In this document: positions 1 through 49,261 of the stretch, in pieces
How the letters are laid out: the number at the start of each line of letters is the position of its first letter
Numbering within the stretch: the stretch's first letter is position 1
NCBI GenBank assembly: GCA_040222015.1
Contig: JAVJWO010000020.1
Location: 1-49,261, forward strand
Length of the DNA: 49,261 bases
Direction of reading: 5' to 3'
From: Coleofasciculus chthonoplastes F2-STO-03
Lineage (GTDB): Bacteria > Cyanobacteriota > Cyanobacteriia > Cyanobacteriales > Coleofasciculaceae
The notes under the pieces: generated by a model
Told to the model about the DNA's origin: nothing
Seen by the model: the letters and a program-made list of their open reading frames with translations, nothing else
Databases searched by the model: none
Translations under genes and position numbers: made by a program

Positions 1-140
1 TGATAGAAGCATAACACAAGTTGATTAACACTCGCAACTAAAGTTGCTAGACTGAACGCATCGCGGCAATTGAGCTTGTCGAAATTCGGTTTCATCCCTC
101 GGATGAATCGCGAGGGCTTTCACCATCGCTAATTCTGTAA
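1..140 (-). mobile_element. Left end of an IS200/IS605-family element that extends out of the window to the left
   Basis: The minus strand reads TTAC (137-140), then AAAG 17-20 nt inside, then the hairpin CCCTCGCGATTCATCCGAGGG. This matches the IS608-type left-end layout (target TTAC, guide AAAG, subterminal hairpin). No transposase is visible in the window. Confidence 0.65.
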
Positions 141-172
141 AATAAACGGTTATGCTCCTTCCTACATAGCCC

Positions 173-200
173 CCTCAGGCAATATCTGAGGTTTTTTTTT
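173..200 (+). terminator. Rho-independent terminator
   Basis: CCTCAG-gcaatat-CTGAGG followed by T9. Confidence 0.75.
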
Positions 201-274
201 GCTTTTCACCTTTTTTTCACAATTGTTCGATAGGTTTAATCATAGTTGTTACCCTGATGTGGAAGTGATTACCC

Positions 275-307
275 ACCCCCTGCTAAAATAGCGGGGGTAT
301 TTTTTTG
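275..307 (+). terminator. Rho-independent terminator
   Basis: ACCCCC(T)GCTA-aaa-TAGCGGGGGT followed by a T run. Confidence 0.75.
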
Positions 308-418
308 TCTATTTTTTTGTCCATGTTGGTCGATGTGCCGATCATCAGCTTCATATCTTGATTTACACTCTTTACAGGGAAAAACCAATGACCGATGACC
401 AATGACGAAGGACAATTC

Positions 419-1303
419 ATGAGTTCAACACTTCAGCGTCAAATTCAGCAGTTTTACGACGCCTCCTCTGGACTGTGGGAACAGATTTGGGGCGAACACA
501 TGCACCATGGTTATTATGGTCCGCTGGGTCGTGAGAAAAAAGGTCGGCGTCAGGCGCAGATTGATTTAATTGAGGAATTGCTAAGTTGGGGTGACGTGCA
601 GCACGCCGAGACTATTTTGGATGTGGGGTGTGGGATTGGCGGAAGTTCTTTGGACTTAGCCCAACGGTTTGGGGCGCAGGTACAAGGGATTACCTTGAGT
701 CCCGTCCAAGCGGCGAGAGCAACAGAACGGGCAAAAGAGGCGGGGTTAGAGGCTGAGGTGGCATTTCAGGTGGCTGATGCCTTGGATATGCCGTTTGCGG
801 ATAACCATTTTGATTTTATCTGGTCGTTAGAAAGTGGGGAACATCTACCCGATAAGCAGAAATTTATGGCAGAATGCTACCGGGTTCTGAAACCGGGTGG
901 GACATTTCTGATGGCGACGTGGTGTCATCGTCCGATTACGCCAGCCACGGGAGACTTGACGGTGGATGAAAAGCAGCATTTAGAGCAAATTTACCAGGTT
1001 TACTGTTTACCTTACGTGATTTCATTGCCAGAGTACGCTGCAATTGCCCGTGAGTTATCTTTTGCGGATATTCGCACCGATGATTGGTCAGATGCAGTCG
1101 CACCGTTTTGGGATATTGTCATTGATTCAGCCTTTGAACCGCAAGCGTTAATCGGTTTACTCAGAAGTGGTTGGGGTACAGTGCAAGCGGCGCTATCGTT
1201 AGGGTTAATGAGTCGGGGGTATCGGCGGGGTTTGATTCGGTTTGGTGTACTCTCTGCTCAGAAACCGTCAGCTATAACATCTCCTCTCATCGCTGCATCA
1301 TAG
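419..1303 (+). CDS. SAM-dependent methyltransferase, gamma-tocopherol methyltransferase type
   Basis: Motifs FYDASSGLWEQIWGEHMHHGYY, ILDVGCGIGGS and WSLESGEH. Start placed at ATG 419 because the upstream part of the ORF is heptamer repeat. Confidence 0.85.
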   Translation: MSSTLQRQIQQFYDASSGLWEQIWGEHMHHGYYGPLGREKKGRRQAQIDLIEELLSWGDVQHAETILDVGCGIGGSSLDLAQRFGAQVQGITLSPVQAARATERAKEAGLEAEVAFQVADALDMPFADNHFDFIWSLESGEHLPDKQKFMAECYRVLKPGGTFLMATWCHRPITPATGDLTVDEKQHLEQIYQVYCLPYVISLPEYAAIARELSFADIRTDDWSDAVAPFWDIVIDSAFEPQALIGLLRSGWGTVQAALSLGLMSRGYRRGLIRFGVLSAQKPSAITSPLIAAS

Positions 1304-1358
1304 ATTACAGCGAGAGCCTCCTTGCGAGAAAAGGTGAAATTATGTTTACAGGGTGGGT

Positions 1359-1802
1359 TCAACGGTGATGGTGATACGCCCCTATTTCGGGTTGAAAGGG
1401 AGCGATTTCTGGCTTCACATCCACGCCTAACTGATTCAGCATCGCCTGTAAAACGGAGTCAGGTGATAAGCGTAAATAGTGGGGAGTGACTTCCAAGGGG
1501 ACGTGGCGATTACCAAGGTGATAGGCGGCTCGCAGTAAATTTAGAGGATGGGGGGACGTAACGGTTAAAACGGGTTCGGGTTTCGCCGCAATCTGCACCA
1601 CTATCTCTCCTGTCTCAGATTGGAGTAAATCCCCATCATTGAGAATCATCCCTCTCGGTAAACGCAGATACAAACCCTGACCCTCTGGGGTTTCAAATTC
1701 AAAGCGGTAGCGTGTCCGGGTGCGTTCCTCGGCGGTGAGGGAAAGTGTAAAATTAGCGGAGAGTTCTGTCGCTGAGTTCAAGCGTTGCGTCAACGTCAGC
1801 AT
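1359..1802 (-). CDS. ureE: Urease accessory protein UreE
   Basis: Motifs [13 protein letters not shown] and [12 protein letters not shown]. Confidence 0.92.
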
Positions 1803-1832
1803 AAATTGCTCAATTTGTCAAGCTAAAGTGAC

Positions 1833-2297
1833 CTAAAGTGACCGTTGCAGCCGAATCAGTTCATTCTGAATTTGCCGTTGTAAATTCATGTCGCTGATGA
1901 CGGTAGCTGTAATGGCGTTAAATTGAGCCATGTTGAACCCATAACTTTCGCCAATTTCTTTGGCTTTATTGCAGTAGTTGACGGCAATCCCTTGGACATC
2001 AGAGGGGAGTTCTTGGAGGGAATCGGGTTGGGTACAGATGATATTAGGAATGGGCTCTTGATTCATCTGTTGCTGAATTTCACTGAAGGCTGTCTGACGG
2101 CTATTTTCAATCGCCATAATTGCCTTAGCGTAATTGTTGATTTCCTCTTCGGTGATGTTTTCGGCTGGTAGGGGAGAAATAGGGGGATTTGCCTCAGGAG
2201 TGGAGTTAGAGGCACATCCAGAGAGAATGAGGGCGAGTGCAGTGATACAACTCGTCCAGGGAAATCTCAACGTTCGCGATCGCGCCTGTATGGGCAT
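1833..2297 (-). CDS. DUF4168-like putative lipoprotein
   Basis: Lipobox-like ILSGC and the pattern EINNYAKA...NYCN...FNAIT. Paralogous to the next gene. Confidence 0.7.
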   Translation of the reverse strand: MPIQARSRTLRFPWTSCITALALILSGCASNSTPEANPPISPLPAENITEEEINNYAKAIMAIENSRQTAFSEIQQQMNQEPIPNIICTQPDSLQELPSDVQGIAVNYCNKAKEIGESYGFNMAQFNAITATVISDMNLQRQIQNELIRLQRSL

Positions 2298-2442
2298 GGA
2301 ATCCGATTCAAGTAGCAACGGCAAAGTGTAGCTCTATTTTGACAGGTTTTGACCGTTTGGAATTCAGGAACTTAGTAAAACTCAGGGTTCTTGCTTATAT
2401 TAGCGAGTTCCTTACCGAGTGGTATTGTACCACAAGAGGGGC

Positions 2443-2931
2443 TTATCGTTGGCTGGATTCTTGCTGTGTTTGTAATGCATCTTGAATCCGCTGTCGTAAA
2501 TTACTATCTTTTTCTGCCAGACGTGTAATTTGATTGAATCGGGAGGGAGTTAAATAATTATTCACCAGCGCTAACGCTTGGTTACAATAAGTATTGGCAA
2601 TTTTTTGCGCCTCCTGAGACGGCAGTTGATTGATGGTTTCTGAGCGATGACACTGGATATCAGGAATGTTGCCATTTACAATTTTTTTAATTTCGTTATA
2701 GGCAACTTGGCGCAAGGGTTCCATGGCTAAAACGGCTCTAGCATAGTTGGTAACCTCCACATCGGTAACCGCTTGTTGAGCATAGACAGCACGGCTGAAG
2801 TCCAAACTTAGAGACTGTCGCGAAAGTTCGGGAATGAACCCAGACAGTAAACCTAAGCTGGTTAGTGCAGCTACAATAAGTGGACGAGAGAAACGAGTCA
2901 AATTAGGGTGATTACAGTAAGACGTGATCAT
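2443..2931 (-). CDS. DUF4168-like exported protein
   Basis: Signal-peptide-like N-terminus and the pattern EVTNYARAVLAME...YCN...RFNQIT. Confidence 0.7.
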   Translation of the reverse strand: MITSYCNHPNLTRFSRPLIVAALTSLGLLSGFIPELSRQSLSLDFSRAVYAQQAVTDVEVTNYARAVLAMEPLRQVAYNEIKKIVNGNIPDIQCHRSETINQLPSQEAQKIANTYCNQALALVNNYLTPSRFNQITRLAEKDSNLRQRIQDALQTQQESSQR

Positions 2932-3016
2932 GAGGATCGCAAATACCTAAACAGTACACAACAAAACCCAGAGTGGGCTTGTTTTTCCTGAACTATTTTA
3001 GGGGATAGAAGTTCCG

Positions 3017-3090
3017 CTGTCGGGTGTTGGGTGTGGGGTGTCGGGTGTCGGGAAGCTGGGGAAGCTGGGGAAGCTGGGGAAGCAGAGGGA
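3017..3090 (+). repeat. Short tandem repeats (GGTGTCG-type heptamers, then GGGAAGCTG nonamers)
   Basis: Directly visible degenerate tandem units. Similar heptamers occur at ~48317-48340. Confidence 0.8.
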
Positions 3091-3270
3091 GAGTAGGGGA
3101 GGGTTTAGGGACTAATATTCCTAGCTTGGCGGCAAAACCCGCCCTGTGTGTAGGGGCGGGTTTGACCCTTAACGTTTGGTTTTCACCCTGATATTACTAA
3201 ACCCACCTCTATTAGAGTGCAAGTCATCTTCAACATAAGACGTAGCTTGTTTCTTTTCGGGAAGCGAGTA

Positions 3271-3347
3271 TGACAAATGACAAATGACAAATGACAAATG
3301 ACAAATGACAAATGACAAATGACAAATGACAAATGACAAATGACAAA
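3271..3347 (+). repeat. Perfect heptamer tandem repeat (TGACAAA)x11, STRR-like
   Basis: Counted 11 exact copies abutting the holA stop codon. Confidence 0.95.
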
Positions 3348-4328
3348 TTAACGACAAATTTGACACAGTTTAATCACTTGAGTTTGCAGAGTTGAGAGTC
3401 CGTCAGCACCCCGTTTTAGGCTAACCTCTAACTCTAATAAAACTCGTAACGTTGCCATTAATTGACCCAGGCTGAGGTGCTGCACATCTTTCTTCAGAAA
3501 GTAAATACGCTTAGGGTTACCAACTTCGGCGGCGTTAGCAATAACTTTTATATCCTTTTCTCCCTCACTCATCATTAGCTTCACCCATAACCAAGTGCGA
3601 AATTGTCCCACAAGGGTAGCGACAATTCGTAATGGGTGTTCGTTGTTGTTGATTAAGTCAGCAATCAATCCTAATGCTTTAGTTGTATCGCCTTTGAGAA
3701 TAGTCCCGGCTAATTGTAGGCTATTGTGAGTTGTGGTGGTGACTAATGCAGAAACAGCGCGTTCATCTAAGCTAGTTGTCTCATCGCCAGCGTAAAGGCG
3801 TAATTTGTCGAGTTCGTTGGCAAGTTGACGGGTATTATTACCCACTGCATCAGCGAGGAGTTCAGCCGCTAGGGGGGTGAGTTTAACACCTGTCGTTTGG
3901 GCGTAGGATTTAACCTGTTGGACTAATTCCTCGGTTTTCCAGGGGGGAATTAGGGGAAATTCTTTGATTTTGGCGTGTTTTTGCAGCAGTTTGGTGGATT
4001 TGAGTCGCCCATCGGGTCGATGATGACTGGTGAGGAGTAATATAGATTCTGGTGGAATGGCGGGGAGAGTTCGTCCAAGTTCAGCGAGAACATTTTCGGA
4101 ACAGGTTTGGCAAACGGTGGTATCAACGAGCCAGACTAATCGCCCTCCCATCCCAAATGGGGGAGTCATCGCCTGATTGAGTCCCTGAATCACGGCGTCG
4201 GGTTGGTCTGGGGGAATTCTATCATAGTTAAAACTCAGCCAGTTGGGGTCGAGGACGGACTGGCGTAGTTCGTTGATGGCTTGGGTAAGGGCGAAGTCAT
4301 TGTCTCCCCAATAAAGATAAATTGGCAT
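3348..4328 (-). CDS. holA: DNA polymerase III delta subunit
   Basis: Start MPIYLYWG; motifs QAMTPPFGMGGRLV, PDGRLKSTK, NELDKLRLY and PLRIVATL. Confidence 0.9.
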   Translation of the reverse strand: MPIYLYWGDNDFALTQAINELRQSVLDPNWLSFNYDRIPPDQPDAVIQGLNQAMTPPFGMGGRLVWLVDTTVCQTCSENVLAELGRTLPAIPPESILLLTSHHRPDGRLKSTKLLQKHAKIKEFPLIPPWKTEELVQQVKSYAQTTGVKLTPLAAELLADAVGNNTRQLANELDKLRLYAGDETTSLDERAVSALVTTTTHNSLQLAGTILKGDTTKALGLIADLINNNEHPLRIVATLVGQFRTWLWVKLMMSEGEKDIKVIANAAEVGNPKRIYFLKKDVQHLSLGQLMATLRVLLELEVSLKRGADGLSTLQTQVIKLCQICR

Positions 4329-4361
4329 AAGGACGTTTAGCGCATTCGGAGGAAATGAAAC

Positions 4362-5150
4362 GTGGATGATACCTATCCAACTTATATTAATCGGGTGGTG
4401 AGGATGACTGTACTCGATAGTTATCACTCTCAGTTACCCAATATCCAGGAGTCACCGAAGTTTGAGCATCTGGCTGATGGCACAACCAAGGCGGTTAATT
4501 TTCCAGGATACACGGTGATGACGCCACCCTGGGAGGATGAGTCGGAGAATCAGGCGTTTTACGGGAGTTTGCAAGAGTTACAAACAATATTAGAAGGGGA
4601 ATTTAAGTCGAGTTTAATGATATCGCTTCCGCCTGAGAGTTTTCACTTAACGCTGGCGGATTTAATTTGGGAGAATAATTATCGGGATGCGGTGCGGGAT
4701 AATCTAGAGTTTGAGCCGCAACTTCAGGGACGCATTCGGGAGAGTTTTGGGCAATATCAGGAGTTGTATAGGAGTTCTTATCCTATATATTGGCAGTTTT
4801 TTGGCGTGATTGTTATGCCGCGTGCGATTGGGGTTTGTTTGGTGCCAAAAGATCAGGAGTCTTATCAACGAGTGGTTGAGTTCCGGCGCTGTCTTTATCA
4901 AAATTCGGGGTTAATTGGTTTGGGGGTTGAGCAGCAGTATCATTTTACGGCGCATATTACGTTGGGATATTTCGGGGAAATTCCAGCACAGCTTGAGCGC
5001 GATCGCACCAGTAGTATGTTATCGGATTTGAATGAGCAATGGTTGGGGAAGGAGGATAATTCGTTTGGGGTGAAGCGGGCTGAGTTGCGGAAGTTTGATA
5101 ATATGACTCATTTCTATCGCGAATCGGATTTTCCTGTTGTTGAGTTTTGA
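4362..5150 (+). CDS. DUF1868 / 2H-phosphoesterase family protein
   Basis: Two HxT motifs (FHLTL, AHITL) and FPGYTV. Confidence 0.75.
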   Translation: MDDTYPTYINRVVRMTVLDSYHSQLPNIQESPKFEHLADGTTKAVNFPGYTVMTPPWEDESENQAFYGSLQELQTILEGEFKSSLMISLPPESFHLTLADLIWENNYRDAVRDNLEFEPQLQGRIRESFGQYQELYRSSYPIYWQFFGVIVMPRAIGVCLVPKDQESYQRVVEFRRCLYQNSGLIGLGVEQQYHFTAHITLGYFGEIPAQLERDRTSSMLSDLNEQWLGKEDNSFGVKRAELRKFDNMTHFYRESDFPVVEF

Positions 5151-5344
5151 GTTAGGGTGGGGTGGAGGGGTGGGGAAAAGTTAGCATAGATAATTTTAAA
5201 ACCCGCCCTCTTTTAGGTTTTTGAAGACTGGATTGTTTTGAGTGGTTTGGTCTCAGGATTGAATCGTTTTAACGCAGAGGAACGCAGAGGTAAGCGCAGA
5301 GGTTCGCAGAGGGGTGGGCGTTAGTGTGAGTGGGAGATGGTAGG

Positions 5345-7321
5345 ATGTTTCTGGCTAAGTTTCGATTGTATAATTATAAGTCGTTTCGGGATTCGGGTTG
5401 GTTGGAGTTTTCGCCCGGTATCAATATTATTGTGGGACAGAATAATTCAGGTAAGACGGCGCTGTTGGAGGCACTGACGCTGAATTTTGAGAATGTGCCG
5501 CATCGGAGTTTGAGAACCTTACCCAATTCAGATTCACGATTAGATGATGAATCAAGGGCAGAAATTATAGTAATTTTATCCAAGGCGGAATTTATTGATT
5601 TTATAAATAAATTACCTGATCATTCCTTTGGGATATTGCCGCACGCTGATAAAGCTATATCATCAAATCAGGAAGTAAATAGATTTATTGATCTATTTCA
5701 GGAATGGCTAGATAACCCTAAAGATGTCAAGATCGAAATTTTACTGTCGAAACAATTAAATAACACCAAAATAGTTGCAAACATTAATCGCTTAAACAAT
5801 AACATTAAACCGTATTTTATTCTAAATAAAGAAAAAAGTTTTGTAAGAAAGCGTGCTTTTAATTTTTTGTGTATTGAAGTGTCATTAAATCGCAGAATAC
5901 AATTGGGCAAAGAGGTAACAATTGAGGGACATAAAGAGTATATATCTAGCACAATATTTGATAATTTCAAAAATTATATTTATCGTTTTAATGCTGAACG
6001 TTTAAATATTTATAGCTGTACGGCTGGAAGTAATCGTAAACTGGAACCCAATGCATCTAATCTCGCTGAAGTTCTCAGTATATTGCAATTACCAGGAAGT
6101 AAGAAAATATTTGAAGAGTTTAATCAATATGTTTCACATATTTTTCCAGACATTCATTTAATTTCTGTTCGACCTAAAGGTAATCGCGAAATATATCAAC
6201 TTACATCTTCTACAATAGAAATTTTAGTATGGTCAAAAGATGCTGTTGAAAATGATAGAGAAGACCTAGCATTTCCCCTTTCAGCTTGTGGGACTGGAAT
6301 CGGTCAAGTATTGGCAATTCTCTACGTCGTTCTTACCTCCCAAGAACCGCGAACTATCATTATCGATGAACCCCAATCCTTCCTACATCCGGGTGCAGCC
6401 AAGAAACTAATCGAGATTCTCAAAGAGTTTCCGCAGCATCAATATTTTATCGCTACTCACTCACCTAGAATTATAGCGGCGGCGAATCCTTCTACTATTG
6501 TGAAGCTGCGATATGAGGATGGGGAAAGCAAAGCCGAGGTGATGAATCTGAACGATATTAAGGAACAGCGTTCTCTATTAACTGACTTAGGCGTTAGATT
6601 ATCCGATATTTTCGGGATGGATAATATTCTCTGGGTGGAAGGAGAAACGGAGGAAGACTGTTTTCCTCTGATTCTAGAGAAATTAGCGAAAACATCTTCT
6701 GTAAGAGGACTGCAAATTCTCAGAGTTAGAAAAGTTGGAGATTTTCAGCAGAAATCCACTAAAGCGGCTGAAAATATATTTTACATCTATGATCGCCTGA
6801 GTAGTCGGATCAGTTTATTTCCGGATCAGATGCGGTTTGTATTTGATCGAGAGAATAAGTCAAATGAGGAAATTGACAAGCTGGAAAGGGAACGTCCTAA
6901 TTTGTTCTTTCTCCCTCGCTGTATGTATGAAAATTATCTGCTGCATCCACAAGCAATCACTACTATTATCAATGATGAGTATGAAGAATATCTTCCACCG
7001 GAAGAAGTTGATACAGTCAAAGTCTCTGAGGCGGATGTTGAGCAAAAAATTGCTGATAAGAAACGTCACAAGCGTTACTTTGACTCGAAAGAGTTTCAGG
7101 AAGACAAGCTAAAGGATTTAGACTGGGTTAACCAGAATATTAATGCAGCAAAGCTGCTCAAGGATTTGTTTTCGGAGTTATCTGAAAAACGAATAGAATT
7201 TCGGAAAACTCGGCATTCTCTCAAGCTGACAGAATGGTTACTGGAACACGAACCTGAACAAATGACTGAACTTGCTGAGTTTTTACAGGGGGTGATTGAA
7301 GGGAATAGTGTTCAGGATTAA
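5345..7321 (+). CDS. ABC-type ATPase fused to a TOPRIM domain (OLD-family-like ATP-dependent nuclease)
   Basis: Walker A GQNNSGKT, signature-like CGTG, Walker B IIIDEP, H-loop ATHS, and TOPRIM motifs WVEGETE, FDRE and MYENYL. Confidence 0.75.
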   Translation: MFLAKFRLYNYKSFRDSGWLEFSPGINIIVGQNNSGKTALLEALTLNFENVPHRSLRTLPNSDSRLDDESRAEIIVILSKAEFIDFINKLPDHSFGILPHADKAISSNQEVNRFIDLFQEWLDNPKDVKIEILLSKQLNNTKIVANINRLNNNIKPYFILNKEKSFVRKRAFNFLCIEVSLNRRIQLGKEVTIEGHKEYISSTIFDNFKNYIYRFNAERLNIYSCTAGSNRKLEPNASNLAEVLSILQLPGSKKIFEEFNQYVSHIFPDIHLISVRPKGNREIYQLTSSTIEILVWSKDAVENDREDLAFPLSACGTGIGQVLAILYVVLTSQEPRTIIIDEPQSFLHPGAAKKLIEILKEFPQHQYFIATHSPRIIAAANPSTIVKLRYEDGESKAEVMNLNDIKEQRSLLTDLGVRLSDIFGMDNILWVEGETEEDCFPLILEKLAKTSSVRGLQILRVRKVGDFQQKSTKAAENIFYIYDRLSSRISLFPDQMRFVFDRENKSNEEIDKLERERPNLFFLPRCMYENYLLHPQAITTIINDEYEEYLPPEEVDTVKVSEADVEQKIADKKRHKRYFDSKEFQEDKLKDLDWVNQNINAAKLLKDLFSELSEKRIEFRKTRHSLKLTEWLLEHEPEQMTELAEFLQGVIEGNSVQD

Positions 7322-7441
7322 ATTTCGGTTGAGTTTGTAGATCAATGTAATGGTGCGTTACGCTACGCTAACACACCCTACGGATTAAGGCTTTTAATTA
7401 GACTATTTAGTTCGCGACTTATTTAGGGAAAATAACGATAG

Positions 7442-8062
7442 ATGATTTCTATGAATCCGCTAAGTCATCCAATTTTAGAGCAAAGTTTCGCTATAATTGA
7501 CCAAGAAATTGGTGAACATAGGTTCACTCCGGATGAATATGCGGTTGTCAGACGGGTGATTCACAGTACCGCTGATTTTGAATTTGCTAAACTGATTTAT
7601 TTTAGTCCAGAGGCAATTGCATCCGGAATTACGGCTATTCAGAATAAAGTCCCGATTATTACTGATGTGGGTATGGTGAAACAGGGAATTAGGGGAATGG
7701 TGAGTAAAACTTTCGGGAATCCGGTAATGGCGGCGGTTGAACAAGCGTCGGTGGCGCTTCCTGGGAAGACGCGCACGGAAACGGGTTTATTGAGCTGTTA
7801 TTGTCAGTTTCCTGAGGCTATTTATGTGTTTGGTAATGCGCCGACTGCACTATTGGCATTATGTGCTGAGTTACAACAATCTTTAGTAAAACCTGCTTTG
7901 GTTATTGGCGCACCTGTGGGATTTATTTCTGTTGTGGAAGCTAAAGATACTTTAGCAAAAATCCCAATTCCCCAAATTCGGATTAATGGACGCAAAGGAG
8001 GTTCCCCTGTCGCGGCGGCGATGCTTAATGCTTTAATTGTCTTAGCCTGGGAAAATTCGTGA
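7442..8062 (+). CDS. cobH: Precorrin-8X / cobalt-precorrin-8 methylmutase
   Basis: Motifs RRVIHSTADF, GNAPTAL, PVGFISV and GRKGGS. Confidence 0.9.
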   Translation: MISMNPLSHPILEQSFAIIDQEIGEHRFTPDEYAVVRRVIHSTADFEFAKLIYFSPEAIASGITAIQNKVPIITDVGMVKQGIRGMVSKTFGNPVMAAVEQASVALPGKTRTETGLLSCYCQFPEAIYVFGNAPTALLALCAELQQSLVKPALVIGAPVGFISVVEAKDTLAKIPIPQIRINGRKGGSPVAAAMLNALIVLAWENS

Positions 8063-8183
8063 ACTTAACTCAACTGTTGCTGAATTAAGTGCTTGTAGTA
8101 AGCGCTTTAGCGCTTCTGGCACTAAAGTGCCTACTACGAACTACATAAAATATTAATAACAAATAATCAATAACAAATAACTA

Positions 8184-9470
8184 ATGACAAATGATATTCA
8201 TGTAGTCGGAATCGGTTTAGATGGCGCAGGGGGACTGACAGAATCCGTGCGACAATTAGTAGAACGGGCGACTCTGTTGGTGGGGAGCGATCGCGTCCTG
8301 AGTTACTTTCCTGAATATCCCTCACGCCGCCTGGTTTTGGGCGATTTGACGCAGGTACTCCGCGAGATTCGTCGCCAGTTGGCTAAGAATGAGCCAAGTT
8401 GCTGTATTATTGTGTTAGTGACTGGTGATCCGTTGTTTTTTGGCTTGGGTCGTTTGCTATTAGCTGAATTGCCACCTGAACATCTCACGTTTCATCCCCA
8501 TGTCAGTGCGGTACAATTAGCTTTTAGTCGGGTGAAAGTCCCTTGGCAAGATGCGGTGACGATTAGTAGTCATGGGCGTTCTTTAGAACGGTTAACCCAA
8601 GCATTACAACAGGGAACCGATAAAATTGCCGTGCTTACGGATAAAATAAATACGCCGAGTGCGATCGCAACTCTATTACGTGATCTGGATTTACCCTGTG
8701 AGTACCAGTTTTGGCTGTGTGAAAACTTAGGTGGAACTGATGAACGGGTGCGGTGTTTGCCTGTGGATGTTGTACACTTAGAAGCGATCGCGCCGCTGAA
8801 TGTGGTGATTCTTCTGCGTCAGTCTGAACCCAGTGATATTCCCCTAGATGTCGCCACTTTACCTATTTTAGGGGTATCGGATCACAGTTTTGCCAGTTTT
8901 CGCGATCGCCCGGGTTTAATGACTAAGCGAGAAATCCGTACTCTGATTCTAGCGGAACTCTCCCTACAACCGGAACAAATTATCTGGGATATTGGTGCAG
9001 GAACGGGTTCCGTCTCCGTTGAAATTGCCCGATTATCGCCGACGTCTCACGTCTATGCGATTGAAAAAACGGCGGTGGGAACGGCTTTAATTGAACAAAA
9101 TTGCCGCCGTTTACAGGTTAGGAATGTTACCTCTATCTATGGTACAGCACCGGATATATTATCTCAACTGCCCACCCCCCAGCGGGTTTTTATTGGCGGA
9201 AGTGGCGGGAATTTAGTGGCGATTTTAGAACGAACCCAGGCACAATTAGGAGATAATGGCATAATCGTGTTAGCCTTAGCCACATTAGAACACCTAAATC
9301 AGGCAGTCAATTGGTTTAGCGATCGCGGTTGGACGTATCGATTATTACAGGTTCAGCTTTCCCGTTCCATCCCCGTCGCCCAACTCACTCGTTTTACCCC
9401 TCTGAATCCGGTGACGATTATTAGAGCCATCCCACCGGATAAAATAGCGGTAGAGAGCATCTTATGGTAG
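8184..9470 (+). CDS. cobL: Bifunctional precorrin-6Y C5,15-methyltransferase (decarboxylating), CbiE/CbiT fusion
   Basis: N-terminal VVGIG and GDPLFFG (CbiE). C-terminal MTKREIR, WDIGAGTGSVS and FIGGSGG (CbiT). Confidence 0.88.
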   Translation: MTNDIHVVGIGLDGAGGLTESVRQLVERATLLVGSDRVLSYFPEYPSRRLVLGDLTQVLREIRRQLAKNEPSCCIIVLVTGDPLFFGLGRLLLAELPPEHLTFHPHVSAVQLAFSRVKVPWQDAVTISSHGRSLERLTQALQQGTDKIAVLTDKINTPSAIATLLRDLDLPCEYQFWLCENLGGTDERVRCLPVDVVHLEAIAPLNVVILLRQSEPSDIPLDVATLPILGVSDHSFASFRDRPGLMTKREIRTLILAELSLQPEQIIWDIGAGTGSVSVEIARLSPTSHVYAIEKTAVGTALIEQNCRRLQVRNVTSIYGTAPDILSQLPTPQRVFIGGSGGNLVAILERTQAQLGDNGIIVLALATLEHLNQAVNWFSDRGWTYRLLQVQLSRSIPVAQLTRFTPLNPVTIIRAIPPDKIAVESILW

Positions 9471-9494
9471 AGACATTGCATTTTAGTCTCTACA

Positions 9495-11975
9495 TTAGGT
9501 TAAAATCGCCCCACCCATTAACTTAGAATACCGATAGTCCAACTCCGCCTTAATTAACGGCAAACTCTCCAACGCCTTATCCTCTAGCACAATCTTCTCC
9601 GCCGCATCCCTTGCCAAATTCAACACCTCTTGGTCCTCTACCAAACTGGCTAAGGCAAAATCCGCCAACCCCGACTGACGCCGCCCCAACACCTCCCCAG
9701 GACCCCGAAACCGCATATCCATTTCCGAGATAAAAAAGCCATCTTGAGACTGTTCCAACACCCCCAAACGCTGACGCGCGGTATCGGTTTTTGACCCACT
9801 CATTAATAAACAATAGGATTGATGGGAACCCCTTCCCACCCGCCCTCGTAATTGGTGCAACTGTGACAAGCCAAACCGTTCCGCATTTTCAATCATCATC
9901 ACCGTCGCATTCGGGACATCTACCCCCACCTCAATTACCGTGGTGGAGACGATAATTTGCGTCTGATTATCCCGAAACGCATTCAACGCCTCATCCTTCT
10001 CAGCTGAACTCATCCGCCCATGTAGCAATCCCACCTGAAATTGTGGGAAAATACTCTCAGAAAGTCGCTGATGCTCCTCGACTGCCGATCGCACATCCAG
10101 TTTTTCTGATTCTTCAATTAACGGTAGGACGATATACGCCTGACGCCCTTGGGCAATTTCTCGACGCATCAAGTCATAAGCGTTTTGGCGTTCCTTCCCA
10201 GTTAATACCGACGTGTGAATTTTTTGACGCCCTGGTGGTAACTCATCAATCTGACTCACATCCAAATCCCCGTGCAAGGTTAACGCCAAGGTTCGCGGAA
10301 TTGGTGTAGCTGTTAGGGTTAAGACATGGGGAGATTGTCCCTTTTGCTGCAACTGCGCTCGTTGTTCCACACCAAACCGATGTTGTTCATCAATCACCAC
10401 CAATCCTAAGCGCTGAAAATTCACCGAGTCTTGAATTAACGCATGGGTTCCCACTAATAACGGTAATTCCCCGGTTTCTAACTGAGAATGGATTTCCCGG
10501 CGCTTCTTTACTTTCACTGAACCCGTTAGTAATTCCACGGGAAGATGGAGTAAATTAAACCAACTGACTAATTTACGATAATGCTGTTCAGCTAATACTT
10601 CCGTCGGTGCCATTAATGCGGCTTGATACCCGGATTGAATCGCCGCCAAAATTGCCAGCACCGCCACCACGGTTTTCCCGGAACCCACATCCCCTTGGAC
10701 TAAGCGATTCATCGGCGTAGGTTGTTGTAAATCGTTGAGAATATCGTTGACGACCCGTTTTTGGGCAGAGGTGAGTTCAAAGGGTAGCAGGTGATAGAAT
10801 TGATCAACCAGTTTCCCCGTAGGCGCGAGAATAGCACTGGATTGAACTTGCTGCTGCATTTTCCGCCGTTGGAGAAACCCTAACTGTAAATAGAAGAACT
10901 CATCAAACACCAAACGACGTCTGGCACGGCTGAGGGTATCCGTATCAGTGGGAAAATGGAGATTCGCGATCGCATCACTCACTCCCATCAAATCATACTG
11001 CTGGCGCATCCCCTTCGGCAATGGCTCTTGCAGTTGATTCACCGCCGGTAACGCTGCCATAACCGCCTGTCTCACCCAATCGGCGGGAACTCCTTCGGTC
11101 AAAGGATAAACGGGCATAACCCGACCAATTTTTAAGGAGTCAATACTCCCCCCCAGATGGTTTAACACCTCAATTTCTGGCGTATCCAGAGTAATCCCAT
11201 ACTTATTCTTTTTCACCAACCCCGACGCTGCCACAATCGCCCCAGCTGGATAGCGACGTTTTTGTTGTTCTTGCCAACCCCGATGATTGAAACGATTCCC
11301 CGCAAAAAAGCGATTCAGTTTTAGTTGACCCGTACTATCTTTAATTAATAACTCAAAAATCGATAACTTTTTATTCCGAGGACTGGTAAAACAGTTACAA
11401 CGCTTCACCGTACCCACTACTGTCACCGTCTCCCCGGCGACTAACTCTTTAATATTCACCTGACGGGCATAATCAATATGATCCCTCGGATAATAGTAGA
11501 GCATATCTCGCACCGTATATACTCCCAAACGCCCTAAATAATCACTGCGGCGACGACCAATATCGGGTAACTCGGACAACGGTGAGTCCAGGGTAAAATT
11601 AACGTTTACCTTGGAGGTTTGCGAAGCCACAGGCGTAGTCTGGGGAGATTTAACCGTCGATGTTTGAGGCGGATGAGTCTTTTCCCGTTCCCGGCGCTGA
11701 AGTTCCTGTTGCAGCTTGTTGAGGAACTGTTGCGTATCTACCACCAGATGTTGACGCGCTTCTACCGTCTGATGATGATAACGTTCAAACTCAGCCGCAA
11801 TTGACTGCCATTTGCGCCGTTCCACCGGGAGAAGTCCGTCGGGTGTTTTCCCTAAACTGAGGCAAATAAATTCACTAAAACGGTACTGATTCCCCAGCAA
11901 ATCAGTAAAGCCCTTTTCGGCTTCCACCGCCAGCGCTTTTTGCAATCGTGTCCAATCTGGAAATTCTGTACCCAC
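9495..11975 (-). CDS. recG: ATP-dependent DNA helicase RecG
   Basis: Motifs QGDVGSGKT, DEQH, TATPIPRT, QLRGRVGR and RGPGE. Start placed at GTG 11975 because the upstream ORF extension is repeat DNA and overlaps the neighbouring gene. Confidence 0.95.
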   Translation of the reverse strand: MGTEFPDWTRLQKALAVEAEKGFTDLLGNQYRFSEFICLSLGKTPDGLLPVERRKWQSIAAEFERYHHQTVEARQHLVVDTQQFLNKLQQELQRREREKTHPPQTSTVKSPQTTPVASQTSKVNVNFTLDSPLSELPDIGRRRSDYLGRLGVYTVRDMLYYYPRDHIDYARQVNIKELVAGETVTVVGTVKRCNCFTSPRNKKLSIFELLIKDSTGQLKLNRFFAGNRFNHRGWQEQQKRRYPAGAIVAASGLVKKNKYGITLDTPEIEVLNHLGGSIDSLKIGRVMPVYPLTEGVPADWVRQAVMAALPAVNQLQEPLPKGMRQQYDLMGVSDAIANLHFPTDTDTLSRARRRLVFDEFFYLQLGFLQRRKMQQQVQSSAILAPTGKLVDQFYHLLPFELTSAQKRVVNDILNDLQQPTPMNRLVQGDVGSGKTVVAVLAILAAIQSGYQAALMAPTEVLAEQHYRKLVSWFNLLHLPVELLTGSVKVKKRREIHSQLETGELPLLVGTHALIQDSVNFQRLGLVVIDEQHRFGVEQRAQLQQKGQSPHVLTLTATPIPRTLALTLHGDLDVSQIDELPPGRQKIHTSVLTGKERQNAYDLMRREIAQGRQAYIVLPLIEESEKLDVRSAVEEHQRLSESIFPQFQVGLLHGRMSSAEKDEALNAFRDNQTQIIVSTTVIEVGVDVPNATVMMIENAERFGLSQLHQLRGRVGRGSHQSYCLLMSGSKTDTARQRLGVLEQSQDGFFISEMDMRFRGPGEVLGRRQSGLADFALASLVEDQEVLNLARDAAEKIVLEDKALESLPLIKAELDYRYSKLMGGAILT

Positions 11976-12030
11976 AATCTCTGAATTATGAATGACAAAT
12001 GACCAATAACCAATAACCAATGACCAATAA

Positions 12031-12894
12031 CTAATCCTCAAACCAACTCGCCCGCCATGCGGCTTCAGCTTGAACCACAGTCCACTCCCGTTGTTTTTTA
12101 CGATATTGTCGCTGAAATTTAGTGGTATGGGCAAGCAGGTTACGGATTTGATTCCGCACTTTGACCAATTGCGGTTCTGTAAACTCAATTTCAGATAGGC
12201 GCAGATTAACCGCAATAATTCGGGTTAGGGTTGAATCATCGTCATCCTCAGGCGTTTGGGTTTCGACTAAAAGGTTGAGTAGATTTGAACCCGGACTGCT
12301 TTCACCCGCCGCATCCGCTTTGGTCGCCGCTTCCAGGACAGTTGGGGGTAGTTTATCAGGAATAATACCCTCTTGTTGTAAAAGATGATTCGTCTCCACG
12401 GAAACCGTTTGCAAGGTGAGAGCAATTTGGTCTTCGAGCATATCTTGCCACTGTAGCAGTTGATCCGGCAGAATCGGTTTTTGGGGGGTGAGGGCTGAAT
12501 CTGGAGATGGGTTCGTCGTCGTTTCCGCCAAGGATTCTGTGAACTCCACCAGCAGTTCTAATTCCTCATCCTCGTCGTCTAGCTCATCGTCCAGGGTTGA
12601 GGATAGGTCTTGAGGAAGCTGTAGGTGTAAGATTAACTCGTCTTTTCCTTCCTTACCAATCTGACGCAAGGCTTGCTGTAGATTTTGGCGCTGATTGAAG
12701 GATAAACTTAAAAAGGCGTCGGGATAGCCTTGAGTACATACCTGGTAACCTGCCAGCATTAACTGTTTTTGCACGGTTTGCCCCAACACGGTCAAATAGG
12801 TGGCGTAACTGTCGTGAAGTTGGGAAGCCAGATGTGCGATCGCTCCCTCCATCTTACCTAAGTCCTGCTCAATCAGTTCAATTGCGCTCACCAT
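12031..12894 (-). CDS. Conserved cyanobacterial hypothetical protein
   Basis: 287-aa ORF co-oriented with tsf and recG, with CTQGYPDAFL and the C-terminus AEAAWRASWFED. Confidence 0.7.
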   Translation of the reverse strand: MVSAIELIEQDLGKMEGAIAHLASQLHDSYATYLTVLGQTVQKQLMLAGYQVCTQGYPDAFLSLSFNQRQNLQQALRQIGKEGKDELILHLQLPQDLSSTLDDELDDEDEELELLVEFTESLAETTTNPSPDSALTPQKPILPDQLLQWQDMLEDQIALTLQTVSVETNHLLQQEGIIPDKLPPTVLEAATKADAAGESSPGSNLLNLLVETQTPEDDDDSTLTRIIAVNLRLSEIEFTEPQLVKVRNQIRNLLAHTTKFQRQYRKKQREWTVVQAEAAWRASWFED

Positions 12895-13064
12895 TATCTG
12901 CTACTGCTCCCGATAGGTCTCCTTTTTACCAAAAAACGTAGGGTGGGTTAGGCGGACTTTCATTAAGGCGGTACCCATTTAATCAACTATCCGCCGTAAC
13001 CCACCACTGTTAAAGTTCTTAGGTGTATTTTTATTGAATTGGAACGGCTTCAGCGACGCGACGT

Positions 13065-13688
13065 TTAGTCTGATGATTCAGATTCAATCCCCTCACCCAG
13101 AACATAGCGGGTAAAGCGACGCACCTGGATATTTTCTCCTAACAGCGCAACAGTTTCTTTGACCAACTCTTCGACGGATTTGCTTTGATCTCGGATATAA
13201 GGTTGATCCATTAATGATAATTCCTTCAACCGTTTCTCAATCCGCCCCTGAACAATCTTCTCTTTAATATTGTCCGGTTTCTTCGCCAAGTCATCACGCC
13301 CCATTTCAATTTCTTTTTCTCTTTGGGAAATAGCGGCGGGAATATCCTCCACCGAAACATACTCGACATTCGGACAAGCTGCCACTTGCATCGCGATATC
13401 CTTGACTAAGGCTTGGAATTCCTCGCGACGAGCCACAAAATCCGTCTCGCAGTTGACCTCCACTAAGACACCAACTCGTCCCCCAGTGTGGATATAGCTG
13501 CCCACAATACCTTCAGCCGCCATCCGACCGGATTTTTTCTCAGCTGAGGCAATTCCTTTCTGACGCAGCCATTCGATGGCTTTGTTCATATCGCCCTCGT
13601 TTTCTTTGAGCGCTTTTTTGCAGTCCATCATGCCTGCGCCAGTTTTTTCCCGTAACTCTTTGACTAGTTTTGCTGATATTTCCGCCAT
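13065..13688 (-). CDS. tsf: Translation elongation factor Ts (short cyanobacterial form)
   Basis: Motifs [19 protein letters not shown] and NCETDFVAR. Confidence 0.97.
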
Positions 13689-13756
13689 CTTAATCTTTAT
13701 TCCTCCTTTGTTGTTTGTCGTGTTAACGATTAGCACTATCTTGGAACAAATCGGAC

Positions 13757-13799
13757 AAAAACCGGAGCAAATCGTTAAGTCTAACCATTACTCCGGTTT
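13757..13799 (-). terminator. Hairpin/terminator between rpsB and tsf
   Basis: The minus strand reads AAACCGGAG...CTCCGGTTTTT. Confidence 0.5.
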
Positions 13800-13874
13800 G
13801 GTAACTACTCAGTGCCACTGAACAACGGACAGATAACCCCAGTGTATCGGGTGAGCCTAAAAATGCATCGCCGC

Positions 13875-14723
13875 TTATTCTTCGCTGTCCTGGTTTTCCT
13901 CGGCGCTGTCCTGGCTTTCCTCGGCGCTGTCCTCCATGTCTGACATGTCTGACTCAAAGGAGTCCATATCTTCCTCGCTGTATTCGTCTTCCATCTCCTC
14001 GATGGCTTCGGCAAACTCTTGCTCGTCCTCTGTTTCCAGTTCCCCGTGACGCCCTTCATAGATGGCATCGGCTAACTTACCAATGATCAGTTTAATCGAT
14101 CGAATCGCATCGTCATTGGCGGGAATCGGAATATCGACCACATCCGGGTCACAATTCGTATCCAGCATCGATACCACGGGAATGCTGAGTTTTTCACACT
14201 CTTTGATGGCATTGTATTCCCGGCGCTGGTCAATAATCACCACAATGTCGGGGATGCGCCGCATCATTTTGATGCCACCGAGATATTTTTGTAGCTTGCC
14301 CAGTTCCCGGCGCAGTACCGCCGCTTCTTTTTTCGGCAAGAGGTCAAGGGCACCACTTTCTTCCCGGCGTTCCAATTCTTTTAATCGTTCAACCCGCCCT
14401 TTAATGGTTTCCCAGTTGGTCAGCATTCCCCCCAACCAGCGTTGGTTGACGTAGTACGCACCACAACGACTAGCTTCTTGGGCAATAATTCCCGCCGCTT
14501 GCCGCTTGGTCCCGACAAACAGACAACGTTTTCCTTGTTCGGTGGCAGTTCGCATGTAGCTGTAGGCTTCTTCCATCAACTGGGCAGTTTGCACCAAATC
14601 AATGATATGAACGCCATTCCGGGCAGTATAAATGTACTGATCCATCCGGGGATTCCAGCGGCGGGTCTGGTGACCAAAGTGAACCCCGGCTTCCATCATT
14701 TGAGCCAAAGAGACGACTGGCAT
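13875..14723 (-). CDS. rpsB: 30S ribosomal protein S2
   Basis: Motifs [24 protein letters not shown] and PANDDAIRS. Confidence 0.98.
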
Positions 14724-14739
14724 AATTAATTTAAACTCC

Positions 14740-14808
14740 TTATTCGGGTTTATCCTCCATTCAGGCGGATTTCCTGGTGGGAAACACCCGAAATCCTGAA
14801 TGTGCGAT
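14740..14808 (-). promoter_or_regulatory. rpsB 5' leader (S2 autoregulatory, t44-like RNA element)
   Basis: The minus strand reads CACATTCAGG...CGGGTG...CCTGAATGGAGGATAAACCCG-AATAAGGAG. It has a long stem, GGGU/ACCC pairing and the GGAGG motif typical of S2 leaders. Confidence 0.7.
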
Positions 14809-14878
14809 TTTTGACAACCTTTCTAAGGTAGCATGAATAGTCGGACAATATTCAAATTGACGGACTTAGCTTTTGATC

Positions 14879-15106
14879 ATGACATTGGATTGGCAACGCG
14901 CCCGTCAAGACACACCGGGCTGTGAGAAGGTTTTACTCGACGCCTGTCAATCCGTGGGACAAATGCCCATTGATGTAAATGAAATTGGCTGTGATCTGCT
15001 CTCAGCGACGGGACGTAAATACTTACGCGGACCCAGAGGCACTGGATTTTTATATGTCAGAGAAGGGGTAATTGAACAATTAGAACCGCTTATTACCAAA
15101 CTGTAG
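14879..15106 (+). pseudogene. Remnant of a class V aminotransferase / cysteine desulfurase-like gene
   Basis: The N-terminus (ARQDTPGC) is joined directly to LDACQSVGQ...[19 protein letters not shown] (the PLP-lysine region), and the frame then ends at a repeat. Confidence 0.8.
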
Positions 15107-15335
15107 GGTGCGTTAGCAAAGCGTAACGCACCATTAGATTTCATATTATGTCCGGCAAATCACCCATGATAAAAATTTATCCGCATCTCGTGATTATAGG
15201 TTCCATGTCCGGTTATTACCAAACTGTAGGGTGCGTTAGCAAAGCGTAACGCACCATTAGATTTCATATTATGTCCGGCAAATCACCCATGATAAAAATT
15301 TATCCGCATCTCGTGATTATAAGTTCCATGTCCGG
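15090..15335 (+). repeat. 123-bp tandem duplication containing a GTAG-REP
   Basis: Copies at 15090-15212 and 15213-15335, with one mismatch seen. Confidence 0.92.
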
Positions 15336-15354
15336 TAAAGCGCCGTTTGAGTAA

Positions 15355-15416
15355 AGGGCGACCCGATACAATTGAGTGGATGGGGGTGTTCATTGATGCA
15401 GGCGGGTCGCCCCTAC
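15355..15416 (-). repeat. ~62-bp GTAG-REP-like element (GTAGGGGCGACCCG...CGGGTCGCCCT family)
   Basis: Related copies at 34583-34645, 38314-38376 and 41157-41219. Confidence 0.85.
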
Positions 15417-15544
15417 AGTATATTTATGATTAGGTCGCTTCTCATAAGAGCGGAAAGTGCTGTATCGTTGTATGTAGTGCGAGCATCTTACTTGCTACTA
15501 AGCAATAACGATCTGTGCCGTTAACTTTTGTTATCCCTACCTAC

Positions 15545-16786
15545 TTACTCCCCCTGTTTCTCCGCCTCCGGAGTTAATAACGCCGGAATCGTGAAATAAA
15601 ACGTTGTTCCCACGCCTAAAGACGATTCCACCCAAATCTGTCCGCCGTGATGTTCCACAATTTTCTGACAAATCGATAAACCAATCCCGGTTCCTGGATA
15701 TTCTTCGTTGGTGTGTAGACGTTGAAATACCTTAAAAATTCGTTCAAAATACGCCGCTTCCACACCAATCCCATTATCCTCCACCCGAAACACCCATTCA
15801 TTCACCTCAAGGGGTTCTGGCGTACTCGGCGGCAAAATCGAGGATTCATCATTCAATGAAGAAGTTTTTTGGCGCAATTCTGCCGCAATTTTAATCTCCG
15901 GTGCAACCTCCGGGGAGCAAAATTTGAGGGCATTACTGATTAAATTTTGAAAGAGTTGTACCAGTTGGATGCCATCTGCCATGACGATGGGTAAATGTTC
16001 GCAGGTAATCACAGCATCCTGCCCTTGAATCACACTGTCTAAATTCGCCAAAACGGACTCAACCACCTGATTACAGTCGGTGGGTTCAAATTCTTCCCCC
16101 TGAGTCTCGACTCGTGAATAGTTCAGCAAATCTTGAATGAGCTTTTCCATGCGATCGCCTGCTTCTAAAATTCGATTCATGTAGTGAGCGGCTTTATCAT
16201 CCAACAAACTCTGGTATTTTTGGCAAAAAAGCTGACCAAAGGCTTTCATTGTTTGCAGAGGCGATCGCAAATCATGAGAGGCGATGCGGGCAAATTCTTC
16301 TAAGTCTTGATTGGAGCGGATTAACTCGCCGTTAAGCTGCTGAAGTTGTTGATTTTGATAATTTAGTTGCCGATTTTGCTCAACAATTTGCTGTTGCTGG
16401 CGAACCACCATCAGTTGATTATTCACCCGCGATAACACTTCTTTCACATGAAAGGGCTTAGTAATATAGTCGGTTCCTCCTACCTCAAAGGCTTTGACTT
16501 TATCCCATTCATTATCCAACGCGCTCAAAAAAATGATTGGAATGTGCTGAGTGCGTTCATCGGATTTTAAATGCTGGCACAGTTCATACCCATTCATTTG
16601 CGGCATCATAATATCCAGCAAAATAAGCTCCGGCAACGCTTTTTCAATCCCCATTAATGCCATTTTGCCACTAATGGCATTTCTGACCCGATATCCTGCC
16701 TCGGTGAGAGTTGTCGATAACAGACGTAGATTGTTGGGCTGATCGTCAACAATTAAGACATAGCCGGGATTCTTTGGGTTACTCAT
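15545..16786 (-). CDS. Hybrid response regulator-histidine kinase (REC-HisKA-HATPase)
   Basis: Receiver motifs LIVDD, LLDIMMP and ITKPF. Kinase motifs SHDLRSPL, NLISNALKF, DNGIG and GTGIGL. Confidence 0.92.
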   Translation of the reverse strand: MSNPKNPGYVLIVDDQPNNLRLLSTTLTEAGYRVRNAISGKMALMGIEKALPELILLDIMMPQMNGYELCQHLKSDERTQHIPIIFLSALDNEWDKVKAFEVGGTDYITKPFHVKEVLSRVNNQLMVVRQQQQIVEQNRQLNYQNQQLQQLNGELIRSNQDLEEFARIASHDLRSPLQTMKAFGQLFCQKYQSLLDDKAAHYMNRILEAGDRMEKLIQDLLNYSRVETQGEEFEPTDCNQVVESVLANLDSVIQGQDAVITCEHLPIVMADGIQLVQLFQNLISNALKFCSPEVAPEIKIAAELRQKTSSLNDESSILPPSTPEPLEVNEWVFRVEDNGIGVEAAYFERIFKVFQRLHTNEEYPGTGIGLSICQKIVEHHGGQIWVESSLGVGTTFYFTIPALLTPEAEKQGE

Positions 16787-17245
16787 GGTAAAAGGGTTGC
16801 GTCAGATTCATTAGGGTGTCAAACCGAAACTCATTCACCAAATCCGTAAGGGCTTCCGCTAAGGGAATCTCAGACGGTGGAATTTGCTCAATGAGTTGGT
16901 TCATGAGTTCATGATCAAGACTGCTAGCTGCTTGATGAAGTTGCCTAGTCCACTCATTTGGCATTATCGCTAAATGTTCTGGTGTCAGCAACATTCGTAA
17001 CCATCCATCACAGGCATCCGCATATCCATCCAAATTAGGTGCGGTTGCCAATGTTCCCACGCGGCTACAGCTTGTTGACCATTTTCGGCGACTTGTATCT
17101 CAAATCCGATGGGGGTGAGTAGCTGAATCAAAAGTTGGCGATTACTAGGACTATCATCAGCAATTAAAATACGAGACTGCGGTTGATTGTCGGTGATCCC
17201 AATCACTCGTTTCGGTGAGACTGGAGGCAAATCGTCATTTTCCAT
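16779..17245 (-). pseudogene. Internally deleted, frameshifted receiver-domain protein
   Basis: A half receiver domain (ILIADD...WMDMRMPVMDGYE) is followed in another frame by LTPEHL...FRFD. The stretch between these blocks that the paralogous C-terminus of the upstream kinase contains is missing. Confidence 0.8.
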
Positions 17246-20200
17246 TGCCCATAGTCAAATTCACAATTTGATCAAATTTAAACTCATCGATTAATTGCAA
17301 TAAAGCTGTTGCCAAATTACGATGAGAATCGGGAATTTGCTCAACCAGTTGACGCATAAGTTCTTCATCAAGACTGCTGGCGGCTTGATTGAGTTGAACC
17401 CGCCACATTTCAGGCATTAGTCCTAACCGTTCTGGGGTCAAGGTAGGCAGAAAATCACCTGAGTCTGATGAGACAACGGATGTAGCATCGTTGTAGAGAT
17501 AACGCACCCCTAAATGTTGTGCCATTTTTTCAAAGATGATCCCCTCTTGAATCGGTTTAATCACAAAATCATCACAACCGCTATCTAAAAATGATTGAAT
17601 TTCCTCCGTAAAAGCACTGGCAGTAATGGCAATAATCACTGTCGCTGAACAGTCATTTTGCCATGTCTCTTTCTGCCTTTCTTGGTCACGAATCCATCGG
17701 GTAGCCTCCTTGCCATCCATGACAGGCATTCGGATATCCATCCAGATGAGATGAGGATACCAACTGTCCCATATCATGATGCCTTGTTGACCATTTTCAG
17801 CACACTGCACATCAAATCCTACAGTCTCCAACAGTTCACACAACAGTTGACAACTGGTTGGATTATCTTCTATGACTAAGATGCGGTAGCTGGGTTGTTC
17901 CGGTGCAATTCTGAGAACGCGATTGGGGTGAGACTGACAGATGACTTCAGTGGCTTCAGCAGGAGTAATCGGAATCGAAAACTCAACCTGTGTTCCTTCT
18001 CCCAGTTGACTATTGACAGTAATCTCTCCTCCGATCATCTGAATAAATCGCTGCACAATCGCTAACCCTAAACCTGTCCCAGTTTGAGAGTCTTTACCCA
18101 CTTTTGTCTGGACAAATGGCTCAAATAAGGAATCAAGTTCGTCGGTAGCAATACCTTGACCTGTATCCTGAATTGAAACCTGTAGAGTATTTAACTCATC
18201 CATGTCTAAGGTTAGCGTTATTCTCCCCTTATCCGTAAATTTAACGGCATTATCTAATAAATTAATTAAAACCTGACGTAATTTATTTTCATCCGTCTGC
18301 ACATAGCGAGGAACCTGAGGTGAGCGTTGGGTGATGAATTCTAAATATTTATTGGCAGACTTAACCCGAAACATTTGCTTAATCGTATCCATCAACTGAT
18401 ACAAATCAAAGCTCTTGGCTTCAATTGCCATCCGTCCAGCTTCAATTTTGGACATCGATAAAATATCGTTAATTAATGCCAGCAAATGCTCACCGGAATG
18501 ATTAATAATACTCAAATAGTTTTGGTGCTGAGGAGAAAGAGATGGGTCATGGCTCATCAGTTGCGTGAACCCTAAAATAGCATTGAGCGGGGTTCTCAAT
18601 TCATGACTCATATTGGCAAGAAACTCACTTTTAGCGAGATTGGCGGCATCTGCTGCGTCTTTGGCTTGTTGCAGAACCATTTCCGCTGTTTTGCGTTCAG
18701 TAATATCCAGGTAAGCGATAGCGACACCATAACCGGGTAACGAAATCGGGGCAGCTGTAATCGATAACCAGACAATTTCACCATTCGGTTTATGGATTCC
18801 TGCTTCCGAGTTTTTCACCACTCTACTTTCAGTTAAGGCAATCACACTTGCAAATTCATGGCTAGGCATGGGTGTACCATTGGGTCGAATTCCTCGCCAT
18901 TCCGGGGAATTATAGTGGCGTTGAGTTTGTTCAGCAATGGAGATGCCTAAAATAGTTTCTGAGGCAGGATTGGCTTCAATAATATGTCCCGTTTCATCCG
19001 TGATCGAAAAGCCAATGGGTAAGATATCAAACAAGGTTTGATATTTCTGTTGACTTTCTCGTAATGCCAACTCCATCCGCTTGCGATCGCTAATATCTGT
19101 AATTAGGGCATAATAGCCTTGGATAGGGCGAGGACTGTCTGAATCCACCGAGTCACCAAAGGCGGGAATTAGAGTCGCGAAAACATAGCGAGTTCCACCA
19201 GAATGGTAAGGAATCTCGGTCTCATAGGTGACATACTCACCTCCAATGACTCGTTCTAAATACCCACGCACGCGCTGATAGGCATCCTCTCCAATCACCT
19301 CAGGAACAGTCTTGCCGCAAATCACCTCCGGTGATAATCCAAACCAAGTTTGATAGGTTTTATTGGCAAACTGATAGCGTAAATCGGCATCCAGATAAGC
19401 AATACAAACGGGTAAGGCATCTGTAATTAATTGCAGTTGGTCTTGTGCCTGTTTGCGTTGGCGAATCTCTTCCTGTAATTGCTGAATTGCACGGGTTAAA
19501 CTGCGGTTTTTTTCTTGTACCGTAATCCCCAATTCTGCATTTGCCTGTTGTAGCGCTACTTCAACCTGCTTGCGTTCGGTTAAATCAAAGGAAACACCAA
19601 CAATGCCAATAAATTGACCTGTTTCATCATAGATAGAAGAATTGGTTGCCTGCACGGGGAATATCGTGCCATCTCGATGTTGTACCCAAAATTCGCCAGT
19701 CCAACCTTCACCCCTCTGCAAAATTTGCATTATTTCAATAGCTTTTTCTTGATGATTTTTCGGGGCGAGAACCTCTATAATTGCACGACCAATGACTTCA
19801 GTTGCTGACCAACCATAAAGGATTTCAGCGAAGTGGTTCCAATAGGTAATCATCCCGGATAAATCTGTCGCTATAACCCCATGATTAACTAAATCTAAAA
19901 GACGTGCCTGAAAATAGATCGCCGATTCAGCCCGTTGACGTTCACTGATTTCTTGTTCAAGGTGTTGATTTGTCCTCACCAGTTGCACTGCACGCTGTTC
20001 AACCAAGTCTTCTAAGTGATTGCGATAGTCTTGTAATTGACATTCAATTTGCTTGCGTTGGGTGATATCTTCAATAACACCAATTAAAGCCTGGGGCGCA
20101 CCGGAAGGTTCCTGTAATCGGGTGGTATGAATTTGCACCAAAATCACGCTTCCATCTTTATGGATGTACCGCTTTTCTATAGAATAGCGGTCGATATCTT

Positions 20201-21311
20201 TGGCTAAAAGTTGACGCACATAAGCTTCATCCGCTTCCATGTCATCAGGATGGGTGATATCTTGCCAGCTTTTGGCTAAGACTTCTTCACAGGTATAGCC
20301 AATGATATCCGCAAATTTTTGATTAACGACTATAAACGCACCATCCAAAGTTGCTTGAGCAATACCCACCGCTGCTTGATCAAAAATACCGCGAAATCGT
20401 TCCTCACTAACTGCCAAGCTATGCTCAATTTGGCGACGTTCGCGAATTTCTTGTACTAATTGGGCATTAATCTGTTGTAATTCAGTAGTCCGTTCTTTGA
20501 CCCGTTGTTCGAGTTGGTTATTCAGTTCGCGAATGTGGACTTCATCCTGTTTACGTTTGCTGATGTCGTGACAAGTATAAAGGATAGTTCCGCCATTAAT
20601 GGCAACTTGCTTGACGTTGATAAGTAAATTATGAAAGTTGCCGAATTTATCGATGATTTGCCGTTCAATGTTAGTGATTTCTTGCTCTGCTTTCAGTTGG
20701 TTTAAGTCAAGCCAATTGTCTCCTAAAATGTGGCAAATATTCCCGAATTGTTGGGTCTCTAGGCGCGAATAGCCAAAAATAACATGAACATTGGGACAAA
20801 CAAACGTAAAGTTCCCACGATCATCAGTTATGAATACAGTATCAGAAATGGTACTGAGAATAATTTCATGTAATGCCTCGGTCTGCACTTGGGATTCTGA
20901 AGTCCAGGTATGCAGTTGTTTCTGAGTTTGACTATGAGCAAGGGTTAAGCGCAAGGAATGCTCGATTAGGGGAGTGCTGAGTTGATCATAAACTAAATAG
21001 TCCGCTGCTCCTTTTTTCAATGCGGTTAAGCCGATTTGTGCAGAAGGAGTCAAGACGATGACTGGAGATGTAGTCCCTGATAATTCTTCGATTAACCCAT
21101 CATCACCCTCGACTCCAGGGAAACCCACATCGATGAAATAAGCATCATAATGTTGAGATTGAGCGCGAATTAGCGTCAACGCCGTTTCCGGAGTTGTTAC
21201 CCAATCCAAGTGAACATGAATTGTGTCGAGGCTGTTGAGTAACCGATTCATTCGGTTATAATGAGTTTCGTCCTCATCAACGAAAAGAACCTTGACGGTT
21301 TCGGATATCAT
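17235..21311 (-). CDS. Multi-PAS hybrid sensor histidine kinase (REC-PASx5-HisKA-HATPase-REC)
   Basis: Repeated PAS/PAC ends (DISKRK, DITQRK, DLTERK, DISDRK, DITERK), H-box MSHELRTPL, N/G boxes, and C-terminal WMDIRMP. Start placed at ATG 21311 with an AGAGG SD. Confidence 0.92.
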   Translation of the reverse strand: MISETVKVLFVDEDETHYNRMNRLLNSLDTIHVHLDWVTTPETALTLIRAQSQHYDAYFIDVGFPGVEGDDGLIEELSGTTSPVIVLTPSAQIGLTALKKGAADYLVYDQLSTPLIEHSLRLTLAHSQTQKQLHTWTSESQVQTEALHEIILSTISDTVFITDDRGNFTFVCPNVHVIFGYSRLETQQFGNICHILGDNWLDLNQLKAEQEITNIERQIIDKFGNFHNLLINVKQVAINGGTILYTCHDISKRKQDEVHIRELNNQLEQRVKERTTELQQINAQLVQEIRERRQIEHSLAVSEERFRGIFDQAAVGIAQATLDGAFIVVNQKFADIIGYTCEEVLAKSWQDITHPDDMEADEAYVRQLLAKDIDRYSIEKRYIHKDGSVILVQIHTTRLQEPSGAPQALIGVIEDITQRKQIECQLQDYRNHLEDLVEQRAVQLVRTNQHLEQEISERQRAESAIYFQARLLDLVNHGVIATDLSGMITYWNHFAEILYGWSATEVIGRAIIEVLAPKNHQEKAIEIMQILQRGEGWTGEFWVQHRDGTIFPVQATNSSIYDETGQFIGIVGVSFDLTERKQVEVALQQANAELGITVQEKNRSLTRAIQQLQEEIRQRKQAQDQLQLITDALPVCIAYLDADLRYQFANKTYQTWFGLSPEVICGKTVPEVIGEDAYQRVRGYLERVIGGEYVTYETEIPYHSGGTRYVFATLIPAFGDSVDSDSPRPIQGYYALITDISDRKRMELALRESQQKYQTLFDILPIGFSITDETGHIIEANPASETILGISIAEQTQRHYNSPEWRGIRPNGTPMPSHEFASVIALTESRVVKNSEAGIHKPNGEIVWLSITAAPISLPGYGVAIAYLDITERKTAEMVLQQAKDAADAANLAKSEFLANMSHELRTPLNAILGFTQLMSHDPSLSPQHQNYLSIINHSGEHLLALINDILSMSKIEAGRMAIEAKSFDLYQLMDTIKQMFRVKSANKYLEFITQRSPQVPRYVQTDENKLRQVLINLLDNAVKFTDKGRITLTLDMDELNTLQVSIQDTGQGIATDELDSLFEPFVQTKVGKDSQTGTGLGLAIVQRFIQMIGGEITVNSQLGEGTQVEFSIPITPAEATEVICQSHPNRVLRIAPEQPSYRILVIEDNPTSCQLLCELLETVGFDVQCAENGQQGIMIWDSWYPHLIWMDIRMPVMDGKEATRWIRDQERQKETWQNDCSATVIIAITASAFTEEIQSFLDSGCDDFVIKPIQEGIIFEKMAQHLGVRYLYNDATSVVSSDSGDFLPTLTPERLGLMPEMWRVQLNQAASSLDEELMRQLVEQIPDSHRNLATALLQLIDEFKFDQIVNLTMGNGK

Positions 21312-21432
21312 GACAACACCTCTGTGCATGGAGAGGATGTTCCAGACGTGCCATGGCACATCGGGAAACGGTGAAGATTTCAGACTGTCTGTATTTTAAG
21401 CTACCGAAAAATCCAGTCTGTTAAAAGCATAG

Positions 21433-21453
21433 TATATTGAATTTGTCAATATA
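21433..21453. promoter_or_regulatory. Perfect 8-5-8 inverted repeat, candidate operator
   Basis: TATATTGA-atttg-TCAATATA upstream of the kinase cluster. Confidence 0.4.
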
Positions 21454-21642
21454 TAGTTAAAAAGCTATGCAAAATAGCCAGTAAGACGCTCGTCCTAAAC
21501 TGTCATGCATTTAAATTGGGTATTAGTAGCGAGCAAGATGCTCGCACAAGGACATGTACCGCTTCTAAAAACCTAGACAAACCTACCCACAAGTAATTCT
21601 GTCTTGGTATAAGTCCACGGTGTAACTTTTGGTCGATAACCG

Positions 21643-23181
21643 TTAACGCAAAAGCTTGGCTGATACCCGGCGTTGTTGCTCGATATCAGCCTTAACCAAC
21701 GGTTCCCAGTTAGAGACACTATAGTAATCGTGTCTACGATTGACTACAGGGCATCGACCCATAAAATTATTAAATTGATATAGAGCACTCCATACGTGCT
21801 TTCTCGGATTCACTCCGAGATAGGCGGACACAGAGCGCGGCAATCTCTCACTCTTATTCATGCCTCTTCTGGCAATGGCTAGGGCAGCTGCCACATCAGA
21901 TGATAGTCCATACATCCGACTATATTTAACCAATCCAATCAAACTCGTGTAAGCTGGATTGCACAAAGAAAGAGTTATTCCTCGGTTGGATAAAATTGAT
22001 GACAAAACCTGATAAAAACGACTGTATGCCCAGGCAGAAAGCATTCGAGCATATTTTTTTCCACGCTCTCTTAATTGAGCTTTCTTGGTCGAAAAATCTA
22101 AGCTTTCGCACAGAATAGGGCTCTTCAACTCCCTGGCTAAAGCTGCCAATTTCAAACAAACATCTACAATTTGAGCATCTTGTTTGCCTGTGGGTAAACC
22201 GGTCTGAAAAGGAAGAGTTCCCTGAGCTTTTAAATTTCCTTGACCATCAACATAAGCCCAACCGATAGAACTAGGATTTAGATCGATACCCAGGGCACCG
22301 TACTGAATTTCTCGGCTAACTTTCTCCACCGCTGCGGGCGTGAATTGAACAGCAACAACCCAGCGATTATCCTTTCTATAGAAGTGCCATGTTTTCGCAC
22401 CACTATTGGGTAATCTATTAATCTTTCTTGAGAAGCTGCCAATTTTTGATGTGACATATTTCCCAAATTTTGCTTCCAGACAACCGGGGACTCTCAACTT
22501 GATAGTATCCCCAGACCATTGACAAGTTTGATTCCCATAACTTTCATCCTTGGAACCAACAATAAATACTGACCCTCTGGATACCTTCACTCTAATTTTC
22601 GCCGATTTCAGATGTTTAACTTGATTTTGAAGTCGGTGGATATATCGCTTTTTCTGATGCAGACCTTGACGCAGATGATACCAGTTAGTTTTTCGAGTTT
22701 CGATGTTTGACGACAAGGGAAAATTACAGCCGTTTTTGGAGGCTATCCAGTTGTTTTTTTCATAGAACTTCCGAGCTAACTTAATTTTCTTTGTGGCTTT
22801 GGCTACCCAATCTTTCGCTGACTTAACTCGTGATTCTAATTGCTTTATCTGTCTTTTTCTACATTCTTTAGCTGAAGCAATTTTCCCTCTAGCTAATGAA
22901 ATTACTCCGTTAGCATAACGCTTGCTGATTCCGTATTTCTCTTGAATATAACTATTCCAACTGGCTTGATTAAATTTTACCCTGAGCGACTTGTATCGAG
23001 CGGAGTCGAGATAAGCCGAAGGGTTAATTTCTTTATTTAATAAATGGTCAACTGTTTCAACTGTTGCTTGATAAAATATATCGGACAATGAAGTTAAAAA
23101 CATCTCCAAGTCGGTGAAACCGATGGGGTTAAGTTCATCAGCGGGAGTTGGTAAGCCCTTGCAATAAGTTATCGTCGTCAT
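21643..23181 (-). CDS. tnpB: Large TnpB-like RuvC nuclease (IS607-associated, lacking the zinc finger)
   Basis: RuvC-I LGIDLN, RuvC-II LCESLDF, NPAYTS, and RuvC-III SSDVAAALAIARRG. Confidence 0.8.
   Translation of the reverse strand: MTTITYCKGLPTPADELNPIGFTDLEMFLTSLSDIFYQATVETVDHLLNKEINPSAYLDSARYKSLRVKFNQASWNSYIQEKYGISKRYANGVISLARGKIASAKECRKRQIKQLESRVKSAKDWVAKATKKIKLARKFYEKNNWIASKNGCNFPLSSNIETRKTNWYHLRQGLHQKKRYIHRLQNQVKHLKSAKIRVKVSRGSVFIVGSKDESYGNQTCQWSGDTIKLRVPGCLEAKFGKYVTSKIGSFSRKINRLPNSGAKTWHFYRKDNRWVVAVQFTPAAVEKVSREIQYGALGIDLNPSSIGWAYVDGQGNLKAQGTLPFQTGLPTGKQDAQIVDVCLKLAALARELKSPILCESLDFSTKKAQLRERGKKYARMLSAWAYSRFYQVLSSILSNRGITLSLCNPAYTSLIGLVKYSRMYGLSSDVAAALAIARRGMNKSERLPRSVSAYLGVNPRKHVWSALYQFNNFMGRCPVVNRRHDYYSVSNWEPLVKADIEQQRRVSAKLLR
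22979..23023 (+). repeat. Nested very small dispersed repeats (21-nt element interrupted by a 24-nt element), in frame
   Basis: ACCCTGAGCG[ACTTGTATCGAGCGGAGTCGAGAT]AAGCCGAAGGG, a GC-rich 45 nt in an AT-rich context. Confidence 0.7.
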
Positions 23182-23183
23182 AG

Positions 23184-23349
23184 CTATTCGTTACCCGATT
23201 TCTTACCAATTAAGTCAACAATATCGATAAGACGATGACCACCAGCGATACTATAAGATTGTATTTTACCATTGAGTTCCCATCGGTGCAAAGTGCAAGA
23301 CCATAGCACCTAGTCGAGTGGCTGCTTCTTGGGGGGTTAAACTAGACAT
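23184..23349 (-). pseudogene. tnpA: Truncated, frameshifted IS607 transposase N-terminal MerR-like HTH
   Basis: Manual translation gives MSSLTPQEAATRLGAMVL / (+1 shift) TLHRWELNGKIQSYSIAGGHRLIDIVDLIGKKSGNE*. The catalytic YARVS domain is absent. Confidence 0.75.
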
Positions 23350-23472
23350 TGCCTGACTATATCATAGAAAATGTCTAGTTATGTCACTAATTGTCTAGAT
23401 ATTTACGGACTGTTAGTTAACCCTTGCTTCCCCTGCTCTCTAACCCCACCACAACACTCCCTACAGCAACCC

Positions 23473-24117
23473 CTAATTTCCCCTGTCCCTCACCCATCGC
23501 CGAAACGCCCTTAAAGCCTGACTTGTTCCCGATAGTCGCGCCATCTCTAAAAAGCGAGAAAATTCCTCAATCACGGGAAAATCAGGAAACGTCAAACTCG
23601 TCGCCGACTCGATATACGTTCCCGACTGCAACACATAAATTTGCAAGCGGTGATTCTGATAGCGCCAAATTTCCGGTACCCCTAACACCTGATAAGCACT
23701 CAACTGAGTCTTAGACGTTACATCTATTTCTATTGCCAAATCAGGTGGCGGATCGACGGTTAAATCCAGACGTTCTCGCCCAATCATCCGAGCGGCATTT
23801 TGGATATAAAAACAATCATCGGGTTCAATTCCCGCCATCATATCTTGTCGTTTAAACGTCGTTGATCCGAAGGGTTCCCAATCAATTTCTAATTCATCTA
23901 GTAATATCTTTAACAAATCTCCAATAATAACCTTGGCTTTTTCATGTTCCGGCAAAGGTATCCTAATCTCCAACGTTTGATCGAGATAAGCCACTCGACT
24001 AGCACGATGCTCTCCCAATTCCGCTAAAATCGCTTCAAATTCCGACCACCCCACCTCATACAACAGCACCCGATGTCCGGGGGGTACACTAATTTGTCTC
24101 AATTGCAGCATTACCAT
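23473..24117 (-). CDS. Uma2 family (DUF820) putative endonuclease
   Basis: Motifs PLPEHE, GSTTF, EPDDCFY, PPDLAIEID and LGVPEIW. Confidence 0.88.
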   Translation of the reverse strand: MVMLQLRQISVPPGHRVLLYEVGWSEFEAILAELGEHRASRVAYLDQTLEIRIPLPEHEKAKVIIGDLLKILLDELEIDWEPFGSTTFKRQDMMAGIEPDDCFYIQNAARMIGRERLDLTVDPPPDLAIEIDVTSKTQLSAYQVLGVPEIWRYQNHRLQIYVLQSGTYIESATSLTFPDFPVIEEFSRFLEMARLSGTSQALRAFRRWVRDRGN

Positions 24118-24186
24118 GGGTGTTTCACTTGCCTTACGAACGACTCCGCCCATAGTAATCGCCTGGACAAAGTTACTGATAAAACT

Positions 24187-25683
24187 TCACTGTAACCGAC
24201 AGAACTTGCGATCGCGGTCAAATTGGGGATCTTGCCAGGAAAAGGCAAAATGACTAATGCCACTAACATTGGGAATTCGCTGGCGGATTGCCTGCATTTG
24301 CTTTTCTAGAGAGGGGCGATTGCTAACCGATTTTCCCCAGGTTCCAGCTAGTGCTGGTGTGATTTGGGTATTCAGGGGTGCCTTATCTACCACTCGTCGA
24401 ACTAAACTCTCAATACAACCCGTATGACCGCAAACGCCGTAAGACATGGGATGCCATTCTAAAGATGGGGAAAAATGATCCCAAGGTTGCAGTCGGGAAT
24501 CATACCCCCCTCGCCCCACGACTTGATTACCATCGGGGAAAAATACGGCTCCGGCTTTGATTCCCGCCTGTTGCACCGGTAATGTTGCCATGGACAGAAA
24601 ATCTAACACCCCTTGAGCCGCATGAGCGACGCTAAGCTGCCACAATTGCCAGTTTATCGAGGCTGCACTATCCGAACTTTCAGGCGATCGCCCTTGCCAC
24701 ATTGGGGTAGATTCATTAGCATAGAGCGTTTTGACGGATTCCACATCGCCCGCGCTAATCGAACCATCCCGTACATAACGCTGAATCAGTTCTCGCCCTT
24801 GATTATTAAGAGCGCGATTATATAAGGCTTGTCGAGACGCATCACTATAGATCCATAAATCTTTTACCTTAGTGACAACTGAATCTGAGCCACTGCCACG
24901 CGGATAACGAATATAGTCAAATAAAACACCATCAGGACGACGTTTTGTCACCGCTTGAACCAATTGGTAGTAATCGGTTTTCGCTTGATTATTATAGGGA
25001 TCAATAAAGACTTGGGACTGGTCATGAACAAAGGATAAACTGGTTTGACCGCGACCATTGCGAGCCAGAACCCCTTGCCGATCACTGCGTTGAGCATACC
25101 TGTAGCCGAAGTTCATCGAGAACATCCAGGCATAAACCCGCAATCCCCGTTCATGTCCTTTTTGAATCGTCTGGGCTAATAAATCAACCCGTTCATATCC
25201 CGGCGTTCGCACAACGGGGGGCCAGGGGGTGGGGTTATCTGAAGCGGGGAGTAAGACTTGACCATCAGAAAAGACTTCAACATAGACCTTGTTGTAGCCT
25301 CGATTGACAATTCGATCCAGAATCTCATCAATCGCACCTGCGCGAACATCACAGGCATATAAGCGTAGCCAGATCGCTTGGTCTTGGGGGAAGGTGCGAT
25401 CGCGACATTGGCGCAAAACATCAGCGTGTTGCTTGACGATGGCTTTATAGCGGTTATTGAAATCTGGATTTCCTTTAATCGCACCCTGGCGCAGGCTGTC
25501 TTTTTGCGCGATCGCATCATCTGTAAAGTGGCAATAGGCAGCCGTTTGTGCATGAGCCGTTTTCACCCCATAGCCCTGAGTGATGATGCTACTCGTCAGC
25601 AAAGCAGCTACCAGTGCGCGATAATAATAGCGCCAATGCCATCCTCTAGGGACAAGACCGTTGGACATTCCTACAAAAACCAA
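24187..25683 (-). CDS. Glycoside hydrolase-like 10 (DUF187) family protein
   Basis: Motifs GYNKVYVEVF, GLRVYAW and DGVLFDYIRYP. Confidence 0.75.
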   Translation of the reverse strand: MVFVGMSNGLVPRGWHWRYYYRALVAALLTSSIITQGYGVKTAHAQTAAYCHFTDDAIAQKDSLRQGAIKGNPDFNNRYKAIVKQHADVLRQCRDRTFPQDQAIWLRLYACDVRAGAIDEILDRIVNRGYNKVYVEVFSDGQVLLPASDNPTPWPPVVRTPGYERVDLLAQTIQKGHERGLRVYAWMFSMNFGYRYAQRSDRQGVLARNGRGQTSLSFVHDQSQVFIDPYNNQAKTDYYQLVQAVTKRRPDGVLFDYIRYPRGSGSDSVVTKVKDLWIYSDASRQALYNRALNNQGRELIQRYVRDGSISAGDVESVKTLYANESTPMWQGRSPESSDSAASINWQLWQLSVAHAAQGVLDFLSMATLPVQQAGIKAGAVFFPDGNQVVGRGGYDSRLQPWDHFSPSLEWHPMSYGVCGHTGCIESLVRRVVDKAPLNTQITPALAGTWGKSVSNRPSLEKQMQAIRQRIPNVSGISHFAFSWQDPQFDRDRKFCRLQ

Positions 25684-25969
25684 AAAAGAAGGACAAGTCG
25701 GTGTCTTTAGTATTAACAGACGATCGAACTAATCGACAAATTATGCCAAAGTCAGCACGTTCTTTTTTTGTTCTGAGCGTTCTGTCCTATTTCCGGACAG
25801 TTGCACCCAACTTATCCTGCTTCCAGACGTAGCATGCTACGTCTCTACAACCCCAGCTCCCCCATCTCCCCCATCTCCCCTACAAGGGCGGGTTTCGTCA
25901 AGTTATCGGTGGGTAGCAAAATGTTATCGGTAAAACCCGCCCCTACACGCCCTGCTCTCCCCCATCAAT

Positions 25970-26380
25970 TTAAGCACCGCGTCTTATCGCTCGTTCCACC
26001 TGCCGGAATTCTTGCTCTAAACGATCTTTGAGCTTCTGGGGTAAAGGACGATTCGGATAGGAGCTGTAGTACCCAGCCAGAGAATTGAGAGCTGTTCTCA
26101 TGGTGGAGAACGAACTCAGGTTAGCGACAGAGCCATCTCGACGATAGCGAGAAATATACTCATTAATGCTTTGACGCGCTTGTGACTGAGCCTCTGCCTT
26201 TTCAGGCGCATCGTCTGGTAGTTCAATAGCTGCTCTTAAGGAGTCCAAGGCGGTCAGGGTGTCTTGACGATAATTGCCAACCAAACCAGTACTGCTAGAC
26301 GACGAACACCCCGTTAGTGCGATCGCAGCGACGAGGACAAGAGCAACAAGACGGGATAAGTAGCGCTTCATAAGCATCAT
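25970..26380 (-). CDS. psb27: Photosystem II assembly lipoprotein Psb27
   Basis: Lipobox LTGC, YISRYRR and SFSTMRTALNSLAGYY. Confidence 0.93.
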   Translation of the reverse strand: MMLMKRYLSRLVALVLVAAIALTGCSSSSSTGLVGNYRQDTLTALDSLRAAIELPDDAPEKAEAQSQARQSINEYISRYRRDGSVANLSSFSTMRTALNSLAGYYSSYPNRPLPQKLKDRLEQEFRQVERAIRRGA

Positions 26381-26534
26381 TCACCATAGATAAAAGTTTC
26401 AAAGTAAAATCGATCCTAACCCGGATTGGTGATCCATAGTTTTGAGTTTTGAGGATTTGGGTAGGGGTTTGGTAACCAAACCCCCAGAAATGTTACCTTG
26501 TTGCAATGGTCGCTGTACTCCAGAGGTGTTAAAC

Positions 26535-26723
26535 ATGGACTCAAAAACGAATGACGTTAAACAAATAGCATCCCAATTACTCGCAGGGATGCTGGCTAAT
26601 CCTCATATTTACGCCACAATCAGTGATGAGGGACACCAAGGACAGCTCGAACAAAAACTGATCCTGATGGCGGTGGAGATGGCGGAGGACTTGATTGACA
26701 AGGTTGAAAGTCGTCATCCTTGA
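26535..26723 (+). CDS. Small hypothetical protein (62 aa)
   Basis: GAGG SD upstream of ATG 26535; helical sequence IASQLLAGMLANPHIY. Confidence 0.6.
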   Translation: MDSKTNDVKQIASQLLAGMLANPHIYATISDEGHQGQLEQKLILMAVEMAEDLIDKVESRHP

Positions 26724-26749
26724 ACTAACCAGTTATCTGAAGCAGCACC

Positions 26750-27463
26750 ATGGGTTATACCACTTCCTTCGAGGGAATCTTTAGCCTTGACCAACGATTA
26801 TGGGATAGCCAAGTTCTCTATTTACTCGCTTTCGCCAATACGCGACGGGTTAAGCGGGATGTCACCGTATTGCAAAATGCTCCTGACCCCGCACGAGTTG
26901 CTGTAGGATTACCCTTAGGAACAGATGGCGGCTATTTTGTCAATCAACAATGGGATGAAGACCACGATGAGATTTCAGTGGTTGACTATAATAAATCCCC
27001 CTCTGATCAACCCGGCTTGTGGTGTCAGTGGATTCCTACCTCTGATGGGAGTGGGATTCAGTGGGATGGGGGTGAAAAGTTTTATCACTACATCGCTTGG
27101 TTACAATACCTGATCCTTCATTTCCTCCAACCTTGGGGGTATCAGTTGCAGGGTGAAGTTAAATGGCAAGGCGAAGATCCCACGGATCAGGGAGTGATTC
27201 GGGTTGAAAATAATCAGCTTGTTTTACCAGCCGGGATTGATTTTCTCAAGGAAGCAACCGCTCCCATTCCTGTCCCCCATCCGGTGATGCAAGGATTAGA
27301 AGCCATTCAAGCTGTCAATCAAACAGCTTTGTATAGTTGGCTGGCGGCTGAACAAACCGCCATTGAATTAGGGTATCCTGAAACTGCCGACTGGATTCAA
27401 TCCCATCTGGAACTGTATATCCGTGGGATGAAGCAAGGGTTTGTTGGGGACGATAAAACTTAG
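26750..27463 (+). CDS. Hypothetical protein, apparently two domains
   Basis: 237-aa ORF with a Trp/Gly-rich conserved-looking core ([20 protein letters not shown]). Confidence 0.7.
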
Positions 27464-28284
27464 CCGAAACGTCCGCTTACATAGTCTTTCGTGGCTTCCT
27501 CCTTGGGATTTTGGAAGATATTTTCGGTTTCGTCGTACTCGACTAAATACCCCTGTTTCCCCCCCTTTTCTGTCGCTTTAGCATTGAAGAAGGCGGTCAT
27601 ATCAGCCACCCGTGTGGCTTGCTGCATATTGTGCGTCACAATTACAATACTGTACTTTTGTTTCAACTCATGCATTAAGTCTTCAACCTTGAGGGTGGAA
27701 ATCGGGTCAAGAGACGCACAAGGTTCGTCCATTAATACCACATCCGGATTAATCGCGATCGCACGGGCAATACATAACCGCTGCTGTTGTCCCCCAGACA
27801 GTGACATCCCGTTGGTTTTCAGCTTATCTTTGACCTCATCCCATAAGGCGGCAGCGCGGAGTGAATTTTCTACTAATTCATCTAAATTACCTTTGTAATT
27901 ATTGACCCTGGCACCATAAGCAATATTGTCATAAATTGATTTTGGGAACGGGTTGGGCTTTTGGAACACCATGCCAATCCGTCGCCGTACTTCTACCGGA
28001 TCAACAGTTTTATCATAAAGGTTTTGCTGGCGATAGCAAACCTTACCCTTAATGTGGAATCCATCAATTAAATCGTTGAGACGGTTAAAGCAGCGAAGCA
28101 ATGTACTTTTACCACAGCCCGAAGGACCAATAAAAGCCGTGATCCGGTTTTTGGGGATGTCTAGGTTAACGCCTTTAACTGCTAAAAAAGAACCATAGTA
28201 AATATCTAGATTTTCTGTCTGTAAAACTGTTTCTGTTGATTCTCCATTAGGTTGATTTTGACTGGCAAATTCTGTCGATTTCAT
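27460..28284 (-). CDS. pstB: Phosphate ABC transporter ATP-binding protein
   Basis: Motifs [27 protein letters not shown] and YVSGRFG. Start chosen by the AGAGG SD. Confidence 0.95.
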
Positions 28285-28444
28285 CAGACTAACCTCTAAG
28301 CTGTCAGGTAAGATAGGCATAGACAAATTTTTCATGACTCCCTTGTTTTAGGGACACCCCTTGGACTAATTCATTAATCAATTTCTTGGGCTTGATAGCC
28401 ATTAGATTGCGGATCACTAATTAAGTTTACTTTGTAAACCCCAA

Positions 28445-29422
28445 TTAACCCCCTCGCACAATACGTCTTAACGCGAATTGAGAAATTTTTCTGATCACAT
28501 CAAATATGGGAGAGTTAATACTCATACTGGTTACCAAGCGGGAAATTATACTGGTTAATAAAACTAAAGCTACTAAGAGTAAAGAAGCTGCCCAGGCTAA
28601 TTCCTGCTGATCCGCAAAAGGCGAGGTGGCAAAATTGTAAACTAACACGGCTAGGGAGGGAGTCGGTTGACATATCCCTGAGGGCCAAAAGAAGGTGAAC
28701 AGAGCTGTAAAAATAAGTGGTGCTGTTTCACCAGCAGCGCGAGCTACTGCCAAGGTGGTTCCCGTCAGGATCGCGGGTAACGCCGCAGGCAGAACCACTC
28801 TCAATACCGTTTGATATTCCGACGCTCCCACACCCACAGACGCCCAGCGTACATCCTGAGGCACGATTTGCAGGGCTTCATCCGTGGTTCTGATAATAAT
28901 CGGTAGCATCAGTACCGCCAGAGCGACACCTCCCGCCAATGCGGAAAAGCTACCTGAACAGGGGATGAATCCCGGTCCTAGCACAATAATCCCATAAGCA
29001 AATATCCCAGCAATAATTGAAGGGACACCACTTAAGACGTTGGTGGCAAAGCGAATCCAGCGAGCAACTGGACCCGAACTAAATTCAGACAGATAAACGG
29101 CGGCTAAAACCCCAATGGGAACACTAATCAGCCCTCCAATCGCAATCATAATCAACGTACCAACAATTGCATTACCAACACCGCCACCGGATAAACCCGC
29201 CGCCGGAGGTAACTGAGTAAATAAGTCTAAGTTGAAACGGTTAAATCCTTTGATGATCACATAGATAATCACCGCAAACAAAGGGATCAAGGCAATAACC
29301 AGACAAGCTCCGGCTAAGATGGTCATTATGATCCCGAACAGCGATCGCCCACTCGTGTATGAACGGGTAAAACTGTGAGTGGGAAAGTCTTCATCTTGTT
29401 GATCGGGGAGATTTTCTGACAT
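28445..29422 (-). CDS. pstA: Phosphate ABC transporter permease PstA
   Basis: Motifs GVPSII and ARAAGETAPL. Confidence 0.93.
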   Translation of the reverse strand: MSENLPDQQDEDFPTHSFTRSYTSGRSLFGIIMTILAGACLVIALIPLFAVIIYVIIKGFNRFNLDLFTQLPPAAGLSGGGVGNAIVGTLIMIAIGGLISVPIGVLAAVYLSEFSSGPVARWIRFATNVLSGVPSIIAGIFAYGIIVLGPGFIPCSGSFSALAGGVALAVLMLPIIIRTTDEALQIVPQDVRWASVGVGASEYQTVLRVVLPAALPAILTGTTLAVARAAGETAPLIFTALFTFFWPSGICQPTPSLAVLVYNFATSPFADQQELAWAASLLLVALVLLTSIISRLVTSMSINSPIFDVIRKISQFALRRIVRGG

Positions 29423-29487
29423 AAACTTCTTACGTTTTGATTGTTGACCTAACGCGCTAGTCGGGCAGGGTTTTGAGGTTTGAATGA

Positions 29488-30438
29488 TTAAAATTTCTTA
29501 ACTTGGCGCACAATCAACTCTGCCAGGATGTTCACGATTAGGGTTAAGACAAATAGCACGAACCCGGCATACATTAACGCCGCTACCTGTAAACCTGACG
29601 CTTCGGCAAATTGGTTAGCCAATAGGGAGGCAATTGTATTAGCGGGGGCGAGTATAGAAAAATTAAGTTGATTGGCATTACCAATCAGCAAGGTAACAGC
29701 CATGGTTTCTCCCATGGCTCGACCTAGCCCTAACATTATGCCACCAACAATGCCCGAAAATGCCGCCGGAATCAGAACCCGAAAGATGGTTTGCCAGCGG
29801 GTGGCTCCCAACCCTAGAGAGGCTTGTCGCAAGTCTGGAGGTAGAGACGCTAAGGAATCGCGAGAAATTGCCGTAATAATCGGCAAAATCATAATCGTTA
29901 AAATAATCCCCGCCGGAAACATACCCACCCGCGTGGGTTCTGTACTAAACAGAGGAATCCAGCCGAAGTTGTTATGCAGCCATTCCTCAACCGGAATCAA
30001 GACTGGCACTAAAACATAAATACCCCATAGCCCATAAACCACACTGGGAATCGCCGCTAACAGTTCTACCATAAACACGAGCATCGTCCGCGCTGATTTG
30101 GGCAGAAAGTTTTCGCTCAAAAAGAGTGCAGTGCCAATTCCCAGAGGCACAGCAAACAATAGTGCGATCGCGGAACTCACCAGCGTCCCATAGATCATGG
30201 GTAACGCCCCATAATTCTGTTCTACGGGATTCCAGGCGCTGTTGACCAGAAAGTTCAGACCAAATTCCCGAATCGCGGGCAAAGCTTCTATGCCCACTGC
30301 GATCGCGATAAAGATTAAAATGCCTGCGACTGACAACGCCAAGAGGCGAGCCAGCCAGACAAACCCCCGATCTATCGTTTTTTCACTGACAGATCGTTGG
30401 GGAAGTATTGCTGAATGGGACTCAGCTGGTGTGGTCAT
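29488..30438 (-). CDS. pstC: Phosphate ABC transporter permease PstC
   Basis: Motifs ELLAAIPSVVYGLWG and GRAMGETMA. Confidence 0.93.
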   Translation of the reverse strand: MTTPAESHSAILPQRSVSEKTIDRGFVWLARLLALSVAGILIFIAIAVGIEALPAIREFGLNFLVNSAWNPVEQNYGALPMIYGTLVSSAIALLFAVPLGIGTALFLSENFLPKSARTMLVFMVELLAAIPSVVYGLWGIYVLVPVLIPVEEWLHNNFGWIPLFSTEPTRVGMFPAGIILTIMILPIITAISRDSLASLPPDLRQASLGLGATRWQTIFRVLIPAAFSGIVGGIMLGLGRAMGETMAVTLLIGNANQLNFSILAPANTIASLLANQFAEASGLQVAALMYAGFVLFVLTLIVNILAELIVRQVKKF

Positions 30439-30703
30439 AATTAATGAACGTGAACCGACGTTAAGAATTTAAGGATACCAGTGAACTGATCAAACCTAGT
30501 GCAAGAAGGCAGGAGGCAGGAGGCAGTGGTTCGACAGGCTCACCAACCGGGCAGGAGGCAGAAGGGGAAGACGCTTAGTGATCTTCGCGGAAAACGGATG
30601 GCGGGACGAGTTTCACGGTTATCATTGCTGCTTTTAAACCCGCCCCCACTGAGTGGAAGCATTTTAACTTCCAACTCTCTTATCTCTATCAGGTTCTGTG
30701 ATG

Positions 30704-31849
30704 CTATTCACTAACGTCAATGTCATAGTCGGGGCTAATCACATCTGCCGCCTCTGCCACTTTTTCCCGCACATTTTGCGGCAGCGCTACATACCCTAAC
30801 TCTGGCGCAATTTCTTGTCCTTTAGTCAAGGCATATTCAATCGTGGCTTCCAAGGATTTTGCCGTCTCAGGATTCTCATACTCTTGGTACGCCAACAGCC
30901 AAGTATAAGTAACAATGGGGTAGGATTCCTCGCCTTCAGGATCAGAAATAAATGCCCGCAGATTTTCCGGTAACGTAACCGCTTCTAACGTCTTGGACGC
31001 CGATTCATCACTGGGCGTGACAAAATTCCCAGATTGGTTCTCTAAAGCAGCAAAATTAAGGTCGTTATTCTTGGCGTAGCCGTATTCGACATAGCCGATC
31101 GCACCGTCGGTTTGTTGAATCTGAGCCGTCACCCCTTCATTTCCCTTTGCGCCAACGCCAGTGGGCCACTCGACGGTTTTGCCTTCACCAACTTGCTCTT
31201 CCCACTCCGGACTAATCGCACTCAGGTGTTTTGTAAAGACACCTGTGGTACCACTGCCATCGGAACGGTGAATAACGGTAATCGGCTGATCGGGTAACTC
31301 TACACCCTCATTTGCTTCTGCAATTGCTGGGTCATTCCAGTTGGTAATGTTACCAAGGAGAATATCCACATACACATCCCGTGGCAGTTTCAGTTCTTCT
31401 ACCCCCTCCAGGTTGTATGCCAATACGATACTGCCAGCCGTCATCGGCAGCATGAGAACACCTCTATCAACTTCCGAGATTTCTTCGTCCTTCATGGCAA
31501 CGTCACTAGCGCCGAAGTCTACTGTCTCTTGAGAAAACTGTTCGACGCCAGCGCCACTCCCGATGGATTGGTAGTTAACCCGGAGTTTCGGATATTGACT
31601 ACTGATTTCTTGGAACCAACGCTGATAAATCGGGGCGGGGAACGATGCACCCGCACCTGTGAGTGCTACATTGTCAGCCAGGGCAAGTTTGTCACCTTCT
31701 CCACCCGCACTACCTGTTGGCTCAGTGTCTTCTCCTGTAGTCTCAGTGCCTTGATTTCCACTGCACGCGGCTAGACCAACTGCCAAGGTTAACACGGCAA
31801 TGGAGCGAACGATATGAGTTGGATTCATGAAAGCAAGACGGAACACCAT
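30704..31849 (-). CDS. pstS: Phosphate ABC transporter substrate-binding lipoprotein
   Basis: LAAC lipobox, GAGASFP, GSGAG, DFGASD and RSDGSGTT. Confidence 0.95.
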   Translation of the reverse strand: MVFRLAFMNPTHIVRSIAVLTLAVGLAACSGNQGTETTGEDTEPTGSAGGEGDKLALADNVALTGAGASFPAPIYQRWFQEISSQYPKLRVNYQSIGSGAGVEQFSQETVDFGASDVAMKDEEISEVDRGVLMLPMTAGSIVLAYNLEGVEELKLPRDVYVDILLGNITNWNDPAIAEANEGVELPDQPITVIHRSDGSGTTGVFTKHLSAISPEWEEQVGEGKTVEWPTGVGAKGNEGVTAQIQQTDGAIGYVEYGYAKNNDLNFAALENQSGNFVTPSDESASKTLEAVTLPENLRAFISDPEGEESYPIVTYTWLLAYQEYENPETAKSLEATIEYALTKGQEIAPELGYVALPQNVREKVAEAADVISPDYDIDVSE

Positions 31850-31893
31850 TTGACCAAACCTCAAAGATAGTTACACAACCGTAAGTCTCTTGC

Positions 31894-31950
31894 AGGATAC
31901 CCTTCATTCGTAAAGAGAAGGTTAAGTCGGAGGGGACAATTAAAGTTAAC
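31894..31950 (-). promoter_or_regulatory. Putative Pho box (SphR site) and -10 element of pstS
   Basis: The minus strand has CTTAACCT-tct-CTTTACGA (11-bp period), a further GTTAACTT upstream, and TATCCT as a -10. The cyanobacterial consensus is PyTTAAPyPy(T/A). Confidence 0.6.
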
Positions 31951-32116
31951 GGTGGAGATCGTCCTTTGTCCTTTGTTATTGGTCATTTGTAATGGTTTGA
32001 GGAATTTACAGGTTACTAATTATCCGGTAAGACAGGATTGGTGCAGAATGTCGGATATACGGTATAGTGTTAAGTTGCGGTTCTATCGGTTGTGACATCA
32101 CGACCAAGCCGTCGAA

Positions 32117-33253
32117 GTGCAAAGCGAGGGTTTAAGTGTGGTTCAAACGCCATTACGACAGTCTGACAATTCACTCCATCCGGATGCGGCGAATTCCCTA
32201 GCCTCCGTACCAACCTCAGTGCGAGACTGGCTCAACACTCTCGCCCAACGAATTATAGCTGGCGATCGCATTAACCGAGAGGAAGCGCTGCAACTGACGC
32301 AGATCGAGGGACAGGAGAATATTTTGCTCCTGTGTGAAACGGCGGATCAAGTACGCCAAGCCTGCTGTGGTAACAGGGTGGATTTATGCAGTATCGTGAA
32401 CATTAAATCCGGTAGCTGCTCAGAAAACTGTGGCTTTTGCGCCCAGTCTGCCCATCATCCGGGAAAGGATTCCCCTATTTACGGACTCAAATCTCCAGAG
32501 GAAATTCTGGCACAAGCCAAAGCCGCTGATGCAGCAGGGGCAAAGCGTTTTTGTCTGGTGAGTCAAGGGCGTGGACCCAAATATCAGTCCCCTAAATCCA
32601 CTGAATTTGAGCAAATTCTGGAAACCGTCCAGCGGATTATTAGCGAAACTAATATTAAGCCCTGTTGTGCTTTAGGCGAAGTGACACCAGAACAGGCACA
32701 GGCGCTTAAGGAAGCCGGAGTCACCCGCTATAACCATAACTTAGAGGCATCAGAGACCTTTTTCCCAGAAATTGTCACCACTCATCGTTGGCGCGATCGC
32801 GTCGAGACGATTAAACACCTAAAAGCGGCGGGAATTCAAGCTTGTACGGGTGGCATTTTGGGGATGGGAGAAACCTGGGAGGATCGGGTAGATTTAGCCC
32901 TAGCCTTGCGGGCATTAGAGGTGGAATCCGTACCCCTGAACCTGCTGAATCCGCGTCAAGGAACACCGTTGGGAGAACAGACGAAACTTGAGCCGTATGA
33001 AGCACTAAAGGCGATCGCGATTTTCCGGCTGATTTTGCCTGAACAAATCATTCGCTATGCTGGCGGACGAGAAGCGGTGATGGGTGAACTCCAAGCCCTG
33101 GGATTGAAAGCCGGGATTAATGCCATGTTAATTGGTCATTATCTAACCACCCTAGGACAGCCGCCAGAACATGATCATGCCATGTTAGAGTCATTAGGCT
33201 TAACGGGAGGCGAAGCACCGATTCCCGGAGAGCATCAATCCCAGCAAGTATAG
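32117..33253 (+). CDS. bioB: Biotin synthase
   Basis: Radical SAM motif CSENCGFC, plus YNHNLE and VPLNLL. Confidence 0.95.
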   Translation: MQSEGLSVVQTPLRQSDNSLHPDAANSLASVPTSVRDWLNTLAQRIIAGDRINREEALQLTQIEGQENILLLCETADQVRQACCGNRVDLCSIVNIKSGSCSENCGFCAQSAHHPGKDSPIYGLKSPEEILAQAKAADAAGAKRFCLVSQGRGPKYQSPKSTEFEQILETVQRIISETNIKPCCALGEVTPEQAQALKEAGVTRYNHNLEASETFFPEIVTTHRWRDRVETIKHLKAAGIQACTGGILGMGETWEDRVDLALALRALEVESVPLNLLNPRQGTPLGEQTKLEPYEALKAIAIFRLILPEQIIRYAGGREAVMGELQALGLKAGINAMLIGHYLTTLGQPPEHDHAMLESLGLTGGEAPIPGEHQSQQV

Positions 33254-33282
33254 AGGGGGAGTTAAGGACGATTCCTGTAAAA

Positions 33283-33867
33283 GTGTCTGCTCCCCATGAA
33301 CTCGTTTGGGCTTTAATTGGCTTATTACTGACTATCGGTGGCACCTTTTTAGAAGCCTTCGTGACAAATCCGCCCTGGGATTGGTCAAGCCAAGGAATTT
33401 ATCCCGTTTCCTTAGGCGTTACCTGTCAAATTGGGGCGGTTCTACTTGTTGGGTGTTTAGGCGGAAAAAATGCAGGTGTCCTGTCTCAAATTGCTTATGT
33501 GGTTTTAGGCTTAATTTTACCTGTCTTTGACCAAGGCGGGGGTTTAGGCTATTTAAGAGAACCCCGATTCGGTTATTTATTAGGATTTATTGCCGGGGCT
33601 TGGGTCTGTGGTTTCTTGGCATTTCGTCTGCCCTTACGATTAGAATCCCTAGGGTTTAGTTGTTTATGTGGCTTGTTCACCATTCATCTTTACGGGATAG
33701 GCTATTTAACGATTTTCCATCTTATTTTGAACATGACCAGTAGGAATGATTTACCACTCATAGATGCCATGTTGAAATACTCAATTTATCCGTTACCAGG
33801 GCAGTTAGCGATCGTTTGTGCGGTTACAGTTGTGGCGTATACCCTGCGGCATTTATTGTTTTATTAG
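33283..33867 (+). CDS. bioY: Biotin transporter BioY
   Basis: Hydrophobic protein with LPVF.GGG..Y..P.FGYLLGF, adjacent to bioB. Confidence 0.88.
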   Translation: MSAPHELVWALIGLLLTIGGTFLEAFVTNPPWDWSSQGIYPVSLGVTCQIGAVLLVGCLGGKNAGVLSQIAYVVLGLILPVFDQGGGLGYLREPRFGYLLGFIAGAWVCGFLAFRLPLRLESLGFSCLCGLFTIHLYGIGYLTIFHLILNMTSRNDLPLIDAMLKYSIYPLPGQLAIVCAVTVVAYTLRHLLFY

Positions 33868-33902
33868 TCATTACCGTTAACTTTTATAGTGCCTACTTAC
33901 TT

Positions 33903-34454
33903 ATGCATTTTCAAAAAAACCGTTATTTCTGGGTAATTGCTGCAATTAGTTTAATTGTGGATCAACTGACTAAATATTTAGTGGTACAAAATTTTGCCTT
34001 ATACGAAAGTTTGCCTCTGATTCCTGATATTTTTCACTTAACTTATGTACTCAATCCCGGAGCGGCATTTAGTCTATTTAGTCAGGGCGGAGTTTGGCTG
34101 CGCTGGCTATCACTAGCAGTGAGTCTGGGGTTAATCGGGTTGGCATGGTTTGGTTCCCGGCTGAAACCGATTGAGCAGTTAGGCTACGGCTTTATTTTAG
34201 GGGGCGCATTAGGGAATGGAATTGACCGATTTTTTAATGATTGTATCGTTAATGGAAAACAGTTAACCTGTGTGGTTGATTTTCTGGAGTTTCCGATCGT
34301 CAAGTTTCCTATATTAGTCGATTTTCGTCATATTCGACTCGCGCCTTTTCCGGTGTTTAATTTTGCTGATGTTTTTATTAATTTAGGGATTATCTGTTTG
34401 TTAATTATCAGTTTTCGCCAAAGCCCACCGGCTGCTCAATCTCACAGAAAGTAG
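33903..34454 (+). CDS. lspA: Lipoprotein signal peptidase II
   Basis: Motifs DQLTK, NPGAAFS, GALGNGIDR, VVDF and FNFAD. Confidence 0.93.
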   Translation: MHFQKNRYFWVIAAISLIVDQLTKYLVVQNFALYESLPLIPDIFHLTYVLNPGAAFSLFSQGGVWLRWLSLAVSLGLIGLAWFGSRLKPIEQLGYGFILGGALGNGIDRFFNDCIVNGKQLTCVVDFLEFPIVKFPILVDFRHIRLAPFPVFNFADVFINLGIICLLIISFRQSPPAAQSHRK

Positions 34455-34512
34455 ACCCGTTTTGCCCAGGTTAATTGAAGATGAGGGCGAGTCAAGAAAA
34501 TTAGTCAGTTAT

Positions 34513-34540
34513 GTAGAGACGTTGCATGCAACGTCTCTAC
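34513..34540. repeat. Perfect 28-bp GTAG palindrome (REP-like)
   Basis: GTAGAGACGTTGCATGCAACGTCTCTAC, with an identical copy at 36117-36144. Confidence 0.9.
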
Positions 34541-34682
34541 TAATATCCATTAAATGCATGACAGCTTATCTGTGGTTCTTGTGTAGGGGCGACCCGCTTG
34601 CATCAATTAACAACTGGAGTCCACTCAATTTGCTCGGGTCGCCCTCTATTGAAACGAGAAGGAATCTAGGTTGTCTTTGTCT

Positions 34683-35372
34683 CTAAGCAGCAGTAGTTGT
34701 ATCTATTCTTTGATTTTGGCGTTGAATCGTTACCCAAATTGCTAGTCTGGAAAGAATTAAGCGAAAGTCTGTCAGAATTGGGGATATATTTTCGGGCGTT
34801 AATACAGGAACGTGGACAAAAATACAGCCAGTTGTTGGGGCATAATCGCGCAAATAACTTAATACTTGATAATAGAGTCCTTCACAGACAAATTTACCTG
34901 CGTCGTAACTCATCTCAGTTTCGGTTAATCTCTCTACTAAGTCCTCTAAGTCTACAGCGGTTTTGAGGAAATGAGTCTTGAAGTTGGTCTTACTGCCAAG
35001 TAAGGCGGAAAGACAATAGGACAACCCTTGAAAGCTGAAGATTTTCTGAAGAACGATATAATAAATGAACCAATACACTTGAGCAACAAGGTATCGAGGC
35101 GTTGCCCCAGCTTCTACAGTTAATCGGGAACGAGATTCAGCCATACCGCAACAAATTACTACATCCGGTTGCAGGTGTTCAATTTGCGCGATCGCTAAAT
35201 CGCTGGCTGGAAATACGTCCACGGGTAGCTGTCTCAGGAATGTTAAAAATATGGCTTGATCCGGGAAGGGGTCATTCTCAGCTTGGAGTTTGAGGAGTAA
35301 ATCATCGGACGCATTGGATTTCTGATCAGGTAACCAGGTTTGAAAGGAAGTCAAAAGGATGGTTGTTGGCAT
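34683..35372 (-). CDS. Pyroglutamyl-peptidase I (peptidase C15)
   Basis: Motifs ILLTSF, the triad TVE / DAGKFVCE / FVHVP. Confidence 0.8.
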   Translation of the reverse strand: MPTTILLTSFQTWLPDQKSNASDDLLLKLQAENDPFPDQAIFLTFLRQLPVDVFPASDLAIAQIEHLQPDVVICCGMAESRSRLTVEAGATPRYLVAQVYWFIYYIVLQKIFSFQGLSYCLSALLGSKTNFKTHFLKTAVDLEDLVERLTETEMSYDAGKFVCEGLYYQVLSYLRDYAPTTGCIFVHVPVLTPENISPILTDFRLILSRLAIWVTIQRQNQRIDTTTAA

Positions 35373-35437
35373 TTATGATTAAGCACCGAACTCACTAAAA
35401 TATAGATTGAACCATAAAAATAATGAGGAATCGGTTC

Positions 35438-36073
35438 ATGCCAATCATTGCGGTGGTTGATTACGATATGGGTAACCTGCACTCGGCTTGTAAAGGGTTG
35501 GAGAATGCAGGTGCAACAACCAAGATAACGGATGTCGCGGCTGAGATTGAACAGGCGGATGCGGTGGTACTACCGGGAGTTGGTTCCTTTGATCCTGCTG
35601 TACAGCATTTGCGATCGCGCGGACTTGAGGAACCGATTAAACGGGTAATTGCTAATGGGAAACCGTTCCTGGGTATCTGTTTGGGGTTGCAAATTCTGTT
35701 TGAGGGTTCAGAAGAAGGAAAAGAACCCGGATTAGGGATTATTCCCGGAAAAGTGCGGCGATTTCAGCCAGAACCTGATATCCGTATTCCGCACATGGGG
35801 TGGAACCACTTGGAGTTCACTCAACCGGATTGTCCTTTGTGGATGCAGTTATCGGAGAACCCGCAAGTTTATTTTGTCCATTCCTACTACGTTGAACCCG
35901 TTGATCCGACGATTCGCGCCGCTACAGTGACACACGGATCACAACAGATCACGGCTGCGATCGCGCGGGATAATATGATGGCGGTTCAGTTCCATCCTGA
36001 AAAATCGTCCACCGCAGGCTTACAAATTCTATCGAACTTTGTTACTCTTCTGAAAACTCCTGTATCCGTCTAA
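35438..36073 (+). CDS. hisH: Imidazole glycerol phosphate synthase glutamine amidotransferase subunit
   Basis: Motifs DYDMGNLHS, LPGVG, GICLG, PHMGWN and QFHPEKS. Confidence 0.95.
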   Translation: MPIIAVVDYDMGNLHSACKGLENAGATTKITDVAAEIEQADAVVLPGVGSFDPAVQHLRSRGLEEPIKRVIANGKPFLGICLGLQILFEGSEEGKEPGLGIIPGKVRRFQPEPDIRIPHMGWNHLEFTQPDCPLWMQLSENPQVYFVHSYYVEPVDPTIRAATVTHGSQQITAAIARDNMMAVQFHPEKSSTAGLQILSNFVTLLKTPVSV

Positions 36074-36116
36074 GATTGGGGAACAGGTAACAGATGGAAA
36101 TGAGGAATATGGGGAT

Positions 36117-36144
36117 GTAGAGACGTTGCATGCAACGTCTCTAC
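36117..36144. repeat. Perfect GTAG palindrome (REP-like) between convergent genes
   Basis: Identical to 34513-34540 and overlaps the carbonic anhydrase stop codon. Confidence 0.9.
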
Positions 36145-36908
36145 ATCTCTTTGGTTTTAATAACTCGCTTATTTAGAGGTTGGACAGGTCGAGCATTACC
36201 GCTATAAACCGACTGAAACTTAGCTAGCTGCTGGGATGATATCTCAATGGGCTGTTTCAAAACATACCAATTCACCCCTTCGGTACAAGGTGGGGTAGTT
36301 AATGAGCCTGTGTAATGATAATAAGACTTATCTTTTGGCGGTAAAGCACTGGCATTAACCGTCACACCTCGAACGATTCGCTCTCCTTTCTGGGTTGGTA
36401 TATTCGCCCATAATGTTTCAATAAATGGATTATATTGACCTTCTTTCAGGAAAACCCCAATGACCGCCAATTGTCCATCCTCACTTTTATGAACCAGGTG
36501 GGCTTCCATGGGATAGTCTTCGCCCTTAACCGTGTGTTCGCTGGGAGCATGGAAATGAAACTGGAGAAGTTCATACCGCTTACCCTCAATTTTGATAGAA
36601 CTCCCAGGTTTGTAAGCCACTTCAATGGCATGACCATTATTAATGACTTTAAAGGGTGTATATTTATAGGTAAATTCCAGAGAGTCAGCGCTAGAGGCTG
36701 ACATATCGTTCAGGTCAATAGGAGACTGAGTTTTGCCGAGTTTACACGTTTCAAATTCCGGACTTAAATCTCCCCACTTTTCCGGTGATTCATCGCCACT
36801 ATACCCCCAGTCAACCGAATGGGTATTACTTGATTTAACGTTCGGCGCGATGATTAAACAAGACGCCAAAAGAACAAAGACAATAAATGTAAAGGTACTG
36901 TTTTTCAT
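36141..36908 (-). CDS. Secreted alpha-carbonic anhydrase
   Basis: Signal peptide; motifs QSPID, NNGH, QFHFHAPSEH, EAHLVH, GSLTTPPC and NARPVQ. Confidence 0.93.
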   Translation of the reverse strand: MKNSTFTFIVFVLLASCLIIAPNVKSSNTHSVDWGYSGDESPEKWGDLSPEFETCKLGKTQSPIDLNDMSASSADSLEFTYKYTPFKVINNGHAIEVAYKPGSSIKIEGKRYELLQFHFHAPSEHTVKGEDYPMEAHLVHKSEDGQLAVIGVFLKEGQYNPFIETLWANIPTQKGERIVRGVTVNASALPPKDKSYYHYTGSLTTPPCTEGVNWYVLKQPIEISSQQLAKFQSVYSGNARPVQPLNKRVIKTKEM

Positions 36909-37171
36909 GGCACTTTTTCACTTTTACAGCCAATATACATATCTCTATCTATTTTAATAGCATTAATCAGAATTAGTTGAACCCGACAATTCATAAATGT
37001 TATAAATCATTTTATGGTTTGTTGAGATAGATTGAGATATATTTCTGCAAAAATTTGTATTTCCCGCTATCCCCCTACGAGGGGGGAAGAGAAAGGATGC
37101 TTCGCTTTTGTGGCAGGGGGGAGGATAGAGGATGCGAGAGTTCTTGTTGCACGGAAGGGGGAGAATTCAAA

Positions 37172-37210
37172 GCCTCTCTCCTTGTAGGAGAGAGGTTTGG
37201 AGAGAGGTTT
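37172..37210 (+). repeat. CCTCTCTCC-type palindromic repeat
   Basis: CCTCTCTCCT-tgt-AGGAGAGAGG followed by a third arm GGAGAGAGG. Confidence 0.6.
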
Positions 37211-37393
37211 TCCAGATCCCGTGAAAAGTAAGCTCACCCCATCACCCCATCACCCCCACCTCCCAGACGTAGCAGGCTACGTCTGGAACAAACTCCCCCA
37301 GCTTCCCTATCTTCCCGTTATCGCCGCAATTGAGTCTGAACATTGGTAGGCTGTAAAGAGTCGCCAATGGCGTTTAAGTAAGGAGAGTAAACG

Positions 37394-38254
37394 TTGAAGT
37401 ATCAGAATTCACAGAATTGGCAAGCTTTAGTGGGAGGGATTATCGCAGCAGCCTTGATTCTCCTTAGCTTTAGCTCCTTTGTGATCATCAACCCAGGTCA
37501 AGCTGGGGTGATCAGCATCTTGGGTAAAGCCAGAGATGGAGCCTTACTAGAGGGAATCCACATTAAACCCCCCTTAATTTCAGTGGTGGACGTCTATGAT
37601 GTGACCGTGCAAAAATTTGAAGTTCCCGCCCAGAGTTCTACCAAGGATCTTCAGGATCTCTCGGCTAGCTTCGCGATTAACTTCCGCCTTGATCCCACAC
37701 AGGTGGTTACGATCCGACGGACACAAGGCACATTACAGAATATCGTCTCGAAAATTATCGCCCCTCAAACTCAGGAATCGTTCAAAGTTGCAGCGGCTCG
37801 GCGAACGGTAGAAGAAGCCATCACCAAACGGACTGAACTGAAGCAGGACTTTGATAATGCTTTGAATGAACGGTTGGAAAAGTATGGCATCATCGTCCTG
37901 GATACCAGTGTGGTTGACCTAAACTTCTCCCCTGAGTTCTCCAAGGCGGTTGAGGAAAAACAAATCGCTGAACAACGGGCGCAACGTGCTGTTTATGTTG
38001 CCCGGGAAGCCGAACAACAAGCCCAAGCGGACATTAATCGCGCTAAGGGTAGAGCCGAAGCCCAACGACTGTTGGCGGAAACCCTGAGAGAGCAAGGCGG
38101 ACCACTGGTTCTGCAAAAAGAAGCGATCGAAGCCTGGAAACAAGGTGGGGCGCAAATGCCGAAAGTTTTGGTCATGAGCGGTGATTCAAATAGTAGTGTG
38201 CCATTCCTATTTAACTTAGGGGATGTGGCACAGGAACCGACGCTATCGCGGTGA
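37394..38254 (+). CDS. Prohibitin / SPFH (band 7) family protein
   Basis: N-terminal TM helix, STKDLQ, and the coiled coil AVEEKQIAEQRAQRA. Confidence 0.9.
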   Translation: MKYQNSQNWQALVGGIIAAALILLSFSSFVIINPGQAGVISILGKARDGALLEGIHIKPPLISVVDVYDVTVQKFEVPAQSSTKDLQDLSASFAINFRLDPTQVVTIRRTQGTLQNIVSKIIAPQTQESFKVAAARRTVEEAITKRTELKQDFDNALNERLEKYGIIVLDTSVVDLNFSPEFSKAVEEKQIAEQRAQRAVYVAREAEQQAQADINRAKGRAEAQRLLAETLREQGGPLVLQKEAIEAWKQGGAQMPKVLVMSGDSNSSVPFLFNLGDVAQEPTLSR

Positions 38255-38276
38255 TGAAACGAAACCCTGTGGTTAT

Positions 38277-38344
38277 CCTGTAGGGGCGACCCGCTTAGCC
38301 TAATTAACAACCTGTAGGGGCGACCCGCTTAGCCTAATTAACAA
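38277..38344 (+). repeat. 34-bp tandem duplication of a REP arm
   Basis: CCTGTAGGGGCGACCCGCTTAGCCTAATTAACAA x2. Confidence 0.9.
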
Positions 38345-38636
38345 CTCCAGTCCACTTAATTGGCTCGGGTCGCCCTCAACTCAATGGCGCTGACTGGTAT
38401 GCTGGTGGGCAATGCCCACCCTACGGTATATCAAGGTCTTGTTGATCTAAAAATGCTTATTTTCAGTGCCATTGCCCTTGAGTCTTGTTCTACCCTCTAA
38501 AAAAAGAATGCCCTTGGGGAGGATATACCTATCGTAGTAACGGTTTCAGCGCGTTAGCATGATAACGAATCTGGTCATGAGCCTGATCGAACGAAGGTTT
38601 TCTAGTCCATGTTCAGTTCTTATGTAACACAACGTT

Positions 38637-40079
38637 ATGGAATTTTTGTCCGATACCGTCGTGCTGTCACGCCTGCAATTTGCGGTGACAGCTATTTTTC
38701 ACATGCTGTGGCCCGTTCTCACCACAGGTATGGGGATTTACCTGGTTATCGTGGAAGGACTATGGCTAAAGACGCGCAATCCTGATTATTATTACCACGC
38801 TCGCTTCTGGTCAAAGCTGTATGTCCTCAACTTTGGCATCGGCGTCGCCACGGGTGTGCCGATGGAATTTCAGTTTGGTACCAACTGGGCATCGTTTTCC
38901 GAGGCGGTTGGTAATTTTTTTGGCAGCATTCTCGGCTTTGAAGCGTCGATGGCGTTCATGCTAGAAGCGGCGTTTTTGGGGATTATGGTGTTTGGTTGGC
39001 AGCGTGTTCATCCAATCATGCACTACGTTGCAACTATCCTGGTGGCATTCGGTGCCAACTTATCCACGTTCTGGATATTAGCCGCCAATTCCTGGATGCA
39101 AACCCCAGCCGGGGGAGAATTTGTCGATGGCAAGTTTATTGTCAGCGATTATTTTCAGGCAATTTTTAATCCCTTCATGGTGAACAGTGTCCTACACATG
39201 TTCTTTGGCACTCTGGAAACCTCGCTGTTTGTGATTGGTGGGATTAGCGCGTGGTACATTCTCAACAAACGCCATTCAGCCTTCTTTGCTAAGGCGTTAA
39301 AAATTGTTTTAGCGGTTGCGATCGCAGTCGCCCCCTTACAGATCTATATTGGACATTTAAGTGGCGAACAAGTGTATCGTCATCAGCCCTCCAAACTAGC
39401 CGCGATGGAAGCGCAGTGGGAAACCATACCCGCAGGCGTTGCCGCTGATTGGAGTCTTCTGGCATTTCCCAATGAAACCGTTGAAGAAAATGATTGGGAA
39501 ATTAAAGTTCCCAATGCGTTGGGATATATCCTGGAATTCAAAAAAGAATTGCCGGAACCCGTGTTGGGATTGAAGGAGTGGAAACCGGAGGATCGACCCC
39601 ATCTGTTAGGGTTAATCTACTATTCCTTCCGGATTATGATTGCCATTGGCTTCTTCTTCGCCGGATTAATGCTGGTGAGTGTACTGCAATGGCTACGGGG
39701 TAAGCTTTCGCCGGAAAACATTACCCAGCAGCGTCTGCTTCTGTTTGCTTGGATGTTTGCCGCACCCCTCGGTTATATTGCGGTAGAATCCGGCTGGATT
39801 GTCCGCTGTGTGGGACGACAACCCTGGACGGTGTATGGACAAATCCGCACCGTAGACGCTGTGTCTAATGTTCCAGCCAGTAATGTTTTAACCTCGTTAC
39901 TCAGTTTCATCGGGGTTTATACCCTGTTATTTTGTGCCGCTTTATTTTTCGGCAGCCGAATTATCCGCCGAGGTCCTAATTTCAACCTCCCTTTACCGAG
40001 TTCTGAAACTCAAGCAGGAGTCAACACTAAGCCGGGACAATTTATTCCCGATGAACGTCCCCTAGAAACGCAACAGTAG
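38637..40079 (+). CDS. cydA: Cytochrome bd ubiquinol oxidase subunit I
   Basis: Motifs SRLQFA..FH, EFQFGTNW, ANSWMQTP, QPSKLAAME and GRQPW. Confidence 0.96.
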   Translation: MEFLSDTVVLSRLQFAVTAIFHMLWPVLTTGMGIYLVIVEGLWLKTRNPDYYYHARFWSKLYVLNFGIGVATGVPMEFQFGTNWASFSEAVGNFFGSILGFEASMAFMLEAAFLGIMVFGWQRVHPIMHYVATILVAFGANLSTFWILAANSWMQTPAGGEFVDGKFIVSDYFQAIFNPFMVNSVLHMFFGTLETSLFVIGGISAWYILNKRHSAFFAKALKIVLAVAIAVAPLQIYIGHLSGEQVYRHQPSKLAAMEAQWETIPAGVAADWSLLAFPNETVEENDWEIKVPNALGYILEFKKELPEPVLGLKEWKPEDRPHLLGLIYYSFRIMIAIGFFFAGLMLVSVLQWLRGKLSPENITQQRLLLFAWMFAAPLGYIAVESGWIVRCVGRQPWTVYGQIRTVDAVSNVPASNVLTSLLSFIGVYTLLFCAALFFGSRIIRRGPNFNLPLPSSETQAGVNTKPGQFIPDERPLETQQ

Positions 40080-40087
40080 GAGGTTGT

Positions 40088-41101
40088 ATGGAAACATTAT
40101 CCTATTTTCTTCCCCAAGTTTGGTTTGCCATTTTAGCATTGTTTCTCTTCCTCTACGTGATGCTAGATGGATTTGATTTAGGGGTGGGTATTTTATCGCT
40201 GACTTCTTCAACTGAGGAGCGTCGTGGTATTTTAATGACCAGTTTGGGTAATGTTTGGGATGCCAACGAAACCTGGCTGGTGATTATGGGAGGGGGTTTG
40301 TTTGGGGCATTTCCCTTAGCCTACGGTACAATTTTAACTGCCTTGTACATCCCAATTTTATTGATGGTTTTTGGGTTTATCTTTCGGGCGGTAGCGTTTG
40401 AGTTTCGTGAACAAGCGGATCGGAAGTTCTTCTGGAATTTAGCCTTTGGTGTCGGAAGTTTTAGCGCCGCACTGGGTCAAGGATTTGCCTTGGGTGCTGT
40501 ACTATCCGGGATTACGGTTGATGAAGCGGGTCATTTTATTGGCGGGACTTGGGATTGGCTCACTTGGCAATCTGTTCTGATGGCGTTGACTTTGATTCAA
40601 GGGTATGTGTTAATTGGCTCAACGTATTTGGTTTTGAAAACAGAAGGGGAATTACAAGCTATCCATTACAAAACAGCCAGAATTGCCGCAATCACCACAC
40701 TAATTGGCGCGATTGTAATTACGATTACCACACCCATCTTTTATGAGTATGCGCGATCGCGTCTCTTTGCTCAACCTCAAGTGTATATCTTCGCTGCCAT
40801 CCCTCTCCTGGGAATTACGTTGATTTGGCTACTTTGGAGAAGTCTGGAGCGACAGGAAGAGAGAACGCCATTAATTTGGACAATTCTCCTGTTTTTACTG
40901 ACATTCCTGGGATTAGCATTAGTTGTGTTTCCCTACATCATCCCCACTCAGATCACCATTTATGATGCCGCCGCTGACCCCAGTGCGTTGGTGTTCATGA
41001 TCATCTTTATCGGTGTTTTGATTCCGATTATGTTGGCATACAACATCTATCAATACATTGTGTTTCGGGGTAAGGTTAGGGGTGAACATTATGGGGAATA
41101 G
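40088..41101 (+). CDS. cydB: Cytochrome bd ubiquinol oxidase subunit II
   Basis: Motifs LDGFDLG, WDANETW and RAVAFEFR. Confidence 0.95.
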   Translation: METLSYFLPQVWFAILALFLFLYVMLDGFDLGVGILSLTSSTEERRGILMTSLGNVWDANETWLVIMGGGLFGAFPLAYGTILTALYIPILLMVFGFIFRAVAFEFREQADRKFFWNLAFGVGSFSAALGQGFALGAVLSGITVDEAGHFIGGTWDWLTWQSVLMALTLIQGYVLIGSTYLVLKTEGELQAIHYKTARIAAITTLIGAIVITITTPIFYEYARSRLFAQPQVYIFAAIPLLGITLIWLLWRSLERQEERTPLIWTILLFLLTFLGLALVVFPYIIPTQITIYDAAADPSALVFMIIFIGVLIPIMLAYNIYQYIVFRGKVRGEHYGE

Positions 41102-41332
41102 CAGAGTTAATTTTTCACTATAAGTCTGCCCAACCCCGTAATCCCAGAAAAACGCTGTAGGGGCGACCCGCTTGCATCAATGAACAAACCAAGTCCACTC
41201 AATTGGATCGGGTCGCCCTTTACTTTCAGATACGTTTTGAGCCAAAAATTAAATAATATTATGTCCAGTTGTTTTCACAAGCTATTTAAGCCCCTAGTTA
41301 GCCTGTTGGGTTTCGCTTACGCTCTACCCAAC

Positions 41333-42406
41333 CTACGAGAAAATTTGTTCACTGGACGAATCGCACCACTCCAACACTCGATTCCACGCCCACCAGCAGT
41401 CCGGATCTTGATAGTCACGCTGACAAGCACGAGAACTAATATAACCGACATGACCCCCCTGTTTTGTCACCCTTAAGTCAATCGCGTGATTATCCCCACA
41501 AACTGCTTGTAAGTCGGGAATAATCGTGGGATCAAACATCGGATCATCGGCGGCATAAAGAATCAGCGTCGGTTTGTTCAAGTGGGGTAAAATATACAGC
41601 GCACTCGTGGCATCATAATACTCGTCCACCGAGGAAAACCCCAATCGCTTAATCACTAGCTCATGATCAAATCCCCAAATACTGTTTGCCCGTTCAATTG
41701 CTTCTGGATCGATGTCTTGGGGATGAGCCTGATAGAGACGCCATGCAAGTTTTTTCAAAGTTCGGGCGACAGATTGTTCTAAATACCGCCCCAACGGATG
41801 GTTTAACAGATACGTCAGAGAACGGTGAGAATCCAGACTGGGACAAATAACCGCACCACCGCCAATCTCTGACTCATCTAATCCTACCGCCTCTGGCAAA
41901 CTCGCGATCGCTTGAGCTGATTTAATCCCCCAAAGCGCTAATTGTCCGCCGAGTGAATAGCCTGTAAACCAAAACGGGGCGGGACATCCCATGGCTTTTG
42001 CTTGCGCTGCAATCAGGACAAAATCATCACCCTCGTACAAACCATCGGAGGTTAAGGTTGGTGACAACAAAGCTGTTTTTCCATGGGCTCGCCAATCAAA
42101 TAGCACCACCGCATAGCCTTGAGCAAAGGCTTTACGCCCCAGCAGTCTCAGATACCATTGGTTATCCAAATCCCCAGTAATGCCATAAGTTCCCACAATT
42201 GTCCCCTTAGCACGTTCGGGAATGGCGACAATCCCAAAAATCGGTACATTTTGAGCGCCGCGAAAAATTTTCTCCTGATAGGAGGGTTCTGGGAAAGGAA
42301 CCATCGCTTCCCAATCACGGGAGGATCTAAACGCCAGGTGCAGGGTCATCGCCAGACCATTATTTAACCACCATGGGGAATGAAAGTGTTTTTTGTCCTT
42401 TGTCAT
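41333..42406 (-). CDS. YheT-like alpha/beta hydrolase
   Basis: Catalytic triad GYSLGG / DDP / GGHVG. Confidence 0.85.
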   Translation of the reverse strand: MTKDKKHFHSPWWLNNGLAMTLHLAFRSSRDWEAMVPFPEPSYQEKIFRGAQNVPIFGIVAIPERAKGTIVGTYGITGDLDNQWYLRLLGRKAFAQGYAVVLFDWRAHGKTALLSPTLTSDGLYEGDDFVLIAAQAKAMGCPAPFWFTGYSLGGQLALWGIKSAQAIASLPEAVGLDESEIGGGAVICPSLDSHRSLTYLLNHPLGRYLEQSVARTLKKLAWRLYQAHPQDIDPEAIERANSIWGFDHELVIKRLGFSSVDEYYDATSALYILPHLNKPTLILYAADDPMFDPTIIPDLQAVCGDNHAIDLRVTKQGGHVGYISSRACQRDYQDPDCWWAWNRVLEWCDSSSEQIFS

Positions 42407-42475
42407 TTGTTATTCGTCGATTGTTTTTTCATGATTTATGATTAAGATTCATTATTTAAACGATATAAATAAGTT

Positions 42476-43603
42476 ATGAAACGTCGAAATATTCTAAAGT
42501 ATACAACAATCGGTGCGGCTGGGGCTAGTCTCAACGCCTGCCGTAAAAAAATACCTCAACCCCCATCAAAACCTGCTCAACCGATCATTAATTGGCGCAT
42601 GGCAACAAGTTGGGATCGCTATTTTGAAATCTTGTTTGAGGGCGTTGAAACATTATGTCGCTCCGTTAGCACGATGACGGAGGGACGCTTTACGATTACC
42701 CCTTATCCGGGTGGTGATTTAGCCCCACCTCTGGAAGTATTTGATGCGGTGTCCAAGGGAACTGTTGAATGTTGTCACACGAATACGTTCTACTCCTTCC
42801 AGAAAAGTCCCGCCCTCGCCTTTGGCACTACCCTACCTTTTGGTTTAAACGCTCAACAGCAAAATGCTTGGCTCTACAAAGGTAAAGGGTTAGACGCCTT
42901 GCAAAAGATTTTTTCCGAGTTTAATCTCGTCGGATTTCCGGCTGGCAATTCAGGCACACAAATGGGGGGATGGTTTCGGCGAGAAATTAACACCGTTGCT
43001 GATTTAAAGAACTTGAGAATGCGGCTTCCTGGGCTTGGGGGACAAATTATGAGCCGTTTGGGTGTCAATGTTGTAACGATCGCCGGTCAAGATATCGTAC
43101 CTGCTTTGTTAGAAGGAAGCATCGATGCGGTGGAATGGATTGGTCCTTATGACGATGATACCCTAGGACTACAGAGAGCTGCCCCTTACTACTATTATCC
43201 AGGATGGTGGGAACCGGGAACCACGTACATGGTGCTGGTAAATCAGGCGGAGTGGAACAAACTTCCCTCAGACTATCAAGCCATTTTCCAAACAGCGGCG
43301 GCTGAAGCCAATTTAAAAACGTTAGCTCGATATAATGCCGTTAATGGTGAAATTTTAGAGCGATTTCTGTTAGGGGGAACAAAGTTAATGCCCTTTAGCC
43401 GAGAGATTTTAGACACCGCTCGGAAAACAGCATTTGAACTCTATGAAGAAATCGCGAGTCAGGATGCTACATTCCGAGACGTTTACAGTCAATGGCAAGC
43501 TTTTAGGGAGCAGCTTTTTGAATGGAATCGAGTTAGTACGTTGAGTTTCACGGATTTTGCGTACACAACTATTGATAATCAGGAAATAGGGGTTCTTCCG
43601 TAG
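42476..43603 (+). CDS. TRAP transporter substrate-binding protein (DctP/TakP-like), Tat lipoprotein
   Basis: KRRNILK twin-arginine signal, LNAC lipobox, WRMATSW, GNSGTQMGGWF and YYYPGWWEP. Confidence 0.88.
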   Translation: MKRRNILKYTTIGAAGASLNACRKKIPQPPSKPAQPIINWRMATSWDRYFEILFEGVETLCRSVSTMTEGRFTITPYPGGDLAPPLEVFDAVSKGTVECCHTNTFYSFQKSPALAFGTTLPFGLNAQQQNAWLYKGKGLDALQKIFSEFNLVGFPAGNSGTQMGGWFRREINTVADLKNLRMRLPGLGGQIMSRLGVNVVTIAGQDIVPALLEGSIDAVEWIGPYDDDTLGLQRAAPYYYYPGWWEPGTTYMVLVNQAEWNKLPSDYQAIFQTAAAEANLKTLARYNAVNGEILERFLLGGTKLMPFSREILDTARKTAFELYEEIASQDATFRDVYSQWQAFREQLFEWNRVSTLSFTDFAYTTIDNQEIGVLP

Positions 43604-43689
43604 TTGGTGTACAGTTAAATGCGTTTAATTCTCCAACCCTTGCTCGCTTACAATGTTATCAAGTTTTGGTTGAACATCTTTCCTATTCC

Positions 43690-43986
43690 TCACTTAGATG
43701 TGGGCTTAAATCGTTTAATAACATAGTTTTGCAACCATTGTTGCAAATCATCTGGGGTTGAAAAGTCTAGCATAGCATCTCCGAGGTCTTCTAATTGCTT
43801 TAAAGTCAACGCCTCAATTTCTACTTGTATCTCAGGGGAAATTTGTTCCAGGCGACGATTTAATAGACGCAGGATAATTGCTCTCTCTCCTTCTTGGCGA
43901 CCTTCTTGACGACCTTCTTGACGACCTTCTTCTTTCGCTTCTTGATAAAAACGGGTTTGTTGAGCCTCAGCAACAATCTCTAACAT
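43690..43986 (-). CDS. Putative intragenic small protein (RpnS-like antitoxin, 98 aa)
   Basis: Internal SD GGGAGGAG (43996-44003) lies 9 nt before an in-frame ATG at 43986, just ahead of the EGRQ repeats. Confidence 0.55.
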   Translation of the reverse strand: MLEIVAEAQQTRFYQEAKEEGRQEGRQEGRQEGERAIILRLLNRRLEQISPEIQVEIEALTLKQLEDLGDAMLDFSTPDDLQQWLQNYVIKRFKPTSK

Positions 43987-44328
43987 CGCGATAATCTCCT
44001 CCCGAGTCAACTGCGGGAACTTATAAACCATTGTAGTGATGATTAACTCTATTATTAACCCTGGCGGCAAATCAGGATCGCTTTGTGCTTGTTCAAGTAA
44101 CTGCTTTGCCAAGTTGGGTGCATTCTTGGGGGAAGCTACAATCAATTGCAGCAGACCAAGACTCAAGGGTCGGTTCTCTTGGTTGCTCAATTCATTCAAG
44201 TAGAAACGCCGCACTTGTGGGCTATTGAGTAATGCCCGATACAAATGGGTTTGGATGGGTTCTAAACTCCGACGGGGAAAGAGAACCACCGCTTGCCAAT
44301 CGGCTATAGTTGGATTTTGTTCCAAGTA

Positions 44329-44430
44329 TAGCAACCGCCATGGCTGTTAGGACACATCATTTATGTAGAGACCAAACATGGACGGTCTCTACAATGGTGC
44401 CGAACGTCCTAATCGATGTGTCTATTGCTA
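44329..44430. mobile_element. 102-bp MITE with TA target duplication and an internal GTAG palindrome
   Basis: TA|TAGCAA...TTGCTA|TA, with internal GTAGAGACC...GGTCTCTAC. Confidence 0.88.
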
Positions 44431-44811
44431 TACATGAAAATTTCTGCAAATAGCCGATGGTACAGTAAGGGGTCATCTTGGAACTGAAATTCAGCGAAGA
44501 AAACGGGTAAATTGGGTGGGTCTGGGGGCGGTAAAAACACCCCGTCAATACGGTGAGCCGTTTGCTTGATTTCGATAGACTTAAACTCATATCCTTGAAA
44601 GTCTGGCTGACCAATGAGTTCAAAAAAAATCGAGGGAGCCGTTTTGAAAATTCGGTAGAGAAGGGAGTCAGTTTTCACAGCAATCAGGTCTAAGTATTCG
44701 CCGTTGGTATCAATTCTAAACGTTTCATTTCAGTATAGGTAGCGATCAAGATGATCGCACTACAAGGTTTAAATGCCGAACAACTGAAAAGGCTTTCCCT
44801 GACATACTCAT

Positions 44812-45285
44812 TCAATGACTGGAAAAAGCTAAAAGGTATTCTTTATGAATCTCAACTTCTTGTTTTATAAATCCACTAAATTTTGCCTTGCTTTTCGTAA
44901 ATTTAATCTTATTTTCACCTTCACAGTAAGAGTAAATCGGTGGATCATCCCCTTCAGAAAGGATAAAAAAGCTAAACTGATACCCCTGGTGCATGAAGAA
45001 AACAAAAGCATCATTGGGTAGGGGTTTATGGAAATTATTTTCCTCTAATAACTCTATAGCCCATTCTCTCAAATAGGGGAGATGCTTAAAAAAGCAGTCA
45101 GATCCGCGCAAGAATTGACCCGCACTATGCCCCATCTCCAGGAGAAATTCTTGATAGGCTTTGGGTAGAGAAATCCCTAACTCCTGTTCAAGTTTACTGA
45201 TTTCGGAAGCTGTACACCAAACTAACTCATCTGGCTGTACCAGTCCTAGTTGTTGTAGCTGTTGTTTAACTGTATCTAAATACAC
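44812..45285 (-). CDS. SMI1/KNR4 (SUKH) family immunity protein
   Basis: Motifs EISKLEQELGISLPKAYQEFL..G, HQGYQF and DDPPIY. Confidence 0.88.
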   Translation of the reverse strand: MYLDTVKQQLQQLGLVQPDELVWCTASEISKLEQELGISLPKAYQEFLLEMGHSAGQFLRGSDCFFKHLPYLREWAIELLEENNFHKPLPNDAFVFFMHQGYQFSFFILSEGDDPPIYSYCEGENKIKFTKSKAKFSGFIKQEVEIHKEYLLAFSSH

Positions 45286-45433
45286 ATCTATATCCTCGAT
45301 TCAATCTTGCATCAATAATATCTCTTAAGTTTAATCACTGCATCCCAAGTTTTTGAGAATAGGGGGAGAGATGGGACTCATTATGCGTCTTTCCTCATAC
45401 TATCTCCCCCCCCATCCTCTCCATAATTAGCAA

Positions 45434-45844
45434 TCAAACGGTATTGACATCGTTGATGTTCAGGGCGATGTTTGGAAACCGCTGACGAAATTGCTCGATG
45501 ACGTAGCTACAGGATACACAAGGCGGTCGTTCCGTGACTAGATTGACAGTACCTTGAATCTCTGGAGTTTGGGCATATCGAGAAGCCAATTCCTCAAGAA
45601 GTTTATACTCACTATCATAAGCTCGTGAATGTCCAGGAGGAAATTCAAAGGTTTCAAATAAAGGCTGCTGAGGTAAGCTAATAGTTCCGGGACGAATTGC
45701 CTGACCACTGACGGCAGTGAGTTCACCACTGTCATTTCCAATCTGAAACTCAGCAATAGCAATATTTCGGCGCTGTCATATCCCCAACTCATGCCGAAGC
45801 TGAGCAAGGCGAATACGCCAGCGTTCTGGGTTATTCTTTGCCAT
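45434..45844 (-). pseudogene. Stand-alone toxin-type deaminase (BURPS668_1122 / Toxin-deaminase-like) with one in-frame TGA
   Basis: Manual translation gives 137 codons: MAKNNPERWRIRLAQLRHELGI*QRRNIAIAEF...AVSG...HSRAYDSEYKLLE...GTVNLVTERPPCVSCSYVIEQFRQRFPNI...*. It has the RxxDSE and PCxxC motifs. Confidence 0.8.
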
Positions 45845-46042
45845 GTTAAGTTAATTTAGTTAAGTTAATTTAGTGATTTAGTACAGAAGTTAAAATAATA
45901 GTCCACTTAATACTATAGCGCTTTTTAATGTGTTTTGCCTTCTTGAAGCAGCAGCAGAGGCGCTAAGAGATAATTTCTAGCTAGTAGCTGGAAACGAGAT
46001 GAAATAATGAGACTAAATAGAAAAATTTTTGCTCAATTGGGC

Positions 46043-46070
46043 GTAGGGGCAATTCATGAATCGCCCCTAC
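46043..46070. repeat. GTAG-REP palindrome downstream of groEL
   Basis: GTAGGGGCAATTCATGAATCGCCCCTAC. Confidence 0.85.
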
Positions 46071-46081
46071 ACCATCAGCGA

Positions 46082-47758
<1,677 letters not shown>

Positions 47759-47839
47759 TTACTAATTGTTATGATTTCATCATTCAGGAGAGTTGCCAGA
47801 GAACTGGCTTGTATACTCCTGAACGTTTAGGGATCACGA

Positions 47840-48151
47840 TTAAGAAACGACAGCGAGGATGTCTTTTTCTGAAAGCAGAACATACTCTTCGTTGCCTAGC
47901 TTGATATCAGTACCGGCATACTTGGAGTAGAGAACTTTATCGCCAATTTTGACTTCCAGTTCCGAGCGAGAGCCATCATCGTTGCGCTTACCAGGACCGG
48001 TGGCGACAATTTCCCCGATTTGAGGCTTCTCCTTAGCGTTGTCGGGTAACAAGATGCCACCTGCAGTTTTTTCTTCAGCGGCACTGACCTTGACAAAAAC
48101 GCGATCGCCTAATGGCTTGACTGTAGAAACACTCAGAGATACGGCTGCCAT
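47840..48151 (-). CDS. groES: Co-chaperonin GroES
   Basis: Motifs [16 protein letters not shown] and YAGTDIK. Confidence 0.98.
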
Positions 48152-48210
48152 TGAATTCCCTCCTAATTAGCGTAGTTTAGTCTTACTTTGCACTTTCTGC
48201 TGTCGAGTGA

Positions 48211-48237
48211 TTAGCACTCTCTGCTTCTGAGTGCTAA
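48211..48237. promoter_or_regulatory. CIRCE element (HrcA operator)
   Basis: Perfect TTAGCACTC-N9-GAGTGCTAA. Confidence 0.97.
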
Positions 48238-48265
48238 TTTACTCAACTTAGGCATGAAACTGCAA
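48236..48265 (-). promoter_or_regulatory. groESL sigma70-type promoter
   Basis: The minus strand reads TTGCAG-N18-TAAATT, with the -10 overlapping CIRCE. Confidence 0.65.
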
Positions 48266-48276
48266 TCAATTTCCGG

Positions 48277-48292
48277 GTACGGGTTCCCGAAC
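48277..48292 (-). promoter_or_regulatory. K-box of cyanobacterial groESL
   Basis: The minus-strand GTTCGGGAACCCGTAC fits GTTCGG-NNAN-CCNNAC. Confidence 0.8.
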
Positions 48293-48431
48293 TAAAGGAT
48301 GGGGGTTTAGGATTTGGGGTGTCGGGTGTCGGGTGTCGGGGAGTAGAGACGCGCCATGGCGCGTCTGGGAGCCTCAAGAGATGTAGTGAAGCGTTACCCT
48401 ACAGGATAGTGGAGGATAGTGGGAATTTTTA

Positions 48432-48986
48432 GTGGGTAAGACGAGCAAGATGAATAGAGCCTCAGACAAAACGCTGTTAGCCAAAAATGTAAATAGCCTC
48501 GGACTGAATCAAATTCAACGCCATGTTTTGCTATGCGCTGACCAGACTAAACCGAAGTGCTGCTCTAAACAAGCGGGTCTTGATTCCTGGGACTACTTAA
48601 AAACTCGTCTGAAACAGCTTAAGCTGGATCAACCCACTCAGGAGCGACCAAGCTGCATCTTCCGTACCAAAGCTAACTGTCTGCGCGTCTGTGCGAGTGG
48701 TCCAATTCTGGTGATTTACCCGGATGGTGTTTGGTATCGTAACGCGACGCCAGAGGTGATCGAACGCATTATTCAAGAGCATCTCATTGGCAACAAGATT
48801 GTGGAAGACTATGCTTTTTTGGTTCATCCTCTCCCACAAAGCGATCGAGTTCCTATCTCCGACGCAGCAGGAGCTAAAAGAGCCAACCGTAAATCCCAAC
48901 CGCAGATAACTCCTGAAAAAGTTGCCAGTGTAGATCAACCGAAAAGCCTTTGGAGCAAGATTGTCCAGCGCTTCTGGAAAGATTAG
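48432..48986 (+). CDS. Thioredoxin-like (2Fe-2S) ferredoxin
   Basis: Motifs HVLLC...KCC...[20 protein letters not shown] and EHL. Confidence 0.85.
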
Positions 48987-49155
48987 CGCAGCATGGCGCA
49001 AATACTTGAGCAGTTCGTTCTCAGGCACAGAAGCTGTTGCTTTTTTTGCCACAGTGTATAAGTTCTTGCCTATTTAGTTTTCGGGTTCGCTAGACTAACA
49101 TAGGACGAGATATATCTAGACTTGAACAGACCCTAACTAATTGCAAGCAATCTAG

Positions 49156-49260
49156 TTAGGGATTCTCCCCTGCTGTTACCACGAAGAGCCGCTGTTCTCG
49201 GTGAATACCAGGAACTTCTGCCTTGGCATTCCTCCTCGCCATTTCTGCTAAGGAGTTAAG
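49156..49260 (-). CDS. Possible 3' end of a gene entering from beyond the window
   Basis: The only minus frame open from the window edge reads LNSLAEMARRNAKAEVPGIHREQRLFVVTAGENP*. Confidence 0.3.
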   Translation of the reverse strand, partial: LNSLAEMARRNAKAEVPGIHREQRLFVVTAGENP

Positions 49261-49261
49261 A

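Follow-up and report, generated by a model that had tools for sequence, protein, structure and literature searches.

Here we describe a two-gene cassette of cyanobacteria in which a compact deaminase gene of the BURPS668_1122 family (PF14424) stands alone, free of any toxin-delivery gene, and is followed by a SUKH (SMI1/KNR4) gene. Our favoured reading, which we hold on balance and with modest confidence, is that the tip of a polymorphic toxin became a self-contained intracellular cassette resembling toxin-antitoxin (TA) systems, and that the genome from which we start holds a dead allele of the toxin. That starting point is a stretch of 49,261 nucleotides from Coleofasciculus chthonoplastes F2-STO-03 (hereafter the window), part of a 99.99% complete genome (G000).

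The deaminase gene and its SUKH partner

The deaminase frame runs from an ATG at 45844 to a terminal TGA at 45436-45434, and an in-frame TAA at 45853-45851 lies three codons 5' of that ATG (Table 1). With an X at the internal break, its translation scores 65.3 bits against PF14424 (cut-off 29.6), while the ORF that follows on the same strand, 45285-44812, scores 44.3 bits against SMI1_KNR4 (cut-off 25.4). The initial annotation, made from the letters alone, had proposed a frame at 45844-45434 with its own ATG, an upstream in-frame stop, a TGA at codon 23 and deaminase motifs, next to an intact SMI1/KNR4 gene; all of these are present as it quoted them, and the profile comparison and structure prediction that it suggested recovered both the deaminase family and the fold. 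R74, D77, E79 and K81 of the RxxDxExK motif in helix 2 are intact, and C109 and C112 supply the CxxC of helix 3; D77, E79, K81, C109 and C112 are invariant in 72/72 aligned sequences. In a six-frame translation of the genome (7.72 Mb), the combined pattern R-x-x-D-x-E-x-K...CxxC occurs a single time, in this gene. The motif is printed for the family as CxxCxS in a table of Iyer et al. (PMC3239186), and its last position is a Tyr in the window deaminase.

Structure was predicted from an intact natural allele (P0002) with AlphaFold and a 72-sequence alignment, giving a model with pLDDT 89 that supersedes a single-sequence prediction of pLDDT 41. In the model, a strand at residues 38-45 is followed by a long loop and a helix at 78-89. 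Among 48,161 chains its best match was PDB 9c63, a cytidine deaminase of the P. syringae T6SS that we take to be SsdA (Z 9.0, rmsd 3.1, 115 aligned), and it also matched DddB (9k3e; Z 8.5, rmsd 3.1, 90 aligned), DddA (6u08; Z 7.2, rmsd 3.0, 100 aligned) and a tRNA deaminase (Z 7.3); Foldseek led to AID/APOBEC. Sequence identity to these solved toxins (9c63, 9k3e, 6u08) is 10-14%, and the deaminase found no match in a sequence search of the PDB, in NCBIfam or in the PADLOC 2023 models. Judged by profile and predicted structure, the window gene is a BURPS668_1122 deaminase with the deaminase fold.

The SUKH gene is the sole PF09346 match in G000. Its protein has SUKH-family Pfam matches only, with no DNA-binding domain, and matches PADLOC weakly (PDC-M40A, E 0.005). 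SUKH is listed as an immunity partner of the BURPS668_1122 deaminases (PMC3239186). The gap between the two genes shrinks to 2-14 nt in 11/27 relatives, and in several of them an AAGGAG-type ribosome site stands right past the toxin stop, an operon layout. Promoter and terminator signals at the window cassette scanned at or below the level of shuffled sequence, with no sigma-70 promoter above it, and the sole RNA contig, 265 nt from run X10, could be DNA and is too slight to show expression.

Table 1. Features of the cassette and its surroundings in the window
Feature	Position	Strand	Remark
DUF2887/Rpn-like gene	43690..44678	-	split at ~44329-44430 by ~100-bp repeat
SUKH (SMI1/KNR4) gene, intact, presumed immunity protein	44812..45285	-	157 aa, GTG start
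Spacer, deaminase to SUKH	45286..45433	-	148 nt
Stand-alone BURPS668_1122-family deaminase gene (predicted)	45434..45844	-	136 codons + stop, one nonsense codon inside
Premature TGA, codon 23 of deaminase	45776..45778	-	one base from sense codon in G008
AT-rich non-coding leader, groEL stop to deaminase ATG	45845..46081	-	237 nt
groEL	46082..47716	-	context; named from translation

On the same strand as groEL and 237 nt past its end, the cassette occupies a site that varies within the genus. Two of nine genomes carry the cassette there; in G006 the DUF2887 gene follows groEL directly, with no cassette, and other genomes have an HNH gene (G003) or a DndD-like gene that falls below the NCBIfam cut-off (G001, G002, G005), seen at L039:2413-3570 and at L038, L040, L041 and L132. 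This variety suggests a hot spot for conflict genes. The ~100-bp repeat that splits the DUF2887/Rpn-like gene of the window has 42 near-full-length matches in the genome. Viral contigs held no relative of the cassette, and a plasmid search gave six records, all below 60% identity; a carrier element was not found.

Stand-alone cassettes in related genomes

A length-limited protein search returned 65 relatives of 85-163 aa, most of them at 60-74% identity; since such a search is blind to long forms, the stand-alone state was tested at the DNA level. At 27 of 27 genome loci an SMI1_KNR4 gene lies directly 3' of the deaminase (L015 runs to the contig end), and in 22 of them the deaminase frame is whole, spans 132-196 codons, has an ATG ahead of strand 1 and follows AT-rich sequence. 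When the N-terminal parts of 22 long toxins were compared with these loci (2.9-12.4 kb), none of the 27 matched and the RHS control L003 did; no delivery gene, parent toxin or homology stub was seen in any of them. The loci form 15 flank groups, with neighbours that include rbcS, rpsN, leuB-like, mutL and dprA genes, and the nearest titled locus to the window is L010 (92%), a Coleofasciculus record. SUKH is likewise downstream in 16 of the first 18 metagenome loci, the other two being short contigs, and among 401 genomes of the order the close-clade cassette occurs in 14, with SUKH adjacent in all 14.

Longer homologues are more distant. Twelve long toxins (at least 287 aa) were found at 29-43% identity among the best 8000 candidates scored, and a wider search gave 2141 relatives, the nearest longer ones being P0079 and P0081 with 269 and 255 aa. 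In an 87-row tree, built on subsampled rows and 139 columns, with SH-aLRT as the only support for the core clade and with weak deeper forks, SH-aLRT reaches 96 for a group of 17 short rows and 85 for one of 24, and neither contains a long toxin; the short proteins P0084, P0093 and P0109 fall outside this clade, and FastTree on 201 of 241 domains grouped the sequences similarly. Only a few, unconserved residues precede helix 1, and an N-terminal trafficking or pre-toxin domain is absent, given the TAA just ahead of the ATG and the short frames of relatives. Because SUKH follows the deaminase in all 27 loci, no delivery gene accompanies it, 22 frames are whole, the contexts number 15 and the clade holds no long toxin, the stand-alone form is, on these comparisons, a lineage trait rather than decay.

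The initial annotation had described a gene without a delivery domain, which holds for the window and equally for the 27 loci, and had weighed it against the prospect that homologues would turn up only as tips of long toxins. Instead, every one of the nearest relatives is a short gene that stands alone beside SUKH, and the intact alleles that it proposed to look for in related cyanobacteria exist at those 22 loci. Its other option, an orphan tip cassette, which we take in the classical sense of one that awaits recombination into a full-length toxin, we largely reject as very improbable. BURPS668_1122 deaminases have been described as C-terminal tips of toxins or as standalone cassettes, so that the form itself has a precedent, but in the available text those cassettes neighbour a complete toxin gene (Iyer et al. 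2011, PMC3239186), whereas parent and stub are missing from every locus here, the own ATG is conserved, no long member lies inside the clade and neither RHS nor PT-HINT profiles match G000.

Delivery in trans deserves more weight. PAAR_motif and Colicin_D were also not found in G000, but the genome does hold two contractile injection system (CIS) loci, L129 (contig C85) and L130 (C23), both with sheath and tube genes, the latter adding spike-tip, gp25 and VgrG-like genes and the former Pvc16; as a spike-tip gene is present, the PAAR blank does not mean that delivery systems are absent. The cassette could thus be an interbacterial weapon, loaded onto a CIS or released by lysis or in vesicles, with SUKH protecting kin. 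The sheath, tube, baseplate and spike-tip genes of these loci suit such a role, as do DUF4157-like regions on five contigs of G000, a protein that fuses DUF4157 to the deaminase (P0078) and the toxin-first gene order, which is that of polymorphic toxins; lone SUKH genes are kept, and the one-sided loss reported below also fits a secreted weapon with useful immunity. The few unconserved residues ahead of helix 1, however, offer no evident loading signal, and the 91 neighbouring proteins scanned at the relatives' loci, out of 175 listed, included no CIS gene. We regard delivery in trans as unlikely; because G000 encodes contractile injection systems, intracellular action is nevertheless something we infer.

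Other stand-alone deaminases were met along the way. A second, divergent PF14424 group (L004-L009, L114-L125; for example L005:23-1389 and L114:676-1926) has frames of ~145-165 codons. The gene after them encodes a protein of 240-330 aa that no Pfam family matches above its cut-off and that ESM Atlas scores as Imm5-like (0.91, a lead only); in the tree, a long branch separates the group from the SUKH clade. It seems the commoner group: 52/401 genomes match, and most of the 38 outside the close clade have short frames. At rank 13 for P0002, ESM Atlas lists a 129-aa MafB19-type deaminase cluster of 180 members, commonest in Cyanobacteriota, which hints at a third stand-alone group. At L020:1938-3705 and L066, the deaminase-SUKH pair has a stand-alone Colicin D domain with an immunity gene directly 5' of it and a ScaI-type endonuclease 3' of it; G288 lacks the deaminase but keeps SUKH, the endonuclease and the immunity-like gene.

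Selection, one-sided loss and the premature stop

Both genes are under purifying selection. Over four dS bins (Nei-Gojobori, 24 sequences), median dN/dS is 0.35, 0.41, 0.21 and 0.18 for the toxin and 0.24, 0.21, 0.21 and 0.14 for SUKH, values that come from 109 of 276 pairs, which are not independent, the rest being saturated or outside the bins. Loss is one-sided: the toxin is damaged in 5/27 loci, each in its own way (in one a replaced 5' end next to a tnpB gene, in the others a nonsense codon, a frameshift, loss of the ATG and insertion of a repeat), and SUKH is open in all 27. Among the 14 close-clade genomes of the 401, a sample that overlaps the 27 loci, the toxin is broken in four, G000 included; where a close-clade toxin was present, the neighbouring SUKH was never found broken. 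Close SUKH genes with no adjacent deaminase occur in G288, G016, G061 and G040. The one in G016 (L133:2215-4758), from another genus of the family, stands directly behind groEL, is 67% identical to that of the window and has no deaminase remnant beside it. A frameshift just before the CxxC, with SUKH intact, is common to several genomes and metagenome contigs (L077, L078, L149-L151, L154) and is an inherited dead allele.

A toxin that brings long-term benefit, or persists selfishly, at a short-term cost would give this pattern, which also fits retained immunity. SUKH might then be the selected unit, guarding against RHS-delivered deaminases of other cyanobacteria, while the toxin is a slowly decaying passenger. 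SUKH is always intact and the toxin often broken or deleted, toxin dN/dS exceeds that of SUKH in 3/4 bins, and possible attackers exist: G051, G131, G109 and G091 encode deaminases in long frames of 448-1928 codons, accompanied by a related SUKH, with RHS-HINT confirmed in G051, whose toxin falls outside the stand-alone clade. Against this, toxin dN/dS stays well below 1 even at dS 0.8-1.5, the five invariant residues hold in 72/72 sequences and most copies are intact, which makes a passenger toxin improbable.

The copy in the window is probably such a loss, judging by its reading frame. Codon 23 maps to a loop that joins helix 1 to strand 1. Another genome of this genus, G008, carries the cassette at the equivalent site, its deaminase gene intact and codon 23 a sense codon, and P0002 (five member sequences) is likewise intact and 99% identical. 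Contigs from three of four sequencing runs compared cover the codon (X1, X2, X5): it is open in X2 and X5, and X1, which could derive from the source sample itself or from a sister strain, keeps the stop and has 8 other letters and 4 gaps relative to the window over 1.4 kb, at depth 19.6. Because G008, P0002, X2 and X5 are open and X1 keeps the stop, we read it as, most likely, a recent nonsense allele. A sequencing error is unlikely, as the assembled contigs of X1 have the same stop, and a recoded TGA was rejected, as both genes end in TGA and relatives carry a sense codon. Downstream of the stop, the only frame that opens with ATG, GTG or TTG has 51 aa, starts at 45589 and lies 3' of the D-x-E motif. 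None of the three codons occurs ahead of that motif, so a restart at one of them would give no enzyme. The window copy is for this reason probably a dead pseudogene allele. The initial annotation had put forward a 'repaired' protein as a candidate enzyme, a repair made needless by intact natural alleles (P0002, L002).

Proposed mode of action and known systems

From the family's known chemistry and the layout of the genes, a history and a mode of action can be proposed. In cyanobacteria, the deaminase tip of a polymorphic toxin, together with the SUKH immunity gene 3' of it, would have become a free two-gene cassette, the toxin acquiring its own ATG just ahead of helix 1 with no export or pre-toxin segment; the cassette now occupies many unrelated chromosomal sites. 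In intact copies, we infer, toxin and SUKH would be co-expressed, and SUKH would bind and block a Zn-dependent enzyme in which D77, C109 and C112 may hold the zinc and E79 act as the catalytic proton shuttle. The toxin is likely a cytosine deaminase and SUKH its antidote. A shortage of SUKH, the presumed trigger, would free the enzyme to deaminate cytosines in nucleic acid of its own host, with ssDNA as the likeliest target, and to stop growth in the manner of a TA or abortive-infection module. Hosts might escape by breaking the toxin and keeping SUKH, and G000 may hold such an escape allele.

The substrate finds some guidance in the literature. Members of PF14424 deaminated ssDNA cytidine in a base-editor screen (10.1101/2023.05.21.541555), and YwqJ is a delivered ssDNA deaminase (10.64898/2026.09.29.755374). 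In an in vitro screen of 175 enzymes, five other families gave nearly all DNA activity, the available text leaving the inclusion of PF14424 unstated (10.1101/2023.06.29.547047); weak DNA activity or an RNA target is therefore possible. Deaminase toxins also mutagenise survivors (PMC7901873), and together with the conservation of the gene this might point to a tuned mutator or an RNA-editing enzyme of benefit to the host, with SUKH as regulator, but a presence in only 14/401 genomes, at many sites and with repeated loss, makes such a role very improbable. The comparisons gave no direct support to the defence or mutator function that the initial annotation had raised.

Should the cassettes act inside the cell, as we favour, they would mark a route from secreted weapon to TA or defence module, and nucleic-acid deamination would be a toxin chemistry unlisted for type II TA in the available text of one comparison (PMC3482391). 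It is also possible, if rather doubtful, that cyanobacteria more than once turned deaminase tips into intracellular TA or anti-phage modules, in the SUKH clade and in the Imm5-like group, reaching about one in ten genomes of the order; together the two would form a class of TA or abortive-infection systems that work by deamination, each built around a complete natural enzyme of 130 aa. What makes the find useful is the clade, not the pseudogene of the window. The clade offers dozens of whole natural 130-aa enzymes with presumed cognate inhibitors, from a family that has seen little biochemistry and for which a sequence search found no solved structure, so that the family substrate is directly testable and compact base-editor candidates are at hand.

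A literature search, with most subscription papers and bioRxiv supplements outside it, found no published description of the delivery-less cassette; in NCBI, single members carry the annotation of a deaminase-domain protein, and ESM Atlas holds short PF14424 clusters from cyanobacteria. The domains are known ones, in an apparently undescribed, conserved, delivery-less arrangement. The solved deaminase toxins (9c63, 9k3e, 6u08) have their fold in common with the window family. SsdA is DYW-like, DddA SCP1.201-like and BaDTF3 Pput_2613-like (PMC7901873), all of them linked to interbacterial delivery, and a placement of SsdA in BURPS668_1122 is wrong. Compared with the BURPS668_1122 members described in PMC3239186, the clade has its own ATG, no parent toxin and many unrelated sites.

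TA systems are small and export-free, usually with the antitoxin first, as a rule a transcription factor, and with autoregulation (Zhang et al. 2012, PMC3482391), and no deaminase is among the domains that the available text of that paper lists as common to polymorphic toxins and TA systems. The cassette is like a type II TA system in its two small single-domain proteins (136 and 157 aa), its lack of trafficking parts and its patchy chromosomal distribution, and unlike one in that SUKH is 3' of the toxin in 27/27 loci and has no DNA-binding domain. The closest precedent comes from Salmonella, whose Rhs toxin-immunity pairs are able to function as type II TA (Starsta et al. 2020, PMC7043789). 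Both consist of a polymorphic toxin with its immunity gene, and action inside the producer, a finding in Salmonella, would apply to the cassette on our reading. The Salmonella pairs stay in the rhs locus under internal promoters, whereas the cyanobacterial cassette is detached from delivery genes and its toxin is a deaminase rather than an Rhs tip.
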